In this document: one piece after another, positions 1-8,473 of the stretch
How the letters are laid out: every line of letters begins with the position of its first letter
How positions within the stretch are numbered: position 1 is the first letter of the stretch
IMG/VR virus record: IMGVR_UViG_2579778666_000005
DNA: 8,473 nt
Source of the DNA: a virus
Lineage: Duplodnaviria > Heunggongvirae > Uroviricota > Caudoviricetes
Direction: 5' to 3' (one strand)
The notes under the pieces: model-generated
Told to the model about the DNA's origin: nothing
The model's input: only the letters and a program-made list of their open reading frames with translations
Databases searched by the model: none
Program-made: the position numbers and the translations under genes

Positions 1-1
1 G

Positions 2-19
2 TAATGCCAGTCAGTTAAG
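2..19. repeat. IS4 terminal inverted repeat (end distal to the transposase start)
   Basis: taatgccagtcagttaag; matches the reverse complement of 1410..1427 (taatgccgatcagttaag) at 16 of 18 positions. Confidence 0.85.
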
Positions 20-1343
20 CAACTGACTGGCTCTTTTTCGGGGCTGTGGGGTATTTCCAGGGCCTCTCCTTTACCACTCTCGGGAAGGCCCTTTCCCTTC
101 TTGTCGGTAATTTCACAAGTTGTCCCATACTTGCAAGATCGCGCATCAGCTCCGGTATACGTCCCGGTGAAGCGCCCTGCAATGTCATCAGCATTCTCAT
201 CACCATTCCGCATGATTCTGAGAAACTCAGTTGATTCGGCCAGTAACCTTTCAGATGTTCCGCCATTTTAATCATCTGATATCTCACCAGATTATAAGCC
301 AGTAAGACACCCCACAGCTCTTGCTCCACAAGCTCCGGCTTTTTACTTCTCAGCGTCAGCCTGCTCCGTTGCATCGTCTGTTTTATCTCCCTGTATCCCA
401 GTTCGATTTCCCAGCGATGACTGTACAGATCCCCCATTTCTCCTCCGGGGAAGCGCATGGCGTCCGTCATCGACGTCAGCAGATGGCAGACTTTTCCTTT
501 GCGCGTCACGGTCAGCAGGCGGGCAGTCACTTCATTTCCCAGTCCCGGCCACTTTTTTCGTGCCTGCGGGCTGGTTTTCAGCTTCACCAGATGATCGCCT
601 TTACCCAGTTTTCTGATCTCTTCATATTGCGCTCCCTTTCTGAGAGGTATCATCCAGTGGCGGTGTTCTCCCGCCAGGCTCCAGGCATTTAACAGTCCCA
701 GTGAGTAATAACCTTTGTCCATTAACGTCAGAGTGTTATCGCCGGTTTGTTCTATAAGTTGCTCAGCAAGCTCATTTTCGCTGTTCTTCATCGTGCCGAA
801 GGCTGCAGCCGTCAGCAGATGGCTGGTCAGTTCCATCTGGCAGACCATTTTGACCTGCGGGTAGAGCGCCGGGTTCCCGGCATGTGTCTGGCGGGGGAAG
901 GCTGCATCGTTCTCTGGTGTATCCGGTGTGCGCCAGAACACACCATCGATGGCCAGCAGGGTCAGGCCGCACCAGTGCGGATGCGGCGTGGCGTTATGCC
1001 AGAGCTGCGCTGTTTTCGTGAACACGCGGCGGACAGCCTCACTTCCCAGGCGCTGGCGGGCCTGAATAACGGCACTGGGGGCAACGAAGGGGCGATTGCC
1101 CGGCAGCATGATGTCCAGGCGATTCACAATCTGGTGAAGAGGTTCTTTACGCTCAAGCGCCATGCCAACAATACACCAGACCATCATTTCGAGGGGAAGA
1201 CGGCGCTTGCGTAGCGTTACAGTACCTGATTCGGCAAGGCAACGAGAGATGAGTTCGGGGTCGAGGTAATCCCCCAGAGAAGTCAGTGGGTTACGCAGAG
1301 AATCGTAACGGGATACCAGATCAAGAGCCTGTCCAATGTGCAT
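15..1343 (-). CDS. insG: IS4 transposase (DDE family), 442 aa
   Basis: The track ORF 15..1361 begins at a TTG. The first ATG is 6 codons in (1341..1343) and gives [40 protein letters not shown]..., which is the IS4 InsG N-terminus as I recall it. Resulting length is 442 aa. Confidence 0.92.
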
Positions 1344-1409
1344 AAAAAAATCCGGAAACAAGTGAGCGTTTCCGGATTCTTACACAGCCACTGGATCGGT
1401 CAACTGATC

Positions 1410-1427
1410 CTTAACTGATCGGCATTA
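1410..1427. repeat. IS4 terminal inverted repeat (end proximal to the transposase start)
   Basis: Reverse complement taatgccgatcagttaag pairs with 2..19 (16/18). Confidence 0.85.
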
Positions 1428-1461
1428 CCTTCAAAGAGGCGGTTTATGTTATCCCATTGGA

Positions 1462-3105
1462 TTAAGATCTACATTCAACTAAAAGGTACACTAATGGACG
1501 TTCTGGCGTCCCATTCTTCTTTGCAACAAAAGCAGATATTTTGTGTTTTGCTATTTTTTGCTTGAGTTTTTTACATAACACTTTGTTTATATAACCAAGT
1601 TTCCCGCTCTCATGAACAACAGCTATAGCATGTGGATCAACCGGGTTATCCTCTTCAGGAACAAGCTTGACCAAATCACCGACCATTACTTTCGACAAAT
1701 CAAGCCCTTCCTGATAACGAGTTCCTGCCACTTCAAAAAGAAGCTCACCTTCACTATTAAGAATTTCTGGATCTGGCACCAAACAAAAACCATCGCCAGG
1801 TGATTTTGCTCCTGTATATCCTAACAGCGCAAAATCAGAGCCTTCAAATGGATGGGGGAGCAAATGTTGAGCCAGATACTCAGCAAAGTCTTTTCTTTTC
1901 CGTGGTGGTAAACGCCGAACAAACGGGTCAAGCACGTTGTTCGTATGTTCTTCACTTTTCAGACTAAATGCGGGATGTCCTGCAAACCCTTTCTCTTGGG
2001 CTTTAGCATAATCTTCTGACTGAAAATGGTATGTGAAGACGTAGTTATCCCCTTGCTGACGATCAATCTGACCAACAACATAACGAGTACCGCCTGTGGG
2101 TGGCTGCCATGTAAGAAGCAACCGAGTAGGCTCCATTATTCTGTTTATAGTACGCATATTTAGAATCAGTGATAACCTTAGGTATCTACGCCTCAATAAA
2201 CGAATCGTCCAATCCGCTCGTTCCCTAGTGAACGGCACATCGGAGCTAATTTCGCAAAGTGAATCTATCTTGTCGACCAGTTCCTGAAAATCAAATTCAA
2301 GTCTCCGGGCCAAGTACGCTTTTGACTGCTCATCAAGAGCCAAATCCTGTATAGAAGAAATATGACCTAATCGTTCATGCGTGTCTGCCCGATTCTTCCG
2401 CAAATGATGACAACCACGCTGTATGTATTCATCTACATTTTGATGGTTCCATCCTCTGATCCTCTCTACATACCTTTCATGCCCCAAACTAGTACCATTA
2501 TCGAAATATGGTGCGAGATATCCCTTCACTTTAGGTGGCGTTATGCCTGGTGCAGATTCAGGTACAAAAACAAAACCCCAATTCTCTTGGTGTCTATCAC
2601 TATTACCGATGAGCGCATCAAAAAGCAGCATATCGTAAAGCCATTGGATCCAGTCTGGAGAGATCAGGCCGCGGATACTAAAAGCCCTACAAATTAAGCG
2701 TAGATCAACAAGGTTATGGTGTCTTCCGGAAGAGTCATCAAAATCCGATATCAACACATGAAAAAAATCAGACGCATGAACAAATAACTGGCTACTTTGA
2801 TCGTAAAACCACTCAAGCAAAGCTCCATATTCGTATTCACCGTTCTCCATCATTCTTCGCGCTGGCAATGCTTTAGGAACAGGAACGCCCATAACATCTC
2901 CAACTATATAAGCAACGGTTTCCATCCAGTACTGATCGGGATAAGCATCTCTTGAGAGTTTAAAAAGATAAGGCCATTCCGGTTTTATCCCCTCAGGAGC
3001 ATCATTCGGTGACCAAAGCATTTTTTTATCCCTCGCTCCTCGAGGAAAAATGCCATGCTCATCATCTTTACGCCAACTAGTTACATCTATTAAATTGATA
3101 TCCAT
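1462..3105 (-). CDS. HipA-like (PI3/4-kinase-fold) protein kinase domain fused to a C-terminal HIRAN domain, 547 aa
   Basis: ATG start at 3103..3105, TAA stop at 1462..1464. Catalytic-loop-like motif LIGNSDRHQENWGF at about residues 164-177 (GNxDxHxxN, HipA_C-like) followed by APYFDNG at about 198-204 (HipA YD-like metal-binding motif). C-terminal NPVDPHAIAVVHESGKLGYINK at about 487-508 resembles the HIRAN signature (NPxDxNAI ... G..GY). Start lies 9 nt downstream of the preceding gene's stop, so probably co-translated. Visibly AT-rich. Confidence 0.8.
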   Translation of the reverse strand: MDINLIDVTSWRKDDEHGIFPRGARDKKMLWSPNDAPEGIKPEWPYLFKLSRDAYPDQYWMETVAYIVGDVMGVPVPKALPARRMMENGEYEYGALLEWFYDQSSQLFVHASDFFHVLISDFDDSSGRHHNLVDLRLICRAFSIRGLISPDWIQWLYDMLLFDALIGNSDRHQENWGFVFVPESAPGITPPKVKGYLAPYFDNGTSLGHERYVERIRGWNHQNVDEYIQRGCHHLRKNRADTHERLGHISSIQDLALDEQSKAYLARRLEFDFQELVDKIDSLCEISSDVPFTRERADWTIRLLRRRYLRLSLILNMRTINRIMEPTRLLLTWQPPTGGTRYVVGQIDRQQGDNYVFTYHFQSEDYAKAQEKGFAGHPAFSLKSEEHTNNVLDPFVRRLPPRKRKDFAEYLAQHLLPHPFEGSDFALLGYTGAKSPGDGFCLVPDPEILNSEGELLFEVAGTRYQEGLDLSKVMVGDLVKLVPEEDNPVDPHAIAVVHESGKLGYINKVLCKKLKQKIAKHKISAFVAKKNGTPERPLVYLLVECRS

Positions 3106-3114
3106 ATCTTACGG

Positions 3115-3666
3115 TTACCCAGCTAATGCACGGAAAGCAGCACTAACATAAGCTACCTGAAACTTTGCATCTCGAAGCGCATGATGCGCATCAGTAACAT
3201 TAATGGAAAAATTTGCCCTTACATCAATATTCTTAAGGCTTTTAGCTAGTTCAACGATGGTACGCACGTCTCGATCATTTCGAAAACGCCATGGGATATT
3301 TTGCGCATGTTTACGGTAAACCGCTGCCAATATAGCGTTATCAAAGCTTGCCCCATTCCCCCAAACTTGTACGTCATCGTTACTACGACTTCGTACAAAT
3401 AGAGAAAATTCTTGTAAGGCTTCATGTAAGTCAACAGCAGACGGGTCATTAAAAACCGCCCTTGCAGAATCGCTTTGTATCATCCACCACTGTAAAGTTT
3501 TTGGGTCTACAAAACTATTTTCCAATGCAGATGATAGGGTTATAACTCTATAAAACTCATCCCCACACTTGCCAGTCAGAGGCTCAAAGAACACAGCGCC
3601 GATTGAAATCAAAGGAGCATCCATTGACACACCTAATGTTTCTATATCGAGCATTAAATTATTCAT
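3115..3666 (-). CDS. DEDDh-family 3'-5' exonuclease (DnaQ/RNase T-like), 183 aa
   Basis: ATG at 3664..3666 preceded by a strong SD (ggaggttaa ATG). All three exo motifs are present: Exo I LDIETLG (D8, E10), Exo II GNGASFDNAIL (D109), Exo III HHALRDA (H161-x4-D166). Stop TAA at 3115..3117. Confidence 0.82.
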   Translation of the reverse strand: MNNLMLDIETLGVSMDAPLISIGAVFFEPLTGKCGDEFYRVITLSSALENSFVDPKTLQWWMIQSDSARAVFNDPSAVDLHEALQEFSLFVRSRSNDDVQVWGNGASFDNAILAAVYRKHAQNIPWRFRNDRDVRTIVELAKSLKNIDVRANFSINVTDAHHALRDAKFQVAYVSAAFRALAG

Positions 3667-3806
3667 TTAACCTCCACCCCAGACATAGCTCAGGGAAACG
3701 TAACCTATTGAAATAACGAATCAAGTATTTGTCACATTCTATACTAAAACATTCGAATTCCAAAACTTCAGCTTTTGCAACCCCTTACAAGTCAATTGAT
3801 CCATAA

Positions 3807-3826
3807 TACTGTATACATACACAGTA
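3807..3826. promoter_or_regulatory. LexA (SOS) box in the intergenic region between gene A and the exonuclease/kinase cassette
   Basis: tactgtatacatacacagta matches the E. coli LexA consensus TACTG(TA)5CAGTA at 18/20, with CTG and CAG separated by 10 nt. It lies about 140 nt upstream of the exonuclease ATG on the coding side. Flanking sigma70 hexamers are ambiguous: TTGACT at 3790..3795 and TAGAAT near 3737..3742 are both plausible pieces but not correctly spaced with each other. Confidence 0.7.
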
Positions 3827-3844
3827 CTACATTTGAAAAACAAA

Positions 3845-6121
3845 TCAAGGGAAATCATTAAAACCCGGCCAATCACAACAAGGCGGATAAACAAATTTTT
3901 TCATGTCATAAATAACTTCTGCCCCACGAGCCAGCGCCTCAAGCTCCCATCTCTGAGGCCTGATACCGTTCTGAGCAAGGTCAACGCGGATACGGGTGAT
4001 TTGCAATCGTTCAGACCGGGTCAGTCTGGCCGATGGTGCAATTTCATGCGGTTTTAACGGGCTTCCGTTTCTTTGCTGACGGTTTGGTCTTCTCAGGCCG
4101 TATTTTAATGCACCTCTGAGCGCCCTCACGACCTCCGGGTCATTCCATTCGATAACACCGTCATCAACCAGATTAAGCACTGCTGCGGCGTGCTCAGAAG
4201 GTTTGGGAGCCGTTAACGAAGTATCACTGCCGGTGAACTTTCCACAGTTATTGACAGGACTCCGAGGCGCGGCGATGCCGCTTTTTAAAGTCAAAGGCTC
4301 AACGACCGGAACTTTCGGCACAATGCGCCAGTCCGTCGTTCTGGTGATATGAATATGACGCGCGCCGAGATGCGGCGCGTAAATGCCGACCACTCTCTCG
4401 ACTTCTTCCTCGTACTCGTTAACGTCATCCGACGGGCTACGGGCGACTCTGACAGTCTGACAATCGCGCGGAACATTTGCCCCACCCTGCGCGCTGATAT
4501 ACAACGCAAAATCACCACTGTCTGCGGCAGCGCGAGCAGCCTCGACGCGTTCGTCAAACTCATCAGCAATACTGACGCCGCGAGGCAATTTGCGTAGTTC
4601 ACGGTAAGCCCCCATTGTCGGCAGTCCAACCGTTTTAAATTGCGGGATGCGCCACGTTGACGCCCATGCGGTAACAGCCGCGGCAGTATCTTTAAGCGGC
4701 TTACCGGTATCGTTATCGAGCTGACCATCCAGTGCATAGCCGTCGATATTTTTTGAAATGTATTTCGCGATATATCCCGCAGCACCGCCCCGGTTAAGGT
4801 GTTTTGCCTGAAAACGGTTTCGCGCGGCTCCTCTTTCGTCGCCATCCTCTTTGAGCGCATAGCGACGCATGATTTCAATAATCTGGTTACGCTGGCGTGG
4901 ATTACAAAAAAGCATCATATGCCAGTGCGGCGTTCCGTCGTGGTGTGGTTCAACAACACGCAAACCGTAGGCCTGTAAATCATTATCCTTGAATGCCGTG
5001 CGCATCAGGCTCCAGATACGGCAGAGATAACGCTGCGCATCCTTTGGATTAAATGCCTCATCATTCCAGCCGTGATTTAGCTGGACGGTTTTACTTTCGC
5101 CTTTTCTGACCTGACGTGTCGGGTGATACTTTGACGGCGCGGTCAGCGTGATAAACATCCCCACATCACCCTCTGCGGCAGCGTAACGCTCAATACCGGC
5201 GATGGTGTTCATCAGCTCCATCCGGCGAATTTCTGGATTAGAAATACTGCCCATCACCTTACTGATAAGGTCGATGCGCTCGCCGGTTTCCCTGTTTTCA
5301 AGGTCACACGATTTAAGAAATTCCAGATTTGCCTGGCGGCGCGCACGCACATCACGAATGGCATGTTTACTGGCATAAGGAGAACGGTCTTTATTGACCT
5401 CCCCGACAGCAATCAGTAACGCCTCATGCCAGCGCATACGCTGGCCTTTAAGCTGATGAGTCCACCATTCATCGTTAAACAGACGGGCAATGGCAGAATA
5501 TGCCTGCCTCGTGGTCATCTGCCCTTTACGGTATTTTTTCCAGTAGAGCGGAGAAATATTGAAAGCACGTGCAGCGCCAGCAACATGACCATAGAGGTGA
5601 GCCTGCGCCTCATCCGTAAACAGCGATTCTTTTTCGCCATGCGCATCCACCCAGGCATCGCAGAGTTCCTCATACATCATGAAAAGCTGCGATGAGATAC
5701 GGGCGGCAAACTTTTTCAGCTCCTTATCATTCATCCCCGGCAGACGCGCATAATGGTCACGCTCTGCCAGAAACAGCAACGACGCGTCGGTGTTCATTTC
5801 ATGGCGCTGATTCACACGCTCAATGCGCGGCCATAAACGACGCTGAAAAGTGGATGTGAGGAAATAAAACCCGTGCACCGGGCTTTTATTGCGCCGGATG
5901 TAGTCATAGCGTGAAGTAAACAGCGAGCGCAAAAAGTAAGGCAGGCGGTTAATCGTGGATAAAACACCTTGCACCTGACGCATCTCGTCACGTGTAAGGG
6001 GTCTTTCGCGCCCGACGGCCTCGCGTGGCGCGTTCCATGCATAAGCACCGGTAAACGTCTTACCGGTGCCTGCGGCAAATGCTGACGGAGGGACAAAACG
6101 CCCGGAGGCTTTAACGGCCAT
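3845..6121 (-). CDS. A: P2-type replication initiation endonuclease gpA (HUH rolling-circle Rep), about 758 aa
   Basis: HUH motif PHWHMMLF (codons for HWH at 4919..4927) and a double-tyrosine motif GYIAKYISK (Tyr codons at 4772..4774 and 4760..4762). N-terminus MAVKASGRFVPPSAF... from the ATG at 6119..6121 matches my recollection of P2 gpA. The track start at 6163 is a TTG that would overlap the upstream gene by more than 50 nt; I prefer the ATG. Confidence 0.88.
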   Translation of the reverse strand: MAVKASGRFVPPSAFAAGTGKTFTGAYAWNAPREAVGRERPLTRDEMRQVQGVLSTINRLPYFLRSLFTSRYDYIRRNKSPVHGFYFLTSTFQRRLWPRIERVNQRHEMNTDASLLFLAERDHYARLPGMNDKELKKFAARISSQLFMMYEELCDAWVDAHGEKESLFTDEAQAHLYGHVAGAARAFNISPLYWKKYRKGQMTTRQAYSAIARLFNDEWWTHQLKGQRMRWHEALLIAVGEVNKDRSPYASKHAIRDVRARRQANLEFLKSCDLENRETGERIDLISKVMGSISNPEIRRMELMNTIAGIERYAAAEGDVGMFITLTAPSKYHPTRQVRKGESKTVQLNHGWNDEAFNPKDAQRYLCRIWSLMRTAFKDNDLQAYGLRVVEPHHDGTPHWHMMLFCNPRQRNQIIEIMRRYALKEDGDERGAARNRFQAKHLNRGGAAGYIAKYISKNIDGYALDGQLDNDTGKPLKDTAAAVTAWASTWRIPQFKTVGLPTMGAYRELRKLPRGVSIADEFDERVEAARAAADSGDFALYISAQGGANVPRDCQTVRVARSPSDDVNEYEEEVERVVGIYAPHLGARHIHITRTTDWRIVPKVPVVEPLTLKSGIAAPRSPVNNCGKFTGSDTSLTAPKPSEHAAAVLNLVDDGVIEWNDPEVVRALRGALKYGLRRPNRQQRNGSPLKPHEIAPSARLTRSERLQITRIRVDLAQNGIRPQRWELEALARGAEVIYDMKKFVYPPCCDWPGFNDFP

Positions 6122-6386
6122 ATGAGCCAAAAGCCTCTGAACAACGCTTGCTGAGTTGCTCAACCTGCGCGTTTAAATCAGCAAAAGACTTTGCGCTTCC
6201 GGTCAGAATATCGTGATGCATCAGGCCGGAAACAAGCTGGCTTAATTTCGGGTAATAACCAACCACCGCCAGCCATTCCTGACCGGCGTTTTTACCGCTT
6301 TCCGCTCTCTTTTTCTCGTGGAGAATAAACTGGAAGCTGTCACTGGTAACGACATAACGTTCGCCAATTTCAATACGAATACTCAT
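6111..6386 (-). CDS. Small conserved early-operon protein, 91 aa; by position the P2 orf83 equivalent
   Basis: ATG start with a GGAG SD 7 nt upstream; ATGA start/stop overlap with the upstream ORF; its 3' end overlaps the gene A start. Function unknown. Confidence 0.7.
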   Translation of the reverse strand: MSIRIEIGERYVVTSDSFQFILHEKKRAESGKNAGQEWLAVVGYYPKLSQLVSGLMHHDILTGSAKSFADLNAQVEQLSKRCSEAFGSYGR

Positions 6387-6607
6387 GCCGTTCTCCGGTA
6401 ATGTTTGTTTTTTGCTTCAAAGACTGACTGACAGGAAACACAACGCGTGGCTGACGGATAAGCCGCACGACGGGCAGCAGGTATTGGCGCGTCACACTCT
6501 TCGCAAACCAGCGCAGAAGCACCGCAATGTTTACCCCTTGCCGCGTTAATCTGGCGCTCCAGTAATTCAGCCTGTTGTTCCTGAATAAAATCTACGTTGT
6601 CCGGCAT
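6383..6607 (-). CDS. TraR/DksA-family C4 zinc-finger protein, 74 aa; by position the P2 orf82 equivalent
   Basis: CxxC-x17-CxxC (CEECDAPIPAARRAAYPSATRCVSC) in a short protein with an acidic N-terminal helix; strong SD (aaggag) 7 nt upstream of the ATG. Confidence 0.75.
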   Translation of the reverse strand: MPDNVDFIQEQQAELLERQINAARGKHCGASALVCEECDAPIPAARRAAYPSATRCVSCQSVFEAKNKHYRRTA

Positions 6608-6609
6608 TA

Positions 6610-6909
6610 TCAGCTCCTTTTATCGTTAAGTTTCCTGGATACATCAGCGCAATAACTGGCGAGTTCTGTCGTTAATTTTGTCAGTTCATCCACTGAGGAA
6701 ATTTGCTTGTGGAATACAGCGCGTTTAACAAGTAAATTGACCACATCAGACAGGAGGTTTAATTCATTCTGATAAATCGCGATAACAGATTCAGTGATGT
6801 CGCGTTTTTCTTTATCAAGACAAAGTTGAATAAGAGACAAATCGCCATTTTCCATAACGGCGATTTTTAAGGCGTTATTCAGTAATACAACTGAATGAGA
6901 ACAGGACAT
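6610..6909 (-). CDS. Hypothetical early-operon protein, 99 aa; by position the P2 orf81 equivalent
   Basis: The track start at 6912 is TTG. The adjacent ATG at 6907..6909 has a GGAGG SD about 9 nt upstream and overlaps the upstream stop (TGATG). Confidence 0.65.
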   Translation of the reverse strand: MSCSHSVVLLNNALKIAVMENGDLSLIQLCLDKEKRDITESVIAIYQNELNLLSDVVNLLVKRAVFHKQISSVDELTKLTTELASYCADVSRKLNDKRS

Positions 6910-7133
6910 CAAAGTACCTCCCCACGAGACAATCCGATATTGTGAAATTTTTCCGACTCCTGACTGAGCAGCTCGACTATCTCCACGCGGGATAACTCCG
7001 CCTTTGTGATGTGGCGAATCATGGCGTCAAGATGAGAAGAAAAGCGCGTCGCAGCGTCAGCCTGTGCTTCGGTTCTGGCCTGTTGCAGCAGTAATGCGTA
7101 TTTACCGCACTGATTTTCAGAAACTGTATGCAT
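6909..7133 (-). CDS. Hypothetical early-operon protein, 74 aa; by position the P2 orf80 equivalent
   Basis: ATG at 7131..7133 with a GGAG SD 8 nt upstream; same strand and operon context. Confidence 0.65.
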
Positions 7134-7196
7134 AATTTTCTCCAGGCAAAAAGAAGCCCCGCACGATTAAGTGCGTTTAAAACTCTGGTTAATTAT

Positions 7197-7697
7197 TTAA
7201 TGCAGATATTGCTCTGGTTTTACCGACGTCAGAATTGTCGGTGCATACTCAAACAGGCTGAATAATTCACGTAATGCACGGAATAAAGCATCACGCCAGT
7301 AACATGACTCTTCATTAATTCGCCAGTATGGCTGGTTGAATTCTTTTTCAGTCAATCCGGCATGCATAAATAAAGTACGACGCTGACTGACTGTTAAAAA
7401 ACTAATATATGCATACTCACTTGCGCCAACCTGACGGCGTTTTGAGAATGCCCCACGCAATTCATCAATTGCACAAACCAGCCGTTCACGTTCGACGTCG
7501 TTCATTTCTTCAAAACGCATCGTTGCATGACGTTGTTTTAACTGCGCATGAAAGCAAACCGTTAGCCGTTCGCGTTCCATCATCTGATTATAATAATCAC
7601 ATGTATCCTGCCAGCGAGGGACGGCCAGATGCTTACCAATTATCCGGCGCATAGCTGCTGGCTGTTTTTCAACGAGATTAAGCGTCATCACTGTCAT
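7197..7697 (-). CDS. B: P2 gpB-like replication protein (helicase-loader role in P2), 166 aa
   Basis: Length 166 aa and N-terminus MTVMTLNLVEKQPAAMRRIIGKHLAVPRWQD... match my recollection of P2 gpB. GGAGGG SD 9 nt upstream; ATGA overlap with the upstream ORF. Confidence 0.8.
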   Translation of the reverse strand: MTVMTLNLVEKQPAAMRRIIGKHLAVPRWQDTCDYYNQMMERERLTVCFHAQLKQRHATMRFEEMNDVERERLVCAIDELRGAFSKRRQVGASEYAYISFLTVSQRRTLFMHAGLTEKEFNQPYWRINEESCYWRDALFRALRELFSLFEYAPTILTSVKPEQYLH

Positions 7698-7864
7698 TTC
7701 CAGACCCTCCGGCTTTTCAGAAAGGTCAGAGCCTTCTTTAACGGACTCTGTTTTTTGGTGCGGATAATGATTCCCTTGCGTCCCTTCCCGTGGGTGATGG
7801 TGAAGTCAATCGCCCTGGGGCTTTCGTTACGCAGTAACTGAGCAATACAACGCGGTTCACTCAT
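7694..7864 (-). CDS. Small basic protein, 56 aa from the ATG at 7864 (65 aa if 7891 is used); by position possibly the P2 orf78 equivalent
   Basis: Lys/Arg-rich C-terminus. The ATG at 7862..7864 overlaps the stop of the truncated upstream ORF (ATGAGTGA), typical of translational coupling. The ATG at 7891 has no SD and an in-frame stop just upstream. Confidence 0.5.
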   Translation of the reverse strand: MSEPRCIAQLLRNESPRAIDFTITHGKGRKGIIIRTKKQSPLKKALTFLKSRRVWK

Positions 7865-8033
7865 AATCACAACCCCATCCACAAAAGCCATGCATCACGC
7901 TGTTCAACTGGTCGGTTATAAAACGCCTCTCGTACAGCGCGATTAAACTCTGGAATGAAAACCCACTTCTCACCGACACGGGCGTTCGGCTTACTTGGAT
8001 CACGAAGCTCAATAACTGGCAATTTATTCTCTT
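7857..8033 (-). pseudogene. 3' fragment (58 codons plus stop) of an early-operon gene truncated by the IS629-like insertion; possibly a cox-like first gene
   Basis: One minus-strand frame is open from the IS junction (8033) to a TGA at 7857..7859, giving KRINCQLLSFVIQVSRTPVSVRSGFSFQSLIALYERRFITDQLNSVMHGFCGWGCDYE*. It has no start codon in the prophage-derived sequence. The sequence does not match my recollection of P2 Cox, so identity is uncertain. Confidence 0.4.
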
Positions 8034-8087
8034 TGAACCGCCCCGGGAATCCTGGAGACTAAACTTCCTGAGAAAGAGGTAAACAGG

Positions 8088-8414
8088 ATGACTAAAAATA
8101 CTCGTTTTTCCCCCGAAGTCCGTCAGAGGGCGATTCGTATGGTTCTGGAAAGTCAGGGCGAATATGACTCACAGTGGGCGGCAATTTGTTCCATTGCCCC
8201 AAAGATTGGCTGTACACCGGAGACTCTGCGTGTCTGGGTACGCCAGCATGAGCGGGATACCGGAGGCGGTGATGGCGGGCTCACCACCGCTGAACGTCAG
8301 CGTCTGAAAGAGCTGGAACGTGAAAATCGTGAACTGCGCCGCAGTAACGATATCCTTCGCCAGGCTTCCGCTTATTTTGCGAAGGCGGAGTTCGACCGCC
8401 TCTGGAAAAAATGA
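8088..8414 (+). CDS. IS3-family transposase OrfA (HTH and leucine-zipper part), 108 aa, IS629-like
   Basis: [85 protein letters not shown]... matches IS629 OrfA as I recall it to within a few residues. ATG with an upstream GAGG/AGG. Confidence 0.9.
8406..8411 (+). other. Putative programmed -1 ribosomal frameshift slippery run (A6) at the orfA/orfB junction
   Basis: gg aaa aaa tga: the A6 run at 8406..8411 sits immediately before the orfA stop with orfB open in the -1 frame. This is the arrangement IS3-family elements use to make the OrfAB fusion transposase. Confidence 0.5.
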
Positions 8415-8473
8415 TGCCACTGCTGGATAAGCTGCGTGAGCAGTACGGGGTCGGACCGCTATGCAGCGAACTG
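8411..8473 (+). CDS. IS3-family transposase OrfB, 5' end only (truncated by the window), in the -1 frame relative to OrfA
   Basis: [21 protein letters not shown] begins at the ATGATG at 8411, overlapping the orfA stop; classic orfA/orfB arrangement. Confidence 0.8.

Follow-up and report, generated by a model that had tools for sequence, protein, structure and literature searches.

IS4 and the hotspots of P2-type prophages

IS4 of Escherichia coli (insG; IS4 family, IS4 subgroup) is an element of 1426 bp with inverted repeats beginning with TAATGCC and a single ORF that carries both transposase domains. As reportedly established by Klaer et al. in 1981 and by Mayaux et al., its targets follow the consensus AAA-N20-TTT and its duplications measure 11-13 bp. 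The members of the IS4 subgroup share the end signature "-AATR", a striking specificity for the arms of the target and direct repeats of 10-13 bp (PMC2266710).

Two annotated copies from complete E. coli genomes, used throughout this work for comparison, illustrate this behaviour, both being located inside an intrinsic terminator just 3' of a gene, with the transposase pointing in the same direction. The first (L011; NZ_CP024141) lies in the adhE terminator, where the sequence reads AAAAAAACGG-CCCCAGAAGGGG-[IS4]-CCCCAGAAGGGG-CCGTTTATG with a 12-bp duplication (CCCCAGAAGGGG), and the second (L012; NZ_CM128543) lies in the lipA terminator, where it reads AAAAAACCCG-CTTCAAAAAGC-[IS4]-CTTCAAAAAGC-GGGTTTTTT with an 11-bp duplication (CTTCAAAAAGC); both duplications are centred on the loop of the terminator hairpin. 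The second system of relevance here is the accessory hotspot that phage P2 harbors between gene A and cos, the site of P2 tin and old.

The DNA analysed here, a stretch of 8,473 nucleotides taken from the IMG/VR record IMGVR_UViG_2579778666_000005 and hereafter called the window, brings the two together: with good confidence, IS4 transposed into the terminator that closes an accessory cassette of a P2-type prophage, in a simple and recent insertion at a preferred target. The locus resembles the adhE and lipA copies in the kind of target and in orientation but, unlike these chromosomal housekeeping sites at which both flanks of the element are visible, the target is the terminator of a prophage cassette and a single flank can be seen. 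Since the IS, the kind of target and the kind of prophage hotspot are all known, the event is an ordinary one, already known, and of little importance beyond the annotation of the locus.

The prophage early region and its cassette

The DNA to the right of IS4 is the early region of a P2-type prophage, in which all genes are on the minus strand. Adjacent to the element is a gene for a HipA-like/HIRAN protein of 547 amino acids (1462..3105, minus strand), designated "kinase" in the initial annotation, which matches the Pfam families HIRAN and Couple_hipA and whose HipA_C score is under the cut-off of that family. Next to it lies the gene for an Rv2179c-like 3'-5' exonuclease (3115..3666, minus strand; Pfam), and the cassette matches the PADLOC candidate PDC-M03 (PDC-M03A and PDC-M03B). 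The remainder of the region comprises replication gene A (gpA; 3845..6163, minus strand; Pfam Phage_GPA), two DUF5405 genes, a TraR/DksA zinc-finger gene and a DUF2732 gene, all recognized by Pfam, a 166-aa gene that has no Pfam match in the window and whose counterpart in the relatives matches Phage_RepB, the P2 gene B type, and a 65-aa ORF, these too being on the minus strand.

The cassette is thus found between gene A and cos/portal gene Q, in the P2 gene order, i.e., in the position of the P2 hotspot. The cargo, on the other hand, differs from that described for P2, consisting of the Rv2179c-like exonuclease and the HipA-like/HIRAN protein, and IS4 is interposed before cos. The distance of 34 bp originally given between the element and the stop codon of the "kinase" gene is correct, the stop codon being located at 1462-1464 and the gap at 1428..1461.

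The IS4 copy

IS4 occupies positions 2..1427, i.e., 1426 bp, with its transposase strand being the minus strand and thus coinciding with the direction of the cassette genes. The terminal inverted repeat at the transposase-distal end (2..19, TAATGCCAGTCAGTTAAG) emerged from an inverted-repeat search, and the outer limit of that at the transposase-proximal end (1410..1427, CTTAACTGATCGGCATTA) is marked by the IS-free relatives, which align from 1428. The arms 1-19 and 1410-1428 are 89% complementary, the terminal repeats measuring 18/19 nt, and both ends of the element start with TAATGCC, consistent with the "-AATR" signature of the subgroup.

The transposase ORF (15..1361, minus strand) encodes 448 amino acids if read from a TTG or 442 amino acids if read from the ATG at 1343..1341. 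Its translation is free of internal stops, matches the Pfam families Nterm_IS4 (3.1e-33) and DDE_Tnp_1 (3e-31), and is identical to the protein WP_000483767.1, annotated in L011 as "IS4-like element IS4 family transposase". At the nucleotide level 1425/1426 bases are the same as in L011 and L012, the only difference being a synonymous G/A at position 717, and an Rfam scan found no RNA family inside the element. The window element is therefore a complete standard IS4 of E. coli with an uninterrupted transposase, as had been proposed on account of its exact length and intact ORF; apart from base 717 and from its new location, nothing of substance distinguishes it from the known copies, with which it shares an identical protein and an A-run/palindrome/T-run target. 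Its ends and ORF, both intact, suggest that it may be capable of transposition. Such elements are widespread, near-full-length matches being present in 2,429 of 5,426 complete E. coli genomes, with a best match of at least 99% in 1,742 records.

The empty site, a predicted terminator of the cassette

Five loci (L013-L017) were retrieved by means of the gpA protein encoded in the window; they match positions 1428..8034 of the window at 6607/6607 bases and contain neither of the two IS elements discussed here. Because this identity spans exactly 1428..8034, both junctions, 1427|1428 and 8034|8035, are placed to the base; the comparison with IS4-free relatives, which had been suggested as a check, thus provides an independent confirmation of the former junction, and the feature as a whole lies well outside what chance could give. 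Beyond the cassette, the IS-free loci contain the P2 cos 19-mer at 131 bp from the target, followed by the Q terminator and by the portal and terminase genes, so that the early surmise that cos and gene Q originally lay beyond the element proves correct.

The sequence of the empty site is GCAAAAAAAACCG|CCTTCAAAGAGGCGGTTTATG. Read on the minus strand, which is that of the cassette genes, it gives AAACCGCCUCUUUGAAGGCGGUUU and then a stretch of U's, corresponding to a hairpin of nine pairs ahead of a U run, with a calculated RNA fold energy of -16.4 kcal/mol; a terminator scanner likewise classified as terminator-like the corresponding stretch of L001 (6018..5995, minus strand), which reads AAACCGCCTCTTTGAAGGCGGTTT and then a T run, with nine pairs, five of which are GC. 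A GC-rich hairpin with a U run is therefore present on the same strand as, and after, the last gene, 16-40 bp past the last stop codon of the cassette and 131 bp before cos, which are the features of a Rho-independent terminator, and the empty target site is predicted to be the intrinsic terminator of the cassette operon. The natural distal boundary of the cassette would accordingly be this terminator, with cos and Q coming thereafter.

What is left of the terminator in the window is a remnant at 1428..1445 (minus strand), which includes 1428..1439 (CCTTCAAAGAGG), the predicted right copy of the target duplication, and in which only three pairing bases of one hairpin arm persist beside the cassette. 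Between the stop codon of the HipA-like gene and IS4 the scanner found no terminator-like site on the minus strand, and the RNA of the window at the position of the former terminator shows no excess of structure over shuffled sequence (z = +0.7). Since IS4 is inside the hairpin, and since the hairpin is gone while the remnant of one arm is still there, the terminator was split rather than deleted; the view that IS4 may have removed the native terminator is hence right as to the loss of the hairpin and wrong as to the manner, the hairpin having been interrupted by an insertion within it.

Target preference of IS4-type elements

A survey was carried out in which the GTDB species representatives were searched for exact matches to 27 nt from one end of IS4; it gave 90 unique flanks and 28 complete copies with their left flanks, from Escherichia, Shigella, Rahnella, Kosakonia, Pantoea, Pectobacterium, Photorhabdus, Photobacterium and other genera. 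TTT occurs at +11..+26 of the right flank in 83/90 unique flanks and, on the left, AAA is found at the mirror position in 25/28 flanks; a target duplication of 11-14 bp, most commonly of 12 bp, accompanies 26/28 complete copies, the two exceptions being copies of Shigella flexneri with mismatched flanks. IS4-type elements are thus almost always found in A-run/hairpin/T-run sites with duplications of 11-14 bp, in agreement with what has been described for the target arms and repeats of the IS4 subgroup.

The empty site of the window conforms to this pattern, being AAA-AACCGCCTTCAAAGAGGCGG-TTT, i.e., AAA, 20 bases and TTT, and both it and the survey resemble the AAA-N20-TTT consensus given above. 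When a position weight matrix constructed from the surveyed flanks, with the window left out, was used to score the IS-free locus L013, the real insertion site ranked first among ~22,000 positions, with a score of 26.3 versus a mean of -15 and an SD of 8. Furthermore, the top E. coli IS4 matches run 23-26 nt past the element into the flank of the window because those copies lie in look-alike terminators.

The proposed course of events is that a copy of IS4 moved into the P2-type prophage and entered the Rho-independent terminator of the exonuclease and HipA-like/HIRAN operon, the choice of the terminator being explained by the strong preference of IS4 for an A-run, a GC-rich palindrome and a T-run. 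The element would have cut symmetrically around the hairpin loop, generating a duplication of 11-14 bp predicted to be, in this case, CCTTCAAAGAGG. More generally, the terminators that close cargo operons of prophages would be good landing sites for IS4.

The left flank

The only base to the left of IS4 is the G at position 1; if the target duplication measures 11 or 12 bp, this base would close its left copy. When the scoring is anchored at the right junction, a 12-bp duplication (1428..1439, CCTTCAAAGAGG) scores best and one of 11 bp (1428..1438) comes second, both versions ending in G like position 1. A duplication of 13 bp (1428..1440), included in the range initially proposed, is excluded because the copy would end in C, leaving 11 or 12 bp as the likely lengths. 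Since a G abuts IS4 in 23/28 surveyed copies (82%), the identity of this base is nearly uninformative as to the duplication, and it was dropped as evidence for it.

A simple insertion predicts that IS4 would be preceded by a flank in which ...ATCAAGCGCAAAAAAAACCG-CCTTCAAAGAG(G) abuts TAATGCCAGTCAG, so that ...GCAAAAAAAACCGCCTTCAAAGAG(G) would be next to the end of the element; CCTTCAAAGAG(G) would in turn be preceded by the cos-proximal GCGCAAAAAAAACCG and, ~130 bp further to the left, by the P2 cos 19-mer and then by Q. On the base rate provided by the survey, such a simple insertion is highly probable.

The first alternative to be considered concerns the left edge of the window, where an assembly break is probable. 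The window could be a short-read contig that enters a collapsed, multi-copy IS4 and ends where the flanks of the various copies diverge, a situation compatible with either a simple insertion or the rearrangement considered below. This reading, which deserves serious consideration although it is not the one we favor, draws its strength from the fact that the window starts one base outside the IS4 terminus, a very unlikely outcome for an arbitrary cut, from an edge base common to 82% of the IS4-type copies, as the edge of a repeat in an assembly graph would give, and from the position of the right end of the window, which is also inside a multi-copy IS, where it cuts an ALIL pseudoknot; however, the edge could also have arisen from trimming, and, if the other copies had an A at 717, the private synonymous base found there would favor the formation of a bubble. 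Were the repeat collapsed, "full length and intact" would describe the consensus IS4 of the genome and not necessarily this copy, and the locus-specific part would presumably be reduced to the junction 1427|1428 over about a k-mer's length, the junction itself remaining real.

According to a second alternative, IS4 was inserted at this site and a later IS4-IS4 recombination, either an inversion or a deletion, exchanged the left flank, so that position 1 would join unrelated chromosomal DNA and cos and the late genes would no longer be adjacent. Precedents are offered by the two surveyed complete copies (2/28, both of S. flexneri) with mismatched flanks and no duplication; at least two IS families have been active in this prophage, and nothing to the left of the IS4 edge, at which the window ends, contradicts an exchange. 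We consider it unlikely, nevertheless, given that 26/28 copies have kept their duplication, that over 6.6 kb the backbone of the prophage shows no other change and, with little weight, that position 1 is the G predicted by a simple insertion.

Transcription across the junction

Because the transposase points in the same direction as the cassette, transcripts of the latter reach IS4 in sense orientation relative to the transposase and, with the terminator hairpin split, would be expected to run into the element. About 50 nt inside IS4, and ~85-120 nt past the stop codon of the HipA-like gene, such transcripts would encounter a hairpin followed by U7 (1344..1376, minus strand; arms 1376..1368 and 1359..1351, U7 at 1350..1344), which directly precedes the transposase ATG (1343). 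The calculated energy of this hairpin is -19.8 kcal/mol (z = -6.5) and none of 200 shuffled sequences is as stable; the simple terminator scanner missed it, probably because extension of the stem consumes the U run.

At this end of IS4 there is a single promoter-like site (1376..1403, minus strand), TTGACC-16-AAGAAT with a TG motif; from its match to the consensus it is the probable promoter of the transposase, and the last base of its -10 hexamer coincides with the first base of the 5' arm of the hairpin. Since the promoter ends at this arm, the transcript of IS4 itself would not contain it, whereas read-through transcripts would form the complete hairpin.

IS10 and IS50 are said, after Davis, Simons and Kleckner (1985), to protect themselves in this way against read-through from outside promoters. 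The likeness concerns both the structure just before the transposase start, predicted to form exclusively in transcripts initiated outside, and the promoter of the element, which starts within the structure. Unlike IS10, in which the inhibition is translational and due to fold-back, the structure of IS4 is predicted to be terminator-like as well, consisting of a hairpin and U7.

The hairpin with U7 thus probably replaces the lost terminator ~100 nt further downstream, by which it would both end the cassette transcripts and keep outside transcription off the transposase. As the cassette transcripts should end at this site, the net effect of the IS4 insertion on the expression of the cassette is probably small, and the main consequence would be that 1.4 kb of mobile DNA now parts the cassette from cos. 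A second terminator-like hairpin (6..31, plus strand), made of 11 pairs and followed by TCTTTTT, faces inward at the opposite end, where it would act on transcripts coming from the left. Bringing its own, presumably insulating hairpins, IS4 need not alter the expression of the cargo genes next to which it is inserted.

A further, quite unlikely suggestion is that the insertion amounts to a near-neutral "terminator swap" after which the cassette, still expressed but uncoupled from cos, would become fixed with the help of the disruption of cox described below. If true, this would provide a small general route by which terminator-seeking ISs aid the domestication of prophage cargo, in the present case a candidate defence cassette.

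Age and distribution of the insertion

The cassette is present in 61 complete E. coli genomes, and the 40 of these 61 that are listed are 100% identical to it, with alignments that all start at position 1428 of the window; no junction between IS4 and the cassette was found among the matches listed for the 61 genomes. In Yersinia phage GMG73 and Escherichia phage 899, both of P2 type, the cassette is likewise 100% identical from 1428 and devoid of IS4, and exact-protein look-ups with the HipA-like protein and with the lineage-specific gpA returned IS-free loci alone.

The junctions were also sought as such. The 26-mer of the right junction is absent from the GTDB species representatives, the JGI metagenomes and IMG/VR, and the predicted left junction is absent from the JGI metagenomes; a chimeric query made of the cos flank and IS4 detected no junction in the 5,426 complete E. 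coli genomes, and none was found in the phage and plasmid collections searched. A recurrent insertion of IS4 beside the P2 cos was considered and set aside, no case being found in the 5,426 complete E. coli genomes; from the same finding it follows that the insertion is private and recent.

The identity of 6607/6607 bases with the IS-free loci indicates that both insertions are younger than any point substitution in this 6.6 kb. The recent origin attributed to IS4 is therefore borne out, both by flanking DNA without a single substitution relative to the IS-free relatives and by the absence of the junction from the 5,426 E. coli genomes. That IS4 is instead an old, inherited part of this prophage type is virtually ruled out and is already contradicted by the IS-free relatives, considering that the element is absent from the cassette-bearing E. 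coli genomes (61; among the matches listed), from the two phages and from the five loci of identical backbone, that the empty site is an intact terminator and that the predicted left junction is missing in 5,426 genomes. IS4 is thus a late, lineage-specific addition and not a part of the cassette system.

The IS3-family element

The identity of the prophage to the IS-free loci ends at 8034, where a second element begins. Its left 439 bp (8035..8473, plus strand), starting with TGAACCGCCCCGGG, are visible and belong to an IS3-family element of the ALIL-pseudoknot type that interrupts cox. The idea that active IS elements flank the hotspot on both sides, and could thereby promote its rearrangement, is not supported, in that this element is inside cox, after codon 35 and 4.2 kb beyond the proximal edge of the cassette, rather than at the edge of the hotspot; moreover, with 439 bp visible, the term "active" is unsupported for it.

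Belonging to different families, IS4 and the IS3-family element cannot recombine with each other or form a composite transposon. An IS-bracketed unit was considered and rejected, the left element being an IS4 with DDE_Tnp_1 and the right one an IS3-family element with HTH_Tnp_1 and ALIL. Taken together, the two IS insertions indicate a prophage in decay, and, with the terminator and cox each hit independently, it is probably defective.

An exact look-up of the ORF of the truncated cox beside the IS3 junction and of the ORF spanning this junction returned nothing on record. The OrfA of the IS3-family element matches HTH_Tnp_1 (Pfam), the identity of the element to annotated IS3-family copies is 99.8%, and Rfam places the ALIL frameshift pseudoknot at 8369..8473, where it is cut by the end of the window. 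The insertion of this element places the early promoter and the B-A operon on opposite sides of it.

The accessory cassette and its distal boundary

The accessory cassette (window 1462..3666, minus strand) consists of the gene for a 547-aa protein and that for an Rv2179c-like DEDDh 3'-5' exonuclease. The 547-aa protein, in which Pfam identifies HipA-like and HIRAN domains, matches both components of PDC-M03, a PADLOC candidate defence system, with residues 4-308 corresponding to part A (3.8e-31) and residues 325-545 to part B (1e-30); judging from these matches, it looks like a fusion of the two. The cassette is present in 61 complete E. coli genomes, with 100% identity among the matches listed, and that of phages GMG73 and 899 is likewise 100% identical to the cassette of the window. 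In the IS-free relatives 131 bp separate the P2 cos cleavage site from the cassette terminator, these elements occupying positions 5851..5869 and 5995..6018, respectively, of L001, the locus that represents the empty IS4 target site.

Insertion of an IS3-family element in cox

At the opposite end of the window lies an IS3-family element (8035..8473) belonging to the ALIL-pseudoknot type; it breaks cox after codon 35, at the junction 8034|8035, and separates the early promoter from the B-A replication operon. This junction was absent from every complete E. coli genome searched.

IS3-family insertions were also seen just beyond the prophage, between yiiM and cpxA, in two loci whose prophage copies lack IS4 and are either identical to the window (L017, insertion at 2126..3474) or 98% identical to it (L006, insertion at 1..475); IS3-family elements are therefore active around the locus in related strains.

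Edges of the window

On its left side the window starts (position 1) a single base beyond the end of IS4, and on its right side it stops (8473) in the ALIL pseudoknot of a multi-copy IS. Taken together, the two edges suggest that the window is an entire contig broken at repeats and, because of this apparent breakage, its IS sequences may represent a collapsed consensus.

IS4-type ends in other genomes

In the survey of exact matches to the 27-nt IS4 end among GTDB species representatives (loci L020-L115), many copies were found in Rahnella sp. PCH160, Kosakonia oryziphila, Candidatus Pantoea communis, Photobacterium sagamiensis and a Scandinavium MAG, and nearly all the IS4-type elements surveyed are located at terminator-like sites made of an A-run, a hairpin and a T-run. 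Two full-length IS4 copies of Shigella flexneri SFBU1023 (CP182556.1; L048 and L088) have mismatched flanks and no target duplication, as expected for recombination between IS4 copies.

E. coli-type IS4 ends were also encountered on very small contigs from unrelated taxa: a 265-bp contig of Methylobacterium mesophilicum (L089), which shares its flank with L033 and L049, both from E. coli, and a 1423-bp contig of a Nostoc MAG (L052). Both most likely reflect E. coli contamination of the respective assemblies.

Follow-up and report, generated by a model that had tools for sequence, protein, structure and literature searches.

A co-inherited DEDDh exonuclease and predicted HipL kinase behind a putative LexA operator: accessory cargo of the gpA–gpQ hotspot in P2-like prophages

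The window analysed here—the whole 8,473-nt stretch of DNA, which comes from a P2-like prophage—carries two genes on the minus strand directly downstream of the P2 replication gene A (gpA). The first encodes a putative 3′–5′ exonuclease and the second a predicted HipA-type kinase of the HipL family that ends in a HIRAN domain. The cassette and its flanks comprise the following features.

1428..1442, minus strand: left arm and loop of the terminator hairpin of the cassette (CCGCCTCTTTGAAGG); the right arm and the T-run are replaced by the end of an IS4 element
1462..3105, minus strand: HipL kinase gene, 547 aa, a single open reading frame without internal stop
3115..3666, minus strand: exonuclease gene, 183 aa, from the open reading frame call
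3736..3763, minus strand: promoter-like site TTGGAA-16-TAGAAT in the gpA–exonuclease intergenic region, 9/12 in a consensus scan
3807..3826, minus strand: putative LexA (SOS) box TACTGTGTATGTATACAGTA, 18/20 against the E. coli consensus, with a perfect CTG-N10-CAG
3845..6163, minus strand: gpA (Pfam Phage_GPA, E=2e-122), the conserved anchor of the hotspot on one side, given for context and lying outside the cassette

Exactly 9 nt (3106–3114) separate the exonuclease gene from the HipL gene, and a scan of this spacer found neither a promoter nor a terminator; on the minus strand, the interval from gpA to the exonuclease gene showed no terminator-like site. GC content is 0.39–0.45 over positions 1350–3900 as against 0.50–0.57 within gpA. 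The first-pass annotation had described the pair in these terms—co-oriented, 9 nt apart, next to gene A, AT-rich relative to the prophage backbone and preceded by a near-consensus SOS box—and each of these points was borne out, the box by a match that departs from TACTG(TA)5CAGTA at 2 positions and was equalled in 0/200 shuffles. The prophage in the window is a remnant: IS4 adjoins the cassette at 1427/1428 and has replaced gpQ, and an IS3-family orfA begins at 8088. Since the prophage is cut by these IS elements, the A-to-Q interval is intact only in relatives. The match to the intact phage 899 starts at position 1428, and at the terminator point the insert of a previously cloned copy, pFR108, reads AAAAAAAAAACCGCCTTCAAAGAGGCGGTTTATG where the window runs on as TAATGCCGATCAG, the IS4 end. 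Although the surrounding prophage has decayed, the cassette is intact and 100% identical to the copy in the live phage. No Rfam family was detected in 1300–4000 and no inverted repeat of at least 14 nt was found, so that there is no sign of an RNA antitoxin.

In intact relatives, the pair sits between gpA and the portal gene gpQ, a locus that has been described as a defence hotspot (Rousset et al. 2022, PMC9122126). Among 5426 complete E. coli genomes, 1556 carry this gpA (at least 80% coverage), and the cassette is present in 61 of these. In other P2-like prophages with a 96–97% identical gpA, the slot holds a HEPN protein, SIR2 plus an ATPase, an ABC-three-component system, or nothing; the exonuclease is kept in none of the sampled prophages with alternative cargo or an empty slot, which rules it out as a piece of the P2 backbone. 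The pair is therefore real accessory cargo of the cos-proximal gpA–gpQ hotspot, as had been proposed in the first-pass annotation. Its position adjoining gpA raises the alternative of a core function in phage replication or the life cycle, and a 3′–5′ exonuclease combined with a 3′-end binder could in principle act on rolling-circle intermediates. Such a function is most improbable and effectively refuted by the distribution of the cassette: it is missing from the great majority of genomes with this gpA, the slot of the sampled relatives contains unrelated cargo or nothing, and the pair is also found away from any gpA. P2 hotspots also house non-defence cargo, e.g., partition systems and toxins, and about a quarter of them carry maintenance (partition) genes (PMC9122126).

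The pair is not new as such: it was already catalogued, and phage-tested without effect, in 2022. The view that it matches no named system proved wrong, since the kinase falls within HipL, a family described by Gerdes et al. (2021, PMC8262856), and corresponds to a fusion of PDC-M03A and PDC-M03B; nor was it unrecorded, an identical cassette having been listed at the P2 hotspot as ‘DUF5051 + HIRAN’ (WP_001774096). The identical cassette from the P2 hotspot of E. coli TA255 has been cloned together with the native sequence upstream of it, as pFR108 (‘Exonuclease + HipA’), and challenged with eight coliphages in the host MG1655; pFR108 is found in Table S2B (tested, not validated) and not in Table S2A (validated) (Rousset et al. 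2022, PMC9122126). Its insert spans approximately positions 1428–3970 of the window, which contains both the primer site and the cos-side end of the insert with 0 mismatches. The window exonuclease is identical to pFR108 protein 1 and to WP_001774096.1, and protein 2 matches without a difference over the part of its sequence on display, which starts at M29. The two are the same object and show no sequence difference; the study differs in making no mention of the LexA box, the HipS-like domain, or the HipL family. The cloning and phage-panel challenge that the first-pass annotation had suggested had thus largely been carried out and yielded no validated defence, and its proposal of a defence or abortive-infection module stands as a candidate reading with one negative test against it.

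Profile matches place the product of the upstream gene in the Rv2179c-like/T4 DexA family of DEDDh 3′–5′ exonucleases, from which its activity is predicted. Pfam PF16473 covers residues 2–177 of 183 with 192.4 bits (cutoff 27, E=7e-57) and is the sole Pfam match at E≤0.1. The PHROGs match is phrog_255 (exonuclease), and NCBIfam returned a sub-threshold match only. A profile of homologues matches the 227-residue PDB chains 8KEL/8KEN (‘Exodeoxyribonuclease’, E=7e-17), which we take to be T4 DexA. The catalytic residues D7, E9, D109, H161, and D166 are invariant in 18 homologues; PF16473 upholds the DEDDh assignment made earlier, and the acidic pair then given as D8/E10 is corrected to D7/E9. DexA and its E. 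coli homologue EcD (‘HREX’) share this family and the conserved DEDDh residues with the window enzyme but act alone on DNA, and for EcD by itself, protection against T4 has been reported (Kang et al. 2025, NAR; PMC12153337). The 5hmC preference of these enzymes may or may not extend to the window exonuclease.

The HipL protein is composed of three domains.

2152..3105, minus strand: HipA-like Ser/Thr kinase core, residues 1–318, from PADLOC PDC-M03A, motifs, and fold
1786..2130, minus strand: HipS-like domain, the equivalent of HipA N-subdomain-1, residues 326–440, from Couple_hipA and PDC-M03B
1465..1770, minus strand: HIRAN domain, a DNA 3′-end-binding fold, residues 446–547, from Pfam, PDB profile, and Foldseek

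Pfam HipA_C scores below its cutoff on the kinase (25.8 against 30.5, E=1e-5), PHROGs labels the protein ‘unknown function’, and NCBIfam has no model for it. As a prediction, the kinase assignment is nevertheless confirmed by three lines of evidence. PADLOC PDC-M03A matches residues 4–308 (E=4e-31); the Gly-rich loop G23-x-R-x-K27, K49, the catalytic loop D170-R-H-Q-E-N175, and D202-N-G are invariant in 22 homologues; and the fold agrees, with a PDB profile match to CtkA (E=4e-10) and an AF2 model (pLDDT 89, pTM 0.90) that resembles CtkA (E=7e-11, TM 0.76) and also matches HipA and HipT in Foldseek. The kinase motifs begin at residue 23, and there is no N-subdomain-1 at the N-terminus. Its counterpart lies behind the kinase, where Couple_hipA matches residues 343–437 (26.7 bits, cutoff 22.5) and PDC-M03B residues 325–545 (E=1e-30), the HipS-like domain being the N-terminal half of the latter. 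This middle domain had been overlooked in the first-pass annotation. Pfam HIRAN matches residues 453–525 (41.2 against a cutoff of 24.7, E=1.4e-10), a PDB profile search of the region retrieves lp_0118 (3K2Y), and Foldseek matches it to the DNA-bound HIRAN of HLTF (4S0N, 5BNH; rmsd 2.7 Å, probability 1.0); single-sequence phmmer against the PDB gave noise only for this region, and the profile search and Foldseek were needed. The kinase and HIRAN assignments proposed earlier hold, as does D170 as the catalytic-loop Asp. As read from these profiles, HipL is a predicted circularly permuted HipA-type toxin kinase, followed by a HipS-like domain—a separate antitoxin in HipBST—and then by HIRAN. Pfam identified no HTH domain in either cassette protein.

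The same architecture has been described for HipL kinases: a core kinase without N-subdomain-1, a HipS-like domain in the interior, and HIRAN at the C-terminus, in identical order (PMC8262856). The window protein falls into the Gram-negative subclade, and the function of the family is likewise predicted. All three domains of the description are thus present, whereas its monocistronic operon is not, the window containing a gene pair that recurs with a LexA box in four lineages. HipIN/PDC-M03 has the same domain content, and both profiles are found in the window protein, but there the domains are distributed over two genes, HipI (kinase) and HipN (HipS-HIRAN), rather than fused into one; PDC-M03 contains no exonuclease component and is a candidate only, never validated. 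HipBST and HipBA share the kinase fold and catalytic motifs, and the HipS-like domain is equivalent to both the HipS antitoxin and HipA N-subdomain-1. In contrast to these systems, the window has no HipB-type HTH antitoxin, HipS is fused after the kinase, and HIRAN and an exonuclease partner are added. HipL, HipIN, and PDC-M03 are widespread on prophages and in R-M islands, although in the literature found no member has a demonstrated function, be it kinase activity, toxicity, or binding to DNA or LexA; searches on HipL, HIRAN in an anti-phage context, PDC-M03, and phage Rv2179c found no functional study of the system.

Exonuclease and kinase are inherited together in five genomic contexts, a linkage newly described here, and HipL of this clade is therefore not monocistronic. 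The exonuclease gene lies immediately upstream, on the same strand, in 19/19 fused HipL loci on viral contigs (57–100% identical) and likewise in four further genome loci (L003–L006), at a distance of ~9–15 nt in every examined fused HipL homologue of at least 54% identity. A second E. coli allele keeps the pair with a 58% identical exonuclease. The pair also occurs on the Proteus chromosome, where no intact prophage surrounds it, beside a resolvase/AAA_13 island, and in the tRNA-integrase slot of an Aeromonas prophage, and exonuclease linkage extends to split-gene kinase forms at 41–42% identity. Divergence of the two proteins is correlated (r=0.81). In a neighbour-joining tree of 93 unique exonucleases—calculated, like the kinase tree, without bootstrap—the 49 kinase-linked copies fall into two clades from which free copies are absent, and the 67 copies without a kinase form a clade of their own. 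That kinase-linked exonucleases constitute clades of their own, as this tree suggests, is also newly described here.

The linkage bears on the reading that the two genes are independent neighbours, the exonuclease serving the phage on its own, in DexA-like nucleotide scavenging or recombination, or acting as a stand-alone nuclease defence like EcD, HipL being a self-contained single-gene toxin kinase, and their adjacency devoid of functional meaning. The exonuclease family does occur by itself in 686 phage records, lambdoid, Stx, and T4-like phages among them, and EcD is credited with protection on its own; Aeromonas salmonicida and most HipIN loci have the kinase without the exonuclease, and Gerdes et al. 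called HipL monocistronic (PMC8262856). We nevertheless consider independence unlikely. The 9-nt gap contains no promoter or terminator, the pair stays together in five unrelated settings down to ~41% kinase identity, linked and free exonucleases separate cleanly in the unbootstrapped tree, and a second, unrelated DEDD nuclease family also adjoins HipA and HIRAN genes in Gram-positives. In Actinomycetes and Clostridia, diDNases—NrnC-like, deoxydinucleotide-specific DEDD enzymes—lie beside HipA and HIRAN genes in about a third of cases, and the clusters are suspected of taking part in phage defence (Mortensen et al. 2025, NAR; PMC11706625). Both arrangements combine a small DEDD 3′–5′ exonuclease with HipA/HIRAN genes on mobile elements, but the window enzyme is Rv2179c/DexA-like (PF16473) and not of the NrnC or RNase D type. 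Because the nuclease families differ, the nuclease–HipA–HIRAN association appears to have arisen independently.

The exonuclease is absent in at least seven lineages within the same kinase clade and in all more distant HipIN loci, and thus cannot be essential to kinase control. Split and fused HipL/HipIN forms interleave in the kinase tree. Split HipIN loci reside within type I R-M operons (8 loci with hsdS, 7 with hsdM) and in moron slots of Gram-positive and Bacteroidota prophages, the latter having no nuclease partner under the exonuclease HMM. In ~75 HipIN loci lacking the exonuclease, the recurrent neighbours are limited to hsdS/hsdM and a large methyltransferase-like protein, with no alternative nuclease. 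Losses of the exonuclease also weigh on the notion that the cassette is an addiction or stabilisation module, in which HipL would act as toxin, countered as antitoxin either by the exonuclease encoded upstream or by its own HipS-like domain in cis, with prophage stabilisation as the sole purpose and nothing being sensed. With a small gene ahead of the kinase gene, the order mimics that of hipBA, HipS is a proven antitoxin in HipBST (PMC8262856), and such a module would suit both the maintenance genes of P2 hotspots and an intact cassette amid a decayed, IS-flanked remnant. However, the exonuclease has been lost repeatedly while the kinase was retained, an HTH autoregulator is lacking, an antitoxin fused to its toxin cannot undergo the separate degradation usual for type II systems, and in one copy of the second E. 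coli allele (L085) the kinase gene is split by an IS element with the upstream exonuclease gene still called intact. Together, these points render an addiction module improbable.

The putative LexA box starts 18 nt past the gpA stop codon, with the exonuclease start a further 160 nt downstream. A comparable box precedes the exonuclease gene in Serratia (L003), in the second E. coli allele (L083-88), and in the Proteus mirabilis chromosome (L089-92). Recurrence of this predicted operator across four lineages is newly described here; five related lineages (L004, L005, L006, L094, L095) have no box. In the second E. coli allele, the box overlaps the -35 of a promoter with an extended -10 TGTTATAAT (read by eye). 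The only promoter-like site seen in the intergenic region of the window begins ~45 nt downstream, clear of the box. Megablast of the second allele (L083:5700-8300) against the complete-genome collection gave no match, a result that does not measure prevalence.

Starting from the observed gene identities, catalytic-residue conservation, hotspot position, variability, co-inheritance, and LexA-box recurrence, we infer each step of activity and tentatively favour an SOS-gated growth-arrest or abortive-infection kinase that would respond to DNA 3′ ends above a threshold set by the exonuclease. LexA would hold the operon down in the unstressed lysogen until the SOS response derepresses it, and transcription from gene A may additionally run into it during lytic growth. 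The HipS-like domain would keep the kinase off. Free DNA 3′-OH ends or short 3′-OH fragments—arising from phage replication, host-DNA breakdown, or damage—would, on outrunning the exonuclease that normally trims them, bind HIRAN and relieve the block. The kinase would then phosphorylate an essential translation factor, possibly an aminoacyl-tRNA synthetase by analogy with HipA and HipT, leading to growth arrest or abortive infection. In this scheme, the exonuclease would serve as an accessory threshold-setter rather than an obligatory antitoxin. The defence-like context of relatives in R-M operons and prophage moron slots, the recurrence of the LexA box, the two-gene linkage, the agreement with the HipL design, the variable hotspot position, and the diDNase parallel in Gram-positives speak for the scheme. 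The listing of pFR108 among non-validated systems, the position of the box upstream of rather than over the promoter-like site, the five related lineages without a box, and the lineages that lack the exonuclease speak against it. LexA repression may explain the negative pFR108 test. In HipA, the corresponding N-subdomain belongs to the active toxin, and the HipS-like domain may therefore not inhibit in cis.

The same components could also form an SOS-induced dormancy module with no anti-phage role, which is possible though on the whole rather unlikely. Damage would derepress the operon, HIRAN would read 3′ ends at stalled or reversed forks and gaps, and the kinase would slow translation, so that the lysogen tolerates genotoxic stress and the prophage gains from host survival. 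The logic resembles that of LexA-controlled tisB or HipA-driven persistence. Recurrence of the LexA box in four lineages and the lack of phage protection by pFR108 are consistent with it, as are the standing of HipA-family kinases as classical persistence toxins, the occurrence of HIRAN in replication-fork remodelling (PMC8262856), and the non-defence cargo of P2 hotspots (PMC9122126). Conversely, relatives without the box retain the same genes, and split relatives are found where defence genes typically sit, in R-M operons and prophage moron slots; the literature found reports no tolerance phenotype.

A further reading, which we regard as decidedly doubtful, would be a new kind of ligand-gated toxin-kinase circuit. 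HIRAN would read 3′-OH ends or very short DNA, the DEDD exonuclease would be a ligand-clearing antitoxin that sets the threshold, much as ring nucleases clear cyclic oligoadenylates, and LexA would add a second gate. This logic would have evolved twice, with Rv2179c/DexA-like enzymes in Gammaproteobacteria and NrnC-like diDNases in Gram-positives, and the negative result of 2022 would reflect LexA repression combined with a small phage panel. If DNA ends are indeed sensed, a classical persistence-type toxin kinase would be tied to nucleic-acid danger sensing; if not, the cassette would be one among many hotspot cargos of unexplained role. Three handles were unused by earlier work: the conserved predicted SOS operator that may have silenced the cloned cassette, the co-inherited exonuclease partner of a kinase described as a single-gene operon, and the independent Gram-positive parallel of diDNase genes beside HipA and HIRAN genes. 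A further point concerns the N-terminus of the kinase. By motif reading, its Gly-rich loop (FPRGARDK) appears to be devoid of the autophosphorylated serine of HipA and HipT, and annotation of the pFR108 kinase from M29 would remove this loop.

The two-gene cassette beside P2 gene A, which the first-pass annotation did not recognise as any named system, is already known: the kinase belongs to the HipL family and represents a fusion of the two genes of the PADLOC candidate PDC-M03, and this very cassette has a published name and catalogue entry and was tested as the insert of plasmid pFR108. The cassette is real and lies where it was first placed, as two called ORFs separated by 9 nt, with a GC content of 0.39-0.45 as against 0.50-0.57 for gene A, and behind an SOS box:

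15..1361, minus strand: IS4 transposase (Nterm_IS4 and DDE_Tnp_1)
1462..3105, minus strand: 547-aa ORF, HipL kinase
3115..3666, minus strand: 183-aa ORF, exonuclease
3763..3736, minus strand: promoter-like site TTGGAA-16-TAGAAT
3826..3807, minus strand: predicted LexA box TACTGTGTATGTATACAGTA
3845..6163, minus strand: P2 replication gene A (Phage_GPA, E=2e-122)
up to ~8022, minus strand: small P2 early genes
from 8088: IS3-family orfA

The 183-aa ORF encodes a complete DEDDh exonuclease of the Rv2179c-like family (PF16473; 192 bits, cutoff 27), in which D7, E9, D109, H161, and D166 are invariant among 18 homologues; the assignment made from sequence is thereby upheld, with the acidic pair at D7/E9 rather than at D8/E10. 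Searched against the PDB, the family profile matches chains 8KEL and 8KEN (E=7e-17), 227 residues long and labelled 'Exodeoxyribonuclease', which we take to be T4 DexA. The partner protein is organised in three domains:

HipL residues ~1-318: HipA-like kinase core
HipL residues ~326-440: HipS-like (Couple_hipA) domain, Pfam
HipL residues ~446-547: HIRAN domain, Pfam

On this protein, Pfam HipA_C alone stays below its cutoff. The kinase assignment is therefore based on the match of the core to PDC-M03A (E=4e-31), on the motifs G23-x-R-x-K27, K49, D170-R-H-Q-E-N175, and D202-N-G (invariant in 22 homologues), on a match to CtkA in a PDB profile search, and on a confident AlphaFold2 model (pLDDT 89, pTM 0.90), the core of which resembles CtkA, HipA, and HipT while its C-terminus resembles the DNA-bound HIRAN domain of HLTF. 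Profiles, motifs, and fold thus sustain the earlier description as a kinase-HIRAN protein, which had overlooked the HipS-like third domain. Whereas PDC-M03 comprises two genes, the 547-aa protein is a head-to-tail fusion of both. Exactly this kinase-HipS-like-HIRAN architecture defines the HipL family, described as monocistronic, with HipI plus HipN as its split form (HipIN) and with regulation of the kinase by the HipS-like and HIRAN domains as the proposed mode of control (Gerdes et al. 2021, PMC8262856). The kinase is annotated from M29 (519 aa) in phage 899 (PV533660) and in Table S2B of Rousset et al. 2022 (PMC9122126), and from the 547-aa start in RefSeq. Since residues 1-28 (window 3022-3105) include the invariant W11, D14, G23, R25, and K27, so that a start at M29 would delete the Gly-rich loop, the shorter annotation is almost certainly wrong.

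The gpA-gpQ interval of P2-like phages is a defence hotspot (Rousset et al. 2022, PMC9122126). The pair resides between gpA and the portal gene in Escherichia phage 899 and Yersinia phage GMG73, both intact relatives with 100% identity, and in E. coli Ecol_656, where the exonuclease carries the RefSeq accession WP_001774096, listed as 'DUF5051 + HIRAN' in Table S5 of the same study (PMC9122126). Window-type gpA is present in 1556 of 5426 complete E. coli genomes and the cassette in 61; four sampled prophages with a 96-97% identical gpA feature a HEPN protein, SIR2 plus an ATPase, an ABC-three-component system, and nothing annotated, respectively, and the exonuclease is kept in none of these four. 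The proposal that the pair is hotspot cargo is borne out by this comparison across P2-like prophages, in which it is variable and not part of the backbone. A core replication role, for all its proximity to replication gene A, is effectively excluded by this distribution. The pFR108 insert, 'Exonuclease + HipA', originates from E. coli TA255 (Rousset et al. 2022 Table S2B, PMC9122126). Its first protein is identical to the window exonuclease, and its second corresponds to the window kinase from M29 on, identical over the portion of sequence shown. The forward primer matches window 3951-3970 at every position, and 1444-1485 corresponds to the cos-side end of the insert; pFR108 therefore carried the LexA box and native promoter region. 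Table S2A holds validated systems and S2B 'additional tested systems', and three of eight cloned P2-hotspot systems were active, namely DUF4238, a three-gene system, and DprA-PRTase (Rousset et al. 2022, PMC9122126). The placement in S2B leads us to infer that this very cassette conferred no validated protection on MG1655 against eight coliphages. A plausible explanation combines LexA repression of the native promoter with the small size of the phage panel; PARIS-1 was active only from an inducible promoter (Rousset et al. 2022, PMC9122126). A literature search turned up no functional work on HipL, HipIN, or PDC-M03 members.

To this record, the present analysis adds the co-inheritance of exonuclease and kinase, a recurring SOS operator, and a parallel with Gram-positive diDNase-HipIN clusters. 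The exonuclease gene lies directly upstream on the same strand in 19/19 fused HipL loci of viral contigs (57-100% identity), and likewise in genome loci of Serratia, Atlantibacter, Shewanella, and a Pseudomonadota MAG as well as in a second E. coli version (allele 2), the exonuclease of which is only 58% identical. The pair is also found on the Proteus mirabilis chromosome, flanked by ahpCF and a peptidase gene and not within any intact prophage, and in a further setting next to a resolvase and an AAA_13 ATPase; in both, the exonuclease is again immediately upstream on the same strand. The arrangement extends to split kinase forms at 41-42% identity and to an Aeromonas veronii prophage (L095:5100-5430) in which the kinase is split. 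There, the exonuclease-HipI-HipN trio has the integrase on one side and, on the other, what reads by eye as a tRNA-like sequence, the probable attachment site; these genes thereby occupy a third type of prophage slot. In Aeromonas salmonicida, a HipL without exonuclease has a cI-like repressor gene on one side and the integrase on the other, an interval corresponding to the second prophage hotspot of Rousset et al. 2022 (PMC9122126).

In neighbour-joining trees without bootstrap, sampled among the matches listed, 93 unique exonucleases separate into two clades formed by the 49 kinase-linked copies, with no free member inside, and a separate clade made up of the 67 copies that have no kinase next to them; the pairwise divergences of exonucleases and kinases correlate (r=0.81). 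The kinase tree unites all exonuclease-linked loci in one gammaproteobacterial clade, which also contains the exonuclease-free loci L007, L009, L011-L014, L016, and L093, and all other clades are split and without exonuclease. The simplest reading of these sequences is one old recruitment followed by co-divergence and several losses, by which the exonuclease looks like a genuine but dispensable partner of the kinase. As a free-standing phage gene the exonuclease family is common (686 phage records); that the cassette joins two unrelated neighbours, the exonuclease acting on its own as DexA does, or EcD with its reported activity against T4, seems rather unlikely beside the shared history of the linked copies. 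That the pair constitutes an addiction-type toxin-antitoxin module appears improbable. As far as the literature search shows, co-inheritance is a new point, and it conflicts with the 'monocistronic' description of HipL. One allele-2 copy (L085:6565-9556) is naturally inactivated in the kinase, an IS3-family transposase having split HipL into 200-aa and 335-aa pieces, with the upstream exonuclease gene still called intact. Allele 2 at L083:5700-8300, labelled E. coli at NCBI and present on many contigs, has no megablast match among the 5426 complete E. coli genomes.

The predicted LexA box lies 18 nt past the gene A stop and shows two differences from the E. coli consensus; with no match of that quality in 200 shuffles, the near-consensus SOS box noticed earlier is confirmed. 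A high-quality box is found ahead of the exonuclease gene in the E. coli allele of the window, in allele 2, in Serratia, and on the Proteus chromosome, four lineages in all; five other related lineages have none. As there is no gpA on the Proteus chromosome, the box belongs to the cassette and not to the phage backbone. In allele 2 (L083:5738-6000), the right half of the box, as read by eye, overlaps a putative -35 element, which is followed 17 nt downstream by an extended -10 TGTTATAAT, a predicted layout that is the classical repression geometry; a ~230-nt leader separates this near-consensus promoter from the exonuclease start codon. The only promoter-like site in the window's allele begins ~45 nt downstream of the box. 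No terminator-like site was found between gene A and the cassette, and read-through in lytic growth would therefore be possible.

We tentatively consider an SOS-gated kinase, a model that, all steps taken together, is quite possible but falls short of probable. LexA would keep the operon silent until the SOS response permits expression. The HipS-like domain would hold the kinase off, as free HipS does with HipT, until DNA 3′-OH ends or short 3′-OH fragments, once beyond removal by the exonuclease, are bound by the HIRAN domain. The freed kinase would then phosphorylate a translation factor, by analogy an aminoacyl-tRNA synthetase such as GltX, TrpS, or LysS, whereupon growth would stop and the infection be aborted. 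The same operator could instead serve an SOS-induced dormancy module through which the lysogen better survives DNA damage, an alternative that we hold to be unlikely, though worth weighing.

More distant relatives occupy other sites. Split HipIN genes of Beta- and Gammaproteobacteria often reside within type I R-M operons, with hsdS as the upstream neighbour at 8 loci and hsdM nearby at 7; at L018, L022, L024, L026, L032, L041, L053, and L062, HipI-HipN come right after hsdS, near hsdM. In Gram-positive and Bacteroidota prophages, the HipIN genes take up moron slots, either following the lysis genes or in the terminase-portal interval. In three Clostridia-type prophages (L144, L165, and L166), distant HipIN genes lie between the terminase large subunit and portal genes, a slot positionally analogous to the cos-proximal P2 hotspot. 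NrnC-like DNA-dinucleotide-specific diDNases adjoin HipA and HIRAN genes in about one third of cases, in Actinomycetes and Clostridia (Mortensen et al. 2025, PMC11706625). These NrnC-like DEDD enzymes are of a different family from the window exonuclease (PF16473), so a small 3′-5′ exonuclease seems to have been paired with HipA/HIRAN on two or more occasions.

The IS4 element (window 15-1427) ends inside the rho-independent terminator hairpin of the cassette, of which CCGCCTCTTTGAAGG is kept at 1428-1442 and the CGG arm and T-run are gone. Beyond the insertion, towards cos, the portal, and the late genes, no prophage DNA is left in the window. At the opposite end, next to the IS3-family orfA, a Cox-like ORF (7867..8022) has 51 aa, as against ~90 aa in intact relatives, and appears to have lost part of its N-terminus. 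The prophage persists as a ~6.6-kb remnant between two IS elements, yet its cassette shows 100% identity with the one in a live phage.

Follow-up and report, generated by a model that had tools for sequence, protein, structure and literature searches.

The gene at positions 1462-3105 of the 8,473-nucleotide stretch of viral DNA analyzed here (the window) almost certainly encodes a HipL-family protein, in which a Hip/CtkA-type kinase, a domain resembling HipS and a HIRAN domain are joined in one polypeptide. With equal confidence, hipL and the exonuclease gene that precedes it are assigned to a two-gene cargo operon within a P2-like prophage, at its gpA-gpQ hotspot. The HipL architecture (2021), the candidate status of PDC-M03 and the exact P2-borne pair (2022) are all already known; the present analysis adds, by sequence comparison, that in one gammaproteobacterial clade the exonuclease is a conserved operon partner and diverges along with the Hip gene. 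The coordinates of all features are given in Table 1.

Table 1. Features of the exonuclease-hipL operon (positions in the window; residues in the encoded protein).
Feature	Position	Strand	Basis or remark
hipL (kinase core, HipS-like domain, HIRAN domain)	1462..3105	(-)	ORF, Pfam and PADLOC matches
Hip/CtkA-type Ser/Thr kinase core, about residues 1-315	2161..3105	(-)	
Gly-rich (ATP-binding) loop FPRGARDKK, residues 20-28	3022..3048	(-)	hhalign to HipA and invariant residues
Catalytic loop LIGNSDRHQEN, residues 165-175	2581..2613	(-)	D170, H172 and N175 invariant
Mg2+-binding motif APYFDNGTSLG, residues 198-208	2482..2514	(-)	D202-N-G-T-S-L-G invariant
HipS-like domain (HipA N-subdomain-1 fold), residues 322-445	1771..2142	(-)	
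HIRAN domain, residues 453-547	1465..1749	(-)	
DexA/Rv2179c-type DEDDh 3'-5' exonuclease, 183 aa	3115..3666	(-)	Pfam PF16473
Sigma-70-like promoter candidate TTGGAA-16-TAGAAT	3736..3763	(-)	Consensus scan only, no evidence of function
hipL intrinsic terminator remnant, severed by IS4 insertion	1429..1442	(-)	Comparison with prophage L001

The hipL ORF starts with ATG and its 547-aa product is 100% identical to a protein cluster (P0001) of 422 member sequences. The original prediction of a HipA-fold kinase core fused to a C-terminal HIRAN domain is borne out by Pfam, PADLOC and fold matches. The match to the PADLOC model PDC-M03A spans residues 4-308 (E = 3.8e-31) and that to PDC-M03B residues 325-545 (E = 1e-30), and the high-confidence AF2 model (pLDDT 94) yielded fold matches for all three domains, including the kinase and HIRAN folds that structure prediction had been expected to reveal. 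The catalytic loop LIGNSDRHQEN lies where it had been placed, as do APYFD (residues 198-202, within 2482-2514), NPVDPHAIAV (residues 487-496; 1618-1647) and GKLGY (residues 501-505; 1591-1605). Among 20 full-length homologues with 40-89% identity, G23, R25, K27, K49, D170, H172, N175, D202, N487 and D490 are invariant, and the last six of these, along with the Pfam and PADLOC matches, show that the motifs first picked out are not chance matches.

Within the kinase core, Pfam HipA_C matches residues 23-206 (E = 1e-5) with 25.8 bits, which is under its cut-off of 30.5. The catalytic loop aligns to GNFDRHNGN of CtkA and has GATDGHAKN as its counterpart in HipA, where TPFYD is the counterpart of APYFD. 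The core had been labeled HipA/PI3-4-kinase-like; its HipA-fold part holds, while the PI3/PI4-kinase relationship does not, as membership with these lipid kinases as closest relatives was ruled out by the fold ranking. The further statement that no obvious glycine-rich loop is present and that HipL may be a pseudokinase found no support: FPRGARDKK, with its invariant G23, R25 and K27, aligns to S150-VAGAQEK157 of the HipA loop. This alignment is part of a weak local hhalign match between the HipL profile and residues 141-221 of E. coli HipA (E = 0.015), which was used because it agrees with the start of the Pfam model, the invariant residues and the fold matches. In the same weak alignment F20, nearly invariant among the 20 homologues, occupies the position of Ser150, the autophosphorylation site of HipA, and regulation of HipL is thus expected to differ from that of HipA. 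Every mapped kinase motif, including the Gly-rich loop of the type defined for Hip kinases (PMC10627512), is invariant in the 20 homologues, which is clear evidence from conservation for a predicted catalytically competent kinase.

The domain between the kinase and HIRAN domains, on which the original prediction was silent, is HipS-like: Pfam Couple_hipA matches residues 343-437 with 26.7 bits (cut-off 22.5), and an invariant TWQP motif (W333) lies inside the domain. HipS is the antitoxin of HipBST and inhibits HipT via Trp65, which is inserted beside the Gly-rich loop (PMC10627512). The C-terminal domain is matched by Pfam HIRAN (PF08797) at residues 453-525 (E = 1.4e-10, 41.2 bits, cut-off 24.7) and, by both profile and fold, by HLTF and Lp_0118. 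VAGTRYQ and DNPVDPHAI of HipL align to VVGLRYY and NNPYDKNAI of HLTF, and R463, Y464, N487 and D490 are invariant in the 20 homologues. In HLTF, the residues of the G-x-R-Y and N-P-x-D motifs contact the DNA 3' end; the HIRAN domain of HipL keeps them and is predicted to bind such ends. The roles of these HLTF residues are in part those given by Gerdes et al. (2021; PMC8262856), by whom the idea that HIRAN senses phage DNA ends was already put forward.

The first gene of the operon encodes the exonuclease, and its stop codon is 9 nt ahead of the hipL ATG. As originally predicted, the partner of HipL is a nuclease instead of a HipB-type HTH protein: no HTH gene was found in the exonuclease-hipL operon among the ORFs of the window and of the intact P2-like prophage L001, and the neighboring protein is Rv2179c-like, with a PF16473 match at E = 7e-57 (192.4 bits versus a cut-off of 27). 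The exonuclease also matches PHROG 255 (annotated 'exonuclease') and, in profile searches, PDB 8kel (T4 DexA) at 3.6e-14, and its DEDDh residues D7, E9, D109, H161 and D166 are invariant among nine homologues. The promoter candidate precedes the exonuclease ATG by about 70 nt, and GGAGG also lies before this ATG. At the other end of the operon, the intact hipL terminator of prophage L001 reads CCGCCTCTTTGAAGGCGG and then T8; in the window it reads CCGCCTCTTTGAAG up to the IS4 junction and GTAATGCC beyond it.

In prophage L001 the pair sits between gpA and the portal gene, and its G+C content is 0.41-0.42 versus 0.525 for gpA. Escherichia phage 899 and GMG73 carry identical genes. A survey of 5,426 complete genomes of E. 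coli gave the pair in only 61. It also occurs outside prophages, and the split homologues, in which the protein is encoded by two genes, are mostly chromosomal. The split form accounts for about 74 of 78 genome loci, mostly with gene overlaps of 4 nt, and the fused form is confined in our species-genome sample to the three closest relatives (Serratia, an unclassified Pseudomonadota MAG and Atlantibacter), with one further fused gene found in Aeromonas by a separate look-up. Eleven to twelve split homologues adjoin hsdS/hsdM genes of type I restriction-modification systems; when the flanking ORFs were clustered, subunits of such systems and P2 genes were the only recurrent partners.

The linkage of the two genes is conserved. 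In nine distinct loci, the exonuclease gene is directly upstream of a Hip gene, overlapping it or separated by at most about 20 nt, and the two proteins diverge in parallel, from 89 to 46% identity for the exonuclease and from 86 to 48% for the Hip kinase. Within one gammaproteobacterial clade the exonuclease accompanies both fused and split Hip genes, and at least four settings of the pair were seen: the P2 hotspot, a chromosomal site by ahpCF, a site near groESL with an IS3-type transposase gene, and a prophage edge adjoining an integrase gene. When 80 genome loci were searched by tblastn and then with an HMM built from the nine homologues, with the HMMER speed filters off, the exonuclease was confined to the clade closest to the query, and some 70 hipIN loci further away lack it; the exonuclease is likewise missing beside the fused HipL gene of Aeromonas salmonicida. 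The family as a whole can thus do without the exonuclease, and the proposal of a third component common to all hipIN/hipL loci was rejected for it. Members of the exonuclease family are very common in the genomes of lytic and temperate phages (686 records), including T4 with its DexA.

The best explanation, which we judge to have an even chance of being right, is that the pair is a kinase-based phage-defense module gated by DNA 3' ends, a role that is inferred. In an uninfected cell, the HipS-like domain would hold the kinase inactive in cis, as HipT is held by HipS. Infection by a competing phage would generate free 3'-OH ends of single-stranded DNA or short DNA fragments, the binding of which by HIRAN would lift the block. 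The essential target that the released kinase would then phosphorylate may, by analogy, be an aminoacyl-tRNA synthetase; translation would stop and the infection be aborted. By trimming or removing 3' ends, the exonuclease may set the activation threshold; production of the ligand is a less likely role. Both the kinase target and the direction of the exonuclease effect are pure conjecture. Defense as such is supported by the hotspot position, the lower G+C content, the PDC-M03 matches and the type I restriction-modification neighbors of the split homologues, and other HipA-family kinases have been validated in defense.

A bolder form of this proposal, which we regard as rather unlikely, is that short single-stranded DNA with a 3'-OH end, down to oligo- or dinucleotides set free by DNA degradation in the course of infection, may be an alarm that is read by the HIRAN-Hip kinase and erased by the co-operonic small DEDD exonuclease, with two unrelated DEDD lineages (the DexA type in Gammaproteobacteria; diDNases of the NrnC type in Actinomycetes and Clostridia) recruited independently to the same sensor-kinase. 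If so, the pair would be an immune circuit built on DNA breakdown products, with a signal plus a signal-clearing enzyme. Several Hip-kinase families, HipL among them, were predicted but have not been characterized, and if DNA ends switch a kinase on, this would be a new way of sensing for toxin-type kinases and for prophage-encoded immunity. What is useful beyond the known architecture is that the predicted kinase competence, the co-diverging exonuclease partner and the parallel with Gram-positive DEDD nucleases together give a concrete hypothesis.

Three other readings each deserve, in our judgment, distinctly less credence than defense. The pair might be an addiction, stress or persistence module, in which a growth-arresting kinase toxin held by the cis HipS-like domain and/or the exonuclease would stabilize the prophage or make the lysogen dormant. 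The Hip family is classically one of toxin-antitoxin systems and persistence (PMC8262856; PMC10627512), and the sole published test of the pair that we found apparently gave no defense (PMC9122126); a toxin and antitoxin fused in one polypeptide, however, cannot use the differential stability of two proteins, the hotspot, restriction-modification embedding and PADLOC context favor defense, and the HIRAN domain would be left without an obvious role; we consider this reading improbable. It is equally improbable that the pair is an accessory for DNA metabolism or counter-defense that benefits the phage, with the exonuclease and HipL acting on P2 rolling-circle intermediates or on host or competitor DNA and the kinase modifying a host or phage factor. 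The position directly downstream of the gene for the nicking replication protein gpA would suit such a role, as would the abundance of the exonuclease family in phage genomes (686 records, T4 DexA among them), but the pair also exists outside prophages, the split homologues are mostly chromosomal, many of them beside type I restriction-modification genes, and the low share of complete E. coli genomes that carry it (61 of 5,426) is what one would expect of swappable cargo and not of a replication function.

The exonuclease and HipL could also be independent cargo and neighbors by chance, with HipL working alone. This would agree with the publication of hipL as monocistronic (PMC8262856), with the fused A. 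salmonicida HipL and the roughly 70 hipIN loci that lack the exonuclease, and with the fact that P2 hotspots often carry more than one system (PMC9122126). We consider it no more probable than the preceding two, since the tight linkage (at most about 20 nt, or overlap) is kept over 46-89% exonuclease identity, whether the Hip gene is fused or split, and in at least four settings, and a parallel DEDD association exists in Gram-positive bacteria (PMC11706625). By far the least probable is that HipL is a pseudokinase or a non-catalytic scaffold: the Pfam HipA_C score falls under the gathering threshold and no Walker-type P-loop is present, but the idea is unsupported because the mapped kinase motifs, the Hip-type Gly-rich loop included, are conserved throughout the 20 homologues.

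The fusion, originally described as unusual, is that of the published HipL family, i.e., Hip kinase clade XI of Gerdes, Baerentsen and Brodersen (2021, mBio; PMC8262856), which was defined by bioinformatics only. The product of 1462-3105 has the same three domains and no HipB: an N-terminal core kinase with the Gly-rich loop near the N-terminus and no N-subdomain-1 there, a HipS-like domain flanked by the kinase and HIRAN domains, a C-terminal HIRAN domain, and no adjoining gene for a HipB HTH protein, HipS or HipN. Gerdes et al. call hipL monocistronic (PMC8262856), whereas here and in the gammaproteobacterial clade it is the second gene after the DEDDh exonuclease gene. The exact pair was catalogued in P2 prophages as 'DUF5051 + HIRAN' by Rousset et al. 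(2022, Cell Host Microbe; PMC9122126) and cloned by them as pFR108, 'Exonuclease + HipA'. Their Table S5A lists WP_001774096, which is the exonuclease accession annotated in prophage L001, together with a HIRAN protein, and positions 1428-1485 of the window have exactly the sequence found at the end of the pFR108 insert; the two are the same system, with no sequence difference, and its domains were left undissected in that study. [quoted passage not shown] The accession WP_023253881 is absent from the supplements of both studies, and our literature searches found no experimental work on the kinase activity, toxicity, DNA binding or defense of HipL, HipIN or PDC-M03.

In hipIN (PDC-M03, listed in PADLOC as no more than a candidate defense system), the HipI kinase and HipN (HipS-like plus HIRAN) are encoded by two genes; here both component models match a single 547-aa ORF in one reading frame instead of two separate genes. 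HipL is a Hip-superfamily kinase and not a canonical HipA: assignment to HipBA was rejected on the HipA_C score (25.8 < 30.5), the permuted domain order, the missing HipB and F20 at the Ser150 position. HipBST (E. coli O127, Legionella) and HipBA have HipB, whereas HipL does not; its HipS-like domain, covalently attached, follows the kinase, an order permuted with respect to HipA, and HipL differs from both in the extra HIRAN domain, in DRH instead of DGH in the catalytic loop and in F20 instead of the autophosphorylated serine. CtkA of Helicobacter pylori (PDB 3AKJ), with 19% identity to HipL, has neither a HipS-like nor a HIRAN domain.

Mortensen et al. (2025, NAR; PMC11706625) found that one third of actinobacterial and clostridial genes for diDNases, which are NrnC-type DEDD enzymes and NrnC homologues, adjoin genes for HipA-domain and HIRAN proteins. 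These clusters of Actinomycetes and Clostridia likewise place a small DEDD 3'-5' nuclease beside HipA/HIRAN and are associated with mobile elements. Membership of the present exonuclease in the diDNase family found no support: at E <= 0.01 its profile retrieved T4 DexA alone from the PDB, and at E <= 1 no entry with NrnC or diDNase in its name, which holds only as far as the PDB copy includes such chains. The diDNases are thus NrnC homologues while the exonuclease at 3115..3666 is of the DexA/Rv2179c type, and given these different lineages the two nuclease-HipA/HIRAN associations appear to be independent recruitments.

HipL, a member of the Hip-kinase family of Gerdes et al. (2021; PMC8262856), is 100% identical to a database cluster of 422 sequences, and its full-length homologues are found in Enterobacterales and Aeromonas, with identity down to about 40%. 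Given the Pfam matches, the two-protein models of the PADLOC candidate defence system PDC-M03, which yield one strong match per HipL half, and an AlphaFold2 model from 109 homologues that is confident over the whole length (pLDDT 94, pTM 0.93), HipL therefore consists of a kinase core followed by a HipS-like and then a HIRAN domain. The original prediction of a HipA-type core fused to a C-terminal HIRAN domain is borne out, and its four quoted motifs are all found in the hipL translation, an observation that is correct and beyond chance. The HipS-like domain (Couple_hipA) had been overlooked, as Pfam gives three domains rather than two.

Features of hipL and the exonuclease gene
Feature	Position	Strand	Description
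hipL ORF	1462..3105	(-)	547 codons
Exonuclease	3115..3666	(-)	183-aa DEDDh 3'-5' exonuclease directly upstream of hipL, 9-nt gap
PDC-M03 A model	hipL residues 4-308		PADLOC, E 4e-31
HipA_C	hipL residues 23-206		Pfam, E 1e-5, 25.8 bits; under 30.5-bit gathering score
Catalytic-loop motif	hipL residues 165-175		LIGNSDRHQEN
APYFD motif	hipL residues 198-202
PDC-M03 B model	hipL residues 325-545		PADLOC, E 1e-30
Couple_hipA	hipL residues 343-437		HipA N-terminal subdomain; Pfam, 26.7 bits, over cut-off
HIRAN	hipL residues 453-525		Pfam, 41.2 bits, far over cut-off
HIRAN motif	hipL residues 487-496		NPVDPHAIAV
HIRAN motif	hipL residues 501-505		GKLGY

It had also been suggested that HipL lacks a glycine-rich P-loop and might be a pseudokinase. 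In Hip kinases without N-subdomain-1, however, the Gly-rich loop is expected at the extreme N-terminus (PMC8262856), and HipL residues 20-28 (FPRGARDKK) align to HipA S150-VAGAQEK157 in a weak profile-sequence alignment (E 0.015) that also places HipL K49 at K181 of E. coli HipA; the Gly-rich loop of HipA comprises residues 151-156 and its autophosphorylation site is Ser150 (PMC10627512). Across 20 aligned full-length homologues (40-89% identity), G23, R25, K27 and K49 are invariant, as are D163 with the entire I-G-N-x-D-R-H-Q-E-N-W-G loop and D202-N-G-T-S-L-G. Since FPRGARDKK falls on the HipA loop and G23, R25 and K27 are invariant, the "missing" P-loop is the Hip-type Gly-rich loop at the extreme N-terminus. 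With this loop found and the catalytic motifs invariant, a pseudokinase is not supported.

As originally noted, HipL is paired with a nuclease and not with HipB. The exonuclease, the first gene of the operon, matches the Pfam Rv2179c-like family (E 7e-57), which has 686 phage records, and a profile search with it at E<=0.01 gives a single solved relative, T4 exonuclease A (DexA; PDB 8kel, 3.6e-14). Its catalytic D7, E9, D109, H161 and D166 are invariant among 9 homologues, and the catalytic motifs of both exonuclease and HipL are intact. In E. coli Ecol_656, an intact P2-like prophage integrated beside cpxP is collinear with positions 1428..8028 of the window (98.5% identity). hipL and the exonuclease gene are placed in the interval from replication gene A to portal gene Q; this gpA-gpQ interval has been shown to be a hotspot for anti-phage cargo in P2-like prophages (Rousset et al., 2022; PMC9122126). 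The two genes have a G+C content of 0.41-0.42, vs. 0.525 for gene A. A promoter-like site (a consensus match only) is found ~70 nt 5' of the exonuclease gene, and a strong intrinsic terminator lies downstream of the kinase gene in the intact prophage. Of 5,426 complete E. coli genomes, 61 have the pair at 100% identity, and two sequenced P2-like phages also carry it.

A complete IS4-type element occupies 1-1428. Its terminal inverted repeats span 1-19 and 1410-1428, and its 448-aa ORF (15..1361, -) has an IS4 N-terminal domain and a DDE transposase domain. The element sits within the intrinsic-terminator hairpin found 3' of hipL in intact prophages and removes the 3' arm and T-tract, so hipL transcription in the window probably continues into the element. 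Collinearity ends at 8028, within cox, leaving 8029-8473 beyond it, where an IS3-family orfA begins at 8088 (+); the prophage segment thus has an IS element at either end and may represent a remnant or a prophage disrupted by IS elements. Relative to the reference prophage, divergence is greater in the gene A region: identity is 100% for the hipL-exonuclease segment vs. 98.5% across the whole 6.6 kb. Because gene A is annotated in that prophage as a 2,277-nt (758-aa) replication endonuclease, its true start is probably internal to the 772-aa ORF with a TTG start at 3845-6163.

A survey with each species represented by one genome gave 230 stretches that encode relatives; in the best 80 loci, a fused Hip gene is found in only 3, and about 74 have the split form, in which the kinase gene precedes a separate HipS-HIRAN gene and, in most cases, overlaps it by 4 nt. 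The exonuclease is confined to the loci nearest the query, and a dedicated HMM with speed filters off found no further copies in these 80. When contigs of individual homologues are added, the exonuclease gene is immediately 5' of the Hip gene (gap <=~20 nt or overlap) in nine distinct loci, among them loci in P2-type hotspots (Serratia, Atlantibacter and others), next to ahpCF on the Proteus chromosome, near groESL in Shewanella beside an IS3-type transposase gene (split Hip genes), at a prophage edge beside the integrase in Aeromonas veronii (split Hip genes) and in one more, unrelated context. Exonuclease and kinase diverge from the query in parallel, the exonuclease from 89 down to 46% identity. 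A neighbor-joining tree of the kinase cores, which has no support values, groups all exonuclease-linked loci in a single clade and places the fused homologue of Aeromonas salmonicida, which is without the exonuclease, on another branch, apart from the other fused genes. The linkage is conserved but clade-specific, and the kinase-HipS-HIRAN fusion may have had more than one origin. The A. salmonicida gene (41% identity; locus L082, 5001-6617) stands alone between a cI-like repressor and a prophage integrase.

Among the 80 loci, hsdS/hsdM adjoin 11 or 12 split hipI-hipN loci (within L017-L044, e.g., L018 4626-5966 and L022 3124-4590), which are in or beside type I restriction-modification operons, a typical defence-island signature. 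In Proteus mirabilis (locus L084, 4115-4246), a 43-aa Ogr/Delta fragment just upstream of the pair, at the site next to ahpCF, suggests that the pair is a leftover of a decayed P2/P4-type element. Adjacent HipA-domain and HIRAN-domain genes (26% identity to the query) in the temperate Clostridioides phage phiCDKH02 (PP767789.1, 1559-2587), which has a Gram-positive host, show that the split module is phage-borne in Firmicutes too.

The locus is already known. HipL kinases are described as encoded by monocistronic operons, with HipI/HipN as their split version (PMC8262856); HipL is the fused form of the PDC-M03 candidate. The exact pair has also been catalogued and cloned from P2 prophages: Table S5A of Rousset et al. 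(2022) lists "DUF5051 + HIRAN, WP_001774096 + WP_001774097", the former being the accession under which the matching prophage has its exonuclease annotated, and in pFR108 ("Exonuclease + HipA"; PMC9122126), whose source is an E. coli TA255 P2 prophage, one end of the insert matches window 1428-1485 exactly and takes in the final hipL codons. Eight additional P2 systems were challenged with eight phages and three were reported as protective, the exonuclease-hipL pair not among them (PMC9122126); we infer that the pair was negative on this panel, although the paper does not say so. Literature searches found no experimental work on HipL, HipIN or PDC-M03; a defence role has since been validated for HipA-family kinases of other architectures. 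Some interest remains, chiefly in the exonuclease as a conserved partner.

HipT is restrained by HipS, whose Trp65 is wedged against the Gly-rich loop (PMC10627512), and by analogy the HipS-like domain may hold the HipL kinase in check in cis. Gerdes et al. proposed that HIRAN may recognise phage DNA ends and switch on the kinase (PMC8262856). HIRAN bound to 3'-OH DNA ends would lift the block, the exonuclease would set the pool of these activating ends, and the freed kinase might then stop protein synthesis; other Hip kinases do this by way of aminoacyl-tRNA synthetases (PMC8262856). The pair could instead be an addiction or persistence module, or an accessory of DNA metabolism that benefits the phage; the two genes could also be independent neighbors. 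One third of NrnC-type "diDNase" genes in Actinomycetes and Clostridia adjoin genes for HipA-domain and HIRAN proteins (Mortensen et al., 2025; PMC11706625). Two unrelated DEDD lineages, DexA type here and NrnC type in Gram-positive bacteria, thus accompany HIRAN-Hip kinases, which makes a functional link to short single-stranded DNA plausible, if speculative.

The G-x-R-Y and N-P-x-D motifs of the HipL HIRAN domain align with those of HLTF and are invariant in the 20 homologues. Compared with HipA, HipL has the nearly invariant F20 at the position of Ser150, a real difference. The DRH triad pointed out originally is likewise confirmed: the catalytic loop of HipA is GATDGHAKN, whereas that of HipL is of the DRH type, and GN-x-DRH-x-x-NWGF is common to HipL and CtkA.

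What the first reader, a model, noticed from the sequence alone, without database searches (positions are those of the whole stretch)
1462..3666. Compositional discontinuity: AT-rich cargo against a GC-richer prophage backbone
Hand counts on single 60-nt lines give about 33-40% GC inside the cassette (lines starting at 1561 and 2701) versus about 53% in gene A (line starting at 4381). The switch coincides with the gene A / cassette boundary, consistent with recent horizontal acquisition. These are spot counts, not a full-window calculation.
Basis: seen in the sequence. Interest (0 to 1): 0.4.

Follow-up and report, generated by a model that had tools for sequence, protein, structure and literature searches.

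The report
AT-rich cargo cassette in P2 prophage
The AT-rich block is real and is the swappable cargo slot of a P2-like prophage, here holding an exonuclease and a HipA-type kinase fused to a DNA-end-binding domain; this slot and this exact cassette have already been catalogued, so the finding is correct but ordinary.

Summary
Positions 1462-3666 are 42.1% GC (GC3 0.33) and gene A is 52.5% (GC3 0.53). Unsupervised change points fall at about 1290 and 3918. The block is the variable gpA-gpQ (tin/old) hotspot cargo of a P2-like prophage. It comprises a LexA box, a promoter, a DEDDh 3'-5' exonuclease (3115-3666, minus strand) and a HipL-type kinase (1462-3105, minus strand; HipA-like core, HipS-like domain, HIRAN). 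In this window the prophage is a 6.6 kb remnant cut by IS4 (left) and an IS3-family element (right). Horizontal exchange is supported by evidence better than GC. The cassette occurs in 61 of 5426 complete E. coli genomes, whereas gene A occurs in 1726. It is 100% identical to phage 899 through position 4202, after which the backbone diverges 2-3%. Its codon usage is uncorrelated with the host's. Low GC is not a clock: every cargo examined at this hotspot, and this gene family in 73 of 79 loci across phyla, is AT-richer than its flanks. Rousset et al. 2022 cloned this cassette (pFR108, "Exonuclease + HipA") and did not list it among validated defence systems. The conserved SOS box may explain that result. 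Function as an SOS-gated abortive-infection kinase is inferred, not shown.

The parts
1..1427 (-). IS4 element (partial in the window; transposase ORF 15-1361). It replaces the cos/portal side of the prophage. Its terminal inverted repeat ends at 1427.
   Evidence: Pfam Nterm_IS4 and DDE_Tnp_1. The match to intact prophages starts at 1428. IS4 annotation lies under the hits. Sequence read.
1428..1461 (-). Truncated 3' untranslated end of hipL. Only one arm of the rho-independent terminator hairpin survives. The intact form in the published pFR108 clone reads AAAAAAAAAACCGCCTTCAAAGAGGCGGTTT.
   Evidence: Exact 58-nt match of window 1428-1485 to the published pFR108 insert. Sequence read.
1462..3105 (-). 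[quoted passage not shown]
   Evidence: Pfam HIRAN 41.2 bits, Couple_hipA 26.7 bits, HipA_C 25.8 bits (below the 30.5 cut-off). PADLOC PDC-M03A and PDC-M03B both hit within the one protein. AF2 model pLDDT 88.6, pTM 0.89. Foldseek matches CtkA, HipA and HipT for the kinase and HLTF HIRAN for the C-terminus. Catalytic and HIRAN motifs are invariant in 27 homologues.
3115..3666 (-). exo: a 183-aa DEDDh 3'-5' exonuclease (Rv2179c-like, formerly DUF5051; relative of a 227-aa 'Exodeoxyribonuclease' in PDB entry 8KEL). It ends 9 nt before the hipL start codon.
   Evidence: Pfam PF16473, 192 bits, E = 7e-57. PDB entry 8kel 'Exodeoxyribonuclease', E = 1.7e-5. D7, E9, D109, H161 and D166 are invariant in 8 orthologues. 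Exo identity tracks HipL identity across loci.
3667..3844 (-). Cassette control region (34% GC): Shine-Dalgarno GGAGG, a conserved 5' leader, and the promoter and LexA box listed separately.
   Evidence: Sequence read. Conserved with Serratia sp. H1w and a Proteus P2-like prophage.
3736..3763 (-). Sigma-70-like promoter TTGGAA-16 nt-TAGAAT. It is conserved in the closest orthologous cassettes.
   Evidence: Consensus scan. Alignment. It is a consensus match only; transcription was not measured.
3807..3826 (.). LexA (SOS) box TACTGTGTATGTATACAGTA. It matches the consensus at 18 of 20 positions and lies 141 nt upstream of the exo start codon.
   Evidence: 0 of 200 shuffles give a match with 3 or fewer mismatches. 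It is conserved upstream of exo in L005, L010, L011 and L015, and it is absent from four P2-like phages carrying other cargo and from the stretch just downstream of gene A in P2.
3845..6163 (-). P2 replication initiator gene A (RefSeq-style start at 6121). It is the GC-richer backbone flank. The last approximately 15-75 nt lie in the transition zone.
   Evidence: Pfam Phage_GPA, 408 bits. Annotation. Homology break mapped.
6111..8034 (-). Remaining P2 early genes: orf83-like, TraR/DksA zinc finger, orf81-like, orf80-like, gene B, orf78-like and a 3' fragment of cox.
   Evidence: Pfam. Annotation of L001 and L002. P2 map.
8035..8473 (+). Left end of an IS3-family element (orfA 8088-8414; frameshift pseudoknot 8369-8473) that truncates cox.
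   Evidence: Pfam HTH_Tnp_1. Rfam ALIL pseudoknot, 93 bits. The prophage match ends at 8028-8034. IS3-family annotation.

Best explanation
SHOWN. The AT-rich block is the exchangeable cargo cassette of the gpA-gpQ (tin/old) hotspot of a P2-like prophage (Peduovirus). It is a self-contained unit of LexA box, promoter, DEDDh 3'-5' exonuclease gene, hipL gene and terminator. It has moved between P2-like backbones by homologous recombination in the conserved flanks (the 3' end of gene A on one side, the cos/Q region on the other). Its base composition and codon usage differ from both phage and host, as they do for every other cargo examined at this site. In this window the prophage has decayed to a 6.6 kb remnant. 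IS4 sits 34 nt past the hipL stop codon and an IS3-family element sits in cox. Both cassette genes are intact.

INFERRED, about 45% for this specific mechanism. The cassette is a lysogenic-conversion module that works as an SOS-gated abortive-infection or growth-arrest switch.
- LexA keeps the operon low.
- DNA damage or phage replication intermediates derepress it.
- The HIRAN domain of HipL binds free 3'-OH DNA ends.
- Binding relieves inhibition in cis by the HipS-like domain.
- The HipA-type kinase then phosphorylates an essential translation factor. Aminoacyl-tRNA synthetases are the targets of HipA and HipT.
- The co-inherited exonuclease trims 3' ends and so sets the activation threshold, acting as an antitoxin-like buffer.
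For: Position and identity:
- In intact relatives (phage 899, E. coli 20AR1039, TUM9757) the order is gene A, exo, hipL, cos, portal.
- The locus is the published P2 hotspot (PMC9122126).
- Other P2-like phages share the flanks but carry different cargo.

Composition:
- 42% versus 52.5% GC, GC3 0.33 versus 0.53, change points at about 1290 and 3918.
- RSCU r = -0.04 with host genes and 9.8% rare codons.

Exchange:
- The cassette is in 61 genomes and gene A in 1726.
- There are 0 mismatches over 1428-4202 against phage 899, then 2-3% divergence.

Proteins:
- Pfam and PADLOC hits, invariant catalytic motifs, AF2 model and Foldseek matches.
- HipL architecture is as defined in PMC8262856.

Operon unit:
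- Exo and HipL are co-inherited, with parallel identities from 89/85% down to 45/56%.
- The intergenic distance is 9 nt.

SOS box:
- 18 of 20 consensus positions.
- It is cassette-specific and position-conserved.

Defence context:
- PADLOC candidate system PDC-M03.
- DEDD nucleases sit next to HipA and HIRAN genes in Actinobacteria (PMC11706625).
Against: Function:
- The same cassette (pFR108, 'Exonuclease + HipA', from E. coli TA255) was cloned with its native promoter and tested against eight phages.
- It is listed only among 'additional tested systems', not validated ones (PMC9122126 Table S2B).
- No kinase target, toxicity or DNA-end activation has been shown for any HipL (one search found no experimental paper).

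LexA box:
- It lies 44 nt upstream of the -35 of the only conserved promoter-like site. This is not the classic overlapping position, and no conserved promoter overlapping the box was found.
- In Klebsiella and Atlantibacter the box precedes an orf62-dinI pair rather than exo.
- L016 and L018 carry exo but no box.

Exo is dispensable in most of the family. An Aeromonas HipL and about 70 split hipIN loci lack it.

Pfam HipA_C scores below its gathering cut-off (25.8 versus 30.5 bits). The kinase assignment therefore rests on fold and motifs.
Confidence: 0.8

Rival explanations
1. The low GC reflects standing selection on this class of gene rather than the composition of a recent donor. Possible causes include H-NS-type silencing of costly toxin genes, mutational bias in mobile DNA, and amino-acid composition. 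On this view the cassette could be an old resident of P2-like phages.
For: - The hipL/hipIN module is below its flanks in 73 of 79 loci from many phyla (median -5.6 points, Wilcoxon p = 5e-13). Its GC tracks each host, ranging 34-66%.
- All six cargos at this hotspot are 35.5-44% GC, including P2's tin and old.
- GC1 and GC2 are also lower than in gene A.
Against: - The zero-mismatch tract ending at 4202, against a 2-3% diverged backbone, shows a recent exchange in this lineage whatever the GC.
- The cassette is rare among P2-like prophages of E. coli.
- The two views are compatible: a persistent AT bias plus frequent swapping.
Confidence: 0.35
2. The cassette came from low-GC Enterobacterales (the Proteus/Morganellaceae type), where it is compositionally at home. 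It is caught in E. coli before its composition has drifted toward the host's.
For: - In Proteus the exo-hipL unit is 39.1% and 33.9% GC, against flanks of 41.5% and 35.3% (differences of only -2.4 and -1.4 points).
- In Serratia, Klebsiella, Atlantibacter and E. coli contexts it is 8-11 points below the flanks.
- The Proteus P2-like copy is 80-85% identical in protein, and its control region aligns.
Against: - The closest relative found is in Serratia sp. H1w (86-89% identity), not Proteus.
- The sample is only a handful of loci.
- The family-wide AT offset explains the pattern without naming a donor.
Confidence: 0.2
3. The cassette is not anti-phage defence. It could be a prophage-stabilising toxin-antitoxin-like addiction module, with HipL as toxin and the HipS-like domain and/or exo as antidote. 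Alternatively it could serve the phage itself, for example by processing 3' ends during rolling-circle replication or by exo degrading host immune nucleotide signals.
For: - No protection was reported for the cloned cassette (PMC9122126 Table S2B).
- HipA-family kinases are classic TA toxins.
- The cassette is co-oriented with the early replication operon, and no terminator was detected after gene A. It could therefore be read through during lytic growth.
- The exo's closest solved relative is a 227-aa 'Exodeoxyribonuclease' (PDB 8KEL). From my own knowledge, not checked here, this matches phage T4 DexA, a phage-encoded enzyme.
Against: - The cassette sits in the slot that holds validated defence genes (old, tin, and others), and it hits a PADLOC candidate system.
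- It survives intact in a dead prophage remnant that can no longer replicate as a phage (this window). That argues against a purely lytic-cycle role.
- The exo-hipL pair also occurs outside prophages, next to ahpCF in Proteus.
Confidence: 0.25
4. The step is a local fluctuation, or an artefact of the IS4 insertion having brought in passenger DNA.
For: - The left change point (about 1290) falls inside IS4.
- The backbone has other low-GC genes.
Against: - LLR is 25.5, against a null maximum of 10.3, and z = 7.
- The same gene A-cassette junction exists, base for base, in intact phages without IS4.
Confidence: 0.02

Closest known systems
P2 old/tin locus: the gpA-gpQ defence hotspot of P2-like phages (Rousset et al. 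2022, PMC9122126)
   Same: - Same genomic slot, between replication gene A and cos/portal Q.
- AT-rich, non-essential, variable cargo (tin 32.9% and old 34.8% GC, against 50.2% for P2).
- This very cassette is catalogued there as 'DUF5051 + HIRAN' (WP_001774096 + WP_001774097). It was cloned as pFR108, 'Exonuclease + HipA'.
   Different: - old and tin are transcribed leftward from a promoter near cosR. exo-hipL is co-oriented with gene A.
- old and tin have proven exclusion phenotypes. This cassette has none reported.
- A LexA box is present here and absent just downstream of gene A in P2 and in four other cargos.
HipL kinases (Gerdes, Baerentsen and Brodersen 2021, PMC8262856)
   Same: - Three-domain order: N-terminal core kinase, HipS-like domain, C-terminal HIRAN.
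- It lacks HipA's N-subdomain-1 at the N-terminus.
- Core kinase motifs are conserved.
   Different: - HipL was described as monocistronic. Here, and in 8 other distinct loci found (9 counting the window), an exonuclease gene is co-inherited immediately upstream.
- The SOS box and the P2 hotspot context are not mentioned in the passages of that paper that were read.
hipIN two-gene modules / PADLOC candidate PDC-M03
   Same: - Same kinase and HipS-HIRAN components (PDC-M03A at E = 4e-31 and PDC-M03B at E = 1e-30, both on the one protein).
- Split versions share 30-56% identity and are spread across many phyla.
   Different: - Here the two genes are fused into one ORF.
- PDC-M03 is only a candidate system with no experimental support.
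HipBST and HipBA toxin-antitoxin systems
   Same: - HipA-fold kinase (Foldseek).
- A HipS-like module homologous to HipA N-subdomain-1. In HipBST this module neutralises the kinase.
   Different: - There is no HipB (helix-turn-helix) gene.
- The HipS-like part is fused C-terminal to the kinase.
- A HIRAN domain is added.
- From my recollection of the HipA P-loop (SVAGAQEK), not tested here: the HipL P-loop-like motif GARDK has no serine at the position of HipA's autophosphorylated Ser150 (HipL reads FPRGARDK).
diDNase-HipA-HIRAN gene clusters of Actinobacteria (PMC11706625)
   Same: A DEDD-superfamily exonuclease gene lies directly adjacent to HipA-domain and HIRAN-domain genes on mobile elements.
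   Different: - Different phylum, and the kinase and HIRAN genes are split.
- Whether the window's Rv2179c-like exo is orthologous to the diDNases, or shares their dinucleotide specificity, was not tested. That paper does not mention Rv2179c or PF16473.
Coliphage 186 tum, under the LexA-controlled promoter p95 (from my own knowledge, not checked here)
   Same: A LexA-regulated accessory transcription unit near the right end of a P2-family genome, downstream of the replication gene.
   Different: - tum encodes an antirepressor that makes 186 SOS-inducible.
- Here the box precedes exo-hipL, and the phage has a P2-type C/Cox switch.
- The orf62-dinI pair after the box in the Klebsiella and Atlantibacter loci may be tum-like.

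Membership tests
P2-like gpA-gpQ hotspot cargo | Lies between replication gene A and cos/portal gene Q | tested here: met
   The gene A side is present in the window (3845). The Q side is replaced by IS4 here, but it is present with the identical cassette in phage 899, 20AR1039 and TUM9757.
P2-like gpA-gpQ hotspot cargo | Conserved flanks and a variable interior among P2-like phages | tested here: met
   Of 92 phage records matching, only 2 hold the interior. Homology breaks at about window 3860 and about 35 nt from cos. Four other phages carry unrelated cargo.
P2-like gpA-gpQ hotspot cargo | Anti-phage activity of the cargo | not testable with these tools
   The published test of the same cassette (pFR108) did not place it among validated systems.
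HipL kinase family | HipA-type core kinase with conserved catalytic motifs at the N-terminus | tested here: met
   - GN(S/T)DRHQENWG and DNGTSLG are invariant in 27 sequences.
- Foldseek: CtkA E = 9e-11 with target TM-score 0.75; HipA and HipT E = 1e-6 to 1e-4.
- Pfam HipA_C is only 25.8 bits, below its 30.5 cut-off.
HipL kinase family | Internal HipS-like domain | tested here: met
   Pfam Couple_hipA, 26.7 bits (cut-off 22.5), residues 343-437. PDC-M03B covers residues 325-545.
HipL kinase family | C-terminal HIRAN domain | tested here: met
   Pfam HIRAN, 41.2 bits (cut-off 24.7). Foldseek HLTF HIRAN, rmsd 2.6-3.1 A. AGTRY and N..D..A motifs are invariant.
HipL kinase family | Monocistronic operon | tested here: not met
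   An exonuclease gene lies 9 nt upstream on the same strand and is co-inherited in 9 distinct loci, counting the window. An Aeromonas HipL is solitary.
HipL kinase family | Kinase activity and growth inhibition | not testable with these tools
   No experimental paper on HipL was found.
HipBA type II toxin-antitoxin | Adjacent HipB helix-turn-helix antitoxin gene | tested here: not met
   There are only two ORFs in the cassette and neither has an HTH domain.
PADLOC PDC-M03 (candidate defence system) | Both components A (kinase) and B (HipS-HIRAN) present and adjacent | tested here: met
   Both profiles hit, but within one fused protein. The system itself is an unvalidated candidate.
DEDDh 3'-5' exonuclease, Rv2179c-like (PF16473) | Family profile match and the DEDDh catalytic residues | tested here: met
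   192 bits against a cut-off of 27. D7, E9, D109, H161 and D166 are invariant in 8 orthologues.
LexA (SOS) regulon | CTGT-N8-ACAG operator close to consensus in the control region | tested here: met
   18 of 20 consensus positions at 3807-3826, with 0 of 200 shuffles matching. It is conserved in orthologous cassettes.
LexA (SOS) regulon | LexA binding and DNA-damage induction | not testable with these tools
   The box lies 44 nt upstream of the -35 of the predicted promoter, which is an atypical position.
diDNase-HipA-HIRAN cluster | The exonuclease belongs to the diDNase subfamily (dinucleotide-specific active site) | not tested
   No diDNase sequence was compared. Only the gene-neighbourhood analogy was noted.

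The most novel reading that the evidence does not exclude
The exo-hipL cassette is an SOS-gated, DNA-end-sensing abortive-infection system.
- LexA holds it off.
- RecA activation during phage attack or DNA damage turns it on.
- The HIRAN domain detects 3'-OH ends of phage replication or degradation intermediates and releases the in-cis HipS-like brake on the kinase.
- The co-inherited DEDDh exonuclease acts as an enzymatic antitoxin by erasing the activating ligand.

The published negative screen would then be a false negative. The cause would be LexA repression from the cloned native control region, or a phage panel lacking the trigger.
Probability: 0.25. Interest if true: 0.6.

Novelty: already known. 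Interest (0 to 1): 0.25.

Why it matters
As a compositional finding it adds little. AT-rich cargo at the P2 A-Q hotspot is textbook, and this cassette is already in a published catalogue.

It is still a clean worked example of two points:
- A GC step marks cargo, but it does not date the acquisition.
- The mosaic identity tract (0 mismatches, then 2-3%) dates the exchange better than GC does.

The by-products are more useful:
- An unrecognised LexA box sits in front of a HipL kinase operon.
- The DEDDh exonuclease is co-inherited with HipL.

Together they suggest a concrete reason why the system scored negative in the one published test. They also give a testable model for what HIRAN-linked HipA kinases sense.

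Tried and rejected
- An exact-match scan of GTDB genome contigs for the IS4/hipL junction found nothing. Megablast of both IS junctions against 5426 complete E. coli genomes found neither. The source strain remains unidentified.
- I looked for a conserved sigma-70 promoter overlapping the LexA box, as in recA. None is conserved across the orthologous control regions (reading).
- The 5' leader (3660-3735) does not fold better than shuffles (z = 0.93). Rfam found only the IS3 frameshift pseudoknot.
- Literature searches for experimental work on HipL, PDC-M03 or HIRAN-kinase defence found none. One apparent hit was a false match to 'Hirano'.
- A search for the HipL protein string in the Rousset supplement found nothing. 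Identity of the cloned insert was confirmed instead through its DNA end and primer.
- I considered and rejected the idea that IS4 brought the cassette in as passenger DNA. The junction with gene A is identical in IS-free phages.
- I considered and rejected the idea that the LexA box belongs to the P2 backbone. It is absent from P2's post-gene-A region and from four other cargos.
Full report
OBSERVATION

The three spot counts are exact: 33.3%, 40.0% and 53.3%. Over the full stretch, 1462-3666 is 42.1% GC and gene A (3845-6163) is 52.5%. The third-codon-position GC is 0.34 in hipL, 0.31 in exo and 0.53 in gene A. The 300-nt profile drops to 0.34-0.39 at 3501-4000 and rises to 0.53 by 3901-4200. 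Likelihood-ratio segmentation, run without annotation, returns a low-GC segment at 1291-3918 (41.5% GC).

WHAT THE WINDOW IS

- Positions 1-1427 are IS4 (Pfam).
- Positions 1428-8034 match P2-like prophages at 98.5% identity.
- From about 8035 an IS3-family element begins (HTH_Tnp_1; ALIL frameshift pseudoknot).

The prophage piece carries a truncated cox, orf78-like, B, orf80-83-like genes and A in P2 order. Two further genes follow on the same strand:

- A 183-aa Rv2179c-like DEDDh exonuclease (PF16473, 192 bits).
- A 547-aa protein with HipA_C, Couple_hipA and HIRAN matches.

In intact relatives the order is gene A, exo, this protein, cos, portal Q. These relatives are Escherichia phage 899, Yersinia phage GMG73, and E. 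coli 20AR1039 and TUM9757. This is the cos-proximal gpA-gpQ hotspot of P2-like phages, which holds old and tin in P2 itself (PMC9122126; P2 map).

BOUNDARIES

- Homology with other P2-like phages stops within the last codons of gene A, at about window 3860.
- It resumes about 35 nt from the cos cleavage site.
- In the window, IS4 has replaced everything beyond 34 nt past the hipL stop codon. It cuts the terminator hairpin, whose intact form is seen in the pFR108 sequence.

IS THE BACKBONE GC-RICH?

On the whole, yes. Phage 899 is 51.5% GC overall, 52.3% without the cassette region, and 41.5% for the cassette region. The early region in the window, however, averages 45.6%, and conserved P2 genes fall to 38-44%. 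The same is true in P2.

Codon usage separates cargo from low-GC backbone:

- Early small genes correlate with host genes: RSCU r = 0.75.
- Gene A correlates with host genes: r = 0.77.
- The cassette does not: r = -0.04 with host genes and -0.34 with phage late genes.
- The cassette uses 9.8% E. coli-rare codons, against 2-4% elsewhere.

HORIZONTAL ACQUISITION

- The cassette is in 61 of 5426 complete E. coli genomes, all at least 99% identical. Gene A is in 1726 genomes, mostly at 95-99% identity.
- Against phage 899 the window has no mismatch from 1428 to 4202. It then has 44 mismatches in the rest of gene A (1.9% over the gene) and 2.8% in the early genes. The pattern against strain 20AR1039 is the same.
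- This sharp change in divergence, about 360 nt inside gene A, is the footprint of a recent recombinational swap of the cassette onto diverged backbones.

Recent exchange is therefore supported, but by this evidence rather than by GC. GC itself is not a clock:

- All six cargos examined at this hotspot are 35.5-44% GC, against 53-55% for gene A.
- In 79 loci from Proteobacteria, Planctomycetota, Nitrospirota, Spirochaetota and others, the homologous module is below its flanks in 73. The median difference is -5.6 points (p = 5e-13). The module's GC follows the host over 34-66%.
- In Proteus the cassette is almost at the local GC (-1.4 and -2.4 points). This is compatible with, but does not prove, an origin in low-GC Enterobacterales.

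THE PROTEINS

The 547-aa protein has the HipL architecture of Gerdes et al. (PMC8262856): kinase core, then a HipS-like domain, then HIRAN.

- The AF2 model is confident (pLDDT 88.6, pTM 0.89).
- Foldseek matches the H. pylori HipA-like kinase CtkA (target TM-score 0.75), and HipA and HipT, for the N-terminal part. It matches HLTF HIRAN for the C-terminus.
- The catalytic loop GN(S/T)DRHQENWG, the DNG Mg-binding motif and the HIRAN AGTRY and N..D..A motifs are invariant in 27 homologues sharing 40-89% identity.
- PADLOC places its two halves in components A and B of candidate system PDC-M03.
- Fused forms are mainly in Enterobacterales and Aeromonas. Two-gene hipIN forms are widespread.

The exonuclease keeps all five DEDDh residues. 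Its closest solved relative is a 227-aa 'Exodeoxyribonuclease' in PDB entry 8KEL.

Exo is co-inherited with HipL in 8 other distinct loci (9 counting the window). The identities run in parallel, from 89/85% down to 45/56%. The set includes a non-prophage Proteus site and a Shewanella locus with a split kinase and HipS-HIRAN pair. Exo is absent from more distant relatives and from a solitary Aeromonas HipL that sits between a CI-type repressor and an integrase. An analogous adjacency of a DEDD nuclease with HipA and HIRAN genes is reported in Actinobacteria (PMC11706625).

THE CONTROL REGION

The 178-nt spacer holds a LexA box, TACTGTGTATGTATACAGTA, at 3807-3826. It matches the consensus at 18 of 20 positions, and no shuffle produced a comparable match. 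A sigma-70-like promoter, TTGGAA-16-TAGAAT, lies at 3763-3736.

- Box, promoter, leader and Shine-Dalgarno sequence align with the Serratia sp. H1w and Proteus P2-like copies.
- In each of L005, L010, L011 and L015, the only CTGT-N8-ACAG in about 11 kb lies upstream of exo. The background rate is 0.011 per 450 nt.
- Four P2-like phages with other cargo have none in the A-Q region, and P2's only site lies inside old. The box therefore belongs to the cassette.

Caveats:

- The box is 44 nt upstream of the -35, not overlapping it.
- In Klebsiella and Atlantibacter it precedes an orf62-dinI pair.
- Two exo-bearing loci lack it.

PRIOR KNOWLEDGE

Rousset et al. list this arrangement as 'DUF5051 + HIRAN', with the same exonuclease accession as. 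They cloned it as pFR108, 'Exonuclease + HipA', from E. coli TA255.

- The published insert end matches window 1428-1485 exactly.
- The gene-specific part of their primer matches 3951-3970, so the clone included the LexA box and promoter.
- It appears in Table S2B ('additional tested systems'). The three newly validated P2 systems are other cassettes.
- No experimental paper on HipL was found.

MECHANISM

Shown:

- A self-contained, horizontally exchanged two-gene operon.
- Intact catalytic motifs in both proteins.
- A near-consensus, position-conserved LexA box.

Inferred, about 45%:

- SOS-gated expression.
- HIRAN sensing of 3'-OH DNA ends, relieving HipS-like inhibition in cis of a HipA-type kinase that arrests translation.
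- The exonuclease buffering the ligand.

Rivals are a prophage-addiction role, a role in the phage's own cycle, and a counter-defence role for the exonuclease. The negative published screen weighs against defence. It is also what LexA repression of the native control region would produce.

VERDICT

The phenomenon (AT-rich cargo at the P2 A-Q hotspot) and this specific cassette are already described. The LexA box and the exo-HipL co-inheritance are modest new leads.

Noticed in passing
window 3807-3826: A near-consensus LexA (SOS) box, TACTGTGTATGTATACAGTA, lies upstream of the exo-hipL operon. It is conserved in orthologous cassettes in Serratia and Proteus and absent from P2-like phages with other cargo. 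It was not mentioned in any of the passages read from the papers consulted here.
   Followed up: yes
window 1427/1428 and 1428-1461: IS4 is inserted 34 nt past the hipL stop codon, inside the stem of the rho-independent terminator. It removes cos, Q and all late genes. hipL now lacks its terminator and reads into the IS4 end.
   Followed up: partly
window 4203 (inside gene A): The tract of perfect identity to phage 899 runs from 1428 to 4202, followed by 2-3% divergence. This marks a recombination breakpoint about 360 nt inside gene A's 3' end. E. coli TUM9757 shares both gene A and the cassette, with 3 mismatches over 1428-6121.
   Followed up: yes
window 7867-8034 and 8035-8473: An IS3-family element (orfA 8088-8414; ALIL frameshift pseudoknot 8369-8473) truncates cox. 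The repressor C and integrase side of the prophage is therefore missing from the window. Neither IS junction exists in any of 5426 complete E. coli genomes or in GTDB representative genomes.
   Followed up: partly
window 6610-6912 and 7197-7697: Conserved P2 backbone genes (orf81-like DUF5405 and gene B) are only 38% and 44% GC, in this phage and in P2 alike. They nevertheless keep host-like codon usage. Low GC alone would misclassify them as cargo.
   Followed up: yes
L009 5001-6617 (Aeromonas salmonicida prophage): A solitary HipL (41% identity) sits 26 nt downstream of a CI-type repressor (HTH plus S24 peptidase) and upstream of the integrase, with no exonuclease. This is a different link to an SOS-sensitive repressor.
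   Followed up: no
L018 4432-6639 (Shewanella MAG): Here the exonuclease accompanies a split kinase and HipS-HIRAN pair. The exo association is therefore older than, or independent of, the gene fusion.
   Followed up: no
L003 (phage 899) 6600-9750: A second low-GC island (down to 34%) with two hypothetical genes lies at the position of P2's fun(Z) hotspot, between tail-fibre assembly and the sheath gene. It is outside the window.
   Followed up: no
L007/L008 3751-4278 (Klebsiella P2-like prophages): In these loci the LexA box is followed by a 62-aa ORF and a DinI-family gene before exo-hipL. Extra cargo (PIN_12 or DUF4145) follows hipL. The arrangement may be a tum-like SOS module stacked with the cassette.
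   Followed up: no

Follow-up and report, generated by a model that had tools for sequence, protein, structure and literature searches.

A DexA-like DEDDh exonuclease inherited together with one lineage of HipL/HipI-HipN kinases as a mobile module

A predicted 3'-5' exonuclease of the DEDDh type and a HipA-family kinase (HipL, or HipI plus HipN) are inherited together, in one lineage, as a mobile module. In the DNA analysed here the two genes lie side by side in a P2-like prophage, the exonuclease gene (exo) preceding the kinase gene hipL. One question then is what such an enzyme contributes to a kinase of this kind. We tentatively favour the possibility, to which we would give somewhat less than an even chance, that it removes the free 3'-OH DNA ends or oligonucleotides sensed by the HIRAN domain of the kinase, and so exerts an antitoxin-like control of HipL. 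Throughout, the window denotes the whole stretch of DNA analysed, 8,473 nucleotides in length (IMG/VR record IMGVR_UViG_2579778666_000005), and every coordinate given below for a gene, domain, signal or spacer refers to its minus strand.

A compact exonuclease of the DexA/Rv2179c family

The exo gene extends over positions 3115..3666, begins with an ATG start codon and encodes a protein of 183 aa predicted to be a DEDDh 3'-5' exonuclease of the DexA/Rv2179c-like type; the protein in identical E. coli cassettes is RefSeq WP_001774096.1. The motifs follow one another in the canonical order, ExoI being D7-I-E9, ExoII containing D109 (GASFDNAIL) and ExoIII being H161-x4-D166 (AHHALRDA), with the catalytic codons at 3648-3646 (D7), 3642-3640 (E9), 3342-3340 (D109), 3186-3184 (H161) and 3171-3169 (D166). 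An earlier note on this DNA had described such a set of motifs within 183 aa, and both the translation and the profile searches agree with it: the protein matches Pfam PF16473 (Rv2179c-like) with an E value of 6.8e-57 and 192.4 bits (gathering cutoff 27) over profile positions 1-176 of 177, and in PHROG it matches phrog_255, 'exonuclease', with an E value of 1e-62, agreement well outside what chance would give. The positions given there for ExoII and ExoIII were correct, while those for ExoI (D8-x-E10) were one residue too high. The same note had allowed that homology searches might place the protein in a non-catalytic family; it falls in the Rv2179c-like family with all its DEDDh residues invariant.

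Among 35 homologues sharing 46-87% identity, invariance is found not only at D7, E9, D109, H161 and D166 but also in the stretches W60-W61, W102-G-N-G105 and D131-R-D-V-R-T136. The five catalytic residues are likewise invariant in the 13 kinase-linked orthologues, and since H162 varies among these, H161 is the residue to be regarded as the general base. The AlphaFold2 model (pLDDT 92.7, pTM 0.89) finds its best match in the PDB, by Foldseek, in T4 DexA (8KEN/8KEL, E 1.7e-10, TM 0.79), followed by RNase T and then by REXO2 and Orn (Foldseek probability 1.00 for all four); a search of the PDB with the sequence profile gave DexA at E 1.6e-16 and no other convincing match. The protein thus has both the motif order and the RNase H-like alpha/beta fold of the DEDDh superfamily, and the profile matches, the invariant residues and the model fold together lead us to assign it to the DexA/Rv2179c family as an intact DEDDh exonuclease. 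By these sequence criteria it is a catalytically intact, compact single-domain enzyme with a predicted 3'-5' polarity. Among defence-system models, none in PADLOC claims exo, the best scores being those of a CRISPR-associated DEDDh protein (E 9e-7) and an 'Effector' exonuclease (E 0.0056), and an NCBIfam search with exo returned nothing useful.

Cargo of a P2-like prophage hotspot

The window represents the early, or replication, arm of a P2-like prophage on the minus strand, with genes for RepB-like, DUF2732, DUF5405 and TraR/DksA-like proteins and for the P2 gpA replication endonuclease (3845..6163; PF05840, E 2e-122), which forms the upstream border of the hotspot discussed here. Positions 1428-8028 match an intact E. 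coli prophage at 98.5% identity, and in intact E. coli prophages the exo-hipL DNA is flanked by gpA on one side and by the portal gene, Q, on the other. In the window the place of the cos/portal side is occupied by an IS4 element with its transposase (15..1427), inserted 34 nt past the hipL stop. The two-gene insert is marked by a drop in GC content from ~52% to ~41%. The alignment with other P2-like prophages begins only within the 3' end of gpA, at ~3859-3935, and for this reason the cargo is taken to run from 3858 to 1428. This cassette is present in 61 of 5,426 complete E. coli genomes and is 100% identical in every match listed.

The gpA-portal (tin/old) site is a defence-gene hotspot in the survey of Rousset et al. 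2022 (PMC9122126), with P2 Old, a nuclease, as its classic cargo. The exo-hipL pair is cargo of this hotspot. It shares with P2 old/tin both the locus and the logic of a prophage-borne exclusion gene, and Old, too, is a nuclease, whereas the proteins themselves are unrelated. Neither HipA nor HIRAN occurs in that paper, in which the word 'exonuclease' appears solely in a reference title (PMC9122126).

Exo as the leading gene of a two-gene unit

Upstream of exo lies a cassette-specific leader (3667..3858), the similarity to P2-like prophages with other cargo stopping in the gpA 3' end. It includes an AT-rich inverted repeat (3804-3829) and a sigma-70-like promoter match, TTGGAA and TAGAAT separated by a 16-nt spacer (3736..3763), which is a match to the consensus only and is the sole promoter-like match between gpA and the cassette. 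A Shine-Dalgarno sequence, GGAGG (3671..3675), stands 4 nt before the exo ATG and would form an anti-SD duplex of -10.0 kcal/mol, as compared with only -3.7 kcal/mol for the weak signal of the kinase gene. Of 13 orthologous pairs, 12 show the same asymmetry; the mean is -8.7 kcal/mol for exo and -4.1 kcal/mol for the kinase. Between the exo stop and the kinase ATG, the 9-nt spacer (3106..3114), in which the kinase signal is weak, contains no promoter match in the promoter scan. The claims of the earlier note that exo is first in the cassette and has its strongest ribosome binding site both hold, given the end of the P2-like homology at ~3859-3935, the location of the only promoter-like site between gpA and exo and the strength of the GGAGG duplex. 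Exo is the promoter-proximal and better-translated gene of an exo-hipL two-gene unit.

No minus-strand terminator was matched in the scanned region 1300-4000, and Rfam found no RNA element within the cassette, its single match, to the IS3 ALIL pseudoknot, lying at the edge of the window. Nor does the 178-nt leader contain an ORF for an HTH protein. A classical hipBA type II toxin-antitoxin arrangement is ruled out, the gene upstream of the kinase being exo and not the HTH antitoxin HipB.

The partner kinase HipL

Kinases of the HipA family phosphorylate aminoacyl-tRNA synthetases and thereby arrest growth, and HipS-type domains neutralise the kinase. The hipL gene (1462..3105) encodes a protein of 547 aa (WP_023253881.1) in which the two components of PADLOC PDC-M03, PDC-M03A (E 4e-31) and PDC-M03B (E 1e-30), are fused. 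A HipA_C-like kinase core (aa 1 to ~315; 2161..3105) with the invariant motifs GNSDRHQENWG and FDNG is followed by a HipS-like Couple_hipA domain (aa ~326-437; 1795..2130), recognised by both Pfam and PADLOC, and finally by a HIRAN domain (aa ~453-545; 1471..1749). Pfam reports Couple_hipA, HIRAN and HipA_C, the last at 25.8 bits, under the gathering cutoff of 30.5. The structural model (pLDDT 88, pTM 0.89) has fold matches to the kinases CtkA and HipA and, for the HIRAN domain, to the DNA-bound HIRAN domain of HLTF.

The HipL and HipI-HipN kinase families were described by Gerdes et al. 2021 (PMC8262856), who also characterise HIRAN domains as binders of DNA 3' ends and call hipL monocistronic. 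The combination of kinase core, HipS-like domain and HIRAN in the downstream gene corresponds exactly to HipL and to PDC-M03, but the published definitions, monocistronic in the one case and restricted to components A and B in the other, are without an upstream exonuclease. No experimental study of HipL, or of a proteobacterial exo-HipL pair, turned up in the literature search, and HipL/HipIN (PDC-M03) is accordingly referred to here as a candidate defence system.

Linkage of exonuclease and kinase across genomes

How constant the pairing is can be judged from both of its members. On the kinase side, a kinase alignment with one genome per species yielded 80 listed HipL/HipI-HipN loci, a sample biased toward close relatives. 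Exo is present in 4 of these 80, the four closest (at least 56% identity), in each case directly ahead of the kinase gene and in the same orientation, while in the other 76 loci listed the exo family HMM found no exo within 5 kb, some 68 of these having at least 700 nt of upstream sequence. Because 76 of the 80 loci listed lack it, exo is not core to HipL/HipIN systems. Nor was another nuclease accepted as its replacement upstream of exo-less hipIN, where Pfam identifies mostly type I R-M HsdS (10 of 29 loci), integrases and unrelated genes. On the exonuclease side, within the best 80 metagenomic relatives, again biased toward close relatives, a kinase follows in all three of the exos with at least 57% identity and downstream sequence, and is nearby in none of the 76 with 51% identity or less.

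Within the clade to which the window protein belongs the picture is uniform, a HipL or HipI-HipN kinase lying directly downstream of exo in 16 of 16 loci examined, including three members that were picked with their context not known beforehand. The gap between the two genes, measured in 13 pairs, ranges from -11 to +27 nt, and across 13 pairs the exos have diverged to 46-90% and the kinase cores to 50-89% identity with the window proteins. The partners include both fused (HipL) and split (HipI plus HipN) kinases. Thirteen of the 16 loci were checked for their setting: nine are gpA-portal hotspots, in which the P2-like gpA is only 32-96% identical, and four have neither gpA nor portal nearby. 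A second E. coli allele occupies the same hotspot, and pairs in 186-like prophages have extra genes before or after them; further pairs lie in a primase/DUF927 element with a P4-type primase and split hipI-hipN (PDC-M03A and PDC-M03B confirmed), between a DUF3300 gene and a transposase, on a Proteus chromosome adjoining ahpCF with an Ogr/Delta remnant, and adjoining a Fic gene. Ten additional putative linked pairs rest solely on contigs of equal length in two hit tables.

In a neighbour-joining tree of the exonucleases, built without support values, the linked exos form two neighbouring clades, with fused-kinase and split-kinase partners respectively, and inside these there is no verified unlinked member. 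The corresponding kinase tree, also without support values, has the linked kinases in one clade, where only two loci, L008 and L010, are without exo. A tblastn search detected no decayed exo remnant upstream of either of them, and in L010, a sister locus, the slot upstream of the kinase is filled by a DUF3037 gene; the validated HipAD kinase system has a proposed partner, antitoxin-like in nature, in which DUF3037 is present. Elsewhere, HipL is found without exonuclease in an Aeromonas P2/186-like prophage, and the HipA/HIRAN pair of the C. difficile phage phiCDKH02 has upstream of it a 620-nt unannotated gap with no exonuclease ORF. From these comparisons of gene neighbourhood and sequence we conclude that exo is a lineage-specific accessory, stably and for a long time co-inherited with one HipL/HipIN kinase lineage.

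The wider exonuclease family

Outside the clade of the window protein, the sequences point to an ordinary and common family of phage exonucleases, mostly without any kinase link: 686 phage records carry a member, as against three carrying HipL. The unlinked relatives are stand-alone genes of ~190 aa by xis/int in lambdoid prophages, the C-terminal domain of proteins of ~823 aa with an N-terminal Exonuc_VIII domain, or in some cases single genes at prophage ends, and one occupies a P2-like hotspot with a DUF4760 gene next to it instead of a kinase.

Two relatives are of particular importance for what exo might do. T4 DexA is reported to be a 3'-5' DNase, and its E. coli homologue EcD, termed 'HREX', is reported to protect against T4 alone by digesting 5hmC DNA (Kang et al. 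2025, PMC12153337). DexA (8KEL/8KEN), the closest solved structure, has in common with exo the DEDDh residues, the WW motif and the N-x-RD-x-RT motif, but is only ~20% identical and, at 227 aa, has extra loops and helices. The motif N-D-R-D-V-R-T was considered as a marker of short substrates but was abandoned, since DexA shares it and degrades long DNA. The EcD sequence was approximated from the published primers, of which the printed reverse primer has a one-base discrepancy; the protein to which they point has 189 aa, or 196 aa if the longer ORF is taken, gives an E value of 1e-44 with the exo profile and shares ~36% identity with the window exo. EcD and exo thus belong to the same family and both are carried by P2-like prophages, yet they fall in different clades, the EcD-like gene lying outside the gpA-portal hotspot in the early operon of a P2-like prophage, beside a Dam methylase gene and upstream of gpA, with no kinase partner. 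As to the features that define HREX (PMC12153337), exo has the homology to DexA and EcD (DexA profile E 1.6e-16; 36% to the EcD-like protein), whereas action without an obligate partner gene does not describe a clade followed by a kinase in all of its 16 loci; for the 5hmC-recognising Trp/Asp and the absence of the tetramer-forming Asp, the exo-DexA alignment is ambiguous around DexA D169.

With the Rv2179c-like family (PF16473, named for M. tuberculosis Rv2179c) exo shares a full-length match far over the gathering score, although the name of the family implies RNA and its characterised relatives DexA and EcD are DNases; Rv2179c itself is not among the PDB matches of exo by either sequence profile or Foldseek. 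RNase T and Orn/REXO2 are likewise DEDDh enzymes of ~180-200 aa acting on 3' ends or short oligonucleotides, but they are housekeeping enzymes and only ~20% identical to exo; the analysis yielded no evidence of a phosphate cap that would restrict the substrate to dinucleotides.

A parallel in Gram-positive bacteria

NrnC-type diDNases, which are specific for DNA dinucleotides, adjoin HipA and HIRAN genes in one third of their Gram-positive loci (Mortensen et al. 2025, PMC11706625). Since they cut dinucleotides only, they cannot be effectors that degrade genomes. In these clusters of Actinomycetes and Clostridia, as in exo-hipL, a small DEDD 3'-5' exonuclease lies directly beside genes for a HipA-domain kinase and HIRAN, and in both cases the genes are on mobile elements and near defence genes (PMC11706625). 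Exo, 9 nt upstream of HipL, shows precisely this adjacency to HipA-domain and HIRAN sequences. The enzymes themselves differ, diDNases being of the NrnC type, with the ExoII motif HHAxFD(L/I)xF and a C-terminal Tyr, and exo being a DexA-type DEDDh protein with GASFDNAIL and H161. On account of this ExoII motif and of H161, and with no NrnC or diDNase structure among its PDB matches, exo was rejected as a member of the diDNase/NrnC group. As exo lacks the diDNase motifs, the two associations look convergent, and the recruitment of DEDD exonucleases in the two groups appears to have been independent.

Possible roles of the exonuclease

If exo clears the HIRAN ligand, the kinase would be the growth-arresting effector, restrained in cis by its own HipS-like domain until free 3'-OH DNA ends, or short fragments of DNA, bind to the HIRAN domain and activate it. 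Exo could then set a threshold or provide a safety in the manner of an antitoxin, steadily clearing the 3' ends and oligonucleotides that arise from normal DNA metabolism and perhaps also those from the replication of the prophage itself, such that the kinase would fire when the ends made during infection exceed the capacity of exo or when a phage factor blocks it. The earlier note had left the choice between an effector and a regulator to be made; the comparative data lean toward a regulator. A regulator is favoured because exo is dispensable in most HipIN systems, because it sits upstream and is better translated, as is typical of antitoxins, because the upstream slot is interchangeable between exo and DUF3037, and because there is an independent Gram-positive parallel in the dinucleotide-restricted diDNases beside HipA/HIRAN. 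Several observations weigh in the other direction. EcD, a member of the same family, is reported to protect against T4 alone, which favours an effector; most HipL/HipIN systems work without an exonuclease, so that a ligand-clearing partner is not needed generally; the L008 and L010 kinases inside the linked clade have no exo; and, with nine of 13 loci checked in P2-type hotspots, part of the co-occurrence could be the inheritance of one cassette.

The EcD result also bears on the proposal that exo is itself the effector, degrading phage or host DNA from free 3' ends, with HipL as a second abortive layer or as a regulator of the nuclease. This we consider unlikely, notwithstanding that EcD alone is reported to act against T4 and to digest 5hmC DNA (PMC12153337), that long DNA is a substrate of DexA, the nearest relative of solved structure, that the P2 hotspot classically holds the Old exonuclease and that the catalytic residues of exo are strictly conserved. 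Exo is only ~36% identical to the EcD-like sequence and in a different clade, its Gram-positive counterpart is limited to dinucleotides, and an effector acting on its own would have no need to remain at most 27 nt from a single kinase lineage while the sequences diverged to ~50% identity. Constancy of linkage also speaks against the slightly less likely view of exo as an independent neighbour, an ordinary phage gene for DNA metabolism or recombination, or an anti-defence gene, that happens to share the hotspot with HipL. The family is certainly widespread in phages without the kinase (686 records against 3), not one of the 76 relatives from metagenomes that have 51% identity or less within the best 80 is near a kinase, relatives adjoin xis/int of lambdoid prophages or form fusions with Exonuc_VIII, one in a P2-like hotspot precedes a DUF4760 gene and the EcD-like gene belongs to the early operon of a P2-like prophage. 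Yet all 16 clade members are linked to a kinase, four of them with no gpA or portal nearby and with fused as well as split kinases, no promoter match separates exo from the kinase, and the linked exos and linked kinases each cluster in their own tree.

Two further proposals, both very improbable in our estimation, retain a connection between exo and HipL. In one, exo would be part of the sensor, processing phage DNA into the recessed ends or short 3'-OH fragments that HIRAN recognises; a first and well-translated gene, the binding of DNA ends by HIRAN domains and the capacity of DEDDh enzymes like RNase T to halt at defined structures and leave short products (as the titles of PDB structures indicate) are all consistent with this, but a 3'-5' exonuclease destroys, and does not create, single-stranded 3' ends, in the parallel Gram-positive clusters it is dinucleotides that the diDNases break down, and most HipL/HipIN systems sense without exo. 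In the other, for which the prospect is equally slim, exo would prevent the replication intermediates of the mobile element from triggering HipL at induction, a self-immunity required only on a replicating phage or satellite. The distribution of the linked loci is suggestive in this respect, nine of the 13 checked being in P2-like gpA-portal hotspots, another having an Ogr/Delta remnant and yet another a P4-type primase, while hipIN modules without exo are found chiefly on chromosomal islands, where, for instance, type I R-M hsdS precedes them in 10 of 29 loci. That distribution may, however, simply reflect descent, and the Aeromonas P2/186-like prophage and the C. difficile phage carry HipL or HipA/HIRAN with no exonuclease.

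Implications

As a protein, exo is a fresh member of an already known family. The conserved exo-hipL or exo-hipI-hipN module of Proteobacteria, on the other hand, is not described in the literature searched and is absent from the PDC-M03 definition, and for the clade of the window the pairing contradicts the description of hipL as 'monocistronic' (PMC8262856). The reported 'bacterial' HREX EcD and the window exo belong to a single family, borne by phages, whose members have no fewer than three distinct genomic roles. The constant presence of an upstream exo in one lineage provides a cheap genetic handle on HipL/HipIN, in the form of a comparison between exo-dead and wild type.

With respect to ligand clearing, the reading that we prefer, the presence of exo supports the hypothesis that DNA 3' ends or oligonucleotides are the signal that triggers HipL/HipIN, and the parallel with the diDNase-HipA-HIRAN clusters suggests a general rule and not a local accident. 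In its broadest form, which we regard as rather unlikely, such a rule would be that free 3'-OH DNA ends or short fragments are the alarm for HIRAN-coupled HipA-family kinases and that small DEDD exonucleases are dedicated clearers of this signal, recruited independently at least twice, as a DexA-type DEDDh enzyme in Proteobacteria and as an NrnC-type diDNase in Gram-positive bacteria. If this is true, the role of these DEDD exonucleases would be analogous to that of ring nucleases and other second-messenger degraders in immune pathways.

Borders of the prophage segment and the cassette leader

Two IS elements (window 1-1427 and 8029-8473) flank the prophage segment of the window (1428-8028), which shares 98.5% identity with an intact E. 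coli prophage. At the left border an IS4 element (transposase 15..1361) has inserted 34 nt past the stop codon of hipL, the gene of the HipL kinase, and occupies the place where cos and the portal gene would be expected, while at the right border an IS3-family element (orfA 8088..8414; ALIL frameshift pseudoknot 8369-8473) interrupts cox. These insertions make it probable that the copy in the window is a defective prophage remnant. Within it, shortly past the stop codon of the replication endonuclease gene gpA and ahead of the promoter-like site of the exo-hipL cassette, lies an AT-rich inverted repeat (3804-3829), the arms of which, TAATACTGTATA and TACACAGTACTA, are separated by 2 nt and which could serve as an operator or a weak terminator.

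Variation of the cassette and its hotspot

In one E. coli genome (L166, 6565-9556) the insertion of an IS carrying an rve transposase splits hipL and the exonuclease gene is intact; in another locus, L164, the hipL product as called is N-terminally shortened (518 aa). Two 186-like prophages (L170, 7216-8880, and L169, 7498-9056) carry further cargo beside the exo-hipL pair in the same hotspot, in one of them a homologue of the PADLOC candidate PDC-S49, and multiple systems are therefore stacked in a single hotspot.

Exonuclease homologues without the kinase

Homologues of the exonuclease are also found apart from the kinase. At L168 (216-1545) such a homologue, at 50% identity, adjoins the portal gene within a P2-like hotspot and is followed not by a kinase gene but by that of a DUF4760 protein, for which there is no PADLOC model. 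In about 26 of the 80 metagenomic loci listed, including L105, L115, L133 and L140, the homologue constitutes the C-terminal domain of a longer protein of several hundred to ~850 aa, mostly ~820-850 aa, the gene of which adjoins xis/int-like genes of lambdoid prophages. Since an Exonuc_VIII (RecE-type) domain forms the N-terminal part of the single long protein scanned against Pfam, that of L115, these proteins may join two exonuclease modules in a single polypeptide.

The primers for EcD, published as a 'bacterial' anti-T4 exonuclease (HREX; PMC12153337), match an early-operon gene of P2-like prophages (L195, 5679-6269 (-); L198, 6401-6991 (-)), the reverse primer as printed having one extra A relative to both sequences. 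Because this gene lies in the early operon, beside a D12-class Dam methylase gene and upstream of gpA, EcD appears from its primers to be phage-borne and not a host gene.

Kinase loci without the exonuclease

Type I restriction-modification loci are a known kind of nesting site for defence genes. An HsdS (type I specificity) gene immediately precedes the exonuclease-less hipI-hipN, the split form of hipL, in 10 of the 29 loci checked (L024, L026, L027, L028, L033, L059, L073, L080 and others). An Aeromonas salmonicida P2/186-like prophage (L201, 4292-7918) encodes a fused HipL (41% identical) without the exonuclease, inserted between a cI-like repressor and the integrase, unlike the window cassette; its position as a separate lineage in the kinase tree implies that the kinase-HipS-HIRAN fusion arose there independently. 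Finally, in a Rheinheimera MAG (L010) a kinase of the exo-linked clade is preceded by the gene of a DUF3037 protein (4571-5005 (+)), which overlaps the kinase gene by 17 nt, the exonuclease being absent. Here DUF3037 takes the place of the exonuclease, and in HipAD (DS-6), a validated kinase system of defence, it belongs to the partner protein, which suggests that the partner slot upstream of the kinase is swappable.

Follow-up and report, generated by a model that had tools for sequence, protein, structure and literature searches.

Among the described systems, the SOS operon of phage 186 comes closest to the locus analysed here. According to the GenBank record of this phage (U32222), the promoter p95 is located downstream of gene A and consists of the −35 element TTCACA and the −10 element TACTGT separated by an 18-nt spacer, and the annotated LexA site, TACTGTATGTTTATACAGTA, starts at the p95 −10 element. 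Behind the promoter come tum, the partial terminator t95a and finally orf97, for which the record remarks 'expression from plasmid blocks 186 infection'. A LexA-controlled gene is found at the same end of the genome in the P2-like prophage DuoHS of Escherichia coli HS. Genetic proof is available in that case, as both the lexA(Ind−) and ∆tum mutations block the response to DNA damage (PMC12055606). The regulated product of DuoHS is an antirepressor and the output is lytic induction (PMC12055606), whereas the genes behind the box described here encode an exonuclease and a kinase.

The two cargo genes have described counterparts as well. HipL was described as a monocistronic kinase (Gerdes et al. 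2021, PMC8262856). The protein encoded in our locus shares with the HipL and HipI/HipN modules of that study the kinase core, the HipS-like domain and the HIRAN domain; in contrast to the monocistronic arrangement, its gene is paired here with that of a DEDDh exonuclease behind a predicted LexA operator. The DEDD deoxydinucleotidase clusters in mobile elements of Gram-positive bacteria similarly link a small DEDD exonuclease to HipA/HIRAN genes (PMC11706625), although the Rv2179c-like enzyme found here belongs to a different DEDD subfamily and the hosts are different. Neither of the two papers (PMC8262856, PMC11706625) mentions SOS or LexA control. The cassette occupies exactly the gpA–gpQ defence hotspot of P2 (Rousset et al. 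2022, PMC9122126; NAR 2026, PMC13586616), and the main text of both hotspot surveys contains nothing on LexA, SOS, HipA or HIRAN. Nothing specific on LexA or SOS control was found in the literature for the cargo of the P2 hotspot, for HipL or for HIRAN proteins, and no experimental report on toxic kinase activity of HipL or on anti-phage protection by HipL was found.

The E. coli K-12 chromosome carries several LexA-regulated toxin modules, such as tisB, symE, dinJ-yafQ and yafNO. They resemble the present locus in that a growth-arresting toxin-type gene stands directly under LexA repression, which is predicted in our case. They are small, chromosomal type I or type II modules, whereas a kinase of the HipA family, equipped with a DNA-end-binding domain and carried as phage cargo, is the predicted target described here. 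The switch itself is known, as the LexA box is an ordinary one and the proposed promoter is of a type characterised in phage 186. What is new, as far as can be read from the sequence, is the configuration, which combines the lack of an antirepressor and P2-type immunity with an exonuclease–HipL cargo.

The exonuclease–HipL cassette and its prophage setting

The window, i.e. the whole stretch of 8473 nt that was analysed, contains a fragment of a P2-like (Peduovirus) prophage truncated by IS elements. All the relevant genes are on the minus strand, in the order truncated cox, B, several small ORFs, gpA, exonuclease gene and hipL. The part at 1428–8034 is 98.5% identical to Escherichia phage 899 and Yersinia phage GMG73. 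These two were the only named phages found to carry HipL, and no well-studied phage with transcriptome data was among the carriers. Replication gene A (3845–6121, minus strand) encodes the rolling-circle initiator corresponding to P2 gpA (Pfam Phage_GPA, E = 2e-122); its stop codon is TGA at 3847–3845, and an alternative upstream TTG start at 6163 is present in the ORF list. The homologues in phage 899 and in E. coli Ecol_656 are annotated as replication endonuclease. Of 40 listed complete chromosomes of E. coli, about 20 have the match at positions 2222–2562 of a record that begins exactly at the gpA ATG, which looks like a start-gene rotation by an assembler that mistook the prophage replication gene for the chromosomal start gene.

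The prophage is interrupted at both ends. An IS4-family transposase gene (15–1428) abuts the cassette at about 1428, and an IS3-family orfA (8034–8473) cuts cox at about 8034; neither of these junctions is present in 5426 complete E. coli genomes, so that the DNA may stem from another strain or from an IS-rich relative such as Shigella. The insertions removed the immunity region and the early promoter and left a prophage remnant. Since the early promoter region was deleted by the IS3 element, local promoters are the sole plausible drivers of the cassette in the window. In the intact relatives, gpA and the portal gene flank the cassette; this site is the known gpA–Q hotspot of P2-like phages. 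The homology of phages with near-identical gpA to the window ends at 3860–3894. Because these phages diverge there, the box at 3807–3826 and all the sequence downstream of it belong to the variable cargo and are no part of the conserved backbone.

The cassette opens with the gene (3115–3666, minus strand) of an Rv2179c-like DEDDh 3′–5′ exonuclease of 183 aa (Pfam PF16473, E = 7e-57). Its DEDDh residues D7, E9, D109, H161 and D166 are invariant across homologues of 45–89% identity. The second gene, hipL (1462–3105, minus strand), encodes a HipL-type kinase of 547 aa with a HipA-like kinase core, a HipS-like domain and, at the C-terminus, a HIRAN domain. The Pfam matches of this protein are Couple_hipA, HIRAN and HipA_C, the last one at 25.8 bits, i.e. 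below the gathering cut-off of 30.5. The residues D170–N175 of the catalytic loop (DRHQEN) and D202 (FDNG) are invariant. With PADLOC, PDC-M03A and PDC-M03B, the halves of the candidate system PDC-M03, both match the single HipL polypeptide. Sequence searches against solved structures provided remote matches only, to an exodeoxyribonuclease (8kel) and to CtkA, and nothing on regulation. The hipL gene starts 9 nt after the stop codon of the exonuclease gene (3105–3117), and an exonuclease gene precedes hipL at close range in all 22 P2-like loci compared. The split form found in one of them (L012) corresponds to the hipI-hipN arrangement (PMC8262856).

The LexA box and its proposed promoter elements

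The predicted LexA (SOS) operator TACTGTATACATACACAGTA is located at 3807–3826; on the minus strand, which is the coding strand here, its sequence is TACTGTGTATGTATACAGTA. The gpA stop codon precedes it by 18 nt, and the ATG of the exonuclease gene (3666) follows 140 nt downstream of it. The preliminary description of this DNA had reported a near-consensus LexA box with a CTG-N10-CAG core, placed directly downstream of gene A and upstream of the cassette, and both the box and its placement were confirmed. The sequence agrees with the SOS-box consensus TACTGTATATATATACAGTA in 18 of 20 positions, as had been stated. The CTGT-N8-ACAG core is exact; the two mismatches fall within the AT-rich centre (positions 10 and 14), and each of them is a T-to-C change. 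The motif scan which the same description had proposed as a check was carried out with a position weight matrix made from an informally compiled set of 25 E. coli LexA boxes. The box scored 24.5 bits, the training sites themselves spanning 11.4–27.0 bits. In 2000 first-order Markov simulations of the window, a score as high as this did not occur; the simulated maxima had a mean of 7.9 bits and the highest was 19.7 bits.

The other exact CTGT-N8-ACAG match of the window (1812–1827) is part of a weak LexA-like site, TCCTGTATATCCTAACAGCG (1810–1829), inside the HIRAN-coding part of hipL. It was rejected as a real operator because it scored 15 bits, a value reached by 27 of the 2000 simulations, and because its conservation extends no further than the closest relative (L008), in which it is already degraded (13 bits); it is missing from more distant lineages. 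This site is probably fortuitous.

As to the promoter, the preliminary description considered that it could not be assigned confidently. This is true of the generic promoter scan, which did not call any promoter at the box; however, a promoter can be proposed from the architecture of p95. The proposed −35 element TTGATT (3843–3848, minus strand) overlaps the gpA stop codon and is located 16 nt upstream of TACTGT (3821–3826, minus strand), which is the left half-site of the box and has the sequence of the annotated −10 element of 186 p95. By analogy with p95, we infer that the promoter is TTGATT-16-TACTGT and that transcription starts near 3814, inside the operator. On paper this promoter is weak, with four of six matches in the −35 element, three of six in the −10 element and a 16-nt spacer. 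The hexamer TTGAAT is found in L008 at the same spacing upstream of the box as TTGATT in the window. In 12 of 16 loci aligned on the box, its left half-site was preceded at a distance of 16–18 nt by a TTGACA-like hexamer (at least four matches of six), compared with 12% when the same statistic was taken at random positions of the same 16 loci. The candidate −35 hexamers of the individual loci include TTTACA, TTCACA, TTCCCA and TTGCAA. Their mean match was 4.06 compared with 2.42 in the null, and 4.06 was reached in none of 20,000 resamplings, the lineages not being independent. Alternatives picked by eye, such as the combination TTCAAA-18-TACAGT and plus-strand promoters antisense to gpA, were dropped, as their −35 elements are not conserved in L008.

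The sole call of the generic scan was a second sigma-70-like site, TTGGAA-16-TAGAAT (3763–3736, minus strand), with 9 of 12 matches, which lies 45–90 nt downstream of the box. The block around it has almost the same sequence in L008, and the site may act as a promoter of the cassette that does not depend on LexA. Since it could give a basal LexA-independent expression, the statement that the cassette is switched on only by DNA damage may go too far. A Shine–Dalgarno sequence, GGAGG (3671–3675, minus strand), was read 4 nt before the exonuclease ATG. The 5′ UTR from 3815 to 3660 exhibited no significant structure (z = 0.30) and no Rfam match, and scanning the interval between the box and the exonuclease gene for terminators and Rfam families revealed no terminator-like structure and no family. 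Because the gap between the two genes is only 9 nt and neither a terminator nor a significant structure of the 5′ UTR is apparent, the exonuclease and HipL are expected to be encoded by one transcript.

Conservation of the box and kinship with the phage 186 operon

DNA searches with the intergenic region retrieved only copies which are 99.7–100% identical (2 phages and 61 E. coli genomes). Such near-identical copies are uninformative on conservation, and the loci for comparison were therefore retrieved via their proteins. The P2-like loci with exonuclease and HipL genes (or split hipI/hipN) numbered 22: two (L013 and L014) among 61 loci with exonuclease homologues, the viral contig L012 and 19 further viral contigs retrieved with HipL. 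A box of 20–29 bits lies between gpA and the exonuclease gene in 22 of 22, a count that is not fully independent, as the compared lineages are kin. The box is strong in L013 and L014, which have gpA upstream and the exonuclease gene followed by HipL/HIRAN, and likewise in L012 with its split hipI/hipN form, and it occurs in the gpA–exonuclease interval of 19 of the 19 HipL-retrieved contigs (HipL identity 62–100%). There are 14 distinct box sequences among the 22 loci; the CTG...CAG bases are kept and the centre varies. In about 55 loci in which an exonuclease homologue has no link to HipL, nothing above 11 bits was found within 450 nt upstream.

The closest diverged relative, the Serratia locus L008, has a gpA 60% identical and an exonuclease 89% identical to those of the window. 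The half-sites of its box are identical in 12 of 12 positions to those of the window, the centre differs in two bases, and the flanks (20 nt each) are only about 45–55% identical. Behind near-identical gpA the situation is different: 80 loci with gpA at least 92% identical represent 43 types of downstream cargo, and a box of at least 19 bits occurs in three of these types, i.e. the exonuclease–HipL cassette, a SocA/Panacea pair (L114) and a 386-aa protein (L168), and is missing from the remaining types, about 40 of the 43. Since the box is present in all 22 cassette loci and in only three of the 43 cargo types, it is bound to particular cargo and not shared by the hotspot as a whole.

In a group of more distant relatives (L085–L093, L014 and L082–L084), the box is followed within 10–25 nt by a GGAGG-type Shine–Dalgarno sequence and a tum-like ORF. 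The most complete protein (L092, 160 aa) is 58% identical to 186 Tum and has a DinI-like C-terminus. L086–L090 contain a Tum-N-like ORF and a separate DinI-like ORF (Pfam DinI in L087, E = 4e-24); of these two, L085 and L091 have kept the first alone, and L093 has a truncated version of the second. All that is left of tum in L014 and L082–L084 is a Tum-N-like ORF of 60 aa. A tblastn search of the window with 186 Tum and the Tum-N-like and DinI-like ORFs found nothing (best E = 0.6), and the Serratia relative of the window lineage is without tum as well. The parallel with phage 186 drawn in the preliminary description is thus supported and goes back to a common origin of the operons, with tum homologues behind the box in relatives and the same geometry of box and −35 element as in p95. 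Because the box of the relatives directly precedes tum homologues, exonuclease and HipL correspond to the orf97 slot of a 186-type SOS operon (p95-tum-orf97). Judged by this gene order, the cassette belongs to a 186-type SOS operon from which tum has been lost in the window lineage.

The likeness extends to several details. Both operons occupy the slot directly after replication gene A, with which they share the strand, and precede the packaging end. TACTGT is both the left half-site of the operator and the −10 element, annotated as such in 186 and proposed in the window, with the −35 element 16–18 nt upstream; the 186 operator is very similar to the box of the window, and the cargo downstream of tum rides on the operon. 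The differences concern gene content and immunity. The operon of 186 is headed by tum, whereas the window contains no tum gene or fragment; its cargo is orf97 instead of the exonuclease and HipL genes, and there is no t95a-like terminator in the window. Phage 186 has CI/Apl immunity, whereas phage 899 and E. coli Ecol_656, the intact relatives of the window, have the P2-type immunity (C and Cox) in the form of a 97-aa HTH_3 repressor and Cox. Immunity of the P2 type is not SOS-inducible. Derepression at the box should therefore not induce the prophage.

Several further features were observed in the tum-bearing relatives. A stable GC-rich hairpin (L087 3281–3323, −25.4 kcal/mol, z = −4.4; also in L086 and L088–L093) is located between the DinI-like ORF and the exonuclease gene, which is the position of t95a in 186, and is absent from the window lineage. 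Pairs of overlapping LexA boxes which share five bases, e.g. TACTGTATATATAAACAGTGgatatgcatacagtc, were found in L087 (2751–2785), L089 (870–904) and L090 (2747–2781). Such pairs resemble the tandem operators of colicin operons and are a known arrangement of LexA operators. Additional ORFs lie between gpA and the LexA box in some of the loci. One of them (L087 1868–2686, L093 2051–2734), 227–272 aa in length and with a DPPY motif, encodes a protein resembling a DNA methyltransferase, which would be extra cargo upstream of the SOS promoter. Another is a conserved 128-aa ORF with a Cys-rich C-terminus (L014 2504–2890 and L082–L084), for which a Pfam search gave no match.

Control of the cassette and alternative explanations

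These comparisons make it probable that the box is a functional LexA operator which overlaps the −10 element and the start of the p95-type promoter TTGATT-16-TACTGT and gates the exonuclease–HipL cassette. Most likely, this SOS operator makes the cassette damage-inducible, and the earlier reading of the cassette as repressed by LexA and induced by DNA damage is supported. In an undamaged lysogen, a LexA dimer bound at −10/+1 would occlude the promoter. After DNA damage, the self-cleavage of LexA stimulated by activated RecA (RecA*) would free the promoter, and a single mRNA for the exonuclease and HipL would be produced. The locus would thus represent a 186-type SOS operon minus tum, in which a P2-type prophage keeps the operator for gating its cargo and not for prophage induction. 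LexA binding, the promoter with its start site, co-transcription and damage inducibility are all what we infer from sequence features.

The most serious competitor of LexA gating, although rather unlikely, is dual control, in which the cassette would be constitutively expressed from TTGGAA-16-TAGAAT and the LexA-controlled promoter would add an SOS boost. LexA would then modulate the expression and not act as an on/off switch. The site at 3763–3736 is the best sigma-70 match in the region and its block is nearly invariant between the window and L008, but the block is conserved only in this relative, which is 87% identical overall, and a single promoter-like match is at the level of chance (shuffled sequences contain 2.2 on average). 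Consensus-like TATAAT elements also occur 40–70 nt upstream of the exonuclease gene in other lineages; these elements, however, are not homologous to the 3763–3736 site. In phage 186, orf97 is set apart from tum by a partial terminator, and the tum-bearing relatives have a stable hairpin in the equivalent position, which suggests that expression of the cargo is partly uncoupled from p95. With the 3763–3736 site as the principal promoter, repression by LexA from a position about 90 bp upstream would fail. Constitutive expression in the lysogen is also the case for many prophage defence genes.

The box might alternatively be a relic of p95-tum left over after the deletion of tum, which may still bind LexA and has no selected role in the cassette. 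The absence of tum from the window, together with its presence behind the box in all the more distant lineages, and the decay of the prophage with IS elements at about 1428 and 8034 are in line with this view. A neutral leftover should nevertheless decay at the rate of its flanks, and in the two lineages without tum (E. coli and Serratia) the half-sites are still perfect and the −35 motif TTGA-T is preserved despite heavily diverged surroundings; moreover, an operator overlapping the only upstream promoter would regulate the cassette regardless of its history. We therefore regard the relic as very unlikely. That the palindrome serves as an RNA hairpin or terminator of the early (cox-B-A) transcript, or as a DNA site of another protein and not of LexA, is hardly credible, even though it lies 18 nt after the gpA stop codon and the RNA 3835–3800 folds into a 12-bp hairpin (−12 kcal/mol, z = −3.4). 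The hairpin is AU-rich, has no U-tract and was not called by the terminator scan. In the relatives, the central 8 nt are not self-complementary and no compensatory changes occur in the stem; what is conserved is exactly CTGT-N8-ACAG with flanks of the LexA consensus, and some relatives have two overlapping LexA boxes. The hairpin/terminator explanation was rejected on these grounds, namely the missing U-tract, the lack of a scan call and a stem complementarity that is not conserved beyond the LexA consensus.

LexA gating, if true, has consequences for the way such loci are studied. Defence cargo of prophages is usually assumed to be constitutively expressed in lysogens. A candidate toxin-kinase or defence system of the kind described here would not be expressed in ordinary plaque assays as long as the SOS response is not induced, which bears on the screening of such systems and on the presumed activation of HipL/HIRAN proteins. 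The locus would also illustrate how an element of prophage induction (p95-tum) is kept and reused after the antirepressor has been lost. It is possible, though this suggestion is tentative, that exonuclease and HipL form a DNA-damage-gated suicide or defence module, in which LexA silences a DNA-end-sensing toxin kinase until the SOS response sets in. Possible triggers would be an infecting phage, an induced co-resident prophage or genotoxic stress, and the P2-type phages, which are not SOS-inducible themselves, would have kept the ancestral induction operator for this gating.

In a broader form of the suicide or defence proposal, units consisting of an SOS promoter plus cargo would be exchangeable in the P2 hotspot, with the SocA/Panacea toxin–antitoxin-like pair of L114 as a second example, and this combination may occur there repeatedly as a module. 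The gpA of L114 is 95% identical to that of the window, and its cargo (5060–6410) consists of a SocA/Panacea-domain protein and a DUF2975-like membrane protein. The two genes are located behind a p95-like promoter-operator of their own, TTGCAA-18-TACTGTTTTTATATACAGTA, which scored 27 bits. In L168, a 19-bit box is placed ahead of the 386-aa protein.

Follow-up and report, generated by a model that had tools for sequence, protein, structure and literature searches.

The window analysed here, that is, the whole stretch of 8,473 nucleotides of virus record IMGVR_UViG_2579778666_000005, contains the boundary between a P2-family prophage and an IS629-type element, and we conclude with strong confidence that the cox gene of this prophage, which is Wphi-like, was interrupted between its codons 35 and 36 by a very recent transposition of the element. 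As judged from its sequence, the prophage is almost certainly non-productive. The element occupies the right-hand end of the window and has the following features.

8034..8473, plus strand: IS629-type element, first 440 bp; it runs past the end of the window, the full element being 1310 bp
8034..8058, plus strand: left terminal inverted repeat (IRL), aligning with the annotated 25-bp repeat of the AP000422 IS629 with 1 mismatch
8088..8414, plus strand: IS orfA, 108 aa, HTH_Tnp_1 match (E 1.8e-12), equivalent to CDS H0117 of IS629 and transcribed away from the prophage
8369..8473, plus strand: ALIL frameshift pseudoknot in the orfA/orfB overlap, Rfam RF01497, 93.4 bits (gathering score 50), its 3' end cut by the window
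8411, plus strand: start of orfB, from the alignment to the AP000422 IS629

When the sequence from 7400 to 8473 was read, the left end of an IS629-type (IS3-family) element, TGAACCGCCCCGGGAATCCTGGAGA, was found to begin at position 8034, and the first base of the mobile element annotated as IS629 in VT2-Sakai (AP000422) aligns with this same position. Over 8034..8473 the identity to the AP000422 IS629 is 97.5% (11 mismatches in 440), to the IS629 of phage BP-4795 it is 98.0%, and to unnamed IS3-family copies in E. coli, including those on E. coli plasmids, it is 99.6%, so that the element in the window is nearer to the plasmid copies than to the O157 IS629 copies. Isoforms of IS629 were taken to have at least 95% nucleotide identity to the reference, and the element lies above this value over the 440 bp that can be compared, which is its first third. 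A ribosome-binding site precedes orfA, between the start of the IS at 8034 and the ORF at 8088. The predicted coding arrangement, an orfA with a helix-turn-helix (HTH) and, overlapping its end, an orfB expressed through -1 frameshifting, is that of the IS3 family. An IS629-like insertion had been proposed in the first-pass annotation and this was right, as the terminal repeat, the 97.5% identity, the HTH_Tnp_1 match of orfA and the ALIL pseudoknot all agree.

On the phage side of the junction lies the early operon, the genes of which are listed here from the junction inwards.

7867..8033, minus strand: cox 3' fragment, codons 36-90 and stop; Phage_Cox match, 100% identical to the intact cox of five E. 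coli prophage loci (L022 to L026)
7694..7864, minus strand: orf78 homologue, 56 aa, second gene of the early operon, transferred from Wphi gp78
7197..7697, minus strand: replication gene B, 166 aa, Wphi gpB; Phage_RepB on the identical protein in relatives
6909..7133, minus strand: orf80 homologue, from the ORF list, order and size as Wphi gp80
6610..6912, minus strand: orf81 homologue, from the ORF list, order and size as Wphi gp81
6383..6607, minus strand: orf82 homologue, from the ORF list, order and size as Wphi gp82
6111..6386, minus strand: orf83 homologue, from the ORF list, order and size as Wphi gp83
3845..6121, minus strand: replication endonuclease gene A, 758 aa, last gene of the operon, ATG at 6121; exact protein in intact prophages, Phage_GPA

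From 7600 to 8033 the window is 98.2% identical in nucleotide sequence to phage Wphi across gpB, gp78 and the cox fragment. The order of the early-operon genes is the same as in Wphi and in more than 20 prophage loci, that of orf80 to orf83 being shared with the relatives, and by its sequence the prophage is classed as Wphi-like, of the P2 family (Peduovirus). The downstream synteny expected of the Phage_Cox family (orf78-B-orf80-83-A) is present in the window, and this remainder of the operon is intact and identical to that of functional-looking prophages. When called mechanically, orf78 extends as far as the ATG at 7891, with a length of 65 aa, and shares sequence with the end of cox, and in the annotations of the identical prophages orf78 is given as 56 aa, as 65 aa or is omitted. 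A scan for terminator-like sites from 3800 to 8100 gave 17 hairpins with a T-run, compared to 4.9 +/- 1.8 in shuffled sequences; these sites are on both strands and mostly inside genes.

The first-pass annotation had described an open minus-strand frame running from the IS junction into the prophage and had taken it for a 5'-truncated gene, possibly cox-like. The open frame exists, but by itself it is no proof of a gene since two of the three minus-strand frames are open there; it is homology that decides, and the gene is cox, with homologs in Wphi and in intact prophages, to whose cox 3' part it is 100% identical. The fragment matches Pfam Phage_Cox (PF10743) with 54.7 bits (E 9.4e-15, against a gathering score of 27.5 bits) over profile positions 33-87 of 87, and a full-length relative covers positions 7-87. 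When the cox of Wphi was transferred by pairwise alignment, it corresponded to 7867..8139 of the window, were the gene uninterrupted, and this alignment is collinear to 8034 and then breaks. The phage sequence and the IS end both have a T at 8034, which is the first base of cox codon 36; taking the canonical TG as the start of the IS, the break is placed at 8033/8034, where the phage homology stops. In the intact sequence the insertion site reads ...ATTTATTCTCTT up to the break and TTACCATCTTGAC... beyond it, on either side of the boundary between codons 35 and 36. Some details of the earlier reading needed correction. The stop codon was said to be a TGA overlapping the next ATG, whereas the real cox stop is the TGA at 7869..7867, 2 nt before the orf78 ATG at 7864..7862 (TGAttATG); a second in-frame TGA at 7863..7861 does overlap this ATG and is probably the one that had been seen. 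The start coordinate 7857 belongs to the stop of another, non-coding minus-strand frame and not to that of cox. The interval 7892..8033 was rejected as a reading frame, as it derives from the mechanical ATG at 7891 and Wphi gp78 corresponds to 7694..7864.

What remains of cox is 55 of 90 codons, codons 1-35 being gone. Read on the minus strand from 8031 (8034 if the shared T is counted), the frame translates to KENKLPVIELRDPSKPNARVGEKWVFIPEFNRAVREAFYNRPVEQRDAWLLWMGL*, and when it is extended into the IS it meets an in-frame TAG after 8 codons. There is no in-frame ATG or GTG in the fragment or in its extension into the IS up to this TAG, and the fragment has no plausible start codon. An intact relative was aligned to the P2 Cox structure 4LHF, and the break maps to P2 Cox residue 32/33, so that the C-terminal 55 residues of the remnant align with P2 Cox 33-87. 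P2 Cox has the fold beta1-alpha1-turn-alpha2-beta2-loop-beta3-alpha3-alpha4, with a winged HTH in its N-terminal half and R29/R30 in helix 2; most alanine substitutions in this HTH abolish complementation of a cox-defective prophage, and the loss of Cox alone blocks excision (PMC3936717). In P2 Cox, the lost residues 1-35 have their counterpart in residues 1-32, which make up beta1-alpha1-turn-alpha2 including R29/R30, and only beta2-wing-beta3-alpha3-alpha4 is retained. Thus, the N-terminal winged HTH half by which the Phage_Cox family is recognized is absent. Because this half is missing and there is no start codon, we predict with high confidence that the prophage is Cox null, and because the HTH is absent and the frame enters the IS and hits a stop, the cox of the window is classed as a pseudogene and not as a functional member of the Phage_Cox family.

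The five intact loci mentioned above were found by means of the exact gpA protein; they include OZ039781.1, CP165335.1 and CP170299.1 and are E. coli prophages next to cpxP. Look-ups with B and with the 183-aa protein described below likewise gave intact prophages among the loci listed. By local BLAST, the window from 1428 to 8034 is identical to these five loci in 6607 of 6607 nt. The intact relatives have a 90-aa cox, a divergent intergenic region of about 150 bp (Pe/Pc), C (97 aa) and int (326 aa), as in Wphi. The first-pass annotation had placed C and int of P2 beyond cox, and that is where the 100% identical intact prophages carry them; from the window they are absent, as are the cox start, the cox ribosome-binding site, the Pe/Pc switch and attL. 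Because the flanking phage DNA shows zero divergence over 6607 nt, the insertion is dated by sequence as very recent. No match to the near junction was obtained in 5,426 complete E. coli genomes or in phages, for which the 774 bp across the junction and the whole window served as queries, nor in a one-genome-per-species set, IMG/VR or JGI metagenome contigs, and the junction-specific gene calls (a 51-aa cox remnant starting at TTG, a 35-aa chimeric plus-strand ORF and a 51-aa alternative frame) have none on record; by these searches the IS629/cox allele is private to its source. A search of the literature for IS629 in cox of a P2-like phage found nothing. Beside the 100% identical intact prophage of one of the five loci (L026), a different IS3-family element lies between yiiM and cpxA (2126..3474); it was considered as the donor and rejected, being unrelated to the IS of the window. 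Another locus (L007, 10501..11100) is apparently without orf80 to A. Because of this other IS3-family element and the loss in L007, independent decay of this prophage family seems frequent.

In P2, Cox acts as a repressor of Pc and as the directionality factor when Int excises the prophage, and Pe, just upstream of cox, is the early-operon promoter that serves the replication genes B and A as well. A Cox-null prophage would therefore be unable to repress Pc or to direct excision by Int, and B and A, which are needed for replication, would be separated from Pe either by 1.3 kb of untranslated antisense IS, the polarity of which would be strong, or by a deletion. The transposase genes of the IS point away from the early operon. 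A consensus scan, which weak or hybrid promoters would escape, found no sigma-70-like site on either strand from 7600 to 8473, nor did a scan of the same kind and with the same limit find one in the complete reference IS629. The best hybrid promoter that could be built by hand across the junction, TTCCCG-17-TAAATT, agrees at 7 of 12 positions, and the single promoter-like site inside B (7614..7587) is below expectation, as 1 was found against a chance mean of 5.0. The outward -35 element known in IS3-family members (IS911/IS2/IS3) is at the right end and not at the left. Because the IS replaces the promoter region, its transposase points away and no sigma-70-like site was found, the early operon has very probably lost its promoter. 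The earlier suggestion that the replication operon probably lacks its native early promoter is thus borne out, the Pe/Pc region being absent and neither the orientation of the IS nor the scans providing a replacement. If the insertion is a simple one, Pe would be over 1.4 kb upstream, with antisense IS RNA that is not translated in between, and Rho-dependent polarity would be expected. No antisense intrinsic terminator is predicted in the reference IS629, and for this reason there may be, with a simple insertion, a small read-through from Pe into orf78-B-A.

An IS bounds the prophage segment on its opposite side, too:

2..1427, minus strand: complete IS4, 1426 bp, with terminal repeats TAATGCC(A/G).. 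at 2 and 1427 and a Nterm_IS4 + DDE_Tnp_1 transposase

Homology to the intact prophages begins at 1428. This IS4 sits in the terminator hairpin after the HIRAN gene of the cargo cassette, where the relatives run on to the portal gene Q, so that what can be seen of the prophage is 6.6 kb long (cargo cassette, A, orf83-80, B, orf78 and the cox remnant) and lies between two unrelated IS. The first-pass annotation had called the prophage likely defective; the loss of cox function and of the promoter support this, and the complete IS4 strengthens it. The window begins 1 nt outside IS4, and this base is a g, as expected for a continuing prophage or for a target duplication of 11-12 bp, which is weak evidence, being one base with a 1 in 4 chance of agreeing. 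Were IS4 a simple insertion, one would expect to the left of base 1 a target duplication of 11-12 bp, CCTTCAAAGAG(G), and next to it AAAAAACCG... from the Q side. The IS4 junction was not found in viral contigs. Loss of cox and of the link between Pe and the replication genes, together with IS4 between the cargo cassette and the late genes, would lock the prophage in the chromosome.

The cargo cassette (1462..3666, minus strand) lies in the P2 variable region between A and Q. Its first gene encodes a 183-aa DEDDh/Rv2179c-like 3'-5' exonuclease, and its second a 547-aa protein, the N-terminal half of which matches PADLOC PDC-M03A (HipA-like) and the C-terminal half PDC-M03B (HIRAN). Because each half matches one component, two candidate defence components are predicted to be fused in this protein. 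The cassette is common, and 7641 blocks of the collection list the exact 183-aa protein. A strong LexA-box-like palindrome, TACTGTGTATGTATACAGTA, is present at 3807..3826, after the stop codon of A and before the gene for the 183-aa protein; it contains an exact CTGT-N8-ACAG at 3809..3824, matches TACTGTATATATATACAGTA at 18 of 20 positions and is a predicted LexA box. A second exact CTGT-N8-ACAG is present at 1812..1827, inside the gene for the 547-aa protein, and the 2 exact occurrences in the window compare with 0.09 expected by chance. The proposal that the cassette downstream of A has its own LexA-box region therefore holds, by sequence match, and with this region retained the cassette would not depend on Pe. 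One may imagine that the two IS insertions have grounded the prophage, that is, that excision and replication are blocked and the host keeps the SOS-controlled cassette as a fixed chromosomal defence locus. We consider this improbable, and if it were true it would be an early and datable step of prophage domestication, at zero divergence from the active phage.

How the element came to lie in cox can be read in more than one way. The preferred reading is a simple insertion. Target-site duplications of IS629 and other IS3-family elements are 3-4 bp, and from these known duplications and the junction the following feature is predicted, provided that the insertion is simple:

8031..8033: CTT, predicted 3-bp target-site duplication

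A simple insertion would then predict that the 1310-bp IS is followed by ...GGGGCGGTTCA-CTT-TTACCATCTTGAC... and by the rest of cox, C and int, the far junction reading GGGGCGGTTCA CTT TTACCATCTTGACTACAGCC... and continuing with cox codons 35 to 1, Pe/Pc, C and int. This far junction, searched for as a pattern and with a synthetic 404-nt query, was not found in 5,426 complete E. coli genomes, in the one-genome-per-species set or in JGI metagenome contigs. That it was met in no collection searched would fit the alternative that IS629 instead borders an IS-mediated deletion or inversion, by which the 5' part of cox, Pe/Pc, C, int and attL are gone or moved and a 6.6-kb remnant is left stranded, but the near junction, which the window does contain, is likewise absent. 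Such a rearrangement would also agree with a segment bounded by two different IS exactly at their ends and with a window that has neither late genes nor immunity genes, and in E. coli rich in IS, it is well known that IS629 gives rise to adjacent deletions. Against it stand the 0 substitutions in 6607 nt relative to the intact prophages, and also, weakly, the base to the left of IS4, which fits a continuing prophage. Given how recent the event is, and since a simple insertion is what one would assume by default as the first step, we favour it as the likelier of the two, and regard a deletion or rearrangement bordered by the IS as a serious contender, possible though less probable.

Two further readings concern how much was lost. 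A functionally mild insertion, in which only Cox is lost and the operon is still expressed after derepression, by read-through from Pe or from a weak outward or hybrid promoter, would be in line with the lack of an intrinsic terminator-like structure on the antisense strand of the reference IS629, and IS3-family elements do activate neighbouring genes in some contexts. However, no promoter-like site faces the operon, the best hybrid has the poor agreement given above, the 1.3-kb untranslated stretch would be expected to cause polarity, and even then the loss of Cox would already block excision (PMC3936717), and we therefore think this reading unlikely. Least probable of all, to the extent that we give it hardly any weight, is an artefact of assembly in which a contig was falsely joined or ended in repeats and the real prophage is intact. 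The window does start 1 nt outside IS4 and end inside IS629, as a repeat-bounded contig would, and its junction is absent from every collection searched. The break, however, interrupts a unique gene in its middle and falls, to the exact base, on the terminal TG of IS629, which is the signature of transposition, and chimeras from collapsed repeats join within shared repeats, of which cox has none in common with the IS.

All of the components belong to well-described families (IS629, IS4, cox and a Wphi-like Peduovirus prophage) and mechanistically there is nothing new in the locus; disruption of prophage genes by IS is commonplace in E. coli and the decay of the prophage is of a routine kind. 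For annotation, we recommend a cox pseudogene, interrupted by IS629, within a P2-like prophage in which IS4 is present as well, and the prophage should not be counted as intact or inducible. Owing to the 100% identity to intact prophages, the locus is a clean case of a prophage inactivated very recently by IS, and it offers a natural cox-null, Pe-detached background for studying the cargo cassette with its LexA box. Beyond annotation it has little import and makes no open question testable; its only mildly interesting angle is that the lesion can be dated as very recent and may fix an SOS-linked cassette in the chromosome.

When compared to known systems, the element resembles the AP000422 IS629 in its first base, its orfA, the orfA/orfB overlap and the ALIL pseudoknot, and differs from it at 1 position of IRL; IS1203 and IS3411, of the IS3 family, are isoforms of IS629. 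Annotated copies of IS629 are also present inside other prophages, namely the Stx2 phage VT2-Sakai and phage BP-4795, and the insertion site in the window was met nowhere else in the collections searched. The five intact prophages are 100% identical to the window in the cargo cassette, A, B, orf78 and the cox 3' part, whereas they are free of both IS; in them one side continues with the full cox, C and int, and the opposite side with the portal, terminase and late genes. Finally, the copy in the window lies upstream of orf78-B like the cox of Wphi and P2, in the place where the early operon would begin, but whereas wild type Cox is 90-91 aa long, this copy is truncated at its 5' end and is without the HTH half, the start codon and the promoter.
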